Positions 1 to 64,000 of a stretch of DNA of 64,000 bases are shown piece by piece. This DNA comes from Escherichia coli (GTDB lineage: Bacteria > Pseudomonadota > Gammaproteobacteria > Enterobacterales > Enterobacteriaceae), in the NCBI RefSeq assembly GCF_003334315.1, contig NZ_QOWR01000019.1, one strand, 5' to 3'. The translations under genes were made by a program, and so were the position numbers. The notes under the pieces were generated by a model. It had not been told where the DNA came from. It saw only the letters and a program-made list of their open reading frames with translations, and did not search any database. How positions within the stretch are numbered: position 1 is the first letter of the stretch; each line of letters starts with the position of its first letter.

Positions 1-3
1 TAT

Positions 4-90
4 GTAGGCCGGATAAGGCGTCCCCGCCGCATCCGGCACAGGCACCGTGCTGATGTCTGATGCGACGCTGGCGCGTCTTATCAGACCTAC
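4..90. repeat. BIME: two REP (repetitive extragenic palindromic) units in opposite orientation, artJ-artM intergenic
   Basis: GC-rich palindromic units gccggataaggcgt..gccgcatccggca and tgatgcgacgctggcgcgtcttatcag..cctac match the E. coli REP family. Confidence 0.8.
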
Positions 91-120
91 AAAACCCCCC
101 GGCGAATGTACGCAGCCACA

Positions 121-789
121 TTAATTTCGCCGTTCGAATGCCAGCGCTTTGCGCTCGATCAGACGCATCATCAGCGTCAGCAGGCCGTTAACGACCAGGT
201 AAATAATCCCTGCCGCACCGAACACCATTACATCGTAGGTGCGTCCGTACAACAACTGGCTGTATCCCATCACTTCCATCAGCGTAATGGTGTATGCCAG
301 AGAGGTACTTTTGAATACCAGCACCACTTCGTTGGAATAAGAAGAGAGCGAGCGTTTAAAGGCATACGGCAGCAGGATCGCCAGCGTATCTTTTTTGCTC
401 ATTCCCAGGGCGCTACAGGACTGCCACTGACCTTCCGGGATCGCACGAATTGCACCGTAAAACAGCTGCGTGGTATACGCCGCACTATTCAGCGACAACG
501 CAATCAGCGCACATAACCACGGTTCTGACAACAAATGCCACAGTGCCGGATACTCCTGCAAAGTCGGAAACTGGCCCGGCCCGTAATAAATCAGGAAGAT
601 CTGCACCAGCAGCGGCGTACCGGTAAACAGCGTGATATAACCCCGCACCAGCCACACCAGCACCGGCGTTTTCAGCGTCAGGATGATGGTAAAAATCAAT
701 GCCAGAATCAGTGCCACAATCAGCGAGGCAACGGTTAGCGTCAGGCTGGTGTGTAGCCCTTTCATCAGTTCGGGTAAATACTCAAACAT
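121..789 (-). CDS. artM: arginine ABC transporter permease ArtM
   Basis: 222-aa multi-TM ORF; 1-nt start/stop overlap with artQ; conserved art operon order. Confidence 0.93.
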   Translation of the reverse strand: MFEYLPELMKGLHTSLTLTVASLIVALILALIFTIILTLKTPVLVWLVRGYITLFTGTPLLVQIFLIYYGPGQFPTLQEYPALWHLLSEPWLCALIALSLNSAAYTTQLFYGAIRAIPEGQWQSCSALGMSKKDTLAILLPYAFKRSLSSYSNEVVLVFKSTSLAYTITLMEVMGYSQLLYGRTYDVMVFGAAGIIYLVVNGLLTLMMRLIERKALAFERRN

Positions 790-1505
790 TAGCTGGGCCT
801 CCGCTCAAAACGTGTCGCGCGCAGGTCAATGCGTTTGAGAATGTACTGACTGAGCAGGGTGATCACCAGGTAAATCGCCGCCGCCACAATGTACCAGGTA
901 AATGGTTCCTGGGTACGAGTAGCGATGCTTTTTGTTTGCAGCATTAAATCATTCACACTAATCAAACTGACCAGCGCGGTATCTTTCAGCAGCACCAGCC
1001 ACTGGTTACCGAGGCCAGGCAGCGCATGACGCCACATCTGCGGCATCACCAGACGGAAAAAGATAGCCGATTTCGACAGCCCCAGCGCCTGACCAGACTC
1101 CCACTGACCCACCGGCACCGCTTTCAACGCGCCCCGAAGCGTTTGCGAGGCATAGGCGGCATACAGCAGTGACAGAGCGATGACACCACAAAGGAACGGG
1201 CTAACGTCGAAGTTCTCAATGTCCATCTGCACTGGGATCTGCACGAACCCAAGATTGATAGTGAAGCCATCCGAAAGCGTCAGCAGCAGCTGCGAGGAGC
1301 CAAAATAGATAAACAGCACCACCAGAATTTCTGGCAGGCCACGCAGAATGGTTACCAGCGCTGAACCTGCCCACGCGACAGGACGCCATTTTGCCGACTC
1401 CCATACCGCAAAGAACATCGCCAGCGCCAGCCCGACAATCAATGCACAAACGGCAAGGCCGACGGTCATCCCGGCGGCGCTTGCTAAAGGAAAAAATTCA
1501 TTCAT
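789..1505 (-). CDS. artQ: arginine ABC transporter permease ArtQ
   Basis: 238-aa multi-TM ORF directly upstream of artM in same operon. Confidence 0.93.
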
Positions 1506-1511
1506 CAGGAA

Positions 1512-2243
1512 TTACTTCTGGAACCATTTGTTGTAGATGGTTTCGTAAGTGCCATCTTTCTTCACTTTTTCCAGCGCAGTGTTGAGTTTCTGCTGCAGCT
1601 CAGTGTTGCCCTGACGTACCGCGATGCCGAGGCCAGTGCCGAAGTAATCTTTATCGGTCACTTTGTCGCCCACCGCCGCCAGTTTCGGGTTATCTTTCAG
1701 CCACTCAGTGACCACTGCGGTGTCACCGAAGACGCCGTCGATACGCCCGTTTTGCAGATCCAGTTTTGCGTTCTGGTAGCTGTCATACGGAACGGTAGTG
1801 ATTTCCGGGTGCTTATCCATAATGAATTTCTGGTGTGTCGTCCCGTTCTGTACGCCGACTTTTTTGCCTTTCAGCTGATCAACACTGGTGTATTTGCCTT
1901 GCTGACCCACAAACAGGGCAGAGTTGTCATAGTACGGGGTGGTAAACAGCACCTGCTTTTCACGCTCCGGAGTGATATCCATGCCCGCCATCACGGCTTC
2001 TACGCGACGGAATTTCAGGCTTGGGATCAGGCTGTCAAACGCCTGGTTAGAGAAAGTGCAGGTTGCATCAATCTCTTTACACAGCGCTTGTGCCAGGTCG
2101 ACGTCAAAACCAACGATCTGGTTGTTTGCATCAATCGATTCAAACGGAGGATAGGAGGCTTCGGTAGCAAAACGAATGGTTTCGGCAGCTGTGGCGGAAA
2201 GACTAAAACCTGCAATTAACGCGGCAATCAGAACTTTTTTCAT
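1512..2243 (-). CDS. artI: arginine-binding periplasmic protein ArtI
   Basis: 243-aa ORF with N-terminal signal peptide MKKVLIAALIAGFSLSATA; periplasmic binding protein fold; operon context. Confidence 0.93.
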   Translation of the reverse strand: MKKVLIAALIAGFSLSATAAETIRFATEASYPPFESIDANNQIVGFDVDLAQALCKEIDATCTFSNQAFDSLIPSLKFRRVEAVMAGMDITPEREKQVLFTTPYYDNSALFVGQQGKYTSVDQLKGKKVGVQNGTTHQKFIMDKHPEITTVPYDSYQNAKLDLQNGRIDGVFGDTAVVTEWLKDNPKLAAVGDKVTDKDYFGTGLGIAVRQGNTELQQKLNTALEKVKKDGTYETIYNKWFQK

Positions 2244-2260
2244 TGTTGTTATCCCGAATC

Positions 2261-2989
2261 TTAGTGAGAGAGATAGTTTTTAAATGCTTCGGTTTGCGGC
2301 TCGGTAAAGCAGCTCGCGTCGCCTTGTTCTACGATATGACCATTTTCCATATACACCACTCGGCTGGCGGTTTTACGCGCCACTTCAACTTCGTGGGTGA
2401 CGATCACCTGGGTAATATTCGTTTCTGCCAGCTCACGAATGATGCTGACGATTTGTGCCGTAATTTCCGGGTCCAGTGCGGCGGTCGGTTCATCGAACAG
2501 CAGTACCTGCGGTTCCATCATCAACGCACGGGCAATAGCAACACGCTGCTGCTGACCACCAGAAAGATGCAGCGGGTAACGATCGCTATAAGGTTTGAGA
2601 CGCAGACGTTCCAGCAGTTTTTCTGCACGGGCCAGCGCCTGATCTTTACTCAACCCCAGTACACGGCAGGGCGCTTCAATCAGGTTTTGCTGCACGGTCA
2701 GATGCGGCCACAGGTTGTATTGCTGAAACACCATGCCAACGTTACGACGCAAATCGCGAATCGCTTTGTCAGAGGGTGTTTTGGTGAAATCGAAATGGTT
2801 GCCTGCAATGTTGAGCGTACCGGAGCGCGGCATCTCAAGCAGATTGAGTACACGCAGCAGCGAGCTTTTACCCGCGCCGCTGGGGCCAAGTAACACCAGC
2901 GTTTCGCCCTGTGGGCAATCCAGCGTGATATCGAACAGCGCCTGATGCGCGCCGTAGAAGCAATTAATGCCGTTTAATTGAATACTCAT
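2261..2989 (-). CDS. artP: arginine ABC transporter ATP-binding protein ArtP
   Basis: Walker [10 protein letters not shown] and ABC signature [15 protein letters not shown]; supplied ORF is 5'-extended, start placed at internal ATG giving MSIQLNG (242 aa). Confidence 0.9.
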
Positions 2990-3046
2990 TGACACTCGTA
3001 TACTGGCAGTCTGATAGCTATTGAGGTCGAAGATAGTACCTTTGAC

Positions 3047-3060
3047 AGAATAATTATGCA
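3047..3060. promoter_or_regulatory. putative ARG box (ArgR operator) in artP promoter region
   Basis: tgaataattatgca resembles TGAAT-N4-ATTCA half-site pattern upstream of artP; art operon is known to be ArgR-repressed. Confidence 0.3.
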
Positions 3061-3206
3061 ATATTTCTGCTTTAAAAGTTAAAAGCAAAGCGCATTATTC
3101 AATAAACATAGCACAAAATAACGGGGGCGGTGGTCGGCGAGCATAAATGTCGGCATTCCTCACGAAATGCCGGACAATTTACGGGGTTTATTGGTTGATC
3201 AAGGCG

Positions 3207-3722
3207 TTAGCGATTCTCGATGGACTGACGGAGCGTACCCGCCGTGGCATGAACGCTACCGCCTAAGTAACGCACATCGTCGATGACCCAACACTGGCCT
3301 TCCTGAATCATTAACACTTCATCCTGCCAACCCTGGTCACCCTGTTTGAGATCCACGCGCAATGGAATGTTACGGGCATCACGATTAGGGATAGTCGATG
3401 CACTGGCAACGTGGGCGCTATCTGGCAAGGTGGTTCGACTGGAGAATGGATCGTTGGTCAGTAGTTCCCGATGGTTATTATCCCGGGAGGCATCGCTAAG
3501 CAGTGTCGCCAGTTTGTCGCTCAGATAAGGGCGCAAGGCGGTGATGTCGTTGCTGCGGTGCAAAATGCGGTAGTCATAAAATTGCTGGGCCACGTTATCC
3601 GGGCCTCCTTCAACGCAAGGACCACTGCGTGTGCCGTTATCTTTATAAGCTGGAGTGACTGTGGTGCAGGCACTGAGGAGCAGTGCGCAGGGGATAAGCA
3701 TTGTCAATTTGCTGTAGCGCAT
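3207..3722 (-). CDS. ybjP: lipoprotein YbjP
   Basis: 171-aa ORF with lipobox LLSAC after signal peptide. Confidence 0.9.
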   Translation of the reverse strand: MRYSKLTMLIPCALLLSACTTVTPAYKDNGTRSGPCVEGGPDNVAQQFYDYRILHRSNDITALRPYLSDKLATLLSDASRDNNHRELLTNDPFSSRTTLPDSAHVASASTIPNRDARNIPLRVDLKQGDQGWQDEVLMIQEGQCWVIDDVRYLGGSVHATAGTLRQSIENR

Positions 3723-3847
3723 AATGATTTCCTTATAAGCGATCGCTCTGAAAGCGTTCTACGATAATAATGATATCCTTTCAATAATAGCGTATCAGTC
3801 TGATAATGCTTTTGAGATCGAAGGCTTAGCAAACAAGGAGATCGATC

Positions 3848-4171
3848 ATGCAATTTTCTACAACCCCAACTCTGGAAGGCCAGACCATCGTTGAATATTG
3901 CGGTGTGGTGACCGGCGAAGCGATTTTAGGTGCCAATATTTTCCGTGATTTCTTTGCCGGTATCCGCGATATCGTTGGCGGACGTTCCGGTGCGTATGAA
4001 AAAGAACTGCGTAAAGCACGGGAGATCGCCTTTGAGGAATTAGGCTCCCAGGCGCGGGCGCTGGGGGCCGATGCCGTCGTCGGTATTGATATCGACTACG
4101 AAACGGTCGGGCAAAACGGCAGTATGCTGATGGTTAGCGTCAGCGGTACGGCGGTGAAAACGCGTCGATGA
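3848..4171 (+). CDS. ybjQ: UPF0145 family protein YbjQ
   Basis: 107-aa ORF with RBS aaggag upstream; 4-nt overlap with amiD. Confidence 0.9.
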
Positions 4172-4998
4172 GAAGAGTCTTCTGGCTGGTCGCTGCCGCT
4201 CTGTTATTGGCAGGGTGTGCAGGCGAAAAAGGCATTGTCGAGAAAGAGGGATATCAGCTTGATACCCGACGCCAGGCGCAGGCGGCGTATCCGCGCATTA
4301 AAGTGCTGGTGATCCACTACACCGCAGATGATTTTGATAGCTCGCTGGCGACACTGACCGATAAGCAGGTCAGCTCGCATTATCTGGTCCCTGCGGTACC
4401 ACCGCGATACAACGGTAAACCGCGCATCTGGCAACTGGTGCCGGAACAAGAACTGGCCTGGCATGCGGGGATTAGCGCCTGGCGCGGGGCAACGCGCCTT
4501 AACGACACCTCTATTGGCATTGAGCTGGAAAACCGTGGCTGGCAAAAATCGGCCGGAGTGAAATATTTTGCCCCGTTTGAACCGGCACAGATTCAGGCGC
4601 TTATTCCACTGGCGAAAGATATTATTGCCCGTTATCACATCAAGCCGGAAAACGTAGTGGCACATGCGGATATCGCACCGCAGCGCAAAGACGATCCGGG
4701 GCCATTATTTCCCTGGCAGCAACTGGCGCAGCAGGGGATTGGTGCCTGGCCGGATGCGCAGCGGGTTAACTTTTACCTTGCCGGGCGCGCGCCGCACACA
4801 CCGGTAGATACCGCGTCATTGCTGGAGCTTTTGGCGCGCTACGGTTATGACGTTAAACCTGATATGACACCGCGCGAGCAGCGGCGCGTGATTATGGCAT
4901 TCCAGATGCATTTCCGCCCGACGTTATATAACGGCGAAGCGGATGCAGAAACTCAGGCGATTGCCGAAGCATTGCTGGAGAAATACGGGCAGGATTAG
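4168..4998 (+). CDS. amiD: N-acetylmuramoyl-L-alanine amidase AmiD (lipoprotein, amidase_2 family)
   Basis: 276-aa ORF, lipobox LLAGCAG, amidase_2-type sequence. Confidence 0.9.
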
Positions 4999-6008
4999 CG
5001 CGGCAGTTTTCCGTGGTCGCGTAGCCAGGCGGCAGTTTTCTCGATACCTTCATCCAGGGTGATGACCGGCTGATAACCTAACTCTTCCTGCGCACGCGTA
5101 ATATCCAGCGTAAAGTCAAAATTCAACTTGGAGACGCCGTAGTGGGTCAGCGGCGGCTCTTTTGCTGACTTGCGGCCTAAACGCTCCATGCTGCGGGCGA
5201 TCATATCCAGCATCGGGTAGGGGACGGAACGAATACGACAGTCAATATTCAACTCGTCGATCAGCTTCTGCACGATGCTGCGCAGTGTGCGATGCTCGCC
5301 GTTGGTGATGTTGTACACACGCCCGGAAGGTAGCTTATCGCAGGCTTCCTGGCTTGCCAGCCACATTGCGTGCACGGCATTTTCATAGTAGGTCATATCG
5401 ACCAGCGCACTGCCGCCATGCGGTAACAGAATACTGCCGTAGTGGTGCATCATATGCGCCAGACGGGGAATAAAGACTTTATCGTGCGGTCCGAACAGAC
5501 TTTGTGGGCGCAGAATAGTAAAGCGCGTTTGTGGATTCGCCTGCGAAAGCATATTGATCACTTCTTCGCTGGCTGCTTTGCTGCGGGCAAACTCGTTGGC
5601 GAAGCGGTGAGGGCGAAAATCTTCTTTAATATCGCGATGGTGGTGATAATCGAAGTACAGGGAGGGGGAAGAGATATGAATAAAGTTACGCACACCCCAG
5701 GCGACAGCCCATTCACCCAGGCGGCGAGTGGCGCGAACGTTAGCCAGATCGAAAGCCTGTTGTGTCCCCCAGGGTGAGGTAAAGCTGGAGCAGTGCCACA
5801 GCGTATCAATGCCCGCGAGCATCACTTTAGCTTGTGATGAAACCAGCTCGGTCAGATCCGCCGGAACAAACTCTGCGCCCATTTTTTCCAGCAATTTGCC
5901 CATTGCCTCGTTGCGACCGGTCGCTCGCACGCTGATGCCTTTCTGGCATAAAAACTCTACCGCGTTTCGACCTAAGCCGCTGGTGGCGCCGGTAACCAGT
6001 ACCTTCAT
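4995..6008 (-). CDS. ybjS: NAD-dependent epimerase/dehydratase family protein YbjS
   Basis: Rossmann motif [13 protein letters not shown] at proposed start; supplied ORF 5'-extended by 21 codons. Confidence 0.85.
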
Positions 6009-6106
6009 ATCAATCCACTGTTGTTGAGAAAATAACGTGCGCATTCTTCCGTGATTTCCCCCATGATGCAATGGGAAACATGAAAGAATAACGCAGGTTT
6101 TGTCGA

Positions 6107-7537
6107 TTAATCTGTGCTTTGTTCTGCCAGTCTGGCGATTTGTTTTGCCATTCCGCGAAAAATAAACAGATGCGCGGGGATCATCAATAACCAGTAAAAC
6201 AGCCCCGGCATACCGTGCGGATGCCAGAAAGCGCGGACATCGATAGTACGATAGTCGCCTTTATCTTCCAGGCTAAAACACAGTCGTCCCAGCCCCGGCG
6301 CTTTCATGCCAAATAACAACGTAAGTTGTTTTTCCGGTTCAACGACAATCACTTTCCAGCTATCCACCGCATCGCCAGTCTGTAAATATTCGCGCTCCGG
6401 GCGGCCTTTCGCCAGCTTATGACCGATCGCGCGGTCCATCAACGCCCGTGTCTGCCACAAAATATTGCCAAAGAAATAACGCTCTTTACCGCCGATTTGG
6501 TTCACCACCTGCCATAAAGCCGCAAGGCTGGCGGACGTTTTAACGGTAAACCCCGCCTGTTTGGCGAAATAACCGTACTCCGGTCGCCAGCGGGCAAAGG
6601 CCTGAGCGTCGTAGCCCCAGTCGCTGGAGTTGACCAGTTTTTCTTCCTCTTTCAACGTGCTACGTACCGCGTCATCGAAAGCGATCAGCCGTTGTGGGAT
6701 GAGTGCACGTAGCGCGGTATCATCCGCCAGCAGATCGTGTTTCAGCCCCTGAATCAACGCCCTGGCGGTGGTGGGCGGTACGGAAGTAATCACATTGAGA
6801 AACCACACCGAAATCCAGCGGGTGGGGAGGGGGATGGGGATCAACCAGCGGCGCTTACCGCTCACCGCCATAAAATGTTCAAACTGTTGCTGATAACTGA
6901 GCACCTCTGGTCCGGCGGCTTCGAAGATGCGGTGTTCGCTGGCCGGATGATCTAACAACGCCACCAGATAGTGCAGCAAGTTTTCCAGCGCGATGGGCGT
7001 GGTGCGTGAACGTACCCAGCGTGGCGGCGTTAACACTGGCAGGTTGTAGACCATATCGCGCATGACTTCGAACGCCGCTGAACCTGCGCCAACGATAATT
7101 CCGGCCCGAAGTTCGGTCACAGGTACATTCGCTTCACGAAGAATGTCCGCCGTAGCCTGACGAGCACGCAGATGATCCGACTGCTCATGTGGCGGGGCCT
7201 GCAACGAACTGAGAAAGATTAATTGCTTAACTGGTACTTCACGTAGCGCATCGCGGACGTTGAGAGCCACCTGGCGCTCCTGAGCGATAAAATCGCCGCC
7301 TTCGCCCATGCTGTGCACCAGAAAATAGACGGTATCGATATCCTGCAACAGGGCCGGAAGGTTATCCGGCCAGCTGAGATCGACTTTATGGCAACTGACG
7401 TTTGCCAGTTGCAGCTTTGCAAGCCTGTCGACATGACGTGCCGCCGCCAGGATCTGATGCCCTTGCTGGCTGAGTGTGCGCACCAGATGCTGACCAATGT
7501 AGCCACTGGCACCGAGAACTAAAATGCGTTGCGGCAC
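6107..7537 (-). CDS. ybjT: NAD(P)-binding protein YbjT
   Basis: Rossmann motif [14 protein letters not shown]; start set at GTG giving 476 aa (inference). Confidence 0.8.
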
Positions 7538-7547
7538 GTCTCTCTCC

Positions 7548-8549
7548 TTAACGCGCCAGGAATGCGCGCCAGTGGGCGGCGACTTCCGCCAGTTGTTCGC
7601 GCGAGACGTCAAGATGCGTCACCAGGCGGACAATCGGCGAGGCGTTAATCAGCACGTTTCTCGCTTTCATGTATTCGCCTAACGCGGCAGCATTTTCTTC
7701 CCCGACGCGAACAAACAGCATATTAGTGTCCTGACGCATCACATCCGCGCCTGCTTCACGCAGTTGCTCCGCCATCCAGGCGGCGTTGTCGTGATCTTCC
7801 TGCAACCGTGCGACGTTATTTTTCAGGGCATACATCCCGGCGGCAGCCAGAATCCCGGACTGACGCATCCCGCCACCGGCCATTTTCCGCCAGCGGATGG
7901 CACGTTTAATGTAATCACGATTACCGACGAGTAATGAACCGACTGGCGTCCCAAGACCTTTCGACAGGCAAATGGTGAACGAATCACAATATTGCGTGAT
8001 CTCTTTCAGTTCGCAGCCGTAAGCCACCACGGCATTAAAGATGCGCGCACCGTCAACATGCAGCGCCAGATTGCGCTCGCGGGTAAATTCCCATGCTTCT
8101 TTCAGGTATTCACGCGGCAGCACTTTGCCGTTGTGGGTGTTTTCCAGACTGAGTAATTTGGTGCGGGCGAAATGGATATCGTCGGGTTTGATTTTCATCG
8201 CCACTTTATCCAGCGGTAGCGTGCCGTCGGCAGCCGCGTCGATGGGTTGCGGCTGAATACTGCCCAGCACCGCTGCGCCACCGGCTTCAAACAGATAGTT
8301 ATGCGCGGCCTGACCGACAATATACTCTTCGCCACGTTCGCAGTGACTGAGCAGAGCGACCAGGTTGGCCTGAGTGCCGGTAGGCAGAAAAATGGCGGCT
8401 TCTTTACCGGAAAGCTCTGCTGCATAGTCCTGCAGAGCATTAACGGTAGGGTCGTCTCCGTAAACGTCGTCCCCAACCGGGGCGGCCATCATCGCTTCGA
8501 GCATGGCGCGGCTCGGTCGGGTAACGGTATCACTGCGTAAATCAATCAT
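7548..8549 (-). CDS. ltaE: low-specificity L-threonine aldolase
   Basis: 333-aa PLP-dependent aldolase-like ORF; synteny. Confidence 0.9.
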
Positions 8550-8585
8550 GGCATGTCCTTATTATGACGGGAAATGCCACCCTTT

Positions 8586-10304
8586 TTACCTTAGCCAGTT
8601 CGTTTTCGCCAGTTCGATCACTTCATCGCCGCGTCCGCTGATGATTGCGCGCAACATATACAAGCTAAATCCTTTGGCCTGTTCGAGTTTGATCTGCGGT
8701 GGAATGGCTAACTCTTCTTTGGCGACCACCACATCCACCAGCACCGGACCGTCGATGGAGAAGGCGCGTTGCAGGGCTTCATCAACTTCAGACGCTTTTT
8801 CTACACGGATACCCGTAATGCCGCACGCTTCGGCAATGCGGGCAAAGTTTGTGTCGTGTAGTTCGGTGCCGTCAGTCAAATAGCCACCAGCTTTCATCTC
8901 CATCGCCACAAAGCCCAGCACGCTGTTGTTAAAGACGACAATTTTCACTGGCAGTTTCATCTGCACTACTGAGAGGAAATCGCCCATCAACATGCTAAAA
9001 CCGCCATCGCCGCACATGGCGACCACCTGACGTTCTGGCTCTGTCGCCTGCGCACCCAGCGCCTGCGGCATGGCGTTAGCCATCGAACCGTGGTTAAACG
9101 AACCTAACAGGCGACGCTTGCCGTTCATTTTTAGATAACGCGCTGCCCATACTGTTGGCGTGCCGACGTCACAGGTAAAGATTGCGTCATCGGCGGCAAA
9201 ATGACTAATTTGCTGCGCCAGATATTGCGGGTGAATGGCTTTCTCGCTCGGTTTAGCTAAATCGTCCAGCCCTTTGCGGGCATCGCGGTAATCTTCCAGC
9301 GCTTTATCCAGAAATTTGCGATCGGCTTTTTCTTCCACCAGTGGCAGCAATGCACGCAGGGTTGATTTGATATCGCCGACCAGCGCCATATCTACCTTGC
9401 TATGCGCGCCGATGCTGGCTGGATTGATATCAATCTGAATGATTTTGGCATCGGTCGGGTAGAAGGCGCGGTAGGGAAATTGCGTGCCGAGCAGCACTAA
9501 CGTATCGGCATTCATCATAGTGTGAAAACCTGACGAGAAGCCGATTAACCCGGTCATTCCAACATCATACGGATTATCGTATTCGACATGTTCTTTACCG
9601 CGCAGGGCATGAACAATAGGCGCTTTAATTTTCCCGGCAAACTCAACTAACTCTTTATGCGCCCCCGCGCAGCCGCTGCCACACATCAGGGCGATATTGC
9701 TGGAATAACGCAGCAGTTGCGCCAGTTTGCGTAACTCTTCTTCTTCCGGCGTCACGACTGGTTGTGGCGCATGATACCAGTGCATGGTTACCCCTTCTGG
9801 CGCAGGTTTTAACGCCACGTCGCCTGGTAACACGACAACCGAAACGCCACGGTTAAGCACCGCTTTGCGCATGGCAATCGCCAGTACTTGTGGGATCTGC
9901 TCCGGGCTGGAAACCAGCTCGCAATAGTGACTACATTCGCGGAATAGCTCTTGTGGGTGGGTTTCCTGGAAATAGCCGCTGCCAATTTCGCTGGAGGGAA
10001 TATGAGCGGCAATCGCCAGTACCGGAACGTGATTGCGGTGGCAATCGAACAGGCCGTTGATTAAGTGCAGGTTGCCGGGGCCGCACGATCCGGCGCAGAC
10101 CGCCAGTTCTCCGCTAAGTTGTGCTTCAGCGCCAGCGGCAAAGGCCGCCACTTCTTCGTGGCGGGTGGACATCCACTCGATGGTGCCCATGCGATTAAGA
10201 CTGTCACTAAGACCGTTCAGAGAGTCGCCTGTGACTCCCCAGATGCGTTTCACCCCTGCCGATTCGAGTGTTTTGGCGATATAAGCTGCAACCGTTTGTT
10301 TCAT
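8586..10304 (-). CDS. poxB: pyruvate oxidase (ubiquinone), TPP/FAD enzyme
   Basis: 572-aa ORF with TPP-binding GDG..N motif region ([14 protein letters not shown]). Confidence 0.93.
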
Positions 10305-10436
10305 GGTTCTCCATCTCCTGAATGTGATAACGGTAACAAGTTTAGTTCATCTGACGGAGGGGGAAGGGATGGGAGAGAAAGGAGGCACTAACGGTTAAAT
10401 AGCCCGATGAAAGGAATATCATCGGGCATAAGGCGA

Positions 10437-11405
10437 TTATGCGAGAACCAAATCCCCCTGCGGATGGCAGGAGCAGGCCAGTACGTAACCTTCAGCGATT
10501 TCGGCGTCGGTCAGCGTCATTGTGCTGCTCACCGTATATTCACCGGAAACCACTTTTGTCTTACAGCAGCCGCAAACACCCGCACGGCAGGCAGCGACAA
10601 CCGGAACGTTATTGCTTTCCAGCGCCTCCAGTAGCGTGGTGCCAACCGGGGCGTAAAATTCTCGTGCCGGTTGCAGTTTGGTGAATTTCAGACCGCTGGT
10701 CGCCGCTTCTGCTACTGGGGTGAAGAATTTCTCTTTAAAGAAACGCGTCACGCCGAGCGCTTTCACTTCCTGCTCTACCCAATCCATATACGGAGCCGGG
10801 CCGCAGGTCATCACGGTACGTGAAGCTAAGTCAGGTACACCTGCCAGCAGTTCGCGAGTGAGACGACCAGCGATAAAGCCTTCGGTAACGTTATTTTCTG
10901 CCACCAGCGTTACCGGATAGTTACGCCACTCATCGGCGAAAATAACATCCTGCGGCGTACGCACGTTGTAGATCACCCGCACATCGGCCTGTGGACGGTT
11001 CTTCGCAAGCCAGCGACGCATCGACATAATCGGCGTGACGCCGCAGCCTGCCGCCAGCAACAGGAATTTATCTTCTGCTTTATCGTCGCAGGTAAATTCC
11101 CCCATCGCGTCCGAAAGCCAGAGATAATCACCGCGTTTTACATCGCGCGTCAGCCACTGGGAGCCGACACCGTCATCAATCCGCCGCACGGTCAGGGTGA
11201 TATATTCACTCACGCCTGGCGTGGAGGAAATGGTGTAAGCACGCAGCGTTTCCGCTGAGTTTCGCACGCTGACCAGTGCATATTGCCCGGCGCGATATGG
11301 GTAGTAATCGTGGCAAATCAGGGAAATCGTCCACACATCCGGCGTTTCTTGCGTAATGTGATGAACCTGCATCCGCCACGGGCATTGATTCGTTGGCATC
11401 GTCAT
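10437..11405 (-). CDS. hcr: NADH oxidoreductase for hybrid-cluster protein (FAD/NAD, 2Fe-2S)
   Basis: C-terminal ferredoxin cysteine cluster CRAGVCGCC; start overlaps hcp stop (operon). Confidence 0.9.
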   Translation of the reverse strand: MTMPTNQCPWRMQVHHITQETPDVWTISLICHDYYPYRAGQYALVSVRNSAETLRAYTISSTPGVSEYITLTVRRIDDGVGSQWLTRDVKRGDYLWLSDAMGEFTCDDKAEDKFLLLAAGCGVTPIMSMRRWLAKNRPQADVRVIYNVRTPQDVIFADEWRNYPVTLVAENNVTEGFIAGRLTRELLAGVPDLASRTVMTCGPAPYMDWVEQEVKALGVTRFFKEKFFTPVAEAATSGLKFTKLQPAREFYAPVGTTLLEALESNNVPVVAACRAGVCGCCKTKVVSGEYTVSSTMTLTDAEIAEGYVLACSCHPQGDLVLA

Positions 11406-11416
11406 CGACAAACTCC

Positions 11417-13069
11417 TTACGCGCTCAACAGTTGCTTCATGTCTTCTTCAACAGTGGTGATAGAACGCAGGCCGAATTTCTCGTTCAGCACCGCCAGCAG
11501 GTCTGGTGTCAGGAAACCAGGTGCAGTCGGGCCGGTGACGATATTTTTCACGCCCAGAGAAAGCAGCGTCAGCAGAATGACGATCGCTTTCTGTTCAAAC
11601 CAGGAGAGCACCAGCGACAGCGGCAGATCGTTGACACCGCAGCCCAGTTTCTCTGCCAGAGTGACAGCCAGAATAATCGCTGAGTAAGCATCGTTACATT
11701 GACCTGCATCTACCAGACGCGGCAGACCTTCGATATCGCCAAACTCAAGTTTGTTAAAGCGATATTTACCACAGGCGAGGGTCAGGATCAGGCAGTCATC
11801 CGGCACGCTGGTGGCGAAATCGGTGAAGTAGTGGCGCTCGCCGCGTGCGCCGTCACAGCCACCAAGCAGGAAGATATGACGCAGTTTTTCACGGCTCACC
11901 AGATCAATCAGCGTATCAGCAGCGCCAAGCAGCGTCTGGCGACCAAAACCCACGGTGATAAGGTGCGGAATTTCGCTGTACGGGAAGCCTGCCATCTGTT
12001 GCGCCTGGGTGATAACCGCAGAGAAATCATCACCGTCCAGATGACGCACGCCAGGCCAGCCAACAATGCTGCGGGTCCAGATACGATCGTCATAAGCGCC
12101 TACGGTTGGGTCGATGATGCAGTTCGAGGTCATCACGATGGGGCCAGGGAAACGAGCGAACTCCACTTGCTGATTCTGCCAGCCGCTGCCGTAGTTACCG
12201 ACCAGATGCTTGAATTTACGCAGCTCCGGGTAGCCATGCGCAGGCAGCATTTCGCCGTGGGTGTAGACATTAACGCCCGTGCCTTCGGTCTGTTCCAGCA
12301 GGTTGTAGAGATCTTTGAGATCGTGACCGGAAATCAGAATGCATTTACCCGCCGTCGCTTTGACGTTGACCTGGGTTGGCGTCGGGTGACCGTATTTACC
12401 GGTTTCGCCTGCATCCAGAATGCTCATCACTTTGAAGTTCATCTGGCCGATTTCCATTGAACACTCAAGAAGCGCGTTCATATCGGCAGGCCAGGTCCCC
12501 AGCCACGCCATGATTTTATGGTACTGGGCATAAATATCGTTGTCGTATTGACCGAGAACATGCGCGTGTTCCATATAGGCCGCCGCACCTTTCAGGCCAT
12601 ACAGGCACAGCAGACGCAGGCCGAGAATGTTTTCGCCAATCGCCGCTTTATCTTTGTTAGGGGTAAATTCTGCTGCCTGACGTTGCAGCTCGCCGAGATC
12701 GTCGCTCACCAGTTGCAGGTCAGCCATCGGGTTATCGACGCGCGCGTTGGCATCTACAGCCAGGCATTGCGCTTTCAGCGCCTCGCGCAGGGCAATCGCT
12801 TCACGAGCGTAGCCGACAATACGCGGAGAATCGAAGTTAACGTTGGTCAGGGTTGAGAAAAAGGCACGTGGCGCGAAGCTGTCAACATCGTGGTTGATGA
12901 TGCCGTATTCACGCGCTTTTACCGCCCAGGCAGAAAGCCCTTGCAGCGCCGCGATGAGTAAATCCTGAAGGTCAGAAGTTTCCGCCGTTTTACCACACAT
13001 CCCCTGCGCGTATGAGCAGCCGTTTCCTGCCGGAGTACGGATAGTTTGTTCACATTGCACACAAAACAT
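11417..13069 (-). CDS. hcp: hybrid-cluster protein (hydroxylamine reductase)
   Basis: N-terminal cysteine cluster MFCVQCEQT; 550 aa from internal ATG. Confidence 0.92.
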
Positions 13070-13165
13070 GATCACACCTTTTAAAGTTATATTTAATATA
13101 CATGTTTAAGGTTAAGACGCTTAACGCGGGGATAAAAGGGATTTTTCATGCAACTTTAAGGGAGA

Positions 13166-13179
13166 TTGATTTAGCGCAA
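13166..13179. promoter_or_regulatory. FNR-like half-palindrome upstream of hcp
   Basis: ttgatttagcgcaa approximates TTGAT-N4-ATCAA about 100 bp upstream of hcp start; hcp is known to be anaerobically induced. Confidence 0.3.
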
Positions 13180-13212
13180 TTTTGGCGGCAGGGATCTACC
13201 GCCAGAGAGGTA

Positions 13213-14112
13213 TTACGCAGAGAAAAAGGCGATGAGGATCGGCACTAACAGGCTAAGAATAAAACCGTGAACAATTGCCGCCGGGACCATATCCAGCCCG
13301 CCAGTACGTTGAAGAACGGGCAGGGTGAAATCCATTGATGTGGCACCGCATAAGCCCAGTGCAGTAGAGCGGCTGCGGCGAATCAGCCCAGGGATCAACA
13401 TAATAGCAATCAGTTCACGGGCCAGATCATTAAAAAACGCCGCGCTCCCGATTACCGGGCCAAAAGATTCGGTCAATAAAATACCGGAAAGAGAATACCA
13501 GCCGAAACCGGAGGCCATTGCCAGCGCGGTATTGATGGGGAGATCAAGAATAAAGGCGTTAATTAAACCACCAATTAATGAACTGGCAACCACCACCACG
13601 GCGACAATCATTCCCCGGCGATTAAGGACAATCTGCTTTAAGGTCATGCCATTATTGCGCAACTGAATACCGACGAGGAAAAGTAGCAGAATTAACGTGT
13701 ATTCGCTGGCTTCGGTCGCGTGTTGTAAGAAAGCCAGTCCACTCAGACCAATGGCAAAACCAATCACTACTACGCCGCACAGTTTTAGCGACTCCAGCGC
13801 CATCGCAATACGCGACGGGAGTTTTTCTTGCTGATGGTGATTGCGCCATGGCAGGCCTCGCTCCAGCCACATCAGGGCGGCAATATTACATAGTAAAATA
13901 ACGGTAATACTGACAGCAGAATAATGCAGAATCGCCAACAGGTTACTGGCGAGGTTATCGAGAAACGCCAGACTGATACCCATAAAAAAGAGAATAAGGT
14001 AAACCATCCAGCTTAATAGCTGATTAATAACTTTTAATGCAGCTTTTTGGCGAAGCGGAATGAGGTAACCCACAATCAGGGGAACCAGAATGATTAACAG
14101 CCCAGAAAACAT
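13213..14112 (-). CDS. ybjE: inner-membrane lysine exporter YbjE/LysO
   Basis: multi-TM ORF; start placed at internal ATG (MFSGLLIIL) giving 299 aa. Confidence 0.88.
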   Translation of the reverse strand: MFSGLLIILVPLIVGYLIPLRQKAALKVINQLLSWMVYLILFFMGISLAFLDNLASNLLAILHYSAVSITVILLCNIAALMWLERGLPWRNHHQQEKLPSRIAMALESLKLCGVVVIGFAIGLSGLAFLQHATEASEYTLILLLFLVGIQLRNNGMTLKQIVLNRRGMIVAVVVVASSLIGGLINAFILDLPINTALAMASGFGWYSLSGILLTESFGPVIGSAAFFNDLARELIAIMLIPGLIRRSRSTALGLCGATSMDFTLPVLQRTGGLDMVPAAIVHGFILSLLVPILIAFFSA

Positions 14113-14567
14113 GAAAACCCAGTCCTTGCAAAGATGAAGTCGAAATGCGCGATGACACACTACTGAAAGCGGAAGGACGAGTAAAGTTGCAATTAAAAGG
14201 AAATGTTATGCATAAGGAGCAGTAGAGTATTCGTTTTCATTTAAAGATATTCTTGCGCTTTAATTACAAACTGCACCGATGTTGGTGGCGTCAAAATCGC
14301 CGAGGCGTTCCCTGAAGGCCGGGGCAGCCCACATGGATGTGGGCTGAGGGCGCGTTTTACAGGGATGTTACCTCGCGCCCGACCCGGTAGCCGTAAGGGA
14401 TAAGTCGAGGGCACCGCGCAGCGGCGATTTTGTTCGCCAGAGCCCGGGGGTGCAGGGGGCGGCGGCGATTGGCCGCCCCCTGCGCGCTCCTTGCGCCAGT
14501 GGCAATATGTGGCTTAGCTCATGAAAGGAGCGCAACAAGATGATGAATCAACATATAACAACATCTT

Positions 14568-14595
14568 AAAAAAAGGCCTGACATTACGCCAGGCC
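14568..14595 (-). terminator. rho-independent terminator of aqpZ
   Basis: hairpin ggcctg..caggcc preceded on + strand by A7 (U-run on minus strand) immediately 3' of aqpZ stop. Confidence 0.7.
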
Positions 14596-14606
14596 TTCTG
14601 CGTTAA

Positions 14607-15302
14607 TTAATCACGCTTTTCCAGCAGGGTCCGGTAAATCAGACCACCGATAATGCCGCCGACAATTGGCACCACCCAGAAGAACCACAGTTGTTCTAAT
14701 GCCCAGCCGCCCTGGAAGATAGCAACCGCGGTGCTGCGCGCCGGGTTAACAGAAGTGTTAGTCACCGGAATACTGATTAAGTGAATCAGGGTTAAGGCCA
14801 GACCAATAGCGATCGGCGCAAAACCTGCCGGAGCGAATTTGTCGGTTGCGCCGTGGATCACCAACAGGAAACCTGCACTCAATACCAGTTCAACTACCAG
14901 CGCGGAAAGCATGGAATAACCGCCTGGTGAATGCTCGCCATAACCGTTAGAAGCAAAACCGCTGGCTGCCGCGTCAAAACCCGTTTTACCACTGGCAATT
15001 AAATACAGCAGCGCTGCCGCAACAATACCGCCGACAACCTGGGCAATTACGTAGCCAACGACTTCTTTTGCCGGAAAACGTCCGCCAGCCCATAAACCAA
15101 TAGTGACCGCCGGGTTAAAATGACCACCAGAAATATGACCAACAGCAAAGGCCATCGTCAGAACGGTCAGACCGAACGCCAACGCCACGCCGGCAAAACC
15201 AATGCCTAATTCCGGGAAGCCTGCGGCCAGTACAGCACTACCACAGCCACCAAAAACAAGCCAGAAAGTACCAAAACATTCAGCTGCTAATTTTCTGAAC
15301 AT
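14607..15302 (-). CDS. aqpZ: aquaporin Z
   Basis: two NPA boxes ([14 protein letters not shown]) in MIP-family ORF; 231 aa from internal ATG. Confidence 0.95.
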
Positions 15303-15726
15303 ATCCACCTCAATTAAAAATTGACCCTGTGAAAAATATGGTCGTTTTATAGGGCCGTCGTAAAAAGTGACGACGGAAATAATGCGCGGCTATTTTAAAA
15401 ACGAAGGCGAGTCATTCACCAGATAAATAAATCCAGTAAATTTGATTTAGGGCAACAGCGGGTTACCCCATATAGTCGTTTGTCTGATTGACAGTGTAGT
15501 GCAAGCAAAAGATTTAATCCTTTAGGCGTAATAAAAAATAATTTATCATGCTAATTATTTGATTTTGTTATTTTTGCAGACTTATCAGCAAGAGGGAGTA
15601 TAACGCGATTATTCGCTCATTTTTCAGACATTTGCCATGCTTAAATGTGATGTCATCACGTATTAGCAAGGCCTTTCCCGTTATACTGCCAGCGTAAAGG
15701 ATAAGTCACATATTTCTGGAGGGGAT

Positions 15727-17385
15727 ATGATTCTTGAGCGCGTTGAAATTGTGGGTTTTCGCGGTATCAACCGTTTGTCGTTGATGCTGGAACAAAACAA
15801 CGTCCTGATTGGGGAGAACGCGTGGGGTAAATCCAGCTTGCTGGACGCCTTAACCCTGCTGCTATCGCCAGAATCAGATCTCTACCATTTTGAGCGCGAC
15901 GATTTCTGGTTCCCGCCGGGAGATATCAACGGGCGAGAACATCATCTGCATATTATTTTGACCTTCCGCGAATCGCTGCCAGGCCGACATCGGGTTCGCC
16001 GTTATCGGCCGCTGGAAGCGTGCTGGACGCCATGCACCGATGGCTATCACCGTATTTTTTATCGTCTGGAAGGGGAGAGTGCGGAAGACGGCAGCGTGAT
16101 GACACTGCGCAGTTTTCTCGATAAAGACGGACATCCGATTGATGTCGAGGATATTAACGATCAGGCACGCCATCTGGTGCGTTTAATGCCGGTGCTGCGC
16201 TTGCGTGATGCCCGTTTTATGCGCCGTATTCGTAACGGCACGGTGCCAAATGTCCCTAATGTGGAAGTCACCGCGCGCCAGCTCGATTTCCTCGCCCGTG
16301 AGTTATCCTCACATCCGCAAAATCTCTCTGATGGGCAGATTCGTCAGGGACTTTCCGCAATGGTACAGCTGCTTGAGCATTATTTCTCTGAGCAGGGGGC
16401 CGGACAGGCGCGATATCGTTTAATGCGGCGGCGAGCCAGCAATGAGCAACGAAGCTGGCGCTATCTGGATATCATCAACCGGATGATTGACCGACCTGGT
16501 GGGCGCTCGTATCGGGTTATTTTGCTCGGCCTGTTTGCTACTTTGTTGCAGGCAAAAGGCACATTGCGACTGGATAAAGACGCCCGTCCATTGTTGCTGA
16601 TCGAAGATCCAGAAACCCGTTTACACCCCATTATGCTTTCAGTTGCCTGGCATCTGTTGAATCTTCTGCCATTGCAGCGCATTGCCACCACCAACTCGGG
16701 TGAGTTGCTTTCGTTAACGCCGGTAGAGCATGTTTGCCGACTGGTACGTGAGTCCTCGCGCGTTGCCGCCTGGCGTCTGGGGCCGAGTGGCTTGAGTACC
16801 GAAGATAGCCGACGCATATCCTTTCACATTCGTTTTAACCGTCCGTCATCGCTGTTTGCACGCTGCTGGTTGCTGGTGGAAGGGGAAACGGAAACCTGGG
16901 TTATCAATGAACTGGCGCGTCAGTGCGGACATCATTTTGATGCCGAAGGGATCAAGGTCATTGAGTTTGCCCAGTCCGGGCTAAAGCCACTGGTTAAATT
17001 TGCCCGCCGAATGGGGATTGAATGGCATGTACTGGTCGATGGCGATGAAGCAGGGAAGAAATATGCCGCTACGGTACGCAGCCTGTTGAATAACGATCGG
17101 GAAGCCGAACGAGAACATTTAACGGCGTTACCGGCGCTGGATATGGAACATTTTATGTATCGCCAGGGATTTTCCGATGTGTTCCACCGCATGGCGCAAA
17201 TCCCGGAAAATGTACCGATGAATCTACGCAAAATTATCTCGAAAGCGATCCATCGCTCTTCCAAACCCGATCTTGCCATTGAAGTGGCAATGGAGGCAGG
17301 ACGTCGTGGTGTGGACTCCGTACCGACGCTGCTGAAAAAAATGTTCTCACGCGTGCTGTGGCTGGCGCGCGGTCGCGCGGATTAA
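15727..17385 (+). CDS. ybjD: OLD-family ATP-dependent nuclease-like protein (N-terminal ABC-type ATPase, C-terminal TOPRIM)
   Basis: Walker A GENAWGKSS near N-terminus; TOPRIM-like acidic motifs LLVEGETE and VLVDGDEAG in C-terminal third; 552 aa. Confidence 0.88.
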   Translation: MILERVEIVGFRGINRLSLMLEQNNVLIGENAWGKSSLLDALTLLLSPESDLYHFERDDFWFPPGDINGREHHLHIILTFRESLPGRHRVRRYRPLEACWTPCTDGYHRIFYRLEGESAEDGSVMTLRSFLDKDGHPIDVEDINDQARHLVRLMPVLRLRDARFMRRIRNGTVPNVPNVEVTARQLDFLARELSSHPQNLSDGQIRQGLSAMVQLLEHYFSEQGAGQARYRLMRRRASNEQRSWRYLDIINRMIDRPGGRSYRVILLGLFATLLQAKGTLRLDKDARPLLLIEDPETRLHPIMLSVAWHLLNLLPLQRIATTNSGELLSLTPVEHVCRLVRESSRVAAWRLGPSGLSTEDSRRISFHIRFNRPSSLFARCWLLVEGETETWVINELARQCGHHFDAEGIKVIEFAQSGLKPLVKFARRMGIEWHVLVDGDEAGKKYAATVRSLLNNDREAEREHLTALPALDMEHFMYRQGFSDVFHRMAQIPENVPMNLRKIISKAIHRSSKPDLAIEVAMEAGRRGVDSVPTLLKKMFSRVLWLARGRAD

Positions 17386-18374
17386 CCGCGAAACATCGTG
17401 GCCATTTGTGGCTGAATAGCGTCGAGCATCTCATAGCGCCGACGGTATTCAGCCCGTTTTTTACTGGCGATTTCGGCAATCTCTTTTCGTGCTATCTGTG
17501 CTGGAAGGCGGTAATGGCGTTCAGCATCACATACGCCGCCAACCGATTCCCAGAAAGCGTTGTAATCAGCGTGGATCTTGCCTTCTTTATCGCGATAACG
17601 CAGGCTGCGGTAAATATGCGTTTCATTGCTGACGGCAATAATCTGCTCTACCTGCAAACGTTGGGCAAACAGACAGGCCGCTTCCATCACGAGGCGTTTG
17701 GGAAATAGCCCGTGGCAGGCTTTCGTCGCATTCTGGATTTCCTGATGTGGAATTTCCCATTTTGCGCCTTGCAGTCCGCCAATAAACATCGTTCTTTTCC
17801 CCTGATATTCACACAGGGTAAACGTGATCTCTGCCAGAGGAATACCTTCGCTGTTGCGGAACAGGATTGTGCTGTCACCTTCTTTATCCATTGAGATCAT
17901 CATGGTCAGCTCAAGCGTGAACTGCTCGCCGTTTTTGCCTTCCAGCTTCGCCAGTTGCAGCCCGGGGGTATTCAAATATAAGCTGAATTCTTCCGCCGAC
18001 ATACATTCGCGGAGTAACGCATAATGGTAACGTAACGCCTCCAGCAATTGCTTACGGCTAAGATTCGCCGCAAGGTAAGGGCGATGCAGACGCACAGGCA
18101 GTCGCGGCTGGCGCGTTAACAATACATTGAGATTAGGCCAGTGGGAAAGTTCGTTCATCCACTCAACGCTTAAACGCGGCATAATCAACGAGCGCAGCAA
18201 AAATTTCTGGCGAAAACTACGGCGATGCCAGAATTTACCCGGCCGACACTGTCCACGTGCCAGACTAAGAAAAAGTGACAGGCTGCTGAGAGATTCAGAT
18301 GGCGTAAAGGTCCGTTCAGTTAGCTGCGACATATTCATGAAATCAATGGTTATACATGACGTCGATTTCACCAT
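17382..18374 (-). CDS. ybjX: DUF535/VirK-like protein YbjX
   Basis: ORF convergent with ybjD (4-nt overlap); true start may be an internal ATG (MSQLTER). Confidence 0.8.
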   Translation of the reverse strand: MVKSTSCITIDFMNMSQLTERTFTPSESLSSLSLFLSLARGQCRPGKFWHRRSFRQKFLLRSLIMPRLSVEWMNELSHWPNLNVLLTRQPRLPVRLHRPYLAANLSRKQLLEALRYHYALLRECMSAEEFSLYLNTPGLQLAKLEGKNGEQFTLELTMMISMDKEGDSTILFRNSEGIPLAEITFTLCEYQGKRTMFIGGLQGAKWEIPHQEIQNATKACHGLFPKRLVMEAACLFAQRLQVEQIIAVSNETHIYRSLRYRDKEGKIHADYNAFWESVGGVCDAERHYRLPAQIARKEIAEIASKKRAEYRRRYEMLDAIQPQMATMFRG

Positions 18375-18429
18375 TGCGTATCTTAACCAAACATCAATAG
18401 TGTGATTACTAACGTAAATTTTAGGGGTT

Positions 18430-18446
18430 TGTTGATATTTCGTTGA
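18430..18446. promoter_or_regulatory. PhoP-box-like direct repeat in ybjX-macA divergent intergenic region
   Basis: tgttga-N5-cgttga hexamer direct repeat resembles (T/G)GTTTA-N5-(T/G)GTTTA; PhoPQ control of ybjX/macA is reported in the literature. Confidence 0.35.
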
Positions 18447-18488
18447 AGTTAATGACCCGGATTGGCATATGGAGTATTCAGAATATTT

Positions 18489-19604
18489 ATGAAAAAGCGG
18501 AAAACCGTGAAGAAGCGTTACGTTATTGCGCTGGTGATAGTCATCGCCGGACTGATTACGTTATGGAGAATTCTTAACGCACCCGTGCCGACTTATCAGA
18601 CACTGATTGTGCGCCCCGGTGATTTACAGCAAAGCGTGCTGGCGACCGGAAAGCTGGACGCGCTGCGTAAGGTTGACGTGGGCGCGCAGGTCAGCGGTCA
18701 GTTGAAAACGCTGTCGGTGGCGATTGGCGATAAAGTAAAAAAAGACCAGCTTTTAGGGGTCATTGATCCTGAACAGGCTGAAAACCAGATCAAGGAGGTC
18801 GAAGCAACGCTGATGGAGCTACGCGCGCAGCGGCAGCAGGCGAAAGCGGAGCTGAAACTGGCGCGGGTGACGTATTCCCGTCAGCAACGTCTGGCACAAA
18901 CGCAGGCGGTTTCACAGCAGGATCTCGACACCGCCGCGACGGAGATGGCTGTGAAACAGGCGCAAATTGGCACCATTGACGCGCAAATCAAGCGCAATCA
19001 GGCTTCTCTCGATACGGCTAAAACCAATCTCGATTACACTCGCATCGTTGCCCCGATGGCCGGGGAAGTCACGCAAATCACCACTCTGCAAGGCCAGACG
19101 GTGATTGCCGCACAACAAGCACCGAACATTCTGACGCTGGCAGATATGAGCACCATGCTGGTAAAAGCGCAGGTTTCTGAAGCGGATGTAATCCACCTGA
19201 AGCCGGGGCAAAAAGCCTGGTTTACGGTGCTTGGCGATCCACTGACGCGCTACGAGGGGCAAATCAAGGATGTACTACCGACGCCGGAAAAGGTTAACGA
19301 CGCTATTTTCTATTACGCCCGTTTTGAAGTCCCCAACCCCAATGGTTTGCTGCGGCTGGATATGACTGCGCAAGTGCATATTCAGCTCACCGATGTGAAA
19401 AATGTGCTGACGATCCCTCTGTCGGCGTTAGGCGATCCGGTTGGCGATAATCGTTATAAAGTCAAATTGTTGCGTAATGGTGAAACACGCGAGCGTGAAG
19501 TGACGATTGGCGCACGTAACGATACCGATGTTGAGATTGTCAAAGGGCTTGAAGCGGGCGATGAAGTGGTGATTGGTGAGGCCAAACCAGGAGCTGCACA
19601 ATGA
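18489..19604 (+). CDS. macA: macrolide efflux membrane fusion protein MacA
   Basis: HlyD-family coiled-coil periplasmic adaptor; ATGA overlap with macB. Confidence 0.92.
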
Positions 19605-21547
19605 CGCCTTTGCTCGAATTAAAGGATATTCGTCGCAGCTATCCTGCCGGTGATGAGCAGGTTGAGGTGCTGAAGGGCATCAGCCTCGATATTTATGCGG
19701 GTGAGATGGTCGCGATTGTTGGCGCTTCGGGTTCCGGTAAATCGACCCTGATGAATATTCTCGGCTGTCTGGATAAGGCCACCAGCGGCACCTATCGCGT
19801 CGCCGGTCAGGATGTTGCCACGCTGGACGCCGATGCGCTGGCGCAACTGCGCCGCGAGCATTTCGGCTTTATTTTCCAGCGTTACCATTTGCTTTCGCAT
19901 TTAACCGCCGAGCAGAACGTTGAAGTACCCGCCGTCTATGCTGGTCTTGAGCGGAAACAGCGACTGCTTCGTGCCCAGGAGTTGCTGCAACGGCTGGGGC
20001 TGGAAGACCGTACAGAGTATTATCCGGCACAGCTTTCGGGTGGTCAGCAACAGCGCGTCAGCATCGCGCGGGCATTGATGAACGGTGGTCAGGTAATTCT
20101 TGCCGATGAACCAACCGGCGCACTGGACAGCCATTCTGGCGAAGAGGTGATGGCGATCCTGCATCAGCTGCGCGATCGCGGGCATACGGTGATTATCGTC
20201 ACCCACGATCCGCAGGTCGCTGCTCAGGCCGAGCGGGTGATCGAAATTCGCGACGGCGAAATTGTGCGCAATCCTCCCGCCATTGAAAAAGTGAATGTTG
20301 CTGGCGGGACGGAGCCTGTTGTCAACACGGTGTCTGGCTGGCGGCAGTTTGTCAGCGGTTTTAACGAGGCGCTGACGATGGCATGGCGGGCGCTGGCAGC
20401 GAATAAAATGCGTACTTTACTGACCATGCTGGGGATTATTATCGGTATTGCGTCGGTGGTTTCCATTGTCGTGGTGGGTGACGCCGCCAAACAAATGGTG
20501 CTGGCGGATATTCGTTCTATTGGTACGAATACTATTGATGTCTATCCCGGGAAAGATTTTGGCGATGACGATCCGCAATATCAACAGGCGCTGAAGTACG
20601 ACGACTTAATCGCCATCCAAAAACAACCGTGGGTCGCCTCAGCCACACCTGCCGTCTCGCAAAACCTGCGCCTGCGTTATAACAATGTTGATGTTGCTGC
20701 CAGTGCCAATGGCGTGAGCGGCGATTATTTTAATGTCTATGGCATGACTTTCAGTGAAGGGAACACCTTTAATCAGGAGCAGCTGAACGGTCGTGCGCAG
20801 GTCGTGGTTCTCGACAGTAATACTCGCCGCCAGCTTTTCCCCCATAAAGCAGATGTGGTTGGCGAGGTGATTCTGGTCGGCAATATGCCCGCCAGAGTCA
20901 TTGGTGTGGCGGAAGAAAAACAGTCGATGTTTGGTAGCAGTAAAGTGCTGCGTGTCTGGCTACCTTACAGCACGATGTCCGGGCGAGTTATGGGCCAGTC
21001 GTGGCTTAACTCCATTACTGTCAGGGTGAAAGAAGGATTTGACAGCGCCGAGGCGGAACAGCAACTCACGCGTTTACTTTCACTGCGCCACGGAAAGAAG
21101 GATTTCTTTACCTGGAACATGGACGGCGTCTTGAAAACTGTTGAAAAGACCACACGTACTTTACAACTGTTTCTGACGCTGGTGGCGGTGATTTCGCTGG
21201 TGGTGGGTGGTATTGGTGTAATGAATATTATGCTGGTGTCAGTGACCGAGCGGACACGGGAAATTGGCATTCGCATGGCTGTAGGTGCGCGAGCAAGCGA
21301 TGTTTTGCAACAGTTCCTGATCGAAGCCGTACTGGTTTGCCTGGTCGGTGGCGCGTTGGGAATAACACTGTCACTGTTAATTGCTTTCACCTTGCAGCTT
21401 TTCTTACCCGGCTGGGAGATTGGTTTTTCACCGTTGGCACTGCTGCTGGCGTTTCTCTGCTCGACGGTCACCGGGATTTTATTTGGATGGTTACCCGCAC
21501 GAAATGCGGCACGACTGGATCCAGTAGATGCTCTGGCACGAGAGTAA
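19601..21547 (+). CDS. macB: macrolide export ABC transporter ATPase/permease MacB
   Basis: N-terminal ABC ATPase ([24 protein letters not shown]) fused to FtsX-like permease; 648 aa. Confidence 0.94.
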
Positions 21548-21555
21548 TTTTTGAG

Positions 21556-21590
21556 ATAAAAATGCCAGCCGATCGGGCTGGCATTTTGCC
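21556..21590. terminator. bidirectional rho-independent terminator between macB and cspD
   Basis: perfect hairpin aatgccagcc-gatcg-ggctggcatt flanked by A-run and T-run. Confidence 0.75.
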
Positions 21591-21619
21591 TTTAGGATGT
21601 ACACAATGAGACAGAAGAG

Positions 21620-21844
21620 CTATGCGACTGCCGCTTCTACTTCGACGGGCACAATAACACTGGCGTGATTGCCTTTTGGCCCCTGGTGGACATCAAACTG
21701 AACGGATTGTCCAGCTTTTAGCGTTCTGTAACCATCCATCTGAATGGTGGAATAATGAGCGAAAATATCTTCGCCGCCGCCTTCAGGGCAGATGAAACCA
21801 AACCCTTTGGCATTGTTGAACCACTTAACAGTACCCTTTTCCAT
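21620..21844 (-). CDS. cspD: cold-shock-domain protein CspD (stationary-phase replication inhibitor)
   Basis: CSD motifs KGTVKWFNNAKGFGFI; 74 aa from internal ATG. Confidence 0.92.
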   Translation of the reverse strand: MEKGTVKWFNNAKGFGFICPEGGGEDIFAHYSTIQMDGYRTLKAGQSVQFDVHQGPKGNHASVIVPVEVEAAVA

Positions 21845-22166
21845 GCTTCGACATCCTTCGCAAATCTTATACAAGTAAGATGGAATAAACCGGGGTCAGA
21901 GAGGGGGCTGTTCAAAACCTCGCCAACTCTAGAAATACAATTTAGAGAATTAGGGCGAGCCGTCAAGCGTTTGACAGGGGCCAGGGGGCAGGTATGAATC
22001 AAAAATTTGAAGCAGTTAACGCTATTGACAGGAATGTGACAGATGTCGCTGATGCCAACGATAGATGATAGTTATCTATCATGTGGAGTAGATTGGTCAG
22101 GCAAATAAGCTCTTGTCAGCGGCAGGGCGTTCTGCCGATAACCGTAACCGAAGATGATAACTGACA

Positions 22167-22487
22167 ATGGGTAAAACGAACGACTGGCTGGACTTTGATC
22201 AACTGGCGGAAGAAAAAGTTCGCGACGCGCTAAAACCGCCATCTATGTATAAAGTGATATTAGTCAATGATGATTACACTCCGATGGAGTTTGTTATTGA
22301 CGTGTTACAAAAATTCTTTTCTTATGATGTAGAACGTGCAACGCAATTGATGCTCGCTGTTCACTACCAGGGGAAGGCCATTTGCGGAGTCTTTACCGCC
22401 GAGGTTGCAGAAACCAAAGTGGCGATGGTGAACAAGTACGCGAGGGAGAATGAGCATCCATTGCTGTGTACGCTAGAAAAAGCCTGA
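22167..22487 (+). CDS. clpS: ClpA adaptor ClpS
   Basis: 106-aa ORF immediately upstream of clpA. Confidence 0.93.
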
Positions 22488-22517
22488 ATGCAGGCATAAA
22501 AATTGGGGGAGGTGCCT

Positions 22518-24794
22518 ATGCTCAATCAAGAACTGGAACTCAGTTTAAATATGGCTTTCGCCAGAGCGCGCGAGCACCGTCATGAGTTTATGACCGTCGA
22601 GCACTTGTTACTGGCGCTGCTCAGTAACCCATCTGCCCGGGAGGCGCTGGAAGCGTGTTCTGTGGATTTGGTTGCGCTCCGTCAGGAACTGGAAGCCTTT
22701 ATTGAACAAACCACACCCGTTCTGCCTGCCAGTGAAGAGGAGCGCGATACACAGCCGACGCTGAGTTTTCAGCGTGTACTGCAACGTGCGGTCTTCCATG
22801 TCCAGTCCTCCGGTCGCAATGAGGTTACCGGTGCAAACGTTCTGGTCGCTATCTTTAGCGAACAGGAGTCGCAGGCGGCATATCTGTTGCGTAAACATGA
22901 AGTCAGCCGTCTCGATGTGGTGAACTTTATCTCTCATGGCACGCGTAAAGACGAGCCGACACAGTCTTCTGATCCTGGCAGCCAGCCAAACAGCGAAGAA
23001 CAAGCTGGTGGGGAGGAACGTATGGAGAATTTCACGACGAACCTGAACCAGCTTGCGCGTGTGGGCGGAATCGACCCACTGATTGGTCGTGAGAAAGAGC
23101 TGGAGCGTGCTATTCAGGTTCTCTGCCGTCGCCGTAAAAACAACCCGCTGCTGGTGGGGGAGTCTGGTGTCGGTAAAACCGCGATTGCAGAAGGTCTTGC
23201 CTGGCGAATTGTTCAGGGTGATGTGCCGGAAGTGATGGCTGACTGTACGATTTATTCTCTCGATATCGGTTCTCTGTTAGCGGGCACAAAATATCGCGGC
23301 GACTTTGAAAAACGTTTTAAAGCGTTGCTCAAGCAGCTGGAGCAGGACACTAACAGCATCCTGTTTATTGATGAGATCCACACCATTATCGGTGCGGGTG
23401 CAGCGTCTGGTGGTCAGGTCGATGCGGCTAACCTGATCAAACCGTTGCTCTCCAGCGGTAAAATTCGCGTAATTGGTTCGACAACCTATCAGGAGTTCAG
23501 CAACATTTTCGAGAAAGACCGTGCTCTGGCGCGTCGCTTCCAGAAAATTGATATTACTGAACCGTCGATCGAAGAAACTGTTCAAATCATCAATGGCCTG
23601 AAACCGAAGTATGAAGCGCACCACGACGTGCGTTATACCGCAAAAGCGGTGCGTGCGGCGGTAGAGCTGGCGGTGAAATACATTAACGATCGTCATCTGC
23701 CGGATAAAGCCATTGATGTTATCGACGAAGCGGGCGCTCGCGCACGTCTGATGCCGGTAAGCAAACGCAAGAAAACCGTTAATGTGGCGGATATTGAGTC
23801 CGTGGTGGCCCGTATTGCACGCATTCCAGAGAAGAGTGTTTCTCAGAGTGACCGCGATACCCTGAAAAACCTCGGCGATCGCCTGAAAATGCTGGTCTTC
23901 GGCCAGGATAAAGCCATTGAGGCGCTGACTGAAGCCATTAAGATGGCGCGTGCAGGTTTAGGTCACGAACATAAACCGGTCGGTTCGTTCCTGTTTGCCG
24001 GTCCTACCGGGGTCGGGAAAACAGAGGTGACGGTACAGCTTTCGAAAGCGTTGGGCATTGAGCTTCTGCGCTTTGATATGTCCGAGTATATGGAACGCCA
24101 TACCGTCAGCCGTCTGATTGGTGCGCCTCCGGGATACGTTGGTTTTGATCAGGGCGGTTTGCTGACTGATGCGGTCATCAAGCATCCACATGCGGTTCTG
24201 CTGCTGGACGAAATCGAGAAAGCGCACCCTGACGTGTTCAATATTCTGTTGCAGGTGATGGACAACGGTACGCTGACCGATAACAACGGACGCAAAGCGG
24301 ACTTCCGTAACGTGGTGCTGGTGATGACCACCAACGCCGGGGTACGTGAAACTGAGCGTAAATCCATTGGTCTTATCCACCAGGATAACAGCACCGATGC
24401 GATGGAAGAGATCAAGAAGATCTTTACACCGGAATTCCGTAACCGTCTCGACAACATTATCTGGTTTGATCATCTGTCAACCGACGTGATCCATCAGGTG
24501 GTGGATAAATTCATCGTCGAGTTGCAGGTTCAGCTGGATCAGAAAGGTGTTTCTCTGGAAGTGAGCCAGGAAGCGCGTAACTGGCTGGCCGAGAAAGGTT
24601 ACGACCGGGCAATGGGCGCTCGTCCGATGGCGCGTGTCATCCAGGACAACCTGAAAAAACCGCTCGCCAACGAACTGCTGTTTGGTTCGCTGGTGGACGG
24701 CGGTCAGGTCACCGTCGCACTGGATAAAGCGAAAAATGAGCTGACTTACGGATTCCAGAGTGCACAAAAGCACAAGGCGGAAGCAGCGCATTAA
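22518..24794 (+). CDS. clpA: ATP-dependent Clp protease ATP-binding subunit ClpA
   Basis: two AAA+ modules (GESGVGKT and GPTGVGKT Walker A); 758 aa from MLNQELE. Confidence 0.95.
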
Positions 24795-24818
24795 TCTGAT
24801 TGTCAGGTAGGTTGGTCA

Positions 24819-24856
24819 AGTCCGTAATCTCGAAAGAGGTTACGGACTTTTTATTT
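24819..24856 (+). terminator. rho-independent terminator of clpA
   Basis: hairpin agtccgtaa..ttacggact followed by ttttatttat. Confidence 0.7.
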
Positions 24857-25005
24857 ATGGGGTGGAACGGTGAAAACCCTATTTTTGGAGGTGAAGGTAA
24901 GTTGTTGATAATTAGTGCTGCTGGAAGGTAAGGATAAAAAAGGGTGCTGCAGGAGAATGGGATGGTTTTGCTTTATTAACAACGGGCTAAACGTGTAGTA
25001 TTTGA

Positions 25006-25210
25006 GTTCACTGCCGTACAGGCAGCTTAGAAAAACCTACCGTCTTGGCTAGCGGTTGCAGCGAACGTTCACTGCCGTACAGGCAGCTTAGAAAGGAACA
25101 ATCTTGCAAAGGCTGTGAAAGTTGGCGTTCACTGCCGTACAGGCAGCTTAGAAATTCACAGGTAACATACTCCACCCACCATGTTCACTGCCGTACAGAC
25201 AGATAAAATG
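25006..25210 (+). CRISPR. orphan type I-F CRISPR array remnant: 3 intact 28-bp repeats plus 1 degenerate terminal repeat
   Basis: repeat gttcactgccgtacaggcagcttagaaa at 25006-25033, 25067-25094, 25127-25154; degenerate copy gttcactgccgtacagacagataaaatg at 25183-25210; spacers of 33, 32 and 28 nt; no cas genes in window. Confidence 0.92.
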
Positions 25211-25211
25211 C

Positions 25212-25241
25212 GAAAAAAAAGCTCGCACTTTCGTACGAGCT
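25212..25241 (-). terminator. rho-independent terminator of serW
   Basis: hairpin agctcg..cgagct with A8 on + strand (U-run on minus) directly 3' of tRNA. Confidence 0.7.
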
Positions 25242-25253
25242 CTTCTTTAAATA

Positions 25254-25341
25254 TGGCGGTGAGGGGGGGATTCGAACCCCCGATACGTTGCCGTATACAC
25301 ACTTTCCAGGCGTGCTCCTTCAGCCACTCGGACACCTCACC
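25254..25341 (-). tRNA. serW: tRNA-Ser (long variable arm, 88 nt, encoded CCA)
   Basis: reverse complement reads ggtgaggtgtccgagtggctgaaggagcacgcctggaaagtgtgtatacggcaacgtatcgggggttcgaatccccccctcaccgcca. Confidence 0.95.
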
Positions 25342-25525
25342 AAATTGTTTTGCTGCCAAACCTCATGGGTGGCAACGGGGCGCTACTATAGGGAGTTGGA
25401 GTAAAACGGTCAAGAAGAATTTTAATGATAATTATTGTTTGCTCATACTGTAAACAACTTGTGCAGTATATCTACATCGAGACAAGTTATGGACTTATAC
25501 TTCCAAAGTACTTCATACATATCAC

Positions 25526-25556
25526 AAAATAAAAAGGCCGGTTAAACCGACCTTTT
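25526..25556 (-). terminator. rho-independent terminator of infA
   Basis: hairpin around ggccggttaaaccgacc followed by U-run on minus strand. Confidence 0.6.
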
Positions 25557-25594
25557 ACTCGTTCTTTCTCTTCGCCCATCAGGCGGTAAAACAA

Positions 25595-25816
<222 letters not shown>

Positions 25817-26097
25817 ATCCTCTGGGGTATCACTACCGTAATTTGAACCGGCAAGATAATGCCGAAGTTCTGTAAATAAGTAAAGATTTGCGCGCTAAAT
25901 CGCAACAAACAGGTTCGGCACATTACTCCGAAAACACACGGCTAAGCCGCACCAAAAGCGCAACGTATAAGGGAGCGGTGAGATAAACGATGGGCGTTAC
26001 CTGACGCGAAAAATTCCTTATCGGCAGCGGGGTAATGAGCGTAACCAACTCTGCGACCGCAATTATAACACTCTGGGGAGAAATGTGCCGAAAACAT

Positions 26098-26802
26098 TCA
26101 TTCTTGTGGTGAAAACAAGCACCGTGGTACCCAGAAATTATTCGGCAATCGTCCGAGGCGCATTTGATTGAGATAATTAAGGTAATCCCGGCGGGGAATT
26201 TCGCAGGCACCAAGCGATGCTGTGTGATCGTTAAGGACCTGGCAGTCGATAAGCTTACCGCCATGACCGATAAATTCCTCACAGAATACCAGAAGCGCCG
26301 TTTTAGACGCATTTTCCATCCGGCTGAACATGGACTCGCCACAAAATAGTGTTCCCTGGGCCACGCCGTACATACCGCCGACAAGCTCATCTTCACGCCA
26401 GACTTCAATGGAGTGGGCATGACCGAGTTCGTGAAGGCGATGGTAGGCTTCGACCACGCCACGCGTGATCCAGGTTCCTTCTTCGCGATCGCTGGCACAG
26501 CCTTCAATGACCTGACCAAAAGCGTAATTCATCGTGACACGATAGGGCGAGCGTTTATGAAATCGCTTCATACTACGGCTGATATGCAGTGATTCTGGCC
26601 ATAGCACCGCGCGGGGATCGGGCGACCACCAGAGGATGGGGTCGCCTGGAGAAAACCACGGAAAAATACCACGCTGGTAAGCCATTAACAGGCGCGCAGG
26701 GCTAAGATCGCCCCCAAGTGCCAGCAGGCCGTTAGGCTCACGTAATGCGCCTTCCGGGGAAGGGAAGGCTATTGAATGGCGAGAAAGCTGAACCAGGCGC
26801 AT
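26098..26802 (-). CDS. aat: leucyl/phenylalanyl-tRNA--protein transferase
   Basis: 234-aa ORF; synteny infA-aat-cydCD. Confidence 0.9.
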
Positions 26803-26843
26803 GACCGCAAAACTCCACGCAAGTCGGATCGTTCAATAATAGC

Positions 26844-28565
26844 TTACAAACCCTGCTTGAACTGGTAATAACGCCCCTGTCTGGCAAGCAGTTCTGCGTG
26901 AGTACCTTGCTCAATAATTTGCCCGTTGTCCATCACTATTATTTGTTGGAAACGAGAGAGTCCGCGAAGTCGATGGGTGACCATTAACACCGTTTTCTCA
27001 CGCATCATTTCTGCAAGCAATTCAAGGATCTGGCTTTCGGTTGTGGCATCTAAGCCTTCGGTAGGTTCATCCAGCAACACCAGTGGCGCATCATGTAACA
27101 GCGCACGGGCGATAGCCAGACGGCGCAGTTCACCACCGGAGAGCTGGCGTCCGCCTTCACCTAACCAACTGTTGAGACCTGCATCCTCGAGCAGCTTCTC
27201 CAGACCAACGCGACGCAAGATCTCCGACAGAGCCTCATCACTACTGCCAGGCGAGGCGAGTAACAGATTATCACGCAGCGTGGCGCTAAACAGATGCACT
27301 CGCTGAGGAACAACGCTGATGGTCTGTCGTAGAGCCGCTTCATTCAGGCTGGCTATGGGGCTATCGTTAAGCAAAATCTCGCCCTGTTGCGGGTCCCAAG
27401 CGCGGGTCAGCAGTTGTAACAGTGTTGATTTGCCGCATCCGGTTCGCCCGAGAATCGCAATATGTTCCCCGGCGTTTACCTGAAGAGAAATCCCTTTAAG
27501 TGCCTGTTGGGATTGCTCCGGATAAGTGAACTGAACATCCCGTAATGTCAGCGAAACGCGATCGGCAACATGAGTTTGGGTATCAGGGAAGGTGACTTCC
27601 GGTTTTTGATCCGTTAAATCAGTGATCCGAACGGCAGAGGCAATGACTTGCCCCAGATGCTGAAATGCACCCGTTACTGGTGCCAGTGCTTCAAACGCGG
27701 CTAACGCGCAGAAGATAAACAGGGCAATTAACGCGCCGGGTTGAGCATTGCCGCCAACGCCGCCAGACGCCATCCACAGCATCAGGATCACCGCTAACGC
27801 GCCAATGAGCAGCATTATCGCTTGCGACAATGCGGTCAGTTCAGATTGACGGCGTTGCGCTTCCAGCCATTGAATTTCTGTATTCTCTAGTTGCGTGCGA
27901 TAACGATCGCTGGCACCAAAAATGGTCAGCTCAGCTTGCCCTTGCAGCCAGGCCGTCAGTTGTTGGCGATACTGTCCGCGAAGATGAGTCAGATTTTGCC
28001 CGGTGCTTTTTCCCGCACGATAAAACAGCGGTGGCATCAGGAAAAGCGTCAGTAACATAATGCCGCCCAGCGTAAAGGCGAGGGTGAAATCAAGGAAACT
28101 TAACCCGATTGTCACCACCATAATCACCACAAAAGCGCCCACCAGCGGTGAGATAACGCGCAGGTAAAGATGATCGAGCGTATCAACATCCGCCACCACG
28201 CGGTTGAGCAATTCGCCCTGACGATAGCGCGCCAGTCCGGCAGGGGAGAGGGGCAACAATTTGCTGAAGGTGTAAATGCGCAGATGCTGCAACACGCGGA
28301 AAGTCGCGTCGTGACTTACCAGACGTTCAAAATAACGCCCGGCAGTACGGGTGATTGCTGCACCACGCACGCCCGCAGCGGGTAGCATATAGTTGAAGCT
28401 GTACAGTCCGGCAACCCCCGCAACCGCTGAGGCCGAGAGGAACCAGCCGGAAAGTGTCAACAGACCGATACTGGCGAGCAGCGTCACAATTGCCAGCACA
28501 ATACCAAGACTTAACATCCATTTATGACGTTTATACAGTGCCAGATAGGGTAGCAAAGCGCGCAT
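26844..28565 (-). CDS. cydC: cysteine/glutathione ABC exporter subunit CydC
   Basis: N-terminal 6-TM domain plus C-terminal ABC ATPase (GRTGCGKST, LSGGELRRLAIARAL). Confidence 0.93.
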   Translation of the reverse strand: MRALLPYLALYKRHKWMLSLGIVLAIVTLLASIGLLTLSGWFLSASAVAGVAGLYSFNYMLPAAGVRGAAITRTAGRYFERLVSHDATFRVLQHLRIYTFSKLLPLSPAGLARYRQGELLNRVVADVDTLDHLYLRVISPLVGAFVVIMVVTIGLSFLDFTLAFTLGGIMLLTLFLMPPLFYRAGKSTGQNLTHLRGQYRQQLTAWLQGQAELTIFGASDRYRTQLENTEIQWLEAQRRQSELTALSQAIMLLIGALAVILMLWMASGGVGGNAQPGALIALFIFCALAAFEALAPVTGAFQHLGQVIASAVRITDLTDQKPEVTFPDTQTHVADRVSLTLRDVQFTYPEQSQQALKGISLQVNAGEHIAILGRTGCGKSTLLQLLTRAWDPQQGEILLNDSPIASLNEAALRQTISVVPQRVHLFSATLRDNLLLASPGSSDEALSEILRRVGLEKLLEDAGLNSWLGEGGRQLSGGELRRLAIARALLHDAPLVLLDEPTEGLDATTESQILELLAEMMREKTVLMVTHRLRGLSRFQQIIVMDNGQIIEQGTHAELLARQGRYYQFKQGL

Positions 28566-30332
28566 TTAAATCTCCTCCTGACGATGGGCCAGTAATGTGG
28601 CGAATGGGCCACCAGCCACACTTAATTCCGCGTAACGTCCTTGCTCAATAATCCGGCCATCCTGCATAACCCAAATGACATCCCAGTCAGCAAGATCTTC
28701 TAACTGGTGGGTGACCATTAACGTTGTCTGGCGCAGAGAGGCGGCATTCAGCGCCTCCATTACGCGCTGTTCACTGTGAGCATCAAGGCTGGCAGCGGGT
28801 TCATCCAACAGTAATAGCGAACAGGGATTTAGTAACGCACGGGCCACCGCCACGCGCTGCGCCTGCCCCACGGAAAGGCGGGCAGCCTGGTCGCCAACAG
28901 GCGTATCAACGCCTTGTGGCAGGAGCAGTAGAAACTCGCTGACCCAGGCGTTATCCAGCGCTGCTTGTAATTCTTGTTCGCTGGCATCAGGTCGCGCCAG
29001 TAGTACGTTATCCCGTAATGTTGCTGCCGGTAATTGTGGGTTTTGCCCAACCCAGGAGAGATGTTTACGCCATGATTCTGGTGATAAATCGCGTAATTCT
29101 ATCCCGTTGATTCGTAATGATCCCTGATATGAGAGAAAACCAGAAAGCGCGTTCAGCAGTGAGCTTTTACCTGAACCGCTGCGACCAACCAACACTGCAC
29201 GTTGGCCTGCTGGCAAAGTAAAGTTCAGCGGTCCGGCCAGCGTTTTACCTTCCGGCGACGTGATAAACAGATCCTCGGCCTCAATGGTCAGCGGATCGGT
29301 TAATGCTAATTCCGCCTCACCGCGCTGCGGATGGGCGAGCGGGGTTTCCATAAACGTTTTCAGACTGTCAGCTGCACCAACAGCCTGGGCTTTAGCATGA
29401 TAAAACGTACCGAGATCGCGTAATGGCTGGAAAAACTCTGGCGCAAGGATCAGGGCCAGAAAACCCGCAGCCAGCGTCACGCCAGTATCGTAGTGACCAA
29501 AATCCAGCTCGCCGAGATAGGAAAAACCAAAGTAGACCGCCACCAGAGCAATTGACAGCGAGGTAAAAAATTCGAGAATGCCGGAGGATAAAAACGCCAG
29601 TCGTAGCACTTCCATTGTCCGTTGGCGGAAATCTTCCGAAGCAGAACGAATACTTTCAATTTCAGCTTCACCACGACCAAAAATACGCAATGTTTCCATG
29701 CCGCGCAGGCGATCGAGGAAATGCCCACTTAAGCGAGCAAGAGCGAGAAAGTTACGTCGGTTAGCATCGGCAGCCCCCATTCCAACCAGCGCCATAAACA
29801 ACGGAATTAGCGGTGCTGTGCCCAGCAGAATGAGCGCCGCAGCCCAGTTAGAGGGGAAGATCGCCACCACAATCAGCAACGGCACCGACACTGCCAGCGC
29901 CATTTGCGGCAGATAGCGTGCATAGTAATCATGCATATCGTCAATTTGCTCGAGTACCAGCGTCGCCCAGCTCCCCGCAGGTTTACCCTGAATCCACGCT
30001 GGCCCTGCTTGTTGCAGACGGTCGAGAACCTGACGGCGGATGGCAAAGCGGATATGCTGCCCGGCGTGATAACCCACCCGTTCGCGTAACCAGACCACCC
30101 ATGCGCGCAGTACAAAGGTCAGAACCAGTAACGTAAAGGGAAGCAGCAGGGCTTCACGGGGAATATTCTCCATAATCATATGTTGCAGAATTCGCGCCAT
30201 GAACCAGGCCTGGGCAATGATCAATATGCCGCTCACAAAGCCCAGCAGACGAGAAATATTCAGCCAACGTTGGGAGATGACGCTTTGCTGTTTTAACCAG
30301 CGGGTTAACTCTTTTTGACGAGATTTATTCAT
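28566..30332 (-). CDS. cydD: cysteine/glutathione ABC exporter subunit CydD
   Basis: TM domain plus ABC ATPase (GRSGSGKSS, LSVGQAQRVAVARAL); adjacent to cydC. Confidence 0.93.
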   Translation of the reverse strand: MNKSRQKELTRWLKQQSVISQRWLNISRLLGFVSGILIIAQAWFMARILQHMIMENIPREALLLPFTLLVLTFVLRAWVVWLRERVGYHAGQHIRFAIRRQVLDRLQQAGPAWIQGKPAGSWATLVLEQIDDMHDYYARYLPQMALAVSVPLLIVVAIFPSNWAAALILLGTAPLIPLFMALVGMGAADANRRNFLALARLSGHFLDRLRGMETLRIFGRGEAEIESIRSASEDFRQRTMEVLRLAFLSSGILEFFTSLSIALVAVYFGFSYLGELDFGHYDTGVTLAAGFLALILAPEFFQPLRDLGTFYHAKAQAVGAADSLKTFMETPLAHPQRGEAELALTDPLTIEAEDLFITSPEGKTLAGPLNFTLPAGQRAVLVGRSGSGKSSLLNALSGFLSYQGSLRINGIELRDLSPESWRKHLSWVGQNPQLPAATLRDNVLLARPDASEQELQAALDNAWVSEFLLLLPQGVDTPVGDQAARLSVGQAQRVAVARALLNPCSLLLLDEPAASLDAHSEQRVMEALNAASLRQTTLMVTHQLEDLADWDVIWVMQDGRIIEQGRYAELSVAGGPFATLLAHRQEEI

Positions 30333-30389
30333 TGCACGCTTAGCAGGTGAGTTATCAGAATTATTTGCAGAGCAATGTTACAACGGGGA

Positions 30390-30430
30390 AAAAATAAAGG
30401 CGACCCATAGTCGCATGGTGTCGCCTTCTT
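30390..30430 (-). terminator. rho-independent terminator of trxB
   Basis: hairpin aaggcgac..gtcgcctt with A-run on + strand. Confidence 0.65.
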
Positions 30431-30454
30431 TACTTTTGTTACTGATTTGTAAAA

Positions 30455-31537
<1,083 letters not shown>

Positions 31538-31964
31538 TCAAATTCTCCCGTCATTATCACCTCTGCTACTTAAATTTCCCGCTTTATAAGCCGATTAAAT
31601 GATGAATAAACGCCCCTGTTAATGAATATCTGGCATGTTGTACTAAAAATCGATGTTTTGCTTTGACAATCCCCTGGTGTTTTGCGAAAACATTCGAGGA
31701 AGAAAAAAAACAGTATTCTTATATGCGCATAACCATGCATGTAAATACCATGTTTACCGTGCTAGTGAAATCTACGTATGGCGTGGACAGACGCCATTCG
31801 TGATGTCGATAGCTGCCACAAGGCAACGGTCTTCTCACCGTAGACCCAGGCATTGCGCGCCGTGAATCTTCATGATTTCGGTCTATCGTGACGGGTAGCG
31901 ACTCTGAACAGTGATGTTTCAGGGTCAGACAGGAGTAGGGAAGGAATACAGAGAGACAATAATA

Positions 31965-32459
31965 ATGGTAGATAGCAAGAAGCGCCCTGGCAAAGATCTC
32001 GACCGTATCGATCGTAACATTCTTAATGAGTTGCAAAAGGATGGGCGTATTTCTAACGTCGAGCTTTCTAAACGTGTGGGACTTTCCCCAACGCCGTGCC
32101 TTGAGCGTGTGCGTCGGCTGGAAAGACAAGGGTTTATTCAGGGCTATACGGCGCTGCTTAACCCCCATTATCTGGATGCATCACTTCTGGTATTCGTTGA
32201 GATTACTCTGAATCGTGGCGCACCGGATGTGTTTGAACAATTCAATACCGCTGTACAAAAACTTGAAGAAATTCAGGAGTGTCATTTAGTATCCGGTGAT
32301 TTCGACTACCTGTTGAAAACACGCGTGCCGGATATGTCAGCCTACCGTAAGTTGCTGGGGGAAACCCTGCTGCGTCTGCCTGGCGTCAATGACACACGGA
32401 CATACGTTGTTATGGAAGAAGTCAAGCAGAGTAATCGTCTGGTTATTAAGACGCGCTAA
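31965..32459 (+). CDS. lrp: leucine-responsive regulatory protein Lrp
   Basis: AsnC-family HTH plus RAM domain; 164 aa from MVDSKKRPGK. Confidence 0.94.
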   Translation: MVDSKKRPGKDLDRIDRNILNELQKDGRISNVELSKRVGLSPTPCLERVRRLERQGFIQGYTALLNPHYLDASLLVFVEITLNRGAPDVFEQFNTAVQKLEEIQECHLVSGDFDYLLKTRVPDMSAYRKLLGETLLRLPGVNDTRTYVVMEEVKQSNRLVIKTR

Positions 32460-32593
32460 CACGGAACAGGTGCAAAATCGGCGTATTTTGATTACACTCC
32501 TGTTAATCCATACAGCAACAGTACTGGGGTAACCTGGTACTGTTGTCCGTTTTAGCATCGGGCAGGAAAAGCCTGTAACCTGGAGAGCCTTTC

Positions 32594-35500
32594 TTGAGCC
32601 AGGAATACACTGAAGACAAAGAAGTCACATTGACAAAGTTAAGTAGCGGCCGCCGCCTTCTGGAGGCGTTGCTGATCCTTATTGTCCTGTTTGCCGTCTG
32701 GTTGATGGCTGCCTTACTAAGCTTTAACCCTTCGGACCCCAGCTGGTCGCAAACGGCCTGGCATGAACCTATCCATAATTTAGGTGGGATGCCCGGTGCG
32801 TGGTTGGCAGATACGCTGTTCTTTATTTTTGGCGTGATGGCTTACACCATTCCCGTCATTATTGTCGGCGGTTGTTGGTTTGCCTGGCGTCATCAGTCCA
32901 GCGACGAATACATTGATTATTTTGCCGTTTCGCTACGCATCATTGGCGTTTTGGCGCTCATCCTTACCTCCTGTGGTCTGGCGGCAATCAACGCTGACGA
33001 TATCTGGTATTTTGCCTCCGGTGGCGTCATTGGCAGCTTACTAAGCACTACGCTACAACCACTGCTACACAGTAGCGGGGGAACTATTGCGCTGCTCTGC
33101 GTTTGGGCAGCGGGCCTGACGTTGTTCACCGGTTGGTCATGGGTGACCATTGCTGAAAAACTCGGCGGCTGGATTTTAAACATTCTCACCTTCGCCAGTA
33201 ATCGTACCCGTCGCGATGATACCTGGGTCGATGAAGATGAGTATGAAGACGACGAAGAGTATGAAGATGAAAATCACGGCAAACAGCATGAATCACGCCG
33301 TGCCCGTATTCTTCGCGGCGCGCTAGCGCGTCGTAAACGGTTGGCGGAAAAATTCATTAATCCGATGGGGCGGCAAACAGACGCTGCGTTGTTCTCCGGT
33401 AAGCGGATGGATGATGACGAAGAGATTACCTACACTGCACGCGGTGTGGCTGCCGACCCGGACGACGTCCTATTTTCGGGCAATCGTGCAACGCAGCCAG
33501 AATATGACGAATACGATCCATTATTAAACGGTGCGCCAATTACCGAACCTGTCGCTGTAGCAGCTGCTGCTACCACGGCGACACAAAGCTGGGCTGCGCC
33601 GGTTGAACCTGTGACTCAGACGCCGCCTGTTGCCTCTGTTGATGTTCCACCTGCGCAACCTACAGTAGCCTGGCAGCCTGTACCGGGTCCACAAACGGGA
33701 GAGCCGGTTATTGCTCCTGCACCGGAAGGTTACCCACAGCAGTCACAATATGCGCAGCCTGCATTGCAATATAATGAGCCGCTGCAACAACCAGTACAGC
33801 CGCAGCAGCCGTATTATGCACCTGCAGCTGAACAACCTGCGCAACAGCCGTATTATGCCCCTGCGCCAGAACAACCGGTGGCAGGTAACGCCTGGCAAGC
33901 CGAAGAGCAGCAATCCACTTTTGCTCCACAGTCTACATACCAGACTGAGCAAACTTATCAGCAGCCAGCCGCTCAGGAGCCGTTGTACCAACAGCCGCAA
34001 CCCGTTGAACAGCAGCCTGTTGTGGAGCCTGAACCCGTTGTAGAAGAGACAAAACCCGCGCGTCCGCCGCTTTACTACTTTGAAGAAGTTGAAGAGAAGC
34101 GAGCCCGTGAACGTGAACAACTTGCGGCCTGGTATCAACCGATTCCAGAACCGGTTAAAGAACCAGAACCGATCAAATCTTCGCTGAAAGCACCTTCTGT
34201 TGCAGCAGTACCTCCAGTAGAAGCCGCTGCCGCTGTTTCCCCGCTGGCATCTGGCGTGAAAAAAGCGACACTGGCGACGGGGGCTGCCGCAACCGTTGCC
34301 GCGCCAGTCTTCAGTCTGGCAAATAGCGGTGGACCGCGTCCTCAGGTCAAAGAGGGGATTGGTCCGCAGTTGCCACGACCGAAACGTATCCGCGTGCCAA
34401 CTCGTCGTGAACTGGCGTCTTACGGTATTAAGCTGCCCTCACAGCGTGCGGCGGAAGAAAAAGCCCGTGAAGCCCAGCGCAATCAGTACGATTCTGGCGA
34501 TCAGTACAACGATGATGAAATCGATGCGATGCAGCAGGATGAACTGGCACGTCAGTTCGCCCAGACACAGCAGCAACGCTATGGCGAACAGTATCAACAT
34601 GATGTGCCCGTAAACGCAGAAGATGCAGATGCTGCGGCAGAGGCTGAACTGGCTCGTCAGTTTGCGCAAACTCAACAACAACGTTATTCCGGCGAACAAC
34701 CGGCTGGGGCGAATCCGTTCTCGCTGGATGATTTTGAATTTTCGCCAATGAAAGCGTTGCTGGATGATGGTCCACACGAACCGTTGTTTACGCCAATTGT
34801 TGAACCTGTACAGCAGCCGCAACAACCGGTTGCACCGCAGCAGCAATATCAGCAGCCGCAACAACCAGTTCCGCCGCAGCCGCAGTATCAGCAGCCACAA
34901 CAGCCGGTTGCGCCGCAGCCACAATATCAGCAGCCGCAACAACCGGTTGCGCCACAGCAGCAATATCAGCAGCCGCAACAACCGGTTGCGCCGCAGCAGC
35001 AGTATCAGCAGCCACAACAGCCAGTTGCGCCACAACCGCAGGATACCCTGCTTCATCCGCTGTTGATGCGTAATGGCGACAGCCGTCCGTTGCATAAACC
35101 GACGACGCCGCTGCCTTCTCTGGATTTGCTGACACCGCCGCCGAGCGAAGTGGAGCCGGTAGATACCTTTGCGCTTGAACAAATGGCTCGTCTGGTGGAA
35201 GCGCGTCTGGCTGATTTCCGTATTAAAGCCGATGTCGTCAATTACTCTCCGGGGCCGGTTATCACTCGCTTTGAACTTAACCTGGCTCCTGGCGTAAAAG
35301 CGGCGCGCATTTCTAACTTGTCACGGGACCTTGCCCGTTCACTTTCGACGGTGGCGGTGCGTGTCGTTGAAGTTATTCCTGGCAAACCCTATGTAGGTCT
35401 GGAGTTACCAAATAAAAAACGACAAACCGTTTATCTGCGCGAAGTTTTGGATAACGCCAAATTCCGCGATAATCCGTCGCCATTAACCGTGGTGCTGGGT

Positions 35501-36583
35501 AAAGATATCGCCGGTGAGCCGGTGGTTGCCGATCTGGCGAAAATGCCGCACTTGTTGGTTGCGGGGACTACCGGTTCCGGTAAATCTGTCGGTGTGAACG
35601 CGATGATCCTGAGCATGCTTTATAAAGCACAGCCAGAAGATGTGCGTTTCATCATGATCGACCCGAAAATGCTGGAGCTTTCGGTGTATGAAGGCATTCC
35701 GCACCTGTTAACGGAAGTCGTTACTGATATGAAAGATGCCGCCAACGCGCTGCGCTGGTGTGTTAACGAGATGGAGCGTCGGTATAAACTGATGTCTGCG
35801 CTGGGTGTGCGTAATCTGGCGGGTTATAACGAAAAAATTGCTGAAGCCGATCGCATGATGCGTCCGATTCCAGACCCGTACTGGAAGCCGGGTGACAGTA
35901 TGGATGCCCAGCATCCGGTGCTGAAAAAAGAACCATACATTGTGGTGTTGGTTGACGAATTTGCCGACCTGATGATGACGGTAGGTAAAAAAGTGGAAGA
36001 GCTGATAGCACGTCTGGCGCAAAAAGCCCGTGCCGCGGGTATCCACCTCGTACTGGCAACTCAGCGTCCATCGGTTGATGTTATTACTGGTCTGATTAAA
36101 GCGAATATTCCGACCCGTATCGCCTTTACCGTATCCAGTAAGATTGACTCACGTACCATTCTTGATCAGGCTGGCGCGGAATCACTGCTGGGGATGGGGG
36201 ATATGCTCTACTCTGGGCCGAACTCCACGTTGCCGGTACGTGTCCATGGTGCTTTTGTTCGCGATCAGGAAGTTCATGCCGTGGTGCAGGACTGGAAAGC
36301 GCGTGGTCGCCCACAGTATGTTGATGGCATCACTTCCGACAGTGAAAGCGAAGGTGGCGCGGGCGGTTTCGATGGCGCTGAAGAACTGGATCCGTTGTTC
36401 GATCAGGCGGTGCAGTTTGTCACTGAAAAACGCAAAGCGTCAATTTCTGGCGTACAGCGTCAGTTCCGCATTGGTTATAACCGTGCAGCGCGTATTATCG
36501 AACAGATGGAAGCGCAGGGGATTGTCAGCGAACAGGGGCACAACGGTAATCGTGAAGTGCTGGCCCCACCGCCGTTTGACTAA
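32594..36583 (+). CDS. ftsK: DNA translocase FtsK
   Basis: N-terminal TM domain, long Pro/Gln-rich linker, C-terminal FtsK/SpoIIIE motor (GTTGSGKS) and gamma domain; TTG start; 1329 aa. Confidence 0.95.
34810..35042 (+). repeat. in-frame 39-bp tandem repeat x6 in the ftsK linker ([10 protein letters not shown][QP]QY units)
   Basis: six near-identical 13-codon units read directly from sequence. Confidence 0.85.
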
Positions 36584-36592
36584 TTAATGCAT

Positions 36593-36626
36593 TGCCGGAT
36601 AAGGCGCGGTAGCGTCGCATCCGGCA
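36593..36626. repeat. REP element in ftsK-lolA intergenic region
   Basis: tgccggataaggcgcggtagcgtcgcatccggca matches REP consensus. Confidence 0.8.
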
Positions 36627-36737
36627 CTCTATCAACTGAAAATTCAGTATTTTCTTCTTTCCTCAAGCTGATTATTAGCCTGGAATAGAGAGTAGAGGGA
36701 ACTCCCGATCGGGAGTGACGTAATTTGAGGAATAATG

Positions 36738-37349
36738 ATGAAAAAAATTGCCATCACCTGTGCATTACTCTCAAGCTTAGTAGCAAGCAGCGTTTGGGCT
36801 GATGCCGCAAGCGATCTGAAAAGCCGCCTGGATAAAGTCAGCAGCTTCCACGCCAGCTTCACACAAAAAGTGACTGATGGTAGCGGCGCGGCGGTGCAGG
36901 AAGGTCAGGGCGATCTGTGGGTGAAACGTCCAAACTTATTCAACTGGCATATGACACAACCTGATGAAAGCATTCTGGTTTCTGACGGTAAAACACTGTG
37001 GTTCTATAACCCGTTCGTTGAGCAAGCTACGGCAACCTGGCTGAAAGATGCCACCGGTAATACGCCGTTTATGCTGATTGCCCGCAACCAGTCCAGCGAC
37101 TGGCAGCAGTACAATATCAAACAGAATGGCGATGACTTTGTCCTGACGCCGAAAGCCAGCAATGGCAATCTGAAGCAGTTCACCATTAACGTGGGACGTG
37201 ATGGCACAATCCATCAGTTTAGCGCGGTGGAGCAGGACGATCAGCGCAGCAGTTATCAACTGAAATCCCAGCAAAATGGGGCTGTGGATGCAGCGAAATT
37301 TACCTTCACCCCGCCGCAAGGCGTCACGGTAGATGATCAACGTAAGTAG
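36738..37349 (+). CDS. lolA: outer-membrane lipoprotein carrier protein LolA
   Basis: 203-aa ORF with signal peptide [21 protein letters not shown]. Confidence 0.93.
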
Positions 37350-37359
37350 AGGCACCTGA

Positions 37360-38703
37360 GTGAGCAATCTGTCGCTCGATTTTTCGGATAATACTTTTCA
37401 ACCTCTGGCCGCGCGTATGCGGCCAGAAAATTTAGCACAGTATATCGGCCAGCAACATTTGCTGGCTGCGGGGAAGCCGCTGCCGCGCGCTATCGAAGCC
37501 GGGCATTTGCATTCGATGATCCTCTGGGGGCCACCGGGTACCGGCAAAACAACCCTCGCTGAAGTGATTGCCCGCTATGCGAACGCTGATGTGGAACGTA
37601 TTTCTGCCGTCACCTCTGGCGTGAAAGAGATTCGCGAGGCGATCGAGCGCGCCCGGCAAAACCGCAATGCAGGTCGCCGCACTATTCTTTTTGTTGACGA
37701 AGTTCACCGTTTCAACAAAAGCCAGCAGGATGCATTTCTGCCACATATTGAAGACGGCACCATCACTTTTATTGGCGCAACCACTGAAAACCCGTCGTTT
37801 GAGCTTAATTCGGCACTGCTTTCCCGTGCCCGTGTCTATCTGTTGAAATCCCTGAGTACAGAGGATATTGAGCAAGTACTAACTCAGGCGATGGAAGACA
37901 AAACCCGTGGCTATGGTGGTCAGGATATTGTTCTGCCAGATGAAACACGACGCGCCATTGCTGAACTGGTGAATGGCGACGCGCGCCGGGCGTTAAATAC
38001 GCTGGAAATGATGGCGGATATGGCCGAAGTCGATGATAGCGGTAAGCGGGTCCTGAAGCCTGAATTACTGACCGAAATCGCCGGTGAACGTAGCGCCCGC
38101 TTTGATAACAAAGGCGATCGCTTTTACGATCTCATTTCCGCACTGCATAAGTCGGTACGTGGTAGCGCACCCGATGCGGCGCTGTACTGGTATGCGCGAA
38201 TTATTACCGCTGGTGGCGATCCGTTATATGTCGCGCGTCGCTGTTTGGCGATAGCGTCTGAAGATGTGGGTAACGCTGATCCACGAGCGATGCAGGTGGC
38301 AATTGCGGCCTGGGATTGCTTTACTCGCGTTGGCCCGGCGGAAGGTGAACGCGCCATTGCTCAGGCGATTGTTTACCTGGCCTGCGCGCCAAAAAGCAAC
38401 GCTGTCTACACTGCGTTTAAAGCCGCGCTGGCCGATGCTCGCGAACGCCCGGATTATGACGTACCGGTTCATTTGCGTAATGCGCCGACGAAATTAATGA
38501 AGGAAATGGGCTACGGGCAGGAATATCGTTACGCTCATGATGAAGCAAACGCTTATGCTGCCGGTGAGGTTTACTTCCCGCCGGAAATAGCACAAACACG
38601 CTATTATTTCCCGACAAACAGGGGCCTTGAAGGCAAGATTGGCGAAAAGCTCGCCTGGCTGGCTGAACAGGATCAAAATAGCCCCATAAAACGCTACCGT
38701 TAA
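37360..38703 (+). CDS. rarA: replication-associated recombination protein A (AAA+ ATPase, MgsA)
   Basis: Walker [13 protein letters not shown] start; 447 aa. Confidence 0.92.
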
Positions 38704-38772
38704 TGTTATCGTTGCGGTAATGTTGTTACTGTATCCCTGTGGTCGCAGGCTGTGGCCACATCTCCCATTTAA

Positions 38773-40086
<1,314 letters not shown>

Positions 40087-40106
40087 TACCCAATTTTTCT
40101 GAATCT

Positions 40107-40133
40107 AAAAAGCGCCTGCGGGCGCTTTTTTTG
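40107..40133 (+). terminator. rho-independent terminator of serS
   Basis: hairpin agcgcc-tgcg-ggcgct followed by T7. Confidence 0.8.
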
Positions 40134-40140
40134 TCTCCCT

Positions 40141-40154
40141 TTGATACCGAACAA
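40141..40154. promoter_or_regulatory. FNR-type site upstream of dmsA
   Basis: ttgataccgaacaa approximates TTGAT-N4-ATCAA; dmsABC is a known FNR-activated anaerobic operon. Confidence 0.45.
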
Positions 40155-40324
40155 TAATTACTCCTCACTTACACGTAATACTACTTTCGAGTGAAAATCT
40201 ACCTATCTCTTTGATTTTCAAATTATTCGATGTATACAAGCCTATATAGCGAACTGCTATAGAAATAATTACACAATACGGTTTGTTACTGGAATCAATC
40301 GTGAGCAAGCTTGAGTGAGCCATT

Positions 40325-42769
40325 ATGAAAACGAAAATCCCTGATGCGGTATTGGCTGCTGAGGTGAGTCGCCGTGGTTTGGTAAAAACGACAGCGATCG
40401 GCGGCCTGGCAATGGCCAGCAGCGCATTAACATTACCTTTTAGTCGGATTGCGCACGCTGTCGATAGCGCCATTCCAACAAAATCAGACGAAAAGGTTAT
40501 CTGGAGCGCCTGTACAGTTAACTGTGGTAGTCGCTGCCCGCTACGTATGCACGTCGTGGACGGTGAAATCAAATATGTCGAAACGGACAATACCGGCGAT
40601 GACAATTACGACGGCCTGCACCAGGTTCGCGCCTGCCTGCGTGGGCGTTCCATGCGTCGCCGTGTCTACAATCCGGACCGCCTGAAATATCCGATGAAAC
40701 GAGTCGGGGCGCGCGGTGAAGGCAAATTCGAGCGCATTAGCTGGGAAGAAGCCTACGACATCATCGCGACCAATATGCAGCGCCTGATCAAAGAGTACGG
40801 CAACGAGTCTATCTATCTGAACTATGGCACCGGTACGCTGGGCGGCACCATGACCCGCTCCTGGCCGCCGGGAAATACCCTGGTCGCGCGGCTGATGAAC
40901 TGCTGCGGCGGCTATCTGAACCATTACGGCGACTACTCCTCCGCGCAAATTGCGGAAGGTTTGAACTATACCTACGGCGGCTGGGCAGATGGCAACAGCC
41001 CGTCGGATATCGAAAACAGTAAGCTGGTAGTGCTGTTTGGTAATAACCCTGGCGAAACGCGAATGAGTGGCGGTGGGGTGACTTACTATCTTGAACAGGC
41101 ACGCCAGAAATCTAATGCCCGCATGATCATCATCGATCCGCGCTATACCGACACCGGTGCCGGGCGCGAAGATGAGTGGATCCCTATTCGTCCGGGAACA
41201 GATGCCGCACTGGTTAACGGTCTGGCGTACGTCATGATCACTGAAAACCTGGTGGATCAGGCATTCCTCGATAAATATTGCGTTGGCTACGATGAGAAAA
41301 CCCTGCCAGTCAGTGCGCCGAAAAATGGCCACTATAAAGCTTATATTCTGGGTGAAGGGCCAGATGGCGTGGCTAAAACGCCGGAATGGGCCTCGCAAAT
41401 CACTGGTGTTCCGGCAGACAAAATCATCAAATTGGCTCGTGAAATCGGTAGTACCAAACCGGCGTTTATCAGCCAGGGATGGGGCCCGCAGCGTCACGCT
41501 AACGGTGAAATCGCAACCCGTGCTATCTCGATGCTGGCGATTCTGACCGGTAACGTTGGTATTAACGGAGGCAACAGCGGCGCGCGTGAAGGTTCATACA
41601 GCTTACCGTTTGTCCGTATGCCGACCTTGGAAAACCCGATCCAGACCAGCATTTCGATGTTTATGTGGACCGATGCCATTGAACGTGGCCCGGAAATGAC
41701 GGCGCTGCGTGATGGTGTACGCGGGAAAGATAAGCTGGATGTGCCGATCAAAATGATCTGGAACTATGCCGGTAACTGCCTGATTAACCAGCATTCTGAA
41801 ATCAACCGTACCCATGAAATCCTTCAGGATGATAAGAAGTGCGAGCTGATTGTGGTTATCGACTGCCACATGACCTCATCGGCGAAATATGCTGACATCC
41901 TGCTGCCTGACTGCACCGCTTCCGAACAGATGGACTTTGCGCTGGATGCATCCTGCGGGAATATGTCTTACGTGATTTTCAACGATCAGGTGATTAAACC
42001 GCGCTTTGAATGTAAGACCATCTATGAAATGACCAGCGAACTGGCAAAACGTCTTGGCGTTGAGCAACAGTTTACTGAAGGCCGTACCCAGGAAGAGTGG
42101 ATGCGGCATCTGTATGCCCAGTCGCGGGAAGCGATTCCTGAACTGCCAACGTTTGAAGAGTTCCGCAAGCAGGGGATCTTTAAAAAGCGCGACCCACAAG
42201 GGCATCACGTTGCTTATAAAGCCTTCCGTGAAGATCCGCAGGCAAACCCACTGACTACGCCATCGGGCAAAATTGAGATTTATTCGCAGGCGCTGGCTGA
42301 CATTGCCGCTACCTGGGAATTGCCTGAAGGCGATGTGATCGATCCACTGCCGATCTACACGCCGGGCTTTGAAAGTTATCAGGATCCGCTGAACAAACAG
42401 TATCCGCTGCAGCTTACAGGTTTCCACTATAAATCTCGCGTTCACTCAACTTACGGCAACGTTGATGTGCTGAAAGCGGCTTGCCGTCAGGAAATGTGGA
42501 TCAACCCGCTTGATGCCCAAAAACGCGGTATCCACAACGGCGATAAAGTCAGGATCTTTAACGATCGTGGTGAGGTTCATATTGAGGCGAAAGTGACGCC
42601 ACGAATGATGCCGGGTGTGGTCGCACTGGGTGAAGGTGCCTGGTATGACCCGGATGCAAAACGTGTCGATAAGGGTGGTTGTATTAACGTACTGACCACT
42701 CAACGTCCGTCTCCTCTCGCTAAGGGGAATCCGTCACATACAAACCTTGTTCAGGTTGAAAAGGTGTAA
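40325..42769 (+). CDS. dmsA: DMSO reductase catalytic subunit A (molybdopterin, Tat-exported)
   Basis: twin-arginine signal SRRGLVKTTAIGG; N-terminal Cys cluster CTVNCGSRCP; 814 aa. Confidence 0.95.
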   Translation: MKTKIPDAVLAAEVSRRGLVKTTAIGGLAMASSALTLPFSRIAHAVDSAIPTKSDEKVIWSACTVNCGSRCPLRMHVVDGEIKYVETDNTGDDNYDGLHQVRACLRGRSMRRRVYNPDRLKYPMKRVGARGEGKFERISWEEAYDIIATNMQRLIKEYGNESIYLNYGTGTLGGTMTRSWPPGNTLVARLMNCCGGYLNHYGDYSSAQIAEGLNYTYGGWADGNSPSDIENSKLVVLFGNNPGETRMSGGGVTYYLEQARQKSNARMIIIDPRYTDTGAGREDEWIPIRPGTDAALVNGLAYVMITENLVDQAFLDKYCVGYDEKTLPVSAPKNGHYKAYILGEGPDGVAKTPEWASQITGVPADKIIKLAREIGSTKPAFISQGWGPQRHANGEIATRAISMLAILTGNVGINGGNSGAREGSYSLPFVRMPTLENPIQTSISMFMWTDAIERGPEMTALRDGVRGKDKLDVPIKMIWNYAGNCLINQHSEINRTHEILQDDKKCELIVVIDCHMTSSAKYADILLPDCTASEQMDFALDASCGNMSYVIFNDQVIKPRFECKTIYEMTSELAKRLGVEQQFTEGRTQEEWMRHLYAQSREAIPELPTFEEFRKQGIFKKRDPQGHHVAYKAFREDPQANPLTTPSGKIEIYSQALADIAATWELPEGDVIDPLPIYTPGFESYQDPLNKQYPLQLTGFHYKSRVHSTYGNVDVLKAACRQEMWINPLDAQKRGIHNGDKVRIFNDRGEVHIEAKVTPRMMPGVVALGEGAWYDPDAKRVDKGGCINVLTTQRPSPLAKGNPSHTNLVQVEKV

Positions 42770-42779
42770 GGAGTAACCG

Positions 42780-43397
42780 ATGACAACCCAGTATGGATTT
42801 TTTATTGATTCCAGCCGTTGCACCGGTTGCAAAACCTGCGAGCTGGCCTGTAAAGACTACAAAGATTTGACGCCAGAAGTCAGCTTCCGCCGCATTTATG
42901 AATATGCTGGCGGCGACTGGCAGGAAGATAACGGTGTCTGGCACCAGAACGTGTTTGCCTACTATCTGTCGATTTCATGTAACCACTGCGAAGATCCGGC
43001 TTGTACTAAAGTCTGCCCGAGCGGTGCGATGCATAAACGTGAAGATGGTTTTGTTGTGGTCGATGAAGATGTGTGCATTGGCTGCCGCTACTGCCATATG
43101 GCTTGCCCGTATGGCGCACCGCAATATAACGAAACGAAAGGCCATATGACCAAATGCGATGGTTGTTATGACCGTGTTGCGGAGGGTAAAAAGCCGATCT
43201 GTGTTGAATCTTGTCCGCTGCGGGCGCTGGATTTCGGCCCTATCGACGAGCTGCGTAAAAAACATGGCGATCTGGCGGCCGTTGCGCCGTTGCCGCGAGC
43301 TCACTTTACCAAACCGAATATTGTGATCAAACCCAATGCCAATAGCCGCCCGACCGGGGATACCACTGGCTATCTGGCAAACCCGAAGGAGGTGTGA
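42780..43397 (+). CDS. dmsB: DMSO reductase iron-sulfur subunit B
   Basis: four ferredoxin-like Cys clusters (CTGCKTCELAC etc.). Confidence 0.95.
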   Translation: MTTQYGFFIDSSRCTGCKTCELACKDYKDLTPEVSFRRIYEYAGGDWQEDNGVWHQNVFAYYLSISCNHCEDPACTKVCPSGAMHKREDGFVVVDEDVCIGCRYCHMACPYGAPQYNETKGHMTKCDGCYDRVAEGKKPICVESCPLRALDFGPIDELRKKHGDLAAVAPLPRAHFTKPNIVIKPNANSRPTGDTTGYLANPKEV

Positions 43398-43398
43398 G

Positions 43399-44262
43399 AT
43401 GGGAAGTGGATGGCATGAATGGCCGCTGATGATCTTCACGGTCTTCGGGCAATGTGTAGCAGGTGGTTTTATCGTTCTGGCTTTGGCGCTGCTCAAAGGC
43501 GACCTGCGAGCAGAAGCCCAGCAGCGTGTTATCGCCTGCATGTTTGGTTTATGGGTGCTGATGGGCATTGGCTTTATCGCCTCTATGCTCCATCTTGGTT
43601 CACCAATGCGCGCTTTTAACTCGCTCAACCGGGTAGGGGCTTCAGCACTCAGTAACGAAATCGCCAGCGGTTCGATCTTTTTTGCCGTAGGCGGCATCGG
43701 CTGGTTGCTGGCAATGCTGAAAAAGCTGTCACCGGCATTGCGTACGCTGTGGCTGATAGTGACGATGGTTCTTGGCGTCATCTTTGTCTGGATGATGGTG
43801 CGTGTGTATAACAGCATTGATACCGTTCCGACCTGGTACAGCATCTGGACACCGATGGGCTTCTTCCTGACGATGTTTATGGGCGGCCCGTTACTGGGTT
43901 ACCTGTTGTTGAGTCTGGCTGGCGTCGATGGCTGGGCGATGCGTCTGCTGCCAGCAATTTCTGTACTGGCACTGGTAGTGAGTGGCGTGGTGTCAGTGAT
44001 GCAGGGCGCAGAGCTGGCGACTATTCATAGTTCTGTGCAGCAGGCCGCAGCGCTGGTGCCGGACTATGGTGCGCTGATGTCCTGGCGGATCGTGCTTTTG
44101 GCCGTTGCCCTGTGCTTGTGGATTGCACCACAGCTAAAAGGTTATCAGCCTGCGGTTCCGCTACTTTCTGTATCATTCATTCTGCTTCTGGCAGGGGAAT
44201 TAATCGGTCGCGGCGTATTCTATGGTTTGCATATGACCGTGGGGATGGCCGTCGCAAGCTAA
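43399..44262 (+). CDS. dmsC: DMSO reductase membrane anchor subunit C
   Basis: polytopic membrane ORF; 287 aa from MGSGWHEWPL. Confidence 0.92.
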   Translation: MGSGWHEWPLMIFTVFGQCVAGGFIVLALALLKGDLRAEAQQRVIACMFGLWVLMGIGFIASMLHLGSPMRAFNSLNRVGASALSNEIASGSIFFAVGGIGWLLAMLKKLSPALRTLWLIVTMVLGVIFVWMMVRVYNSIDTVPTWYSIWTPMGFFLTMFMGGPLLGYLLLSLAGVDGWAMRLLPAISVLALVVSGVVSVMQGAELATIHSSVQQAAALVPDYGALMSWRIVLLAVALCLWIAPQLKGYQPAVPLLSVSFILLLAGELIGRGVFYGLHMTVGMAVAS

Positions 44263-44269
44263 TCATAAC

Positions 44270-44305
44270 AACCGGGGTTTCGGCCCCGGTTCTCTTTTAT
44301 TTCTG
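44270..44305 (+). terminator. terminator of dmsC (overlaps ycaC 3' end)
   Basis: hairpin aaccgggg-tttcgg-ccccggtt followed by T-rich tract. Confidence 0.7.
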
Positions 44306-44923
44306 CTTCGTTAACGTGTCATAACTGGTCATCAAATTACGATAATCAGGAATGTGGTTAGAGAACAACGTCGCCAGTCCTTCAATATCATTACGCCAGT
44401 CGCGATGCAGCTCGCACGCCACGCCGAACCATGTCATCAATTGCGCACCAGCTTGCGACAAGCGATCCCATGCCGAATGCCGGGTAATTTCATTAAAGGT
44501 CCCTGACGCGTCAGTCACGACAAAGACGTCAAACCCTTCTTCAATGGCTGAAAGCGCCGGGAATGCCACGCAAACTTCGGTTACCACACCGGCAATAATT
44601 AACTGTTTTTTACCTGTCGCTTTGACAGCTTTTACAAAATCTTCGTTATCCCAGGCGTTAATATTTCCCGGGCGAGCAATGTAAGGTGTATCGGGGAATT
44701 GTGCTTTCAGTTCTGGAACTAATGGGCCGTTAGGACCGGTTTCAAAACTGGTGGTAAGAATAGTTGGTAAGTTGAAATACTTAGCCAGGTCACCCAGCGC
44801 CAGCACGTTATTTTTAAACTTATCGGGTTCGATATCCCGTACAAGGGAAAGTAAACCAGCCTGGTGATCAACAAGCAAAACGGCAGCATCATTTTTATCA
44901 AGACGAACATACGGTTTGGTCAT
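44297..44923 (-). CDS. ycaC: isochorismatase-family hydrolase YcaC
   Basis: 208-aa ORF, cysteine-hydrolase-like. Confidence 0.9.
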   Translation of the reverse strand: MTKPYVRLDKNDAAVLLVDHQAGLLSLVRDIEPDKFKNNVLALGDLAKYFNLPTILTTSFETGPNGPLVPELKAQFPDTPYIARPGNINAWDNEDFVKAVKATGKKQLIIAGVVTEVCVAFPALSAIEEGFDVFVVTDASGTFNEITRHSAWDRLSQAGAQLMTWFGVACELHRDWRNDIEGLATLFSNHIPDYRNLMTSYDTLTKQK

Positions 44924-45236
44924 CCTCTTCTCCTTTCGAGAGTCAGTGGTACGTCTGAAATCGATCAGACGCGATGCATTGCTCTGAAAGCATAGACGGG
45001 AAATATGAGTTTGCTGTGACCATGAAATTTTTCGACTGAACGAAGCGTATGAAATTTGTGTTAGTTCAATAAAAACAATCAGATGAGACTAATCATCTCT
45101 TCAGCATTAGCGTTATGAATGAGTAATATAAATCGATAATACCGCCGCTGGGATATCGCGTATTTTCACCCATTGACAATGTTTTTGGCGGTGGCATGAT
45201 GCGCATGAAATTTGAACTTCCTCACGGTTTTAATTC

Positions 45237-46385
45237 ATGTCCACGTATACCCGGCCTGTCATGCTTTTGCTGTCTGGCCTGCTTTTGTTGACTCTGGCGA
45301 TTGCGGTGTTAAATACACTCGTGCCGCTTTGGCTCGCCCAGGAACACATGTCCACATGGCAGGTAGGCGTTGTCAGCTCATCCTATTTTACCGGCAACCT
45401 TGTCGGTACATTGCTGACAGGGTATGTCATTAAGCGCATTGGCTTTAACCGCAGCTATTATCTGGCCTCCTTCATTTTTGCCGCTGGCTGTGCCGGCCTT
45501 GGCCTGATGATTGGATTCTGGAGCTGGTTGGCTTGGCGTTTTGTCGCGGGCGTCGGCTGTGCCATGATTTGGGTGGTTGTTGAGAGCGCGCTGATGTGCA
45601 GTGGGACGTCACGTAACCGTGGGCGTTTGCTTGCTGCGTATATGATGGTTTATTACGTGGGAACGTTTTTAGGCCAGTTACTGGTCAGCAAAGTTTCAAC
45701 CGAGCTGATGTCCGTATTGCCGTGGGTTACAGGTTTGACGTTGGCAGGGATCTTACCGCTGTTGTTTACGCGTGTGCTGAATCAGCAGGCTGAAAACCAT
45801 GATTCGACGTCAATTACGTCAATGCTAAAACTCCGTCAGGCGCGGCTTGGCGTGAATGGCTGCATTATCTCAGGAATCGTTCTGGGATCTCTATATGGCC
45901 TGATGCCGCTGTACCTCAATCACAAAGGGGTGAGCAATGCCAGCATTGGTTTCTGGATGGCGGTACTGGTCAGTGCGGGTATCCTTGGACAATGGCCGAT
46001 TGGACGTCTGGCGGATAAGTTTGGTCGACTGCTGGTGTTGCGTGTTCAGGTCTTTGTCGTCATTCTCGGCAGTATCGCGATGCTTAGCCAGGCGGCGATG
46101 GCCCCAGCGTTATTCATCCTCGGTGCCGCTGGCTTTACGCTATATCCGGTGGCGATGGCATGGGCTTGCGAGAAAGTTGAACATCATCAACTGGTGGCGA
46201 TGAACCAGGCCTTACTGTTGAGCTATACTGTGGGAAGTCTGCTTGGCCCGTCATTTACCGCTATGCTAATGCAGAATTTCTCCGATAATTTATTGTTTAT
46301 CATGATCGCCAGCGTATCGTTTATCTATTTGCTGATGCTGCTGCGCAACGCCGGTCATACGCCGAAACCCGTTGCTCACGTGTAA
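45237..46385 (+). CDS. ycaD: MFS transporter YcaD
   Basis: 12-TM MFS-like 382-aa ORF. Confidence 0.9.
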
Positions 46386-46392
46386 ATGAATT

Positions 46393-46434
46393 CAAGCAGA
46401 GTGTGAACTTACTGTTTCACACTCTGCTTTTTTG
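46393..46434 (+). terminator. strong rho-independent terminator of ycaD
   Basis: perfect 14-bp stem aagcagagtgtgaa..ttcacactctgctt followed by T-run. Confidence 0.85.
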
Positions 46435-46594
46435 TTTCTTCTATCTGACTTGCTTTATTCCAAATTTTATTCGTTTAAAAATAAAATGTGCAGCAGGTTA
46501 TAATTTTGCATTTCGCTATTTCCGCACTTCTTATTTGCCGCGCATAATCCCTCGTTTTACAGATGCCCCTTTAATTTTGGCGAAGGATTTGTCT

Positions 46595-48025
46595 ATGGCT
46601 GGGAATGTTCAGGAAAAACAGTTGCGATGGTACAACATTGCGCTGATGTCTTTTATCACTGTCTGGGGTTTTGGCAACGTTGTTAATAACTATGCCAACC
46701 AGGGGCTGGTGGTTGTTTTTTCATGGGTGTTTATCTTTGCACTCTATTTCACACCTTATGCGCTAATTGTTGGTCAGTTAGGCTCGACCTTCAAAGATGG
46801 GAAGGGCGGGGTCAGTACCTGGATTAAACACACGATGGGACCCGGACTGGCTTATCTCGCCGCGTGGACCTACTGGGTGGTGCATATTCCCTATCTGGCA
46901 CAAAAACCCCAGGCAATTCTGATTGCGCTCGGTTGGGCGATGAAAGGCGACGGTTCGCTAATCAAAGAATATTCAGTCGTAGCGTTACAGGGGTTAACGC
47001 TGGTGCTGTTTATCTTCTTTATGTGGGTTGCTTCACGCGGTATGAAATCGCTGAAAATCGTCGGTTCTGTGGCAGGGATTGCTATGTTTGTTATGTCGCT
47101 CCTGTATGTGGCGATGGCGGTAACCGCGCCTGCAATTACTGAAGTGCATATTGCGACCACAAACATTACCTGGGAAACGTTCATTCCTCATATCGACTTT
47201 ACCTACATTACCACTATTTCAATGCTGGTTTTCGCGGTTGGCGGAGCAGAGAAGATTTCTCCTTACGTTAATCAAACGCGCAACCCAGGAAAAGAATTTC
47301 CAAAAGGGATGTTATGCCTGGCGGTGATGGTTGCGGTTTGTGCCATTCTGGGCTCGCTGGCGATGGGGATGATGTTTGATTCGCGTAATATCCCGGATGA
47401 CTTAATGACCAACGGTCAGTATTACGCCTTTCAGAAGCTGGGCGAGTATTACAACATGGGTAATACTTTAATGGTGATTTACGCCATTGCGAATACCCTG
47501 GGACAAGTAGCGGCGCTGGTATTCTCGATTGATGCCCCGCTTAAAGTGCTATTAGGTGATGCTGACAGCAAATATATTCCAGCCAGTTTATGTCGTACCA
47601 ACGCTTCTGGTACGCCCGTTAATGGCTATTTTCTGACCCTGGTACTGGTGGCGATTCTGATTATGCTGCCGACTCTCGGCATTGGTGATATGAACAATCT
47701 CTATAAATGGCTGTTGAACCTTAATTCGGTAGTGATGCCGCTGCGTTATTTATGGGTATTTGTTGCATTTATTGCAGTCGTTCGCTTGGCGCAGAAATAT
47801 AAACCAGAATATGTCTTTATTCGTAATAAGCCTCTGGCAATGACCGTCGGGATTTGGTGTTTTGCCTTTACCGCCTTTGCCTGTTTGACGGGGATCTTCC
47901 CGAAAATGGAAGCCTTCACTGCAGAGTGGACCTTCCAGTTGGCGCTGAATGTTGCAACGCCGTTTGTGCTGGTAGGATTAGGACTGATATTCCCGCTGCT
48001 GGCGCGTAAAGCGAATAGTAAATAA
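46595..48025 (+). CDS. ycaM: APC-family amino acid transporter YcaM
   Basis: polytopic ORF; start at ATG 46595 (MAGNVQEK) gives 476 aa; supplied ORF is 5'-extended. Confidence 0.88.
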   Translation: MAGNVQEKQLRWYNIALMSFITVWGFGNVVNNYANQGLVVVFSWVFIFALYFTPYALIVGQLGSTFKDGKGGVSTWIKHTMGPGLAYLAAWTYWVVHIPYLAQKPQAILIALGWAMKGDGSLIKEYSVVALQGLTLVLFIFFMWVASRGMKSLKIVGSVAGIAMFVMSLLYVAMAVTAPAITEVHIATTNITWETFIPHIDFTYITTISMLVFAVGGAEKISPYVNQTRNPGKEFPKGMLCLAVMVAVCAILGSLAMGMMFDSRNIPDDLMTNGQYYAFQKLGEYYNMGNTLMVIYAIANTLGQVAALVFSIDAPLKVLLGDADSKYIPASLCRTNASGTPVNGYFLTLVLVAILIMLPTLGIGDMNNLYKWLLNLNSVVMPLRYLWVFVAFIAVVRLAQKYKPEYVFIRNKPLAMTVGIWCFAFTAFACLTGIFPKMEAFTAEWTFQLALNVATPFVLVGLGLIFPLLARKANSK

Positions 48026-48934
48026 TTATTGTGGTCGGTGACGCTGACTCTGGCAGATCTGACCCGTTTTTACATAATCGAGAAATGCGCGCAAGCCGCA
48101 GGACATATACTGGCGGTTTGGATAATAGATCTGGAAGCCTGGACGCTCTGTGCTCCAGTCTCCCAGTACACATTCTAAACGACCAGTATCAAGGTACTCC
48201 TTGATCTGTTCATAGAGCAGATACCCGATACCAGCACCCATCAAAACGGCCTCCAGTTCAGCATCAACATCATCCAGAATGATATTTCCTGCGACAGCAA
48301 TTTCCAGCTCCTTTGCAAATTGCTAGTGGAAAGGTTTGCCGCTGGGATAACGAAAAACAACACATTGATGATTAAGCAGATCATGAGGATGGCGGGGTTT
48401 GCCATATCTTGCAAAGTACTCTGGCGTTGCTGCTACACATAATTTCACTGGCGGGCCGATCGCCACGCTGATCATATCTTTTTCGACGATGCCACTAAGT
48501 CGAACGCCAGCGTCAAAGCCCTGTTGGACGATATCGACAAGAGAGTCGTCAGTTGTGAGCTCGACTTTAATATCAGGATATTCACGTGTGAAACCAACCA
48601 GTAAAGGCATTAAAAATATACGTGCAGCTACCCGGGCGGCATTGATTTTGAGCGTTCCTGTCGGTGTCAGACGAAAATCATTCATCTCATCTAACATGAT
48701 CTGAATTTCGTCGAAAGCTGGGCGCAATCGTTCATAGAGATTAGAACCCGCTTCCGTTAACGATACGCTTCGGGTTGTCCGATTGAATAAGCGAATTTTA
48801 AGACGTTGTTCCAGTGTTTTAATACTATGGCTAATGGCGGACGAGGATAAGCCTAATTCATCGCCCGCTGCACGAAAGCTTTGATTACGAGCCACGGCAA
48901 AGAAAGTGGCAAAGTCAGACATATTCATCCGCAT
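48026..48934 (-). pseudogene. ycaN: LysR-family transcriptional regulator YcaN interrupted by an in-frame amber (TAG) codon at about codon 204
   Basis: 203-aa N-terminal ORF (HTH MSDFATFFAVARNQSFRAAGDELGLSSSAISHSIKTLE) and 72-aa C-terminal ORF are in the same frame, separated by TAG at about 48322-48324 (+ strand cta). Confidence 0.75.
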
Positions 48935-49033
48935 TAGTGAAAATCCTTCATTAACTCATCCTGAATCATCACGTTTACAGGATTATGCCGCCTGCGTAAA
49001 GTGCGCTCCAGAACTTAACGTGGAGGTAAAATT

Positions 49034-49623
49034 ATGCAGTCTGAACGTATTTATTTGGTATGGGCCATCCTCGTCATGATTCATTGACCGCACATATTGC
49101 TGATGCGATCCATCAGCGGGCAATGGAGCGGAAAATACAGGTGACGGAACTCGATTTATATCGGCGTAATTTCAACCCAGTGATGACGCTGGAAGATGAA
49201 CCAGACTGGAAGAATATGGATAAACGTTATTCTCCAGAGGTTCATCAGCTTTATTCAGAGCTGCTTGAACATGACACGTTAGTGGTGGTTTTTCCTCTCT
49301 GGTGGTACAGCTTCCCGGCAATGCTAAAAGGATATATTGACAGAGTATGGAATAATGGGCTGGCTTATGGAGATGGGCAGAAATTACCATTCAATAAAGT
49401 TCGTTGGGTGGCGCTGGTTGGAGGAGACAAAGAATCATTTGTCCAGATGGGCTGGGAAAAAAATATAAGCGATTATTTGATAAATATGTGCAGTTATCTT
49501 GGTATTGAAGATGCCGATGTCACTTTCTTGTGTAATACAGTGGTATTCGATGGGCAAGAACTTCATGCGAGCTATTATCAGTCGTTATTATCTCAGGTAC
49601 GGGATATGGTAGATACACTATAA
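49034..49623 (+). pseudogene. ycaK: NAD(P)H:quinone oxidoreductase-family protein YcaK with apparent -1 frameshift in a C-run near codon 11 (or sequencing error)
   Basis: ATG at 49034 with RBS ggagg encodes MQSERIYLVWA then stops after 17 codons; the conserved frame (HPRHDSLTA...) resumes from ATG 49060 as the 187-aa ORF; a single extra C in gggcc would restore one continuous reading frame. Confidence 0.7.
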
Positions 49624-49661
49624 AATGTGTTAAAAACGCTGTAGCAGAATGAAGCGCGGAA

Positions 49662-49698
49662 TAAAAAAGCGGCAACTCAATAAAGTTGCCGCTTTACG
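49662..49698. terminator. bidirectional terminator between ycaK and pflA
   Basis: hairpin agcggcaact-caataa-agttgccgct flanked by A-run and T-rich tract. Confidence 0.75.
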
Positions 49699-49704
49699 GG
49701 GAAA

Positions 49705-50445
49705 TTAGAACATTACCTTATGACCGTACTGCTCAAGAATGCCTTTCACGCGTTCCATGGTCTCTTTCTTAGGTGGTTTAACACCGTCGAGTTTGTACTC
49801 TTCACCCATTGCCACCCATTTGTGTTTGCCCAGCTCGTGGTAGGGGAGGAGTTCGATTTTCTCAACGTTGCCCATATCACGGGTAAATTCACCGAGGCGA
49901 TGCGCTGAATCGTCATCGTCAGACCAGCCTGGGACAACAACGTAGCGGATCCACACCTTCACATTTTTGTTCGCCAGATATTTGGCGAACTCCAGCGTGC
50001 GGTGGTTGGAAACTCCAACCAGATTTTGGTGGATCTCGTCGTTCATCTGTTTGAGATCGAGCATTACCAGGTCGGTTACTTCCAGCAGTTCATCAATCAC
50101 CGGATCGTAACGACGAACAAAACCGTTGGTGTCCAGACAGGTATGAATGCCTTCTTTTTTGCAGGCGCGGAACCAGTCACGAACAAACTCAGCTTGTAGG
50201 ATTGCCTCACCGCCGGATGCGGTAACGCCGCCGCCGGAAGCGTTCATAAAGTGGCGATAGGTCACCACCTCTTTCATTAAATCTTCAACGGTAACTTCTT
50301 TACCGCCATGCGTATCCCAGGTGTCGCGGTTATGACAATACAGGCAGCGCATCAGGCAGCCCTGGAAAAAGGTGATAAAGCGAATACCCGGGCCGTCTAC
50401 GGTTCCACAGGATTCAAAGGAGTGAATGCGACCAATAACTGACAT
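49705..50445 (-). CDS. pflA: pyruvate formate-lyase activating enzyme (radical SAM)
   Basis: radical SAM motif [10 protein letters not shown]; 246 aa from internal ATG. Confidence 0.94.
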
Positions 50446-50636
50446 TGCGGTGTTTCTCCAGATGTGGCCCATCTGAGGCCGTGTTGGTGCGCAGCTCGAA
50501 GGCTACGTCGAGTCTGTTTTGGCAGTCACCTTAAAGTATAGATAGCTGACAAAAAAGGCTCTCGCGCTAAAAAAGGCCCCACTTTCGTGGAGCCTTTATT
50601 GTACGCTTTTTACTGTACGATTTCAGTCAAATCTAA

Positions 50637-52919
<2,283 letters not shown>

Positions 52920-52973
52920 GTAACACCTACCTTCTTAAGTGGATTTTTTATTTACTGCGTACTTCGACAACCA

Positions 52974-53831
52974 TTAATGGTGGTCGTTTTCACGCAGGTA
53001 AATGACCCAGTATGTCAACCCAACCAACAAACCACCACCGATAATGTTGCCGATCGTAACCGGAATCAGGTTATCAGTGATGAAATTCATCACGGTCAGG
53101 TGAGAAAAATTTTCCGGTGCAGAACCGACTGCGGTCCAAAATTCCGGGGATGCGAAGTCGCGGATTACAATACCCATCGGGATCATAAACATGTTTGCGA
53201 TACTGTGCTCAAAACCGCTGGCAACAAACATCGCGACCGGCAGCACCATAATGAACGCTTTGTCCATCAGGCTGCGGCCAGAATAACTCATCCATACTGC
53301 CAGACATACCATCAGGTTTGCCAGGATACCAAGACAGACGGCCTCAATAAAAGTATGGTGCACTTTGTGGTCGGCGGTTTGTAGGACGTTTAGTCCCCAT
53401 TGACCATTTGCGGTCATATACTCGCCGGAAAGCCACATTAAAAGTACAAACAGCAGTGCGCCGACCAGGTTGCCAAAATAGACATTTAGCCAGTTTTTCG
53501 CCAACTGACCCCAGGTGATGCGCCCACTCGCCTTAGCAACAACAATCAACACGGTGGAAGTAAAGAGATCGGCTCCGCAGACAACACAAAGAATCAGCCC
53601 CAGAGAGAAGCAAATGCCGCCAACCAGTTTTGCCATGCCGAAGGGCATTGTGCCTGTGCCAGTGGTTGCTGTGATATAGAAGACGAATGCGATTGAGATG
53701 AAAACACCGGCGGTAATCGCCAGATAGAAAGTCTTAAGCGGATGTTTCGTTGCTTTATAGACACCCGCCTCTTCGGCCACTTTGGCCATTGCAGCAGGAA
53801 GTAAAAGATCAAAAGGGTTGTCAGCTTTCAC
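52974..53831 (-). CDS. focA: formate channel FocA
   Basis: FNT-family membrane ORF; start placed at GTG (VKADNPF) giving 285 aa. Confidence 0.88.
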   Translation of the reverse strand: MKADNPFDLLLPAAMAKVAEEAGVYKATKHPLKTFYLAITAGVFISIAFVFYITATTGTGTMPFGMAKLVGGICFSLGLILCVVCGADLFTSTVLIVVAKASGRITWGQLAKNWLNVYFGNLVGALLFVLLMWLSGEYMTANGQWGLNVLQTADHKVHHTFIEAVCLGILANLMVCLAVWMSYSGRSLMDKAFIMVLPVAMFVASGFEHSIANMFMIPMGIVIRDFASPEFWTAVGSAPENFSHLTVMNFITDNLIPVTIGNIIGGGLLVGLTYWVIYLRENDHH

Positions 53832-54236
53832 ACTAACTCTCTCTTTATTAAGTCGGCGACGAGATACTAACAAAGCATTATAGATGAGAAATTGATATAG
53901 ATCATATCTCGCCTGGCTTATAGGCCCGTAACTCGCATGGTTTTTATGCAAATACGGAGTAAATATTTGATTATCCAAATAAAAATAAATTTTAAAAATT
54001 AACAAATGAGTTGAATTTTTTCCGCATCCTCCGCTAAAACAGTTAATTAAAAGGGAGCACCAGGCGAATAAAGTAACAATATCGATCGTATTTATTAAAT
54101 ACAAATTACCGATATTTAACCTTATAATTACAATTATTTTATTAATGCAAATATATGTAAAGCGGGGCATTAAAAAAACGCCCCGTAATATAACTCAGAC
54201 GAATCATTAAGCCTACATTGCGTAGGCTATTTGATT

Positions 54237-55997
54237 TTATTTTGCCCAGAATGCTGCTTTGGCGCGCTGCAGCTTTTCGTAGGCCTTCAACAGCGACTGA
54301 TGTGCAGCAAACGCGTGCAGATCGCTATCTACTGGTTGCAAGCCATAAAACGCCGCTTCGCCGCTCATTGCCGCACTGGCGGCTTCCACGGCATCTGCGC
54401 CGTACATGCGAACAAACGCATTCAGATATTGCAGCGGCTGGCGATCTTCTTCCTGCGCCAGTAATAACAACGTTTGCAGGCAGCGATAATAGTTGGCGCG
54501 TTCCGGGCTGAATACCGATGAGTTAAATTCCATCGTCCATTCGGTCCAGACCAGAGCCTGTTCCAGATCGCCACCAGCCAACGCCAGCATGGCTTTTAAT
54601 TCACCGATACGCAGGGTGTACCAACCGTTATCCGACCCGGTCGCCAGACCCAACAGCTCACGCACGCGGGTAAAGTCATCAAAACCTTCTTCATCCAGTT
54701 GCTCGATGAGGTTCAGGTAATCTTCTTTTTCCCACTCGCTGCCTGGTAGCGAAAGAATCGTTTCACGTAAATGGCTGCCCATACTGTTATTCGCGAGCCA
54801 CAGATCTTCAGCCGGATAAATATCGGACATGCCAGGCACGATAATACGGCAAGCATAAACGCCCAGATGCTCGTAATCGGCAATATAAACTTCTTTATCT
54901 TCTTTGTTGAAGATAGCCATCAGTGTGGCGAACTCTTCTTCCGTGGTGCCGGAGAAATTCCAGTCCACAAACGGATAATCGGCATCCTGCTTGAACAGGT
55001 CCCAGGAGATTAAACCGCTGGAATCGATAAAGTGCGTTTCGAGGTTGGTATGTTCAGCGACTTCTTCATCATCGAAGGTTGGCGGAGTAAACACATCCAA
55101 ATCTTTCAGGCCACGACCTTGCAGCAGCTCGGTCACGGTACGTTCCAGTGCTACGCCAAAATCAGGATGCGCACCGAAAGAGGCAAAGCAGGTACCGTTA
55201 GCAGGATTGAACAGTACCACGCAAATCACCGGATACTGGCCGCCAAGCGAACCGTCATAAGCGAAGATTGGGAAACCCTCCGCTTCCAGCGTTTCGATGG
55301 CTTCAACTACTGCTGGGTAACGCGCCAGCACGTCTGCCGGGATCTCTGGCAGGCTGATGCTTTCAGCAATAATGCGGTTTTTCACGTAGCGTTCGAAAAC
55401 TTCAGACAATCCCTGAACGCGTGCTTCGTTGCGGGTATTACCTGCGGACATACCGTTGGAGACGTACAGGTTACCAATGATATTCATCGGAATATAAACG
55501 GTCTGATTGTCGGACTGACGCGTAAACGGCAGGCCGCAAATACCACGATCTTCGTTACCGGATTGTAGGTCAATCAGCATGCTGCCGGTCAGTTCATTCT
55601 CCGGATCATAAAACGCGCGCAGACGGTCATCGAGCAGCCCTTCTGGCACATCGTCATTTTCGGTCAGTGGGAACCATTTTTCGTTGGGATAATGCACGAA
55701 CGGACCGTTGGCGATGGTTTCGCCCAGCCAGAAGTCCGCAAAAAAGTAGTTGGTTGAGAGACGCTCGAAATATTCACCGAGTGCAGAAGCCAGCGCCGCT
55801 TTCTTGGTTGCGCCTTTACCGTTGGTAAAACACAGTGCGCACTCTTTGTCGCGAATATGTACAGACCAGACGTTAGGCACGGGATTCAGCCAGGAGGCCT
55901 CTTCAATCTGAAAGCCGAGGTCTGAAAGTTTTTGCTGGAAGCGAGCGATGGAATCTTCCAGAGCGGCATCTTTGCCGGGGATAAATGTTTGCGTCAT
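54237..55997 (-). CDS. ycaO: YcaO-domain protein (ribosomal protein S12 methylthiolation accessory factor)
   Basis: 586 aa from internal ATG (MTQTFIPGKD); stand-alone YcaO, no adjacent RiPP partner genes. Confidence 0.9.
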   Translation of the reverse strand: MTQTFIPGKDAALEDSIARFQQKLSDLGFQIEEASWLNPVPNVWSVHIRDKECALCFTNGKGATKKAALASALGEYFERLSTNYFFADFWLGETIANGPFVHYPNEKWFPLTENDDVPEGLLDDRLRAFYDPENELTGSMLIDLQSGNEDRGICGLPFTRQSDNQTVYIPMNIIGNLYVSNGMSAGNTRNEARVQGLSEVFERYVKNRIIAESISLPEIPADVLARYPAVVEAIETLEAEGFPIFAYDGSLGGQYPVICVVLFNPANGTCFASFGAHPDFGVALERTVTELLQGRGLKDLDVFTPPTFDDEEVAEHTNLETHFIDSSGLISWDLFKQDADYPFVDWNFSGTTEEEFATLMAIFNKEDKEVYIADYEHLGVYACRIIVPGMSDIYPAEDLWLANNSMGSHLRETILSLPGSEWEKEDYLNLIEQLDEEGFDDFTRVRELLGLATGSDNGWYTLRIGELKAMLALAGGDLEQALVWTEWTMEFNSSVFSPERANYYRCLQTLLLLAQEEDRQPLQYLNAFVRMYGADAVEAASAAMSGEAAFYGLQPVDSDLHAFAAHQSLLKAYEKLQRAKAAFWAK

Positions 55998-56126
55998 GAA
56001 AATCACTTTAGTCGTACGGAAAGCGCGCAATAATACGGGTTTTATCTCAAAGGCGCTATCACCGCCGCCATGCCGATGAACTGTTGACTATGCTTTTAGC
56101 GGATAAACCACGTTAAGAGCATAAAA

Positions 56127-56819
56127 ATGAAGGCGTTCGATCTCCACCGTATGGCATTTGATAAAGTGCCTTTTGATTTCCTTGGCGAAGTTGCACTACG
56201 TAGTCTTTATACCTTTGTACTGGTCTTTTTGTTCCTCAAAATGACCGGAAGACGCGGTGTGCGGCAGATGTCGCTGTTTGAAGTTTTAATCATTCTGACG
56301 CTGGGATCAGCGGCGGGAGATGTGGCGTTTTATGATGATGTGCCGATGGTCCCGGTACTTATCGTCTTTATTACTCTGGCGTTGTTATACCGCCTGGTAA
56401 TGTGGTTGATGGCGCACAGTGAAAAACTGGAAGATCTTCTGGAAGGCAAGCCAGTTGTCATTATTGAAGATGGCGAGCTGGCCTGGTCGAAACTCAATAA
56501 CTCCAACATGACGGAATTTGAGTTCTTTATGGAGCTACGATTGCGTGGCGTGGAGCAGCTGGGGCAGGTACGTCTGGCGATTCTCGAAACCAACGGGCAA
56601 ATCAGTGTCTATTTCTTTGAAGATGACAAGGTGAAACCGGGTTTACTTATTTTACCCAGTGATTGTACGCAGCGTTACAAAGTGGTGCCGGAGTCGGCGG
56701 ACTATGCCTGTATTCGTTGTAGTGAAATCATTCATATGAAAGTGGGGGAAAAACAATTATGTCCGCGCTGTGCAAATCCAGAATGGACGAAGGCAAGTCG
56801 GGCAAAACGGGTGACCTGA
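56127..56819 (+). CDS. ycaP: DUF421-family inner-membrane protein YcaP
   Basis: 230-aa ORF with N-terminal TM helices. Confidence 0.88.
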   Translation: MKAFDLHRMAFDKVPFDFLGEVALRSLYTFVLVFLFLKMTGRRGVRQMSLFEVLIILTLGSAAGDVAFYDDVPMVPVLIVFITLALLYRLVMWLMAHSEKLEDLLEGKPVVIIEDGELAWSKLNNSNMTEFEFFMELRLRGVEQLGQVRLAILETNGQISVYFFEDDKVKPGLLILPSDCTQRYKVVPESADYACIRCSEIIHMKVGEKQLCPRCANPEWTKASRAKRVT

Positions 56820-57017
56820 CAGTAAAAACATCGGCTTTTTGCTAATAATCCGAGAGATTCTTTTGTGTGATGCAAGCCACATTTTTGCCCTCAACGGTTT
56901 TACTCATTGCGATGTGTGTCACTGAATGATAAAACCGATAGCCACAGGAATAATGTATTACCTGTGGTCGCAATCGATTGACCGCGGGTTAATAGCAACG
57001 CAACGTGGTGAGGGGAA

Positions 57018-58106
57018 ATGGCTCAAATCTTCAATTTTAGTTCTGGTCCGGCAATGCTACCGGCAGAGGTGCTTAAACAGGCTCAACAGGAACTGCGCGA
57101 CTGGAACGGTCTTGGTACGTCGGTGATGGAAGTGAGTCACCGTGGCAAAGAGTTCATTCAGGTTGCAGAGGAAGCCGAGAAGGATTTTCGCGATCTTCTT
57201 AATGTCCCCTCCAACTACAAGGTATTATTCTGCCATGGCGGTGGTCGCGGTCAGTTTGCTGCGGTACCGCTGAATATTCTCGGTGATAAAACCACCGCAG
57301 ATTATGTTGATGCCGGTTACTGGGCGGCAAGTGCCATTAAAGAAGCGAAAAAATACTGCACGCCTAATGTCTTTGACGCCAAAGTGACTGTTGATGGTCT
57401 GCGCGCGGTTAAGCCAATGCGTGAATGGCAACTCTCTGATAATGCTGCTTATATGCATTATTGCCCGAATGAAACCATCGATGGTATCGCCATCGACGAA
57501 ACGCCAGACTTCGGCGCAGATGTGGTGGTCGCCGCTGACTTCTCTTCAACCATTCTTTCCCGTCCGATTGACGTCAGCCGTTATGGTGTAATTTACGCTG
57601 GCGCGCAGAAAAATATCGGCCCGGCTGGCCTGACAATCGTCATCGTTCGTGAAGATTTGCTGGGCAAAGCGAATATCGCGTGTCCGTCGATTCTGGATTA
57701 TTCCATCCTCAACGATAACGGCTCCATGTTTAACACGCCGCCGACATTTGCCTGGTATCTATCTGGTCTGGTCTTTAAATGGCTGAAAGCGAACGGCGGT
57801 GTAGCTGAAATGGATAAAATCAATCAGCAAAAAGCAGAACTGCTATATGGGGTGATTGATAACAGCGATTTCTACCGCAATGACGTGGCGAAAGCTAACC
57901 GTTCACGGATGAACGTGCCGTTCCAGTTGGCGGACAGTGCGCTTGACAAATTGTTCCTTGAAGAGTCTTTTGCTGCTGGCCTTCATGCACTGAAAGGTCA
58001 CCGTGTGGTCGGCGGAATGCGCGCTTCTATTTATAACGCCATGCCGCTGGAAGGCGTTAAAGCGCTGACAGACTTCATGGTTGAGTTCGAACGCCGTCAC
58101 GGTTAA
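57018..58106 (+). CDS. serC: phosphoserine aminotransferase
   Basis: 362-aa PLP aminotransferase class [19 protein letters not shown]. Confidence 0.95.
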
Positions 58107-58125
58107 TGCCGAAATTTTGCTTAAT

Positions 58126-58152
58126 CCCCACAGCCAGCCTGTGGGGTTTTTA
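58126..58152 (+). terminator. intercistronic terminator/attenuator between serC and aroA
   Basis: hairpin ccccacag-ccagc-ctgtgggg followed by T5. Confidence 0.7.
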
Positions 58153-58176
58153 TTTCTGTTGTAGAGAGTTGAGTTC

Positions 58177-59460
58177 ATGGAATCCCTGACGTTACAACCC
58201 ATCGCTCGTGTCGATGGCACTATTAATCTGCCCGGTTCCAAGAGCGTTTCTAACCGCGCTTTATTGCTGGCGGCATTAGCACACGGCAAAACAGTATTAA
58301 CCAATCTGCTGGATAGCGATGACGTGCGCCATATGCTGAATGCATTAACAGCGTTAGGGGTAAGCTATACGCTTTCAGCCGATCGTACGCGTTGCGAAAT
58401 TATCGGTAACGGCGGTCCATTACACGCAGAAGGTGCCCTGGAGTTGTTCCTCGGTAACGCCGGAACGGCAATGCGTCCGCTGGCGGCAGCTCTTTGTCTG
58501 GGTAGCAATGATATTGTGCTGACCGGTGAGCCGCGTATGAAAGAACGCCCGATTGGTCATCTGGTGGATGCGCTGCGCCTGGGCGGGGCGAAGATCACTT
58601 ACCTGGAACAAGAAAATTATCCGCCGTTGCGTTTACAGGGCGGCTTTACTGGCGGCAACGTTGACGTTGATGGCTCCGTTTCCAGCCAATTCCTCACCGC
58701 ACTGTTAATGACTGCGCCTCTTGCGCCGGAAGATACGGTGATTCGTATTAAAGGCGATCTGGTTTCTAAACCTTATATCGACATCACACTCAATCTGATG
58801 AAGACGTTTGGTGTTGAAATTGAAAATCAGCACTATCAACAATTTGTCGTAAAAGGCGGGCAGTCTTATCAGTCTCCGGGTACTTATTTGGTCGAAGGCG
58901 ATGCATCTTCGGCTTCTTACTTTCTGGCAGCAGCAGCAATCAAAGGCGGCACTGTAAAAGTGACCGGTATTGGACGTAACAGTATGCAGGGTGATATTCG
59001 TTTTGCTGATGTGCTGGAAAAAATGGGCGCGACCATTTGCTGGGGCGATGATTATATTTCCTGCACGCGTGGTGAACTGAACGCTATTGATATGGATATG
59101 AACCATATTCCTGATGCGGCGATGACCATTGCCACGGCGGCGTTATTTGCAAAAGGCACCACCACGCTGCGCAATATCTATAACTGGCGTGTTAAAGAGA
59201 CCGATCGCCTGTTTGCGATGGCAACAGAACTGCGTAAAGTCGGCGCGGAAGTGGAAGAGGGGCACGATTACATTCGTATCACTCCTCCGGAAAAACTGAA
59301 CTTTGCCGAGATCGCGACATACAATGATCACCGGATGGCGATGTGTTTCTCGCTGGTGGCGTTGTCAGATACACCAGTGACGATTCTTGATCCCAAATGC
59401 ACGGCCAAAACATTTCCGGATTATTTCGAGCAGCTGGCGCGGATTAGCCAGGCAGCCTGA
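58177..59460 (+). CDS. aroA: 3-phosphoshikimate 1-carboxyvinyltransferase (EPSP synthase)
   Basis: 427-aa [38 protein letters not shown]. Confidence 0.96.
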
Positions 59461-59628
59461 ATGAACAACGGGCAATAAATAGCCAAATCTTTCTTTATCA
59501 AAACGTCGGCACATTGTCGGCGTTTTTTTTCGGACCTTGTGAGTCATTTTGATTAATGGTAGCGTCGCTTGTCAATGTAAGTTGTTGATACATAATATTT
59601 ATATATGATTAATCAACGGATGATTCAC

Positions 59629-60393
59629 ATGAAGAATACTAAATTACTGCTGGCGATTGCGACCTCTGCAGCATTACTGACAGGGTGTCAAAATACCCAC
59701 GGTATTGATACCAATATGGCTATCAGCTCCGGTTTAAATGCCTATAAAGCAGCAACATTAAGCGATGCCGATGCAAAAGCGATTGCCAATCAGGGCTGTG
59801 CCGAAATGGACAGCGGCAATCAAGTCGCAAGTAAATCCAGCAAGTACGGTAAACGTCTGGCAAAAATCGCCAAAGCATTGGGTAACAATATTAATGGCAC
59901 GCCGGTCAACTATAAGGTTTATATGACCAGCGACGTCAACGCATGGGCGATGGCGAACGGCTGTGTTCGTGTCTACAGTGGCCTGATGGACATGATGAAT
60001 GACAACGAAATTGAAGGCGTTCTGGGCCATGAACTGGGCCACGTCGCGTTGGGTCACTCGCTGGCTGAAATGAAAGCTTCTTATGCGATCGTTGCCGCAC
60101 GCGATGCCATTTCAGCTACCAGCGGTGTGGCTTCCCAGCTTTCCCGCTCACAATTAGGTGATATCGCAGAAGGCGCTATCAATGCTAAATACTCCCGTGA
60201 TAAAGAGTCCGAAGCAGATGATTTCTCCTTTGATCTGTTGAAGAAACGTGGCATCAGCACCCAGGGGCTGGTTGGCAGCTTTGAAAAACTGGCTAGCCTG
60301 GATGGCGGTCGCACCCAGTCCATGTTTGACTCTCACCCACCATCAACAGAGCGTGCGCAACACATCCGTGATCGTATCGCCTCTGGTAAGTAA
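59629..60393 (+). CDS. ycaL: M48-family metalloprotease lipoprotein YcaL
   Basis: lipobox LLTGC and zinc motif HELGH; 254 aa from second in-frame ATG. Confidence 0.9.
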   Translation: MKNTKLLLAIATSAALLTGCQNTHGIDTNMAISSGLNAYKAATLSDADAKAIANQGCAEMDSGNQVASKSSKYGKRLAKIAKALGNNINGTPVNYKVYMTSDVNAWAMANGCVRVYSGLMDMMNDNEIEGVLGHELGHVALGHSLAEMKASYAIVAARDAISATSGVASQLSRSQLGDIAEGAINAKYSRDKESEADDFSFDLLKKRGISTQGLVGSFEKLASLDGGRTQSMFDSHPPSTERAQHIRDRIASGK

Positions 60394-60565
60394 ATCATTG
60401 TCATCTTTCGGGCTGGTCTTCTGCCAGCCCGCTATAATTGCGCAATAAATCCCCATCTGAATACAGACAAAACTGGTTTTTGCACACAACGTTAACGATT
60501 TGTGGCGTCGGCGCGTATAATGCGCGCGGTTATGTTAACGGTACGCCTGTTTTAAGGAGATAAAG

Positions 60566-61249
60566 ATGACGGCAATTGCCCCGGTTATTACCATTGATGG
60601 CCCAAGCGGTGCAGGGAAAGGCACCTTGTGTAAGGCTATGGCGGAAGCGTTGCAATGGCATCTGCTGGACTCGGGTGCAATTTATCGCGTACTGGCATTG
60701 GCGGCATTACATCACCATGTTGATGTTGCGTCGGAAGATGCGCTGGTACCGCTGGCATCCCATCTGGATGTACGTTTTGTGTCGACCAATGGCAATCTGG
60801 AAGTGATCCTCGAAGGGGAAGATGTCAGCGGCGAAATTCGTACTCAGGAAGTGGCGAATGCAGCTTCACAAGTCGCGGCATTCCCACGCGTTCGTGAAGC
60901 ATTATTGCGTCGCCAACGCGCGTTTCGCGAATTACCAGGTCTGATTGCCGATGGCCGCGACATGGGAACGGTGGTATTCCCTGATGCACCAGTGAAAATT
61001 TTCCTTGACGCCTCCTCGGAAGAACGTGCGCATCGCCGCATGCTACAGTTGCAGGAGAAGGGCTTTAGTGTTAACTTTGAGCGCCTTTTGGCCGAGATCA
61101 AAGAACGCGACGACCGCGATCGTAACCGAGCGGTAGCGCCACTGGTTCCGGCAGCCGATGCTTTAGTGTTGGATTCCACCACCTTAAGCATTGAGCAAGT
61201 GATTGAAAAAGCGCTACAATACGCGCGCCAGAAATTGGCTCTCGCATAA
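60566..61249 (+). CDS. cmk: cytidylate kinase
   Basis: P-loop GPSGAGKGT; 227 aa. Confidence 0.95.
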
Positions 61250-61359
61250 GCGACCGAATTTGCAGTACCCCCGTTGCAATGGAATGACAGCGGGTATGTT
61301 AAACAACCCCATCCGGCATGGAGCCAGGTGGACGTTAAATATAAACCTGAAGATTAAAC

Positions 61360-63033
61360 ATGACTGAATCTTTTGCTCAACTCTTTGAAGAGTCCTTAAA
61401 AGAAATCGAAACCCGCCCGGGTTCTATCGTTCGTGGCGTTGTTGTTGCTATCGACAAAGACGTAGTACTGGTTGACGCTGGTCTGAAATCTGAGTCCGCC
61501 ATCCCGGCTGAGCAGTTCAAAAACGCCCAGGGCGAGCTGGAAATCCAGGTAGGTGACGAAGTTGACGTTGCTCTGGACGCAGTAGAAGACGGCTTCGGTG
61601 AAACTCTGCTGTCCCGTGAGAAAGCTAAACGTCACGAAGCCTGGATCACGCTGGAAAAAGCTTACGAAGATGCTGAAACTGTTACCGGTGTTATCAACGG
61701 CAAAGTTAAGGGCGGCTTCACTGTTGAGCTGAACGGTATTCGTGCGTTCCTGCCAGGTTCTCTGGTAGACGTTCGTCCGGTGCGTGACACTCTGCACCTG
61801 GAAGGCAAAGAGCTTGAATTTAAAGTAATCAAGCTGGATCAGAAGCGCAACAACGTTGTTGTTTCTCGTCGTGCCGTTATCGAATCCGAAAACAGCGCAG
61901 AGCGCGATCAGCTGCTGGAAAACCTGCAGGAAGGCATGGAAGTTAAAGGTATCGTTAAGAACCTCACTGACTACGGTGCATTCGTTGATCTGGGCGGCGT
62001 TGACGGCCTGCTGCACATCACTGACATGGCCTGGAAACGCGTTAAGCATCCGAGCGAAATCGTCAACGTGGGCGACGAAATCACTGTTAAAGTGCTGAAG
62101 TTCGACCGCGAACGTACCCGTGTATCCCTGGGCCTGAAACAGCTGGGCGAAGATCCGTGGGTAGCTATCGCTAAACGTTATCCGGAAGGTACCAAACTGA
62201 CTGGTCGCGTGACCAACCTGACCGACTACGGCTGCTTCGTTGAAATCGAAGAAGGCGTTGAAGGCCTGGTACACGTTTCCGAAATGGATTGGACCAACAA
62301 AAACATCCACCCGTCCAAAGTTGTTAACGTTGGCGATGTAGTGGAAGTTATGGTTCTGGATATCGACGAAGAACGTCGTCGTATCTCCCTGGGTCTGAAA
62401 CAGTGCAAAGCTAACCCGTGGCAGCAGTTCGCGGAAACCCACAACAAGGGCGACCGTGTTGAAGGTAAAATCAAGTCTATCACTGACTTCGGTATCTTCA
62501 TCGGCCTGGACGGCGGCATCGACGGCCTGGTTCACCTGTCTGACATCTCCTGGAACGTTGCAGGCGAAGAAGCAGTTCGTGAATACAAAAAAGGCGACGA
62601 AATCGCTGCAGTTGTTCTGCAGGTTGACGCAGAACGTGAACGTATCTCCCTGGGCGTTAAACAGCTCGCAGAAGATCCGTTCAACAACTGGGTTGCTCTG
62701 AACAAGAAAGGCGCTATCGTAACCGGTAAAGTAACTGCAGTTGACGCTAAAGGCGCAACCGTAGAACTGGCTGACGGCGTTGAAGGTTACCTGCGTGCTT
62801 CTGAAGCATCCCGTGACCGCGTTGAAGACGCTACCCTGGTTCTGAGCGTTGGCGACGAAGTTGAAGCTAAATTCACCGGCGTTGATCGTAAAAACCGCGC
62901 AATCAGCCTGTCTGTTCGTGCGAAAGACGAAGCTGACGAGAAAGATGCAATCGCAACTGTTAACAAACAGGAAGATGCAAACTTCTCCAACAACGCAATG
63001 GCTGAAGCTTTCAAAGCAGCTAAAGGCGAGTAA
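61360..63033 (+). CDS. rpsA: 30S ribosomal protein S1
   Basis: six S1 repeats; 557 aa; strongly biased codon usage. Confidence 0.97.
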
Positions 63034-63079
63034 TTCTCTGACTCTTCGGGATTTTTATTCCGAAGTTTGTTGAGTTTAC

Positions 63080-63108
63080 TTGACAGATTGCAGGTTTCGT
63101 CCTGTAAT
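63080..63108 (+). promoter_or_regulatory. sigma70-type promoter for ihfB
   Basis: ttgaca-17 nt-tgtaat upstream of ihfB. Confidence 0.5.
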
Positions 63109-63192
63109 CAAGCACTAAGGGCGGCTACGGCCGCCCTTAATCAATGCAGCAACAGCAGCCGCTTAATTTGCCTTTAAGGAACCGGAGGAATC

Positions 63193-63477
63193 ATGACCAA
63201 GTCAGAATTGATAGAAAGACTTGCCACCCAGCAATCGCACATTCCCGCCAAGACGGTTGAAGATGCAGTAAAAGAGATGCTGGAGCATATGGCCTCGACT
63301 CTTGCGCAGGGCGAGCGTATTGAAATCCGCGGTTTCGGCAGTTTCTCTTTGCACTACCGCGCACCACGTACCGGACGTAATCCGAAGACTGGCGATAAAG
63401 TAGAACTGGAAGGAAAATACGTTCCTCACTTTAAACCTGGTAAAGAACTGCGCGATCGCGCCAATATTTACGGTTAA
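63193..63477 (+). CDS. ihfB: integration host factor subunit beta
   Basis: 94-aa HU/IHF-family [14 protein letters not shown]. Confidence 0.96.
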
Positions 63478-63504
63478 GTTTTTTACTCAAACTTGAACGA
63501 GAGA

Positions 63505-63530
63505 AAAGCACCTGTCGGGTGCTTTTTTCA
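63505..63530 (+). terminator. rho-independent terminator of ihfB
   Basis: hairpin agcacc..ggtgct followed by T6. Confidence 0.75.
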
Positions 63531-63684
63531 TTTCTCTAATCTGGAACTGGAAGCTGCCTCGCAGAGTTTTGAACAGTTTTCACCCTTTCGTTAAATTCTT
63601 CTGAATATGCCTCGGGGAACGCAAAATTCCCACCAGACAACCGCTCAACAAAGTTGCACACTTTCCATAAACAGGGAGGGGTGC

Positions 63685-63801
63685 ATGAAAATAACGACAG
63701 TCGGTGTATGCATAATTAGCGGAATTTTTCCGTTGCTGATTTTGCCCCAATTGCCTGGGACATTAACCCTTGCGTTTCTGACTCTCTTCGCCTGCGGGTG
63801 A
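63685..63801 (+). pseudogene. ycaI: 5' fragment of ycaI (ComEC-family membrane protein) truncated by IS1
   Basis: ORF MKITTVGVCIISGIFPLLILPQLPGTLTLAFLTLFACG runs into the IS1 terminal inverted repeat and stops. Confidence 0.7.
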
Positions 63802-64000
63802 TGCTGCCAACTTACTGATTTAGTGTATGATGGTGTTTTTGAGGTGCTCCAGTGGCTTCTGTTTCTATCAGCTGTCCCTCCTGTTCAGCTACTGACGGGG
63901 TGGTGCGTAACGGCAAAAGCACCGCCGGACATCAGCGCTATCTCTGCTCTCACTGCCGTAAAACATGGCAACTGCAGTTCACTTACACCGCTTCTCAACC
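63797..64000 (+). mobile_element. insA: IS1 left end (terminal inverted repeat plus 5' part of insA), continues beyond window
   Basis: ggtgatgctgccaacttactgatttagtgtatgatggtgtttttgaggtgctccagtggcttctgtttctatcagctgtccc is the IS1 terminus; downstream frame encodes InsA N-terminus [42 protein letters not shown]. Confidence 0.92.

Follow-up and report, generated by a model that had tools for sequence, protein, structure and literature searches.

Elements of the IS1 family are 768 bp long and carry insA/insB' with a programmed frameshift, and Shigella genomes harbor 100-200 or more IS1 copies. Among the genes considered here, ycaN, ycaK and ycaM have been described as a conserved cluster, and adjacent genes are under the influence of the LysR-type regulator YcaN (PMC9068703). 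As published, YcaN targets ycaC, ycaD and focA and not ycaK, and when ycaN is deleted, hundreds of genes change in expression and formate utilization is impaired (PMC9068703).

In the 64,000-nucleotide stretch of E. coli DNA that was analyzed (the window), three genes were found to be disrupted: ycaN by a nonsense codon, ycaK by a frameshift and ycaI by an insertion of IS1. All three had been reported by the first-pass annotation and lie where it had placed them, and the neighbours that it had called intact are so. Between 49705 and 63477 the ORF list contains eleven full-length genes (pflA, pflB, focA, ycaO, ycaP, serC, aroA, ycaL, cmk, rpsA and ihfB), whose coordinates are identical to those of intact PGAP genes in Z1323PEC0011 and PI12 and in which the only changes are A206V in ycaP (56743) and a synonymous change in aroA (59001). 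Over all of its 64,000 bases the window aligns colinearly with Z1323PEC0011, the two differing by 13 substitutions of which only one is nonsense, and this comparison revealed no further lesion elsewhere in the window. The closest complete relatives are only 7-13 substitutions away from the window across the 39-64 kb compared.

The ycaN pseudogene (48026-48934, minus strand) was characterized by translation and by comparison with PI12, cM2a, Z1323PEC0011 and K-12. These four genomes have C at plus-strand position 48324, where the window has T, changing codon 204 from TGG to TAG (W204*, stop codon at 48323-48325) and leaving an ORF of 203 aa (48323-48934). With Trp204 restored, YcaN showed the architecture of a LysR-type regulator, as Pfam detected HTH_1 at residues 7-63 (E = 2e-20) and LysR_substrate at residues 91-290 (E = 2e-33). 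The stop lies inside LysR_substrate and removes residues 204-302, that is the last 99 of 302 residues including 87 of the 200 residues of the effector-binding domain, and function has probably been lost with them.

The first-pass annotation had allowed that some lesions could be assembly errors, and the prime suspects for a sequencing or assembly artefact are this apparently private substitution and the short-homopolymer frameshift in ycaK. The TAG allele was found in none of 5,426 complete E. coli genomes, and on this count it was initially taken as private or erroneous. This was overturned by matches to the exact product in draft and run-level assemblies. Among public assemblies, 54 indexed blocks contain the exact 203-aa YcaN product, and both the draft GCA_004172665.1 and run SRR14867000 have the TAG allele, with flanks identical except for one base. 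Contig SAHT01000037.1 of GCA_004172665.1, which was seen in four samples, shows a single difference to window positions 38323-58934 and shares with it 48324T, the three nearby derived SNPs 41310T, 49615A and 56743T, and the ycaK frameshift. The SRR14867000 assembly has the same TAG, 49615A and the ycaK frameshift. W204* in the form of TGA occurs in other lineages and in one of the 5,426 complete genomes. Three draft contigs end exactly at ycaN codon 203/204.

Divergent from ycaN and separated from it by a 99 bp intergenic region read from the sequence (48935-49033), with the ycaK ribosome-binding site GGAGG at 49022-49026, lies the pseudogene of ycaK (49034-49623, plus strand, ATG at 49034), encoding a NAD(P)H oxidoreductase of flavodoxin-like fold. 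A 1-bp deletion reduces CCC to CC at 49065-49066 (codons 11/12) and changes 'TGGGCCCATCC' to 'TGGGCCATCC', so the label "homopolymer" given to this lesion was accurate for what is a short run of three C only. The frameshifted product, MQSERIYLVWAILVMIH*, comprises 17 codons with the stop at 49085-49087. The frame-restored YcaK belongs to the Flavodoxin_2 family (PF02525, residues 5-179, E = 9e-39), and the frameshift lies upstream of almost this entire domain, which would leave no functional enzyme. The exact frameshift allele was found in 135 of the 5,426 complete genomes, and PGAP labels it "frameshifted" in PI12, cM2a, Z1323PEC0011, CP53 and 2018-11-3CC. A restart ORF of 187 aa created by the frameshift (49060-49623, plus strand) would encode MG followed by YcaK residues 12-196, and in both GCA_004172665.1 and SRR14867000 it was called as a Flavodoxin_2 product. 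No Shine-Dalgarno sequence precedes it, and residues 5-11, the first seven of the Pfam Flavodoxin_2 match, are missing from it. Since these residues probably form the first beta-strand, the restart product is probably non-functional.

At the end of the window, a 5' remnant of ycaI of 37 codons and one base (63685-63796, plus strand, ATG at 63685) aligns with K-12 ycaI up to 63796 and is followed by the left 204 bp of an IS1 (63797-64000, plus strand, oriented like ycaI), inside which the window ends. IS1 starts after nucleotide 112 of ycaI, in codon 38, and the native frame now ends as MKITTVGVCIISGIFPLLILPQLPGTLTLAFLTLFACG*. The 23-bp IS1 left inverted repeat GGTGATGCTGCCAACTTACTGAT is present exactly at 63797-63819 as the sole match in the window (0 expected by chance), and insA opens with GTG at 63852, ~55 bp inside the left end. 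At the same site PGAP names an IS1A-family transposase in PI12, cM2a and Z1323PEC0011. The 9-bp target sequence tcgcctgcg lies at 63788-63796, and its second copy after IS1 was seen in the relative PI12 only, where the whole element is visible: at the identical junction IS1 occupies L001 19772-20539 (768 bp) with tcgcctgcg on both sides. The right inverted repeat is present at the ycaI insertion in the relatives. The same 80-bp IS1::ycaI junction was found in about 53 complete genomes (54 records minus one); ATCC 8739 was rejected as a carrier, its match being a spurious one in two pieces.

Judging by the names that RefSeq gives the product ("ComEC family protein", [quoted passage not shown]), YcaI, of which the window contains the first 37 codons, is a putative ComEC/Rec2 homologue. 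PGAP models the remainder of ycaI as an intact 726-aa ComEC protein with a start ATA inside the IS1 right repeat. With a presence in 5,424 of 5,426 complete genomes (99.96%), ycaI belongs to the core genome of the species, and of the three lesions only the one in ycaI hits conserved content. The description of all three as core genes therefore held for ycaI and failed for ycaN and ycaK, as the pair is present at ≥80% coverage in 3,316 of the 5,426 complete genomes (61%) and absent from 39%.

A one-base deletion in a run of C is a classic long-read error, which together with the absence of TAG from the complete genomes would speak for an artefact. However, the identical frameshift is found in 135 independently assembled complete genomes, about 53 genomes share the IS1 junction, which comes with a regular 9-bp target duplication, and TAG recurs with its accompanying SNPs in GCA_004172665.1 and with 49615A in SRR14867000. 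Because each of the three lesions recurs in independent assemblies, assembly error was rejected as an explanation; the artefact reading is largely refuted and we regard it as very improbable.

The lesions arose by different mutational mechanisms, and their distribution supports different times of origin. Among the 5,426 complete genomes they fall into three nested depths, with the ycaK frameshift in 135, IS1::ycaI in about 53 and the ycaN TAG in none. CP53 carries the ycaK frameshift while ycaI and ycaN are intact. Among the matches listed, 29 frameshift genomes do not appear among the listed junction records, and at least 15 of these 29 must be without the IS1::ycaI junction, because only 14 junction records exist beyond those listed. 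The nesting of the approximately 53 junction genomes within the 135 frameshift genomes is based on the matches listed (overlapping lists) and on examples such as CP53. According to the order proposed from this nesting, the oldest event would have been slippage that deleted one C from the CCC run of ycaK, so that the oxidoreductase ends after 17 codons. Later, IS1 would have entered codon 38 of ycaI with a 9-bp target duplication, cutting the gene off from its promoter, its ribosome-binding site, its start codon and its first 37 residues. Most recently, a G>A transition in a sub-lineage would have converted Trp204 of ycaN to TAG.

Taken together, these results suggest that in a phylogroup-A commensal E. 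coli lineage with an expanded and active IS1 three ordinary heritable loss-of-function mutations accumulated successively, a reading to which we assign a probability of roughly 0.85. The lesions are real, were inherited and differ in age, and the lineage that carries them is a common commensal one rich in IS1, so that they represent ordinary gene decay and neither Shigella-like genome reduction nor assembly error.

The strain background was where the first-pass annotation had gone furthest, proposing lineages undergoing reductive evolution such as Shigella and some laboratory or host-restricted E. coli. Its premise of frequent IS1 insertion was borne out. Relatives with the IS1::ycaI junction have 32 to at least 40 chromosomal IS1 left ends, against a species median of about 9-10, which places them in about the top 7% of records for IS1 load (381 records have at least 40 IS1 pieces). 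For PI12, a 200-kb random sample (four random 50-kb regions) extrapolates to ~47 IS1 copies. IS1 is still mobile in the lineage, as shown within the same 64 kb by new copies in aqpZ, a second copy in ycaI of cM2a and one in ycaN of 2018-11-3CC. IS5-like and IS3 copies were also frequent in the PI12 samples, and the genomes of the relatives are fairly small (4.42-5.07 Mb). All this would fit reductive evolution of the Shigella-like or host-restricted type, in which the three lesions would be local samples of a decay affecting the whole genome, with a small population and massive IS expansion as its drivers. For such a process we required IS1 copies in the hundreds, a pseudogene fraction several-fold above that of commensal E. 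coli (about 10% or more) and host restriction or a single niche. The ~47 IS1 copies fall well short of the Shigella numbers, and disrupted features amounted to 7-10 of 273 in 268 kb of PI12 (2.6-3.7%), which extrapolates to about 120-170 per genome. This is the usual range for PGAP-annotated E. coli. These IS1 and pseudogene loads are those of the relatives and of the 268-kb PI12 sample, not of the source genome. Of the further Shigella hallmarks, namely pathway losses (lac, cadA, motility) and the pINV plasmid, the analysis covered lac, and lacIZYA is intact in PI12, as are the gsp (except gspL), ast and prp genes in its samples. Moreover, of the three lesioned genes two, ycaN and ycaK, belong to the accessory genome of E. 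coli in any case. Host restriction is contradicted by the sources of the relatives, including genomes with the junction, which comprise pig, chicken, duck, turkey, dog, human, frog, fish, pangolin, cattle and sediment. The lineage is IS1-rich, yet neither Shigella-like nor host-restricted, and we consider reductive evolution of this type improbable. No MLST locus lies in the window; the sequence types of relatives were taken from two publications, according to which the junction-sharing genomes include ST206 and ST793 isolates (PMC7056805, PMC6206212).

At the PI12 disrupted-gene rate of 2.6-3.7%, three or more lesions in a block of 14 genes have P = 0.006-0.015, so that about 2-5 such blocks are expected per genome. 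The clustering of the three lesions is not beyond chance.

The substitutions on the branch leading to the window raised the question of a laboratory or mutagenised source, which would account for the bias towards G:C>A:T including the nonsense codon. G:C>A:T changes make up eight of the nine derived substitutions, six of the eight substitutions that lie in intact genes change the protein, and under plausible spontaneous mutation spectra the bias has P = 0.001-0.04. None of the nine lies in a Dcm CCWGG context. Against this, there are only nine substitutions in 64 kb, compared with 0-4 private ones in wild relatives, the same alleles occur in several independently sequenced samples, and the closest relatives, at 7-13 substitutions from the window, are field isolates. 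K-12 was ruled out as strain background because ycaN, ycaK and ycaI are all intact there and it is 0.48% divergent from the window. A laboratory origin is thus highly unlikely, and the signal of mutagenesis or a mutator, with n=9 substitutions whose alleles are common to several samples, was set aside as a side note.

Returning to ordinary decay, ycaN and ycaK form a divergent regulator/oxidoreductase pair which E. coli can do without and which has been deleted as a unit in O157:H7, where strain 611 has ycaM followed by a 111-bp ycaN remnant and then pflA. Further disruptions are an IS1 in ycaN of 2018-11-3CC on the ycaK-frameshift background, an IS1 in ycaK of XH987 and a 402-bp deletion in ycaK of GCA_040800585.1. 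The lesions, which had been called independent, are separate mutations, but those in ycaN and ycaK are probably not selectively independent, the adjacent pair often being lost as a unit. As the pair is dispensable, the hit in ycaN is best read as follow-on decay under relaxed selection after ycaK was already dead. Because its published targets ycaC, ycaD and focA are all intact here, the loss of YcaN need not be neutral.

It could also be that the losses are adaptive and that inactivation of YcaN/YcaK, with a formate- or redox-linked regulation, and of the ComEC homologue YcaI was selected. Independent knockouts recur in ycaN (TAG, TGA, IS1) and ycaK (frameshift, IS1, deletion), the frameshift and likewise the IS1 insertion have reached dozens of isolates of scattered geographic origin, and the reported consequences of a ycaN deletion are broad. 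However, relaxed selection predicts recurrence equally well, the pair is simply missing from more than a third of the genomes, the second IS1 in the already broken ycaI of cM2a looks like neutral accumulation, and hitch-hiking in a successful clone explains the spread. Selection for the losses therefore appears unlikely, and successive ordinary decay is preferred. Within the latter, ycaN was knocked out at least twice independently on the ycaK-frameshift background, through the TAG codon of this sub-lineage and through the IS1 of 2018-11-3CC. For one extra ycaN hit among ~53 relatives a rough chance estimate is ~0.06, which is only suggestive. If this excess is real, a fixed order of decay, enzyme then regulator, with YcaK as the selectively relevant target of YcaN, could tentatively be envisaged, though we doubt it. 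Two uncharacterised y-genes would then be functionally linked, and the locus would be a small natural case of a regulator decaying once its target is lost.

Beyond annotation hygiene and strain typing the findings matter little. The ycaK frameshift, IS1::ycaI and ycaN W204*(TAG) can serve, in this order, as nested lineage markers, and pseudogenes clustered in a window can combine events of very different ages in accessory and core genes. Caution is needed since PGAP shows the IS1-truncated ycaI as an intact protein and a 187-aa "YcaK" is called in the frameshifted gene by some gene callers. That ycaN-ycaK has been destroyed repeatedly and in various ways across E. coli offers a modest lead on these y-genes.

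Compared with known systems, the ycaI lesion corresponds to IS1 insertional inactivation in E. coli and Shigella in its exact left inverted repeat, its insA start and the interrupted coding sequence, in the 768-bp element, right repeat and 9-bp duplication of the relatives, and in the many copies and newly arising insertions of the lineage. It differs in that the ~32-50 copies are far below the Shigella numbers, only the first 204 bp are visible in the window, and the insertion lies so near the ycaI 5' end that PGAP still models an intact remainder. With Shigella-type reduction the lineage shares an IS1 complement enlarged over that of typical E. coli, as well as point pseudogenes and genes interrupted by IS elements, whereas its host range is broad, ~3% of features are disrupted in the samples, lac is intact and two of the three genes are accessory. 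The outcome for ycaN-ycaK, no YcaN and no YcaK, equals that of the species-wide presence/absence polymorphism of these two genes; elsewhere, however, a single deletion of ~1.4 kb left the 111-bp ycaN remnant, whereas here the DNA was kept and inactivated in two steps, first by the frameshift and later by the nonsense codon. Finally, with HTH_1 and LysR_substrate domains, the 99-bp intergenic region shared with ycaK and the ycaN-ycaK-ycaM cluster, the locus resembles a LysR-type regulator with a divergent target, but the reported YcaN targets are ycaC, ycaD and focA and ycaK is only a putative one (PMC9068703).

The window covers the segment of the E. coli chromosome that reaches from artM to the 5' part of ycaI (K-12 counterpart approximately 900-964 kb). 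Complete genomes including PI12, cM2a and Z1323PEC0011 are colinear with it and differ by 7-13 substitutions over the aligned stretches, which measure 39 kb in cM2a and 64 kb in Z1323PEC0011; K-12 MG1655 differs from the window at 0.48% of sites. The first-pass annotation had described three gene-inactivating lesions at ycaN, ycaK and ycaI among intact neighbours, and all of these were recovered in the sequence. As judged from open reading frames and comparison with the relatives, the 11 genes between the lesions and all upstream genes are intact. The Gln/Pro-rich linker repeats of ftsK (window about 34860-34960) differ in register and length between the window and PI12; cM2a and K-12 have a longer FtsK than PI12.

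The ycaK gene starts at ATG 49034, preceded by the ribosome-binding site GGAGG at 49022. A 1-bp frameshift (TGGGCCCATCC to TGGGCCATCC) stops its product after 17 residues; almost the entire Flavodoxin_2 domain (residues 5-179) lies beyond the frameshift. The frameshift brings a formerly out-of-frame ATG (49060) in frame, creating a 187-aa ORF that is reported by some gene callers. No Shine-Dalgarno sequence precedes this ORF, in which residues 5-11, the first seven of the Pfam Flavodoxin_2 match, are missing. These would form the first beta-strand of the fold, and the product of the ORF is presumably non-functional. The frameshift was found base-for-base identical in 135 of 5,426 complete RefSeq E. 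coli genomes, and PGAP labels ycaK as 'frameshifted' in every relative opened.

The second lesion is an IS1 insertion in ycaI (ATG 63685), which is cut after nucleotide 112. The exact 23-bp left repeat occupies 63797-63819, insA runs from 63852 in the direction of ycaI, and 204 bp of the element are contained in the window, up to its end. PI12 shares this junction exactly; its IS1 comprises 768 bp and is flanked on both sides by the 9-bp duplication tcgcctgcg. The 80-bp ycaI/IS1 boundary sequence was retrieved in 54 records of complete genomes, among them a spurious two-piece match in ATCC 8739. Since ycaI is present in 5,424 of the 5,426 complete genomes, its interruption is the sole lesion striking conserved content. 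PGAP calls the ycaI remainder an intact 726-aa 'ComEC family protein' (WP_032234501.1; 20521-22701 of the PI12 region L001, beyond the window end). This model is probably an annotation artefact, because its first codon, ATA, sits within the IS1 right inverted repeat. A second IS1 in ycaI of cM2a suggests that the gene is no longer maintained. For com homologues, a role in using DNA as a nutrient or in competitive fitness during stationary phase has been reported.

The third lesion, W204* in ycaN (48026-48934, minus strand), results from a plus-strand C>T change at 48324 that turns codon 204 into TAG. Residues 204-302 are lost through this stop, which interrupts the LysR_substrate domain (residues 91-290); the HTH_1 domain (7-63) is unaffected. 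Codon 204 is TGG, or the gene is intact, in the relatives examined directly (PI12, cM2a, Z1323PEC0011 and CP53) and in K-12. The TAG allele was found in none of the 5,426 complete E. coli genomes, which initially pointed to an error or a private change; this was overturned by matches in public assemblies. An exact look-up of the 203-aa truncated product returned 54 blocks of public assemblies. The NCBI draft GCA_004172665.1 (contig SAHT01000037.1, seen in four samples) shows a single difference from window 38323-58934 and shares with the window TAG and the ycaK frameshift as well as three further derived substitutions; the run assembly of SRR14867000 carries the same TAG and frameshift. By its coordinates, SAHT01000037.1 begins about 120 bp past the position of the IS1 junction, as expected of a contig broken at IS1::ycaI. 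Three unrelated draft contigs (L023, L024 and L025) terminate exactly at ycaN codon 203/204, equivalent to window 48325/48326, where an IS or other repeat may be inserted. Assembly errors, which the first-pass annotation had offered as an alternative, are contradicted by the recurrence of the frameshift and the junction in complete genomes and of TAG in GCA_004172665.1 and SRR14867000; all three lesions are real.

The relative age of the lesions was assessed from the junction genomes inspected and the genomes among the matches listed. CP53 carries the ycaK frameshift with ycaI and ycaN intact. Further, 29 of the frameshift genomes listed are not among the first 40 junction matches and at most 14 other junction records exist, so that at least 15 have the frameshift without the IS1 insertion. 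Together with the frameshift in every junction genome inspected, this indicates that the lesions arose sequentially. The oldest step is the ycaK frameshift (135 genomes) by slippage in a short C run, followed by transposition of IS1 into ycaI (about 53 genomes) and, latest, by a G>A transition at the ycaN Trp codon (drafts only). The lesions differ in mechanism: slippage, transposition and G>A transition.

Compared with the closest complete relatives, the branch to the sub-lineage of the window has acquired nine derived substitutions in 64 kb (18843, 21256, 28927, 33764, 41310, 48324, 49615, 56743 and 59001). One of them falls outside intact genes, and six of the other eight change the protein (macA E119K, cydD P469L, ftsK V391L, dmsA A329V, ycaN W204* and ycaP A206V). 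The substitutions are real, because at least four alleles recur in independent samples including GCA_004172665.1. Eight of nine are G:C>A:T, a bias that is nominally unusual (P = 0.001-0.04) on a small count; there is not enough evidence to name a mutator or mutagenesis as its source.

For at least three lesions in 14 genes, P = 0.006-0.015 was obtained at 2.6-3.7% disrupted genes. This corresponds to 2-5 such blocks expected per genome, and the clustering is therefore not meaningful. Two of the three lesions fall in one functional pair, ycaN-ycaK. Comparable adjacent lesions were found in a random PI12 sample (frameshifts in hyfC and hyfD; L011 41861-44262), and ycaL of CP53 is frameshifted (L008 8544-9315).

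It had been proposed that the lesions affect core genes, which is true of ycaI but not of ycaN-ycaK: 3,316 of 5,426 complete genomes (61%) hold this segment at 80% coverage or more, about 1,050 retain a short remnant only and about 1,060 give zero match. The gene order in O157:H7 strain 611 is ycaM, a 111-bp ycaN 3' remnant (L031 3501-3611) and pflA. The partial presence and this remnant indicate that the pair is dispensable and that many lineages have deleted it, typically as one unit. An independent nonsense change of the same ycaN codon (window 48323-48325), W204* as TGA, occurs with intact ycaK in several lineages 0.5-1.6% from the window (L020, L022, L026-L029) and in one of the 5,426 complete genomes (JNEC-KY175). 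XH987 has IS1 within ycaK and GCA_040800585.1 (L023) a 402-bp deletion in ycaK. It was described that ycaN-ycaK-ycaM form a conserved cluster and that YcaN acts on the adjacent genes ycaC, ycaD and focA (PMC9068703); the ycaN phenotype in that study concerns growth on formate. Death of ycaK might have relaxed selection on ycaN. In genomes that carry the frameshift, ycaN was knocked out twice independently, which agrees with this, with statistics that are only suggestive.

An IS1-rich background was borne out, as junction genomes harbor 32, 36, 37 or at least 40 IS1 left ends per chromosome, compared with a per-genome median of 10 places, one of them owed to the half of the query that is ycaI. 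In PI12, four 50-kb samples taken at random contained two IS1, three IS5-like and one IS3 elements, and among their 213 features five clearly disrupted genes (gspL, hyfC, hyfD, chbB and yahL) and three tiny fragments. Combined with the target region, 7-10 of 273 features are disrupted, which scales up to about 47-52 copies of IS1 and some 120-170 disrupted genes (2.6-3.7%) per genome. Since extra copies are found in cM2a (in aqpZ, with duplication GCCAACGAC, besides the one in ycaI) and in 2018-11-3CC (in ycaN), IS1 is still active in the lineage. These fresh insertions, within the same 64-kb region, lie at L003 724-3681, L030 14606-16078 and L009 1-1686.

Among the genomes with the junction are ST206 isolates obtained from healthy residents of Vietnam (PMC7056805) and a clinical isolate of ST793 (PMC6206212), and the hosts comprise humans, pigs, chickens, ducks, turkeys, dogs, frogs, fish, a pangolin and cattle. 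The RefSeq annotation of relatives already includes two of the three lesions, and ycaN TAG is found solely in draft and run-level assemblies. The many hosts, the low fraction of disrupted features and the intact lacIZYA of PI12 argue against the suggested likeness to Shigella or to host-restricted or laboratory E. coli; the lesions represent ordinary decay of genes in an E. coli lineage that is known and widespread.

What the first reader, a model, noticed from the sequence alone, without database searches (positions are those of the whole stretch)
49060..49067. One-base deletion in a C-run frameshifts ycaK near its N-terminus
From the RBS-preceded ATG at 49034 the frame reads MQSERIYLVWA and then terminates. 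The conserved flavodoxin-like NAD(P)H quinone reductase frame (HPRHDSLTA...) continues in the +1 frame from ATG 49060. An extra C in gggcc would give the contiguous WAHP motif typical of this family. This is either a real inactivating or start-shifting mutation, or a homopolymer sequencing error.
Basis: partly seen in the sequence, partly recalled or inferred. Interest (0 to 1): 0.35.

Follow-up and report, generated by a model that had tools for sequence, protein, structure and literature searches.

The report
Inherited frameshift pseudogene of ycaK
A poorly studied E. coli quinone-reductase-like gene (ycaK) is broken here by loss of one C; the break is a real mutation shared by many E. coli strains and already flagged as a pseudogene in public annotation, so it is ordinary.

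Summary
The window has TGGGCCATCC (two C, 49065-49066) where the intact E. coli ycaK has TGGGCCCATCC. One detail is wrong: the frame from ATG 49034 reads MQSERIYLVWAILVMIH and stops at TGA 49085-49087, not straight after WA. The rest of YcaK (187 codons) runs from ATG 49060 in another frame.

It is not a sequencing error. The exact 81-nt frameshift allele is in 135 of 5,426 complete RefSeq E. coli genomes, from many hosts, several countries and at least two sequence types. Its 187-aa ORF is called on at least 1,000 public contigs. Independent assemblies match the window exactly. NCBI's PGAP pipeline marks ycaK as "frameshifted" in all three carriers whose annotation I read.

A start shift is unlikely. 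ATG 49060 has no Shine-Dalgarno sequence (-2.1 against -10.6 kcal/mol), and its product would lack strand beta1 (residues 5-10), which the family profile and all solved homologues keep.

The same deletion arose independently on a haplotype that is only 98% identical. Other lineages (O157:H7, ST131, ATCC 25922) have deleted ycaN-ycaK outright. The window's sub-lineage also carries a nonsense mutation (W204*) in the neighbouring regulator gene ycaN.

Verdict: a known, lineage-inherited pseudogene in a dispensable module. Low interest.

The parts
48974..49002 (+). Sigma-70-like promoter candidate upstream of ycaK, in the ycaN-ycaK divergent intergenic region
   Evidence: Consensus scan gives 9 of 12 matches (TTTACA-17-TAAAGT), which is no more than the number expected by chance. 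Weak; position only.
49022..49026 (+). Shine-Dalgarno GGAGG of the authentic ycaK start
   Evidence: Lies 7 nt upstream of ATG 49034. Duplex with the anti-SD is -10.6 kcal/mol.
49034..49087 (+). Residual 5' reading frame of ycaK: 11 authentic codons (MQSERIYLVWA), 6 out-of-frame codons (ILVMIH) and stop TGA 49085-49087
   Evidence: Translation. The first 11 residues are identical to K-12 and O26 YcaK.
49065..49066 (+). Mutation site: a CC run where the intact allele has CCC (GGGCCC to GGGCC); a 1-nt deletion at Ala11/His12
   Evidence: The 82-nt query with CCC matches 2,771 genomes exactly. The window's 81-nt allele matches 135 exactly. K-12, O26:H11 and Z1323CEC0019 have CCC and an intact 591-bp ycaK.
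49060..49623 (+). Out-of-frame remainder of ycaK: a 187-codon ORF from a fortuitous ATG (GT ATG GG of Val9-Trp10), encoding residues 12-196 of YcaK
   Evidence: ORF list. NF007280 scores 330.6 bits and matches profile positions 11-196. There is no SD: -2.1 kcal/mol. TGA at 49042 closes this frame upstream.
49034..49623 (+). Whole ycaK pseudogene (NAD(P)H oxidoreductase, Flavodoxin_2 fold)
   Evidence: PGAP annotates the same span as 'ycaK, NAD(P)H oxidoreductase, frameshifted' (pseudogene) in strains CP53, PI12 and cM2a. For the repaired protein: Pfam PF02525 E=8.7e-39, NF007280 348.5 bits, and Foldseek top hits are NQO1-type quinone reductases.
49615..49615 (+). Sub-lineage SNP (A; G in most carriers) giving Ala195Thr in full-length numbering
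   Evidence: The product P0002 is on 12-22 contigs, against at least 1,000 for P0001.
48026..48934 (-). Divergent neighbour ycaN (LysR-type regulator), also inactivated here by W204* (TGG to TAG; stop at 48323-48325, SNP at 48324)
   Evidence: The ORF is split into 203 aa and 72 aa. Codon comparison with PI12. The SNP is absent from all 3,314 RefSeq complete genomes that have ycaN. It is present in related assemblies L013, L014, L015, L017 and L020.
49666..49695 (.). Terminator-like hairpin between the convergent genes ycaK and pflA
   Evidence: The scan found it on the minus strand, i.e. as the pflA terminator: 13-pair stem followed by a T-run. That it also ends ycaK transcription is my inference from the palindromic stem, not a scan result.

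Best explanation
ycaK in this genome is a genuine, vertically inherited pseudogene. One C was lost from the GGGCCC run at codons 10-12, most plausibly by replication slippage. Ribosomes that start at the authentic ATG 49034, which has a strong Shine-Dalgarno sequence, leave the YcaK frame after Ala11. They add six unrelated residues and terminate at TGA 49085-49087, giving a 17-residue peptide.

The remaining 187 codons form an ORF only because an out-of-frame ATG (GT-ATG-GG) falls into frame after the deletion. That ATG has no ribosome-binding site and lies inside the translated short ORF. Its product would lack beta1, which in this fold is the central strand of the flavodoxin-like sheet. So little or no functional YcaK is made.

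The allele is young: there is no further change in ycaK among most carriers. It is spread over many phylogroup-A-like strains of different sequence types, hosts and continents. Its persistence fits a dispensable module, because other E. coli lineages have deleted ycaN-ycaK or ycaM-ycaN-ycaK, and the window's own sub-lineage then acquired ycaK A195T and a nonsense mutation in ycaN.

Shown: the deletion, its reading-frame consequences, its population distribution, and the conservation of the lost N-terminus. Inferred: the slippage mechanism, the lack of translation from ATG 49060, and the misfolding of any truncated product.
For: Sequence and frames:
- Searches give the sequence, the two frames and the stop positions.
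- The intact allele (CCC) matches 2,771 genomes exactly; the frameshift allele (CC) matches 135 exactly.
- PGAP marks the gene 'frameshifted' in CP53, PI12 and cM2a.

Spread of the allele:
- The 187-aa ORF product P0001 is on at least 1,000 contigs, indexed in 4,620 blocks of the collection.
- The intact protein on the same haplotype, P0016, is also on at least 1,000 contigs.
- The window differs from strain PI12 by 5 SNPs and no gaps over 24 kb.
- The window is 100% identical to independent assemblies L013, L017 and L021.
- Carriers include ST542 (PMC6662510) and ST793 (PMC6206212).

Conservation of the lost N-terminus:
- NF007280 matches from profile position 1 for the repaired protein and from position 11 for the ORF.
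- Pfam Flavodoxin_2 matches from residue 5.
- PDB homologues align at 'RIYLVWAHP'.
- The AF2 model places a strand at residues 5-10 (pLDDT 66), and its fold matches NQO1, 4r81, 4gi5 and 3lcm.

Translation signals:
- Anti-SD pairing is -10.6 kcal/mol for ATG 49034 and -2.1 kcal/mol for ATG 49060.
- The short ORF contains no X XXY YYZ slippery heptamer.

Dispensability:
- 2,098 of 5,426 genomes have no ycaK.
- O157:H7 keeps only a 111-bp ycaN remnant.
- ST131 and ATCC 25922 lack ycaM-ycaN-ycaK.
- The same deletion recurs on a haplotype 98.0% identical, with 130 SNPs in 6.5 kb.
- The ycaN W204* mutation lies in the window's sub-lineage.
Against: - No reads of this particular genome could be inspected.
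- No expression or proteomic data exist for carriers, so low-level re-initiation at ATG 49060 cannot be excluded. The short ORF stops only 25 nt downstream of that ATG.
- The 187-codon ORF is undamaged in nearly all carriers. That is expected for a young pseudogene, but it is equally compatible with retained function.
- The truncated product keeps the HPxxxS flavin-phosphate loop.
- The structural argument rests on a moderate-confidence single-sequence model (pLDDT 66) plus general knowledge of the fold.
Confidence: 0.88

Rival explanations
1. Start shift: the deletion creates a functional, N-terminally shortened YcaK. It would be translated from ATG 49060, for example by re-initiation or translational coupling with the 17-codon upstream ORF.
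For: - The 187-codon ORF is intact and scores 330.6 bits against the YcaK equivalog, well above the 162-bit cut-off.
- The ORF is intact in all 23 carrier sequences read (the window and 22 loci), and its product P0001 is called on at least 1,000 contigs.
- The short ORF terminates 25 nt downstream of ATG 49060, so terminating ribosomes are nearby.
- Several gene callers and GenBank submitters annotate the 187-aa product as 'NAD(P)H oxidoreductase'.
Against: - There is no Shine-Dalgarno sequence before ATG 49060: -2.1 kcal/mol against -10.6 for the authentic start.
- The product lacks residues 1-9 and changes residues 10-11, which removes strand beta1 at residues 5-10.
- Every homologue and profile keeps that strand.
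- PGAP treats the gene as a pseudogene.
- Carriers show too little ycaK variation to detect purifying selection.
- The only later change seen on the window's haplotype is non-synonymous (A195T), and the partner regulator ycaN then acquired a stop codon.
Confidence: 0.06
2. Sequencing or assembly artefact: the genome really has CCC, and a homopolymer miscall removed one C.
For: The difference is a 1-nt length change in a homopolymer, which is the classic error type for some platforms. This genome's reads cannot be inspected here.
Against: - The run is only 2-3 nt long.
- The identical allele is in 135 complete genomes from many laboratories and on at least 1,000 contigs.
- The window's exact sub-haplotype (frameshift plus 49615A plus the ycaN stop) is reproduced in independent NCBI and Logan assemblies from different runs.
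Confidence: 0.03
3. Recoding or phase variation: full-length YcaK is still produced by programmed -1 ribosomal frameshifting or transcriptional slippage, or the C-run is a reversible contingency switch.
For: - The same deletion arose at least twice on different haplotypes.
- Both run lengths coexist in the species.
Against: - No X XXY YYZ heptamer lies between the last upstream stop in the target frame (TGA 49042) and the short ORF's stop.
- Runs of 2-3 C and 3 G are far below the lengths known to support transcriptional slippage or phase variation (about 7 or more; established knowledge).
- The distribution is clonal and haplotype-linked, not mixed within lineages. The 30 best-scoring matches to the window's 24-kb stretch all round to 100.0% identity, and every one of those I read carries the allele.
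Confidence: 0.02

Closest known systems
E. coli K-12 YcaK (b0901), NCBIfam NF007280 'NAD(P)H oxidoreductase' equivalog; Pfam Flavodoxin_2 (PF02525)
   Same: - The locus is the same: ycaM / ycaN / ycaK / pflA.
- The repaired translation is 98% identical to K-12 YcaK.
- It matches the whole equivalog profile at 348.5 bits and Pfam PF02525.
   Different: - One C is missing at codons 11/12, so no single ORF encodes the whole protein.
- The window's haplotype also differs from K-12 at P44L, H116Q, K150I, E175Q and A195T.
The 'frameshifted' ycaK pseudogene annotated by PGAP in RefSeq genomes such as CP53 (NZ_CP033096), PI12 (NZ_CP074005) and cM2a (NZ_CM176588)
   Same: The deletion and the coordinates within the gene are identical. 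The surrounding 24 kb differs by only 5 SNPs from PI12.
   Different: The window additionally has 49615 G to A and the ycaN W204* stop. Neither is present in any complete RefSeq genome, but both are present in draft and Logan assemblies.
NQO1/NQO2-type quinone reductases and bacterial relatives (PDB 1d4a, 1qr2, 4r81, 3lcm, 4gi5); paralogues KefF and KefG
   Same: They share the flavodoxin-like fold, an N-terminal beta1 followed by an (A/T)HP...S loop, and the 'FP(l/i)WW' motif.
   Different: Sequence identity is only about 20-25%. The substrates of YcaK are unknown. It has appeared in the literature I read only as a member of oxidoreductase/nitroreductase candidate libraries (PMC3596305; PMC3695803) and as part of the ycaN-ycaK-ycaM cluster (PMC9068703).
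Deletion alleles of the ycaN-ycaK module in other E. coli lineages (O157:H7; ST131 and ATCC 25922)
   Same: The outcome is the same: loss of YcaK, and of YcaN.
   Different: Those are deletions of 1.5 kb and about 3.2 kb respectively. Here the gene is lost through point lesions: a 1-nt deletion in ycaK and a nonsense SNP in ycaN.

Membership tests
YcaK NAD(P)H oxidoreductase (NCBIfam NF007280 equivalog) | Whole-protein score above the curated cut-off of 162 bits | tested here: met
   348.5 bits for the repaired translation and 330.6 bits for the 187-aa ORF.
YcaK NAD(P)H oxidoreductase (NCBIfam NF007280 equivalog) | A single ORF covering the profile from its N-terminus (positions 1-196 of 199) | tested here: not met
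   The 187-aa ORF starts at profile position 11. Positions 1-10 are encoded in another frame at 49034-49066. The locus is therefore a pseudogene of the family, not an intact member.
YcaK NAD(P)H oxidoreductase (NCBIfam NF007280 equivalog) | Conserved chromosomal context: divergent from ycaN, convergent with pflA | tested here: met
   The gene order is identical to K-12, O26:H11 and others.
Flavodoxin_2 fold (Pfam PF02525) / NQO1-like quinone reductases | Profile match and fold match including beta1 followed by the flavin-phosphate loop | tested here: met
PF02525 E=8.7e-39 over residues 5-179. The model has a strand at residues 5-10. Foldseek gives TM 0.6-0.7 to 1dxq, 4r81 and 4gi5.
Flavodoxin_2 fold (Pfam PF02525) / NQO1-like quinone reductases | Flavin binding and NAD(P)H:quinone reductase activity | not testable with these tools
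   This needs biochemistry. No activity data for E. coli YcaK appeared in the passages I read of the papers searched.
Frameshift pseudogene (real mutation, not an artefact) | An indel relative to intact orthologues that causes a premature stop | tested here: met
   CCC to CC, with a stop after 17 codons.
Frameshift pseudogene (real mutation, not an artefact) | Reproduced in independent genomes and read sets | tested here: met
   135 complete genomes, at least 1,000 contigs, and assemblies identical to the window.
Frameshift pseudogene (real mutation, not an artefact) | Absence of a functional protein product | not testable with these tools
   Inferred from the missing SD and the missing beta1. 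No proteomic data were available.
Programmed ribosomal frameshift / transcriptional slippage site | A slippery heptamer (X XXY YYZ) or a long homopolymer at the frame junction | tested here: not met
   No heptamer lies in 49034-49087. The runs are G3 and C2.
Phase-variable contingency locus | A long simple-sequence tract whose length varies within lineages | tested here: not met
   The tract is 2-3 nt. The allele is linked to a haplotype: the 30 best matches to the window's 24-kb stretch all round to 100.0% identity, and those I read carry the allele. One independent recurrence was seen.

The most novel reading that the evidence does not exclude
Loss of the YcaN-YcaK module may be repeatedly selected in E. 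coli rather than merely tolerated. The events seen are the same GGGCCC-to-GGGCC deletion arising twice, a follow-up ycaN nonsense mutation, and two different deletions in O157:H7-like and B2 lineages. One speculative reason is that the reductase could activate a quinone or nitro-aromatic compound met in livestock or in the gut; many carriers are multidrug-resistant isolates from pigs and poultry. This is speculation: no tool result links YcaK to any such phenotype.
Probability: 0.06. Interest if true: 0.4.

Novelty: already known. Interest (0 to 1): 0.08.

Why it matters
It matters little beyond correct annotation. The window should carry ycaK, and ycaN, as pseudogenes rather than a 187-aa "NAD(P)H oxidoreductase", which is how several GenBank and automatic gene calls label it.

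The allele, together with 49615A and ycaN W204*, is a convenient nested lineage marker.

The case also documents that the ycaN-ycaK module is dispensable and has been lost several times in E. coli. That is mildly useful for anyone trying to assign a function to these y-genes.

Tried and rejected
- Sequencing error. Rejected because the allele is reproduced in 135 complete genomes, on at least 1,000 contigs and in assemblies identical to the window.
- A natural downstream start in orthologues. Rejected because the NCBIfam and Pfam profiles and the PDB homologues all include the N-terminal strand.
- Programmed frameshifting or slippage. Rejected because there is no slippery heptamer and the runs are too short.
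- O26:H11 str. 11368 and Z1323CEC0019 as further independent frameshifts. I suspected this because their matches span 5,101 nt rather than 5,102. Their ycaK is intact (591 bp); the missing base lies upstream of ycaM, which starts one base earlier than in K-12.
- The second-haplotype frameshift (the L022 type) in complete RefSeq genomes. There were no exact matches, so it is rare.
- dN/dS among carriers, to test whether the 187-aa ORF is under selection. This was uninformative: there is no variation in ycaK among L001-L012, and one non-synonymous SNP in the window's sub-lineage.
- A G:C-to-A:T-only SNP pattern against PI12, which would hint at mutagenesis. It holds in 40-64 kb (5 of 5) but the changes are mixed in 1-40 kb. 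I did not pursue it.
- The large protein-database searches (search for homologous proteins, the search of protein representatives) were deliberately not run. The cheaper profile and PDB searches already settled the question of the N-terminus.
- I did not type the carriers by MLST myself. I took two sequence types from papers.

Full report
**What is in the sequence**

The region 46.4-50.5 kb of the window is the E. coli locus ycaM(+) / ycaN(-) / ycaK(+) / pflA(-). A GGAGG Shine-Dalgarno sequence at 49022-49026 precedes ATG 49034. That frame reads MQSERIYLVWAILVMIH and ends at TGA 49085-49087.

A 187-codon ORF runs from ATG 49060 to 49623 in the -1/+2 frame. In that frame a TGA at 49042 closes the ORF upstream, so 49060 is its first possible start. 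The window reads TGGGCCATCC at 49061-49070.

**Comparison with other E. coli**

I searched 5,426 complete RefSeq E. coli genomes.
- An 82-nt query with one extra C (TGGGCCCATCC) matches 2,771 genomes exactly.
- The window's own 81-nt stretch matches 135 genomes exactly.
- 3,328 genomes have ycaK at all.
- K-12, O26:H11 str. 11368 and Z1323CEC0019 carry CCC and an intact 591-bp ycaK.
- With the C restored, the window's translation is 98% identical to K-12 YcaK and reads ...YLVWAHPRHDS....

The observation of a one-base deletion in the C-run is therefore correct.

**A real mutation, not an artefact**

- The window differs from strain PI12 (pig, Cuba) by 5 SNPs and no gaps over 24 kb, and strain cM2a (human, Malawi) matches with the same bit score. 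Both carry the same deletion. NCBI's PGAP pipeline annotates ycaK as a "frameshifted" pseudogene in both, and also in CP53.
- The product of the 187-codon ORF (P0001, ending ...MVDAL) is recorded on at least 1,000 contigs and indexed in 4,620 blocks of the large public collection.
- The window's exact version (P0002, ending ...MVDTL because of a G-to-A change at 49615) is on 12-22 contigs.
- Independent assemblies are 100% identical to the window over their whole length: GCA_012531215.1 over 6,564 bp, and Logan assemblies of SRR16555215 and ERR9805393.
- Carriers come from pigs, poultry, ducks, frogs, dogs, humans and wastewater in several countries. They include at least ST542 (GSH8M-2, PMC6662510) and ST793 (14EC001, PMC6206212).
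- A homopolymer miscall in a 2-3-nt run would not reproduce like this.

**What the gene is**

- The repaired protein matches the NCBIfam equivalog NF007280 "NAD(P)H oxidoreductase" over profile positions 1-196 of 199, at 348.5 bits against a 162-bit cut-off.
- It matches Pfam Flavodoxin_2 over residues 5-179, E=8.7e-39.
- Sequence search of the PDB finds bacterial quinone reductases (3lcm, 4r81, 4gi5) and mammalian NQO1/NQO2. All align from query residues 2-5, i.e. through "RIYLVWAHP".
- A single-sequence AlphaFold model has moderate confidence (pLDDT 66, pTM 0.67). It shows the alternating strand-helix pattern of the flavodoxin-like fold, with beta1 at residues 5-10. Its best Foldseek matches are NQO1, 4r81, 4gi5 and 3lcm, at TM 0.6-0.7.
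- The biochemical role of E. coli YcaK is not established. In the papers I read it appears only as a member of candidate oxidoreductase/nitroreductase libraries (PMC3596305; PMC3695803) and as part of the conserved ycaN-ycaK-ycaM cluster (PMC9068703).

**Consequence of the deletion**

Ribosomes that start at the authentic ATG 49034 make a 17-residue peptide. Pairing with the anti-SD there is -10.6 kcal/mol.

The ATG at 49060 is the out-of-frame GT-ATG-GG of Val9-Trp10, which the deletion brings into frame. Several points argue against its use:
- Its upstream 20 nt pair with the anti-SD at only -2.1 kcal/mol.
- It lies inside the translated short ORF.
- Its product starts at profile position 11, so it lacks beta1 entirely.
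- From established knowledge of flavodoxin-like and NQO1 structures, beta1 is the central strand of the parallel sheet and leads into the flavin-phosphate loop. Removing it should prevent folding.

No X XXY YYZ slippery heptamer lies in the short ORF. Runs of G3/C2 are far too short for transcriptional slippage or phase variation.

I therefore rate the outcomes as follows:
- Inactivation: 0.88.
- A functional start-shifted protein: about 0.06.
- An artefact: about 0.03.
- Recoding or phase variation: about 0.02.

The inactivation itself is inferred. It has not been shown by expression data.

**Population context**

The module is dispensable. E. coli shows three states of the locus:
- Complete, in 3,325 of 5,426 genomes.
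- ycaN-ycaK deleted, with a 111-bp ycaN remnant. Examples are O157:H7 and APEC37 (locus L026).
- ycaM-ycaN-ycaK all deleted. Examples are ST131 and ATCC 25922.

The very same GGGCCC-to-GGGCC deletion also occurs on a haplotype that is only 98.0% identical (130 SNPs in 6.5 kb) and has a TTG-to-TTA difference 8 nt upstream (P0011, loci L022 and L023). So it arose at least twice. That second allele is absent from complete RefSeq genomes.

Among carriers on the window's haplotype, ycaK shows no further variation except 49615 G-to-A (A195T) in the window's sub-lineage. The lesion is therefore young, and dN/dS is uninformative.

**Further decay in the window's sub-lineage**

ycaN, the divergently transcribed LysR-type regulator gene, carries W204* (TGG to TAG; plus-strand 48324 is T instead of C).
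- This SNP is in none of the 3,314 complete RefSeq genomes that have ycaN.
- It is present in the related assemblies L013, L014, L015, L017 and L020.
- L016 and L018 have 49615A but an intact ycaN.
- The order of events is therefore: frameshift, then A195T, then the ycaN stop.

**Verdict**

The feature is an ordinary pseudogene that is already annotated in public genomes, in a dispensable and poorly characterised module. Novelty: already known. Interest: low (0.08).

The only mildly novel reading left open is that repeated loss of ycaN-ycaK is selected rather than neutral (probability about 0.06). Nothing in the data links it to a phenotype.

Noticed in passing
window 48026-48934 (-), SNP at 48324: ycaN, the LysR-type regulator gene divergent from ycaK, has a nonsense mutation W204* (TGG to TAG). 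It splits the gene into ORFs of 203 aa and 72 aa. The SNP is absent from all 3,314 complete RefSeq genomes with ycaN but present in several draft and Logan assemblies of the same sub-lineage.
   Followed up: yes
window 49615: A G-to-A SNP (Ala195Thr in full-length YcaK numbering) marks a sub-lineage of the frameshift carriers. It is found on 12-22 contigs, and no complete RefSeq genome has it.
   Followed up: yes
loci L022 and L023 (gene at 3001-3564): The same GGGCCC-to-GGGCC deletion sits on a ycaK haplotype that is 98.0% identical, so it recurred independently. It is rare: 6 contigs, and none among complete RefSeq genomes.
   Followed up: yes
L026 (O157:H7 Rafaela_II) and hits H183-H189: Other E. 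coli lineages lack the module through deletion. O157:H7-like genomes keep only a 111-bp ycaN remnant between ycaM and pflA. ST131 and ATCC 25922 lack ycaM-ycaN-ycaK altogether.
   Followed up: partly
L007, L008, L009, L011 (about 4475-6564): In some frameshift-carrying genomes a P2-like prophage (integrase, Cox, RepB) follows directly upstream of pflA, where pflB lies in the window. pflA is then called with a longer N-terminus, 265 aa against 246 aa. The window does not have this.
   Followed up: no
window about 63608-64000: By near-identity to the annotated PI12 record, a truncated 'hypothetical protein' fragment after ihfB is followed by an IS1A element that runs off the window end.
   Followed up: no
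window 34867-34954: A cluster of differences from PI12, with a locally repetitive alignment, lies inside ftsK. This looks like variation in a repetitive part of ftsK.
   Followed up: no
window 40000-64000 against PI12: All five SNPs separating the window from PI12 are G:C-to-A:T in the window (41310, 48324, 49615, 56743, 59001). Differences in 1-40 kb are mixed, so this is probably chance or a matter of polarity.
   Followed up: partly
window 46403-48025 (+): The mechanical ORF for ycaM is 540 aa from a GTG. Annotated ycaM in related genomes is 476 aa (window-equivalent start about 46595), so the extension is probably spurious.
   Followed up: no

Follow-up and report, generated by a model that had tools for sequence, protein, structure and literature searches.

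Near the right-hand end of the 64,000-nucleotide stretch of Escherichia coli DNA analysed here (the window), a reading frame opens as ycaI, a gene for a homologue of the DNA-uptake protein ComEC, and stops again after 38 codons, close to the edge of the available sequence. This raises the question of whether a mobile element has broken the gene and, if so, what became of the rest of ycaI and of the genes that follow it. A preliminary description of the window, made from its sequence, had proposed that an IS1 insertion truncates ycaI at this point. In order to place the break, we compared the end of the window with the corresponding region of K-12. In the last kilobase, the 3' end of rpsA is followed by ihfB (63193–63477), a hairpin, a spacer and the ycaI ATG (63685–63687), just upstream of which lies a Shine-Dalgarno-like GGGAGGGG. 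The 207-nucleotide (nt) spacer between ihfB and ycaI shows no difference between the window and K-12. The hairpin resembles an intrinsic terminator and is predicted to separate ihfB transcription from that of ycaI; a matching site was found in K-12, and its coordinates in the related genome HS30-1 are 6002–6030 (window offset +57,499).

The 112 nt from 63685 to 63796 are 100% identical to nt 1–112 of K-12 ycaI (b0913), which bears out the frame start near 63685 given in the preliminary description. The window runs collinear with K-12 as far as 964,431, and in relatives msbA lies 3' of ycaI; the stub is thus assigned to ycaI both by its sequence and by its location between ihfB and msbA. The insertion falls in codon 38. 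Translation of the interrupted frame gives MKITTVGVCIISGIFPLLILPQLPGTLTLAFLTLFACG, which ends in LFACG and is followed directly by a stop. This stop (TGA, 63798–63800) is supplied by the left inverted repeat (IRL) of IS1 and produces the 38-codon stub, so the earlier claims that an IS1 repeat begins at about 63797 and that the ycaI frame ends there were both correct. Apart from this IS1 and a CRISPR-like array described below, the window has no structural difference from K-12.

Table 1. Coordinates of features at the right-hand end of the window.
Feature	Position	Strand	Remarks
Intrinsic terminator-like hairpin after ihfB	63501..63529	+	13-pair stem and T-run
ycaI 5' stub (ComEC homologue)	63685..63800	+	37 native codons, one hybrid Gly (GGG), TGA
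9-bp target-site duplication TCGCCTGCG, left copy	63788..63796		ycaI nt 104–112; right copy beyond the window
IS1A-type IS1, left 204 bp, cut by the window edge	63797..64000	+	Same orientation as ycaI
IS1 IRL, 23 bp, GGTGATGCTGCCAACTTACTGAT	63797..63819	+	Identical to K-12 IS1A
Sigma-70 promoter-like site CTGCCA-16-TATGAT	63804..63831	+	Overlaps IRL; consensus match only; HS30-1 6305–6332
insA 5' part, 49 codons in the window	63852..64000	+	GTG start 63852–63854; N-terminus of InsA and InsAB'

The final 204 nt of the window are 100% identical to nt 1–204 of the annotated IS1A of K-12 and of the IS1 copy in HS30-1. Because the blastn E value is 9e-107, this match is not due to chance, and it is the sole IS1 match in the 64-kb window. 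IS1 is defined by a length of 768 bp, imperfect terminal repeats, the genes insA and insB and an A6C frameshift site, and further by a promoter that overlaps IRL and by a target-site duplication of 8 or 9 bp (PMC12428005). The element has every one of these features, those past the first 204 bp being judged on relatives with identical flanks. IRL is present in the window, and the right inverted repeat (IRR), ATCAATAAGTTGGAGTCATTACC, also 23 bp and read in relatives beyond the window, pairs with it at 18 of 23 positions, so the terminal repeats are inverted and imperfect. The element measures 768 bp in HS30-1, PI12, cM2a and ST12468, all of them relatives whose flanks match the window (which itself holds 204 bp); nt 262 is the only base at which the copy in relatives departs from IS1A.

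The coding content of the element is likewise that of IS1A. insA starts about 55 nt from the left end of IS1, in DNA identical to K-12 IS1A with insA1 (b0022); the preliminary description had placed its GTG at about 63853, within one base of where we find it, and had rightly recognised the InsA N-terminus in the codons that follow. Beyond the window, a relative's IS1 copy encodes the full 91-amino acid (aa) InsA and carries the A6C frameshift motif AAAAAAC at IS1 nt 307, and PGAP labels the relatives' transposase 'IS1-like element IS1A family transposase, programmed frameshift', in agreement with an A6C site leading into insB'. The weak IS1 promoter PIS1 has been reported to overlap IRL in part (PMC12428005), and the candidate promoter listed in Table 1 sits at that place. 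An intact annotated transposase, the many IS1 copies in the lineage and further lineage-specific insertions are indirect indications that this copy may be able to transpose.

To follow ycaI past the window, which ends 204 nt into IS1, we turned to genomes with window-identical flanks, from which the window's own right junction would be as described here. The preliminary description had asked for the other end of IS1, the target duplication and the remainder of ycaI, and all of these were found in such genomes. In HS30-1, a complete IS1 (6298–7065) is followed by the rest of ycaI and then by msbA, lpxK and ycaQ. The right junction in relatives consists of IRR followed by TCGCCTGCGTACTGGCATTT, with ycaI resuming at nt 113. 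TCGCCTGCG flanks both ends of IS1 in HS30-1, PI12 and cM2a and occurs as a single copy in K-12 ycaI, the empty site; the target-site duplication is therefore 9 bp, one of the two lengths known for IS1. When the HS30-1 IS1 and one repeat copy were removed in silico, a 2,265-nt ycaI reading frame with 0 differences from K-12 was obtained. Because this restoration is exact, ycaI is split rather than eroded. Thus, the IS1 insertion in ycaI that was first described stands, and only the word truncation needs correcting: ycaI is interrupted, and 2,153 nt of it remain 3' of IS1 in 50 of the 51 genomes that share the left junction.

PI12 and cM2a are the closest genomes among the matches listed for the last 25 kb of the window, and neither shows any mismatch to its last 2,536 nt; each carries the 768-bp IS1 in full, with the TCGCCTGCG duplication. 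No genome that is base-identical over the 25 kb was found among the top matches listed, all of which are members of the lineage with the IS1; by bit score, the best fall a few mismatches short.

To determine how common the insertion is, we queried a collection of 5,426 complete E. coli genomes with 200-bp sequences representing each junction and the empty site, and counted single-piece, full-length hits. The left junction occurs in 51 genomes and the right junction in 50. The comparison with intact strains suggested in the preliminary description gave an uninterrupted site in 5,375 of the 5,426 genomes, so that empty and filled sites account for the whole collection (5,375 + 51 = 5,426) and carriers make up about 0.9% of it. 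A count of 55 carriers from a 501-bp query was dropped, since at least two of those hits were other IS1 insertions (in ATCC 8739 and TUM12357) joined from pieces.

Over the 25 kb next to the insertion, carriers among the matches listed share 99.9–100% identity with the window. They come from several countries, and their sources are humans, chickens, ducks, pigs, frogs, dogs, a pangolin and fish; 14EC001, the only carrier for which a sequence type was found, has been typed as ST793 (PMC6206212). The lineage is IS1-rich, since carrier genomes reach at least 40 IS1 matches as against a median of 10 places per genome. Because the carriers have the same site, orientation and duplication together with near-identical flanks, we infer that a single ancestral insertion lies behind them. 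YZ22MPE6, a 99.9% relative, retains an intact ycaI, and LF4-1 is another near relative with the empty site. YZ22MPE6 also has an IS1 between ycaD and ycaM (10461–11158), absent from the window, and a frameshifted ycaK (13811–14400). Additional insertions of about 777 bp are present within the 25 kb beside ycaI in several carriers, for example HS30-1, 162.2, 2018-11-3CC and OY757949. The junctions of ET220 and ET245 are spaced by 767 nt and not 768, which suggests that IS1 has a 1-bp indel there or was misassembled.

Our preferred reading, to which we assign a probability of roughly 0.92, is that an IS1A-type element entered ycaI once, in an ancestor of this lineage, and probably left a null allele that persisted because the gene is dispensable. 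The element would have transposed between ycaI nt 112 and 113 in the orientation of the gene, duplicating TCGCCTGCG, in a single event in the ancestor of an IS1-rich E. coli lineage that is near K-12 in the ycaI region. IRL would then have put a TGA into the ycaI frame and cut off 717 codons from their promoter and ribosome-binding site. Given that ycaI is dispensable, the disrupted allele, presumably neutral, would have persisted and spread with the lineage.

The likely consequence for YcaI was judged from the intact K-12 protein, in which Pfam identifies Competence (4e-53, aa 201–467), Lactamase_B (4e-23, aa 505–686) and DUF4131 (6e-5, aa 27–157). This is the ComEC architecture of DUF4131, Competence and metallo-beta-lactamase, so the assignment of ycaI to the ComEC family in the preliminary description holds for the intact K-12 allele; the stub in the window amounts to 37 aa. 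IS1 parts the promoter region, the ribosome-binding site and the first 37 codons from the other 717 codons. These first codons encode a hydrophobic N-terminal stretch, probably the first membrane helix, and ycaI is most likely a null allele in the carriers. Inactivation of YcaI is reported to leave plasmid transformation unaffected, and in a screen of Keio knock-outs ycaI was absent from the genes found essential for cell-to-cell plasmid transformation (PMC6135910).

Three other explanations have to be weighed against a simple, ancestral null insertion. The left junction could be the same in the source of the window with the right side rearranged, through an adjacent deletion, through an extra IS1, or because the DNA between IS1 copies was inverted or deleted. 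Such changes do occur among the carriers. ST12468 (NZ_CP103694.1; IS1 6101–6868) has the identical left junction, and its right flank restarts at ycaI nt 619, as though an IS1-adjacent deletion took ycaI nt 113–618 together with the second repeat copy. cM2a (NZ_CM176588.1) has a second, inverted IS1 (at about 4530–5298) after ycaI nt ~1533 with the 9-bp duplication GGGCTGGCA, so that about 1.4 kb of ycaI is bracketed by two inverted IS1 copies. The abundance of IS1 in the lineage points the same way. However, the standard right junction is present in 50 of the 51 left-junction genomes, among them PI12 and cM2a, the two closest relatives of the window, and we consider a rearranged right side very unlikely. 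The further damage to ycaI in ST12468 and cM2a fits a dead or dispensable gene. That the junction is an assembly artefact, either a chimera or a contig end at which collapsed repeats link ycaI with a distant IS1, is scarcely conceivable. Draft contigs often break or are mis-joined at IS copies, and the window does end within IS1. A chimeric assembly had been named at the outset as a finding that would overturn the insertion. Yet 51 complete genomes, assembled independently and drawn from many hosts and laboratories, have the same junction, which rules a chimera out, and the matching right junction, the 9-bp duplication and the exact restoration of the gene in silico argue against any such artefact.

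The remaining explanation accepts the insertion as real and takes it to be non-null, with a shortened YcaI that is partly active, or to have been selected through its effect on msbA-lpxK expression. A frame is open from inside IRR (TLSISWSHYLAC-VLAF...; HS30-1 7038) into ycaI, and on the part of ycaI that follows IS1 PGAP annotates a 726-aa 'ComEC family protein', WP_032234501.1 (HS30-1 7047–9227; 3082–5262 in a second carrier genome). The 2,153 nt of ycaI downstream of IS1 carry no mutation relative to K-12, and transcription from upstream has been reported to enter IS1 copies that lie in tandem with the host gene (PMC12428005). A recent insertion, however, explains the unmutated sequence equally well, and this same part of ycaI has been damaged further in the two lineage members described above. 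The annotated start of WP_032234501.1 is an ATA inside IRR that overlaps the transposase stop and has no obvious ribosome-binding site, and a scan for an outward-facing promoter-like site at IRR, the right end of IS1, found none. Moreover, what YcaI loses is its hydrophobic N-terminus, where the DUF4131 region (aa 27–157) begins. We therefore hold a functional or selected allele to be improbable, and we regard the PGAP call of an intact ComEC protein as an annotation artefact that masks the disruption of ycaI, with a low level of shortened protein being possible. An InsB-YcaI fusion was rejected, as the transposase stop (TAA, HS30-1 7048–7050) is in a different frame from ycaI. On the 5' stub, PGAP places a 'hypothetical protein' pseudogene that begins at an upstream ATG (window 63607).

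The genes msbA and lpxK are essential, and they begin 36 nt downstream of ycaI. A sigma-70 promoter-like sequence, TTGGCG-17-TAGAAT, identified by consensus match only, is located in the 3' end of K-12 ycaI (4560–4588 of the examined K-12 region), 34 nt before msbA. As a candidate for msbA-lpxK expression independent of ycaI, this site would account for the tolerance of a polar IS1 upstream, and the two essential genes are presumably still expressed on their own.

Two other sites in the window were recorded. A small orphan CRISPR-like array (25006–25210) lies in the clpA-serW spacer, beside serW, the gene for tRNA-Ser(GGA) (25254–25341, minus strand). It consists of three exact 28-bp repeats, GTTCACTGCCGTACAGGCAGCTTAGAAA (25006, 25067 and 25127), and a degenerate copy (25183), with spacers of 33, 32 and 28 bp. 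The K-12 site has one exact and one degenerate repeat, so that the window has two extra spacers, for which no match was found in phage or plasmid collections. Matches to GTTCACTGCCGTACAGGCAGCTTAGAAA were also seen in Legionella plasmids, at sites that carry no annotation. The array corresponds to 'CRISPR4', a known vestigial type I-F locus that lies between clpA and infA. In ftsK (34811–35041), the alignment of the window with K-12 returned imperfect direct repeats, 87–94% identical and shifted by about 39 nt or a multiple of that distance, which probably represent a repetitive region of FtsK.

Taken as an ancestral insertion in ycaI, the locus is a textbook case of a dispensable gene disrupted by IS1; it marks a lineage and contains no new biological feature. 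Dozens of RefSeq genomes already contain the insertion in annotated form, and no paper was found when the literature was searched for ycaI in combination with IS1. Its value is as a clean, PCR-typable marker of one IS1-rich E. coli lineage. Additionally, carrier strains probably have no functional ComEC homologue, which matters for work on DNA uptake and on DNA as a nutrient. The case also exposes an artefact of PGAP annotation, in which the fragment after IS1 is called an intact ComEC protein and the pseudogene is hidden.

Other IS1 insertions at and beyond this locus provide a comparison. In TUM12357 (IS1 3131–3898), IS1 is inserted 55 nt before the ycaI ATG with an 8-bp duplication, CAAAATTC, and in the CP043852 assembly of ATCC 8739 (IS1 3624–4391) it follows ycaI nt 438 with a 9-bp duplication, GATGGCGGC. 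Both have the orientation seen in the window; each is present in one examined genome, and their different positions mark them as independent events. Thus, three independent IS1 insertions that share one orientation fall within about 500 bp (−55, +112 and +438). It is a tentative and rather unlikely suggestion that the 5' end of ycaI and the spacer before it are a preferred IS1 target, that loss of the ComEC homologue has been selected repeatedly, or that msbA-lpxK expression has been tuned; if true, the region would be an IS1 hot spot, a site of selection for ycaI loss, or a means of tuning the essential msbA-lpxK. The element itself matches IS1A and IS1E of K-12, the 'consensus' IS1, in IRL, IRR, insA, the A6C motif, insB' and the 9-bp duplication. 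The only difference is chromosomal location, there being no IS1 within K-12 ycaI. The nearest parallel is IS1E in K-12 yrhA, which is likewise an IS1 inside a dispensable reading frame, in the orientation of its host gene, with a different target gene; there, transcription of the host gene can enter insAB' (PMC12428005).
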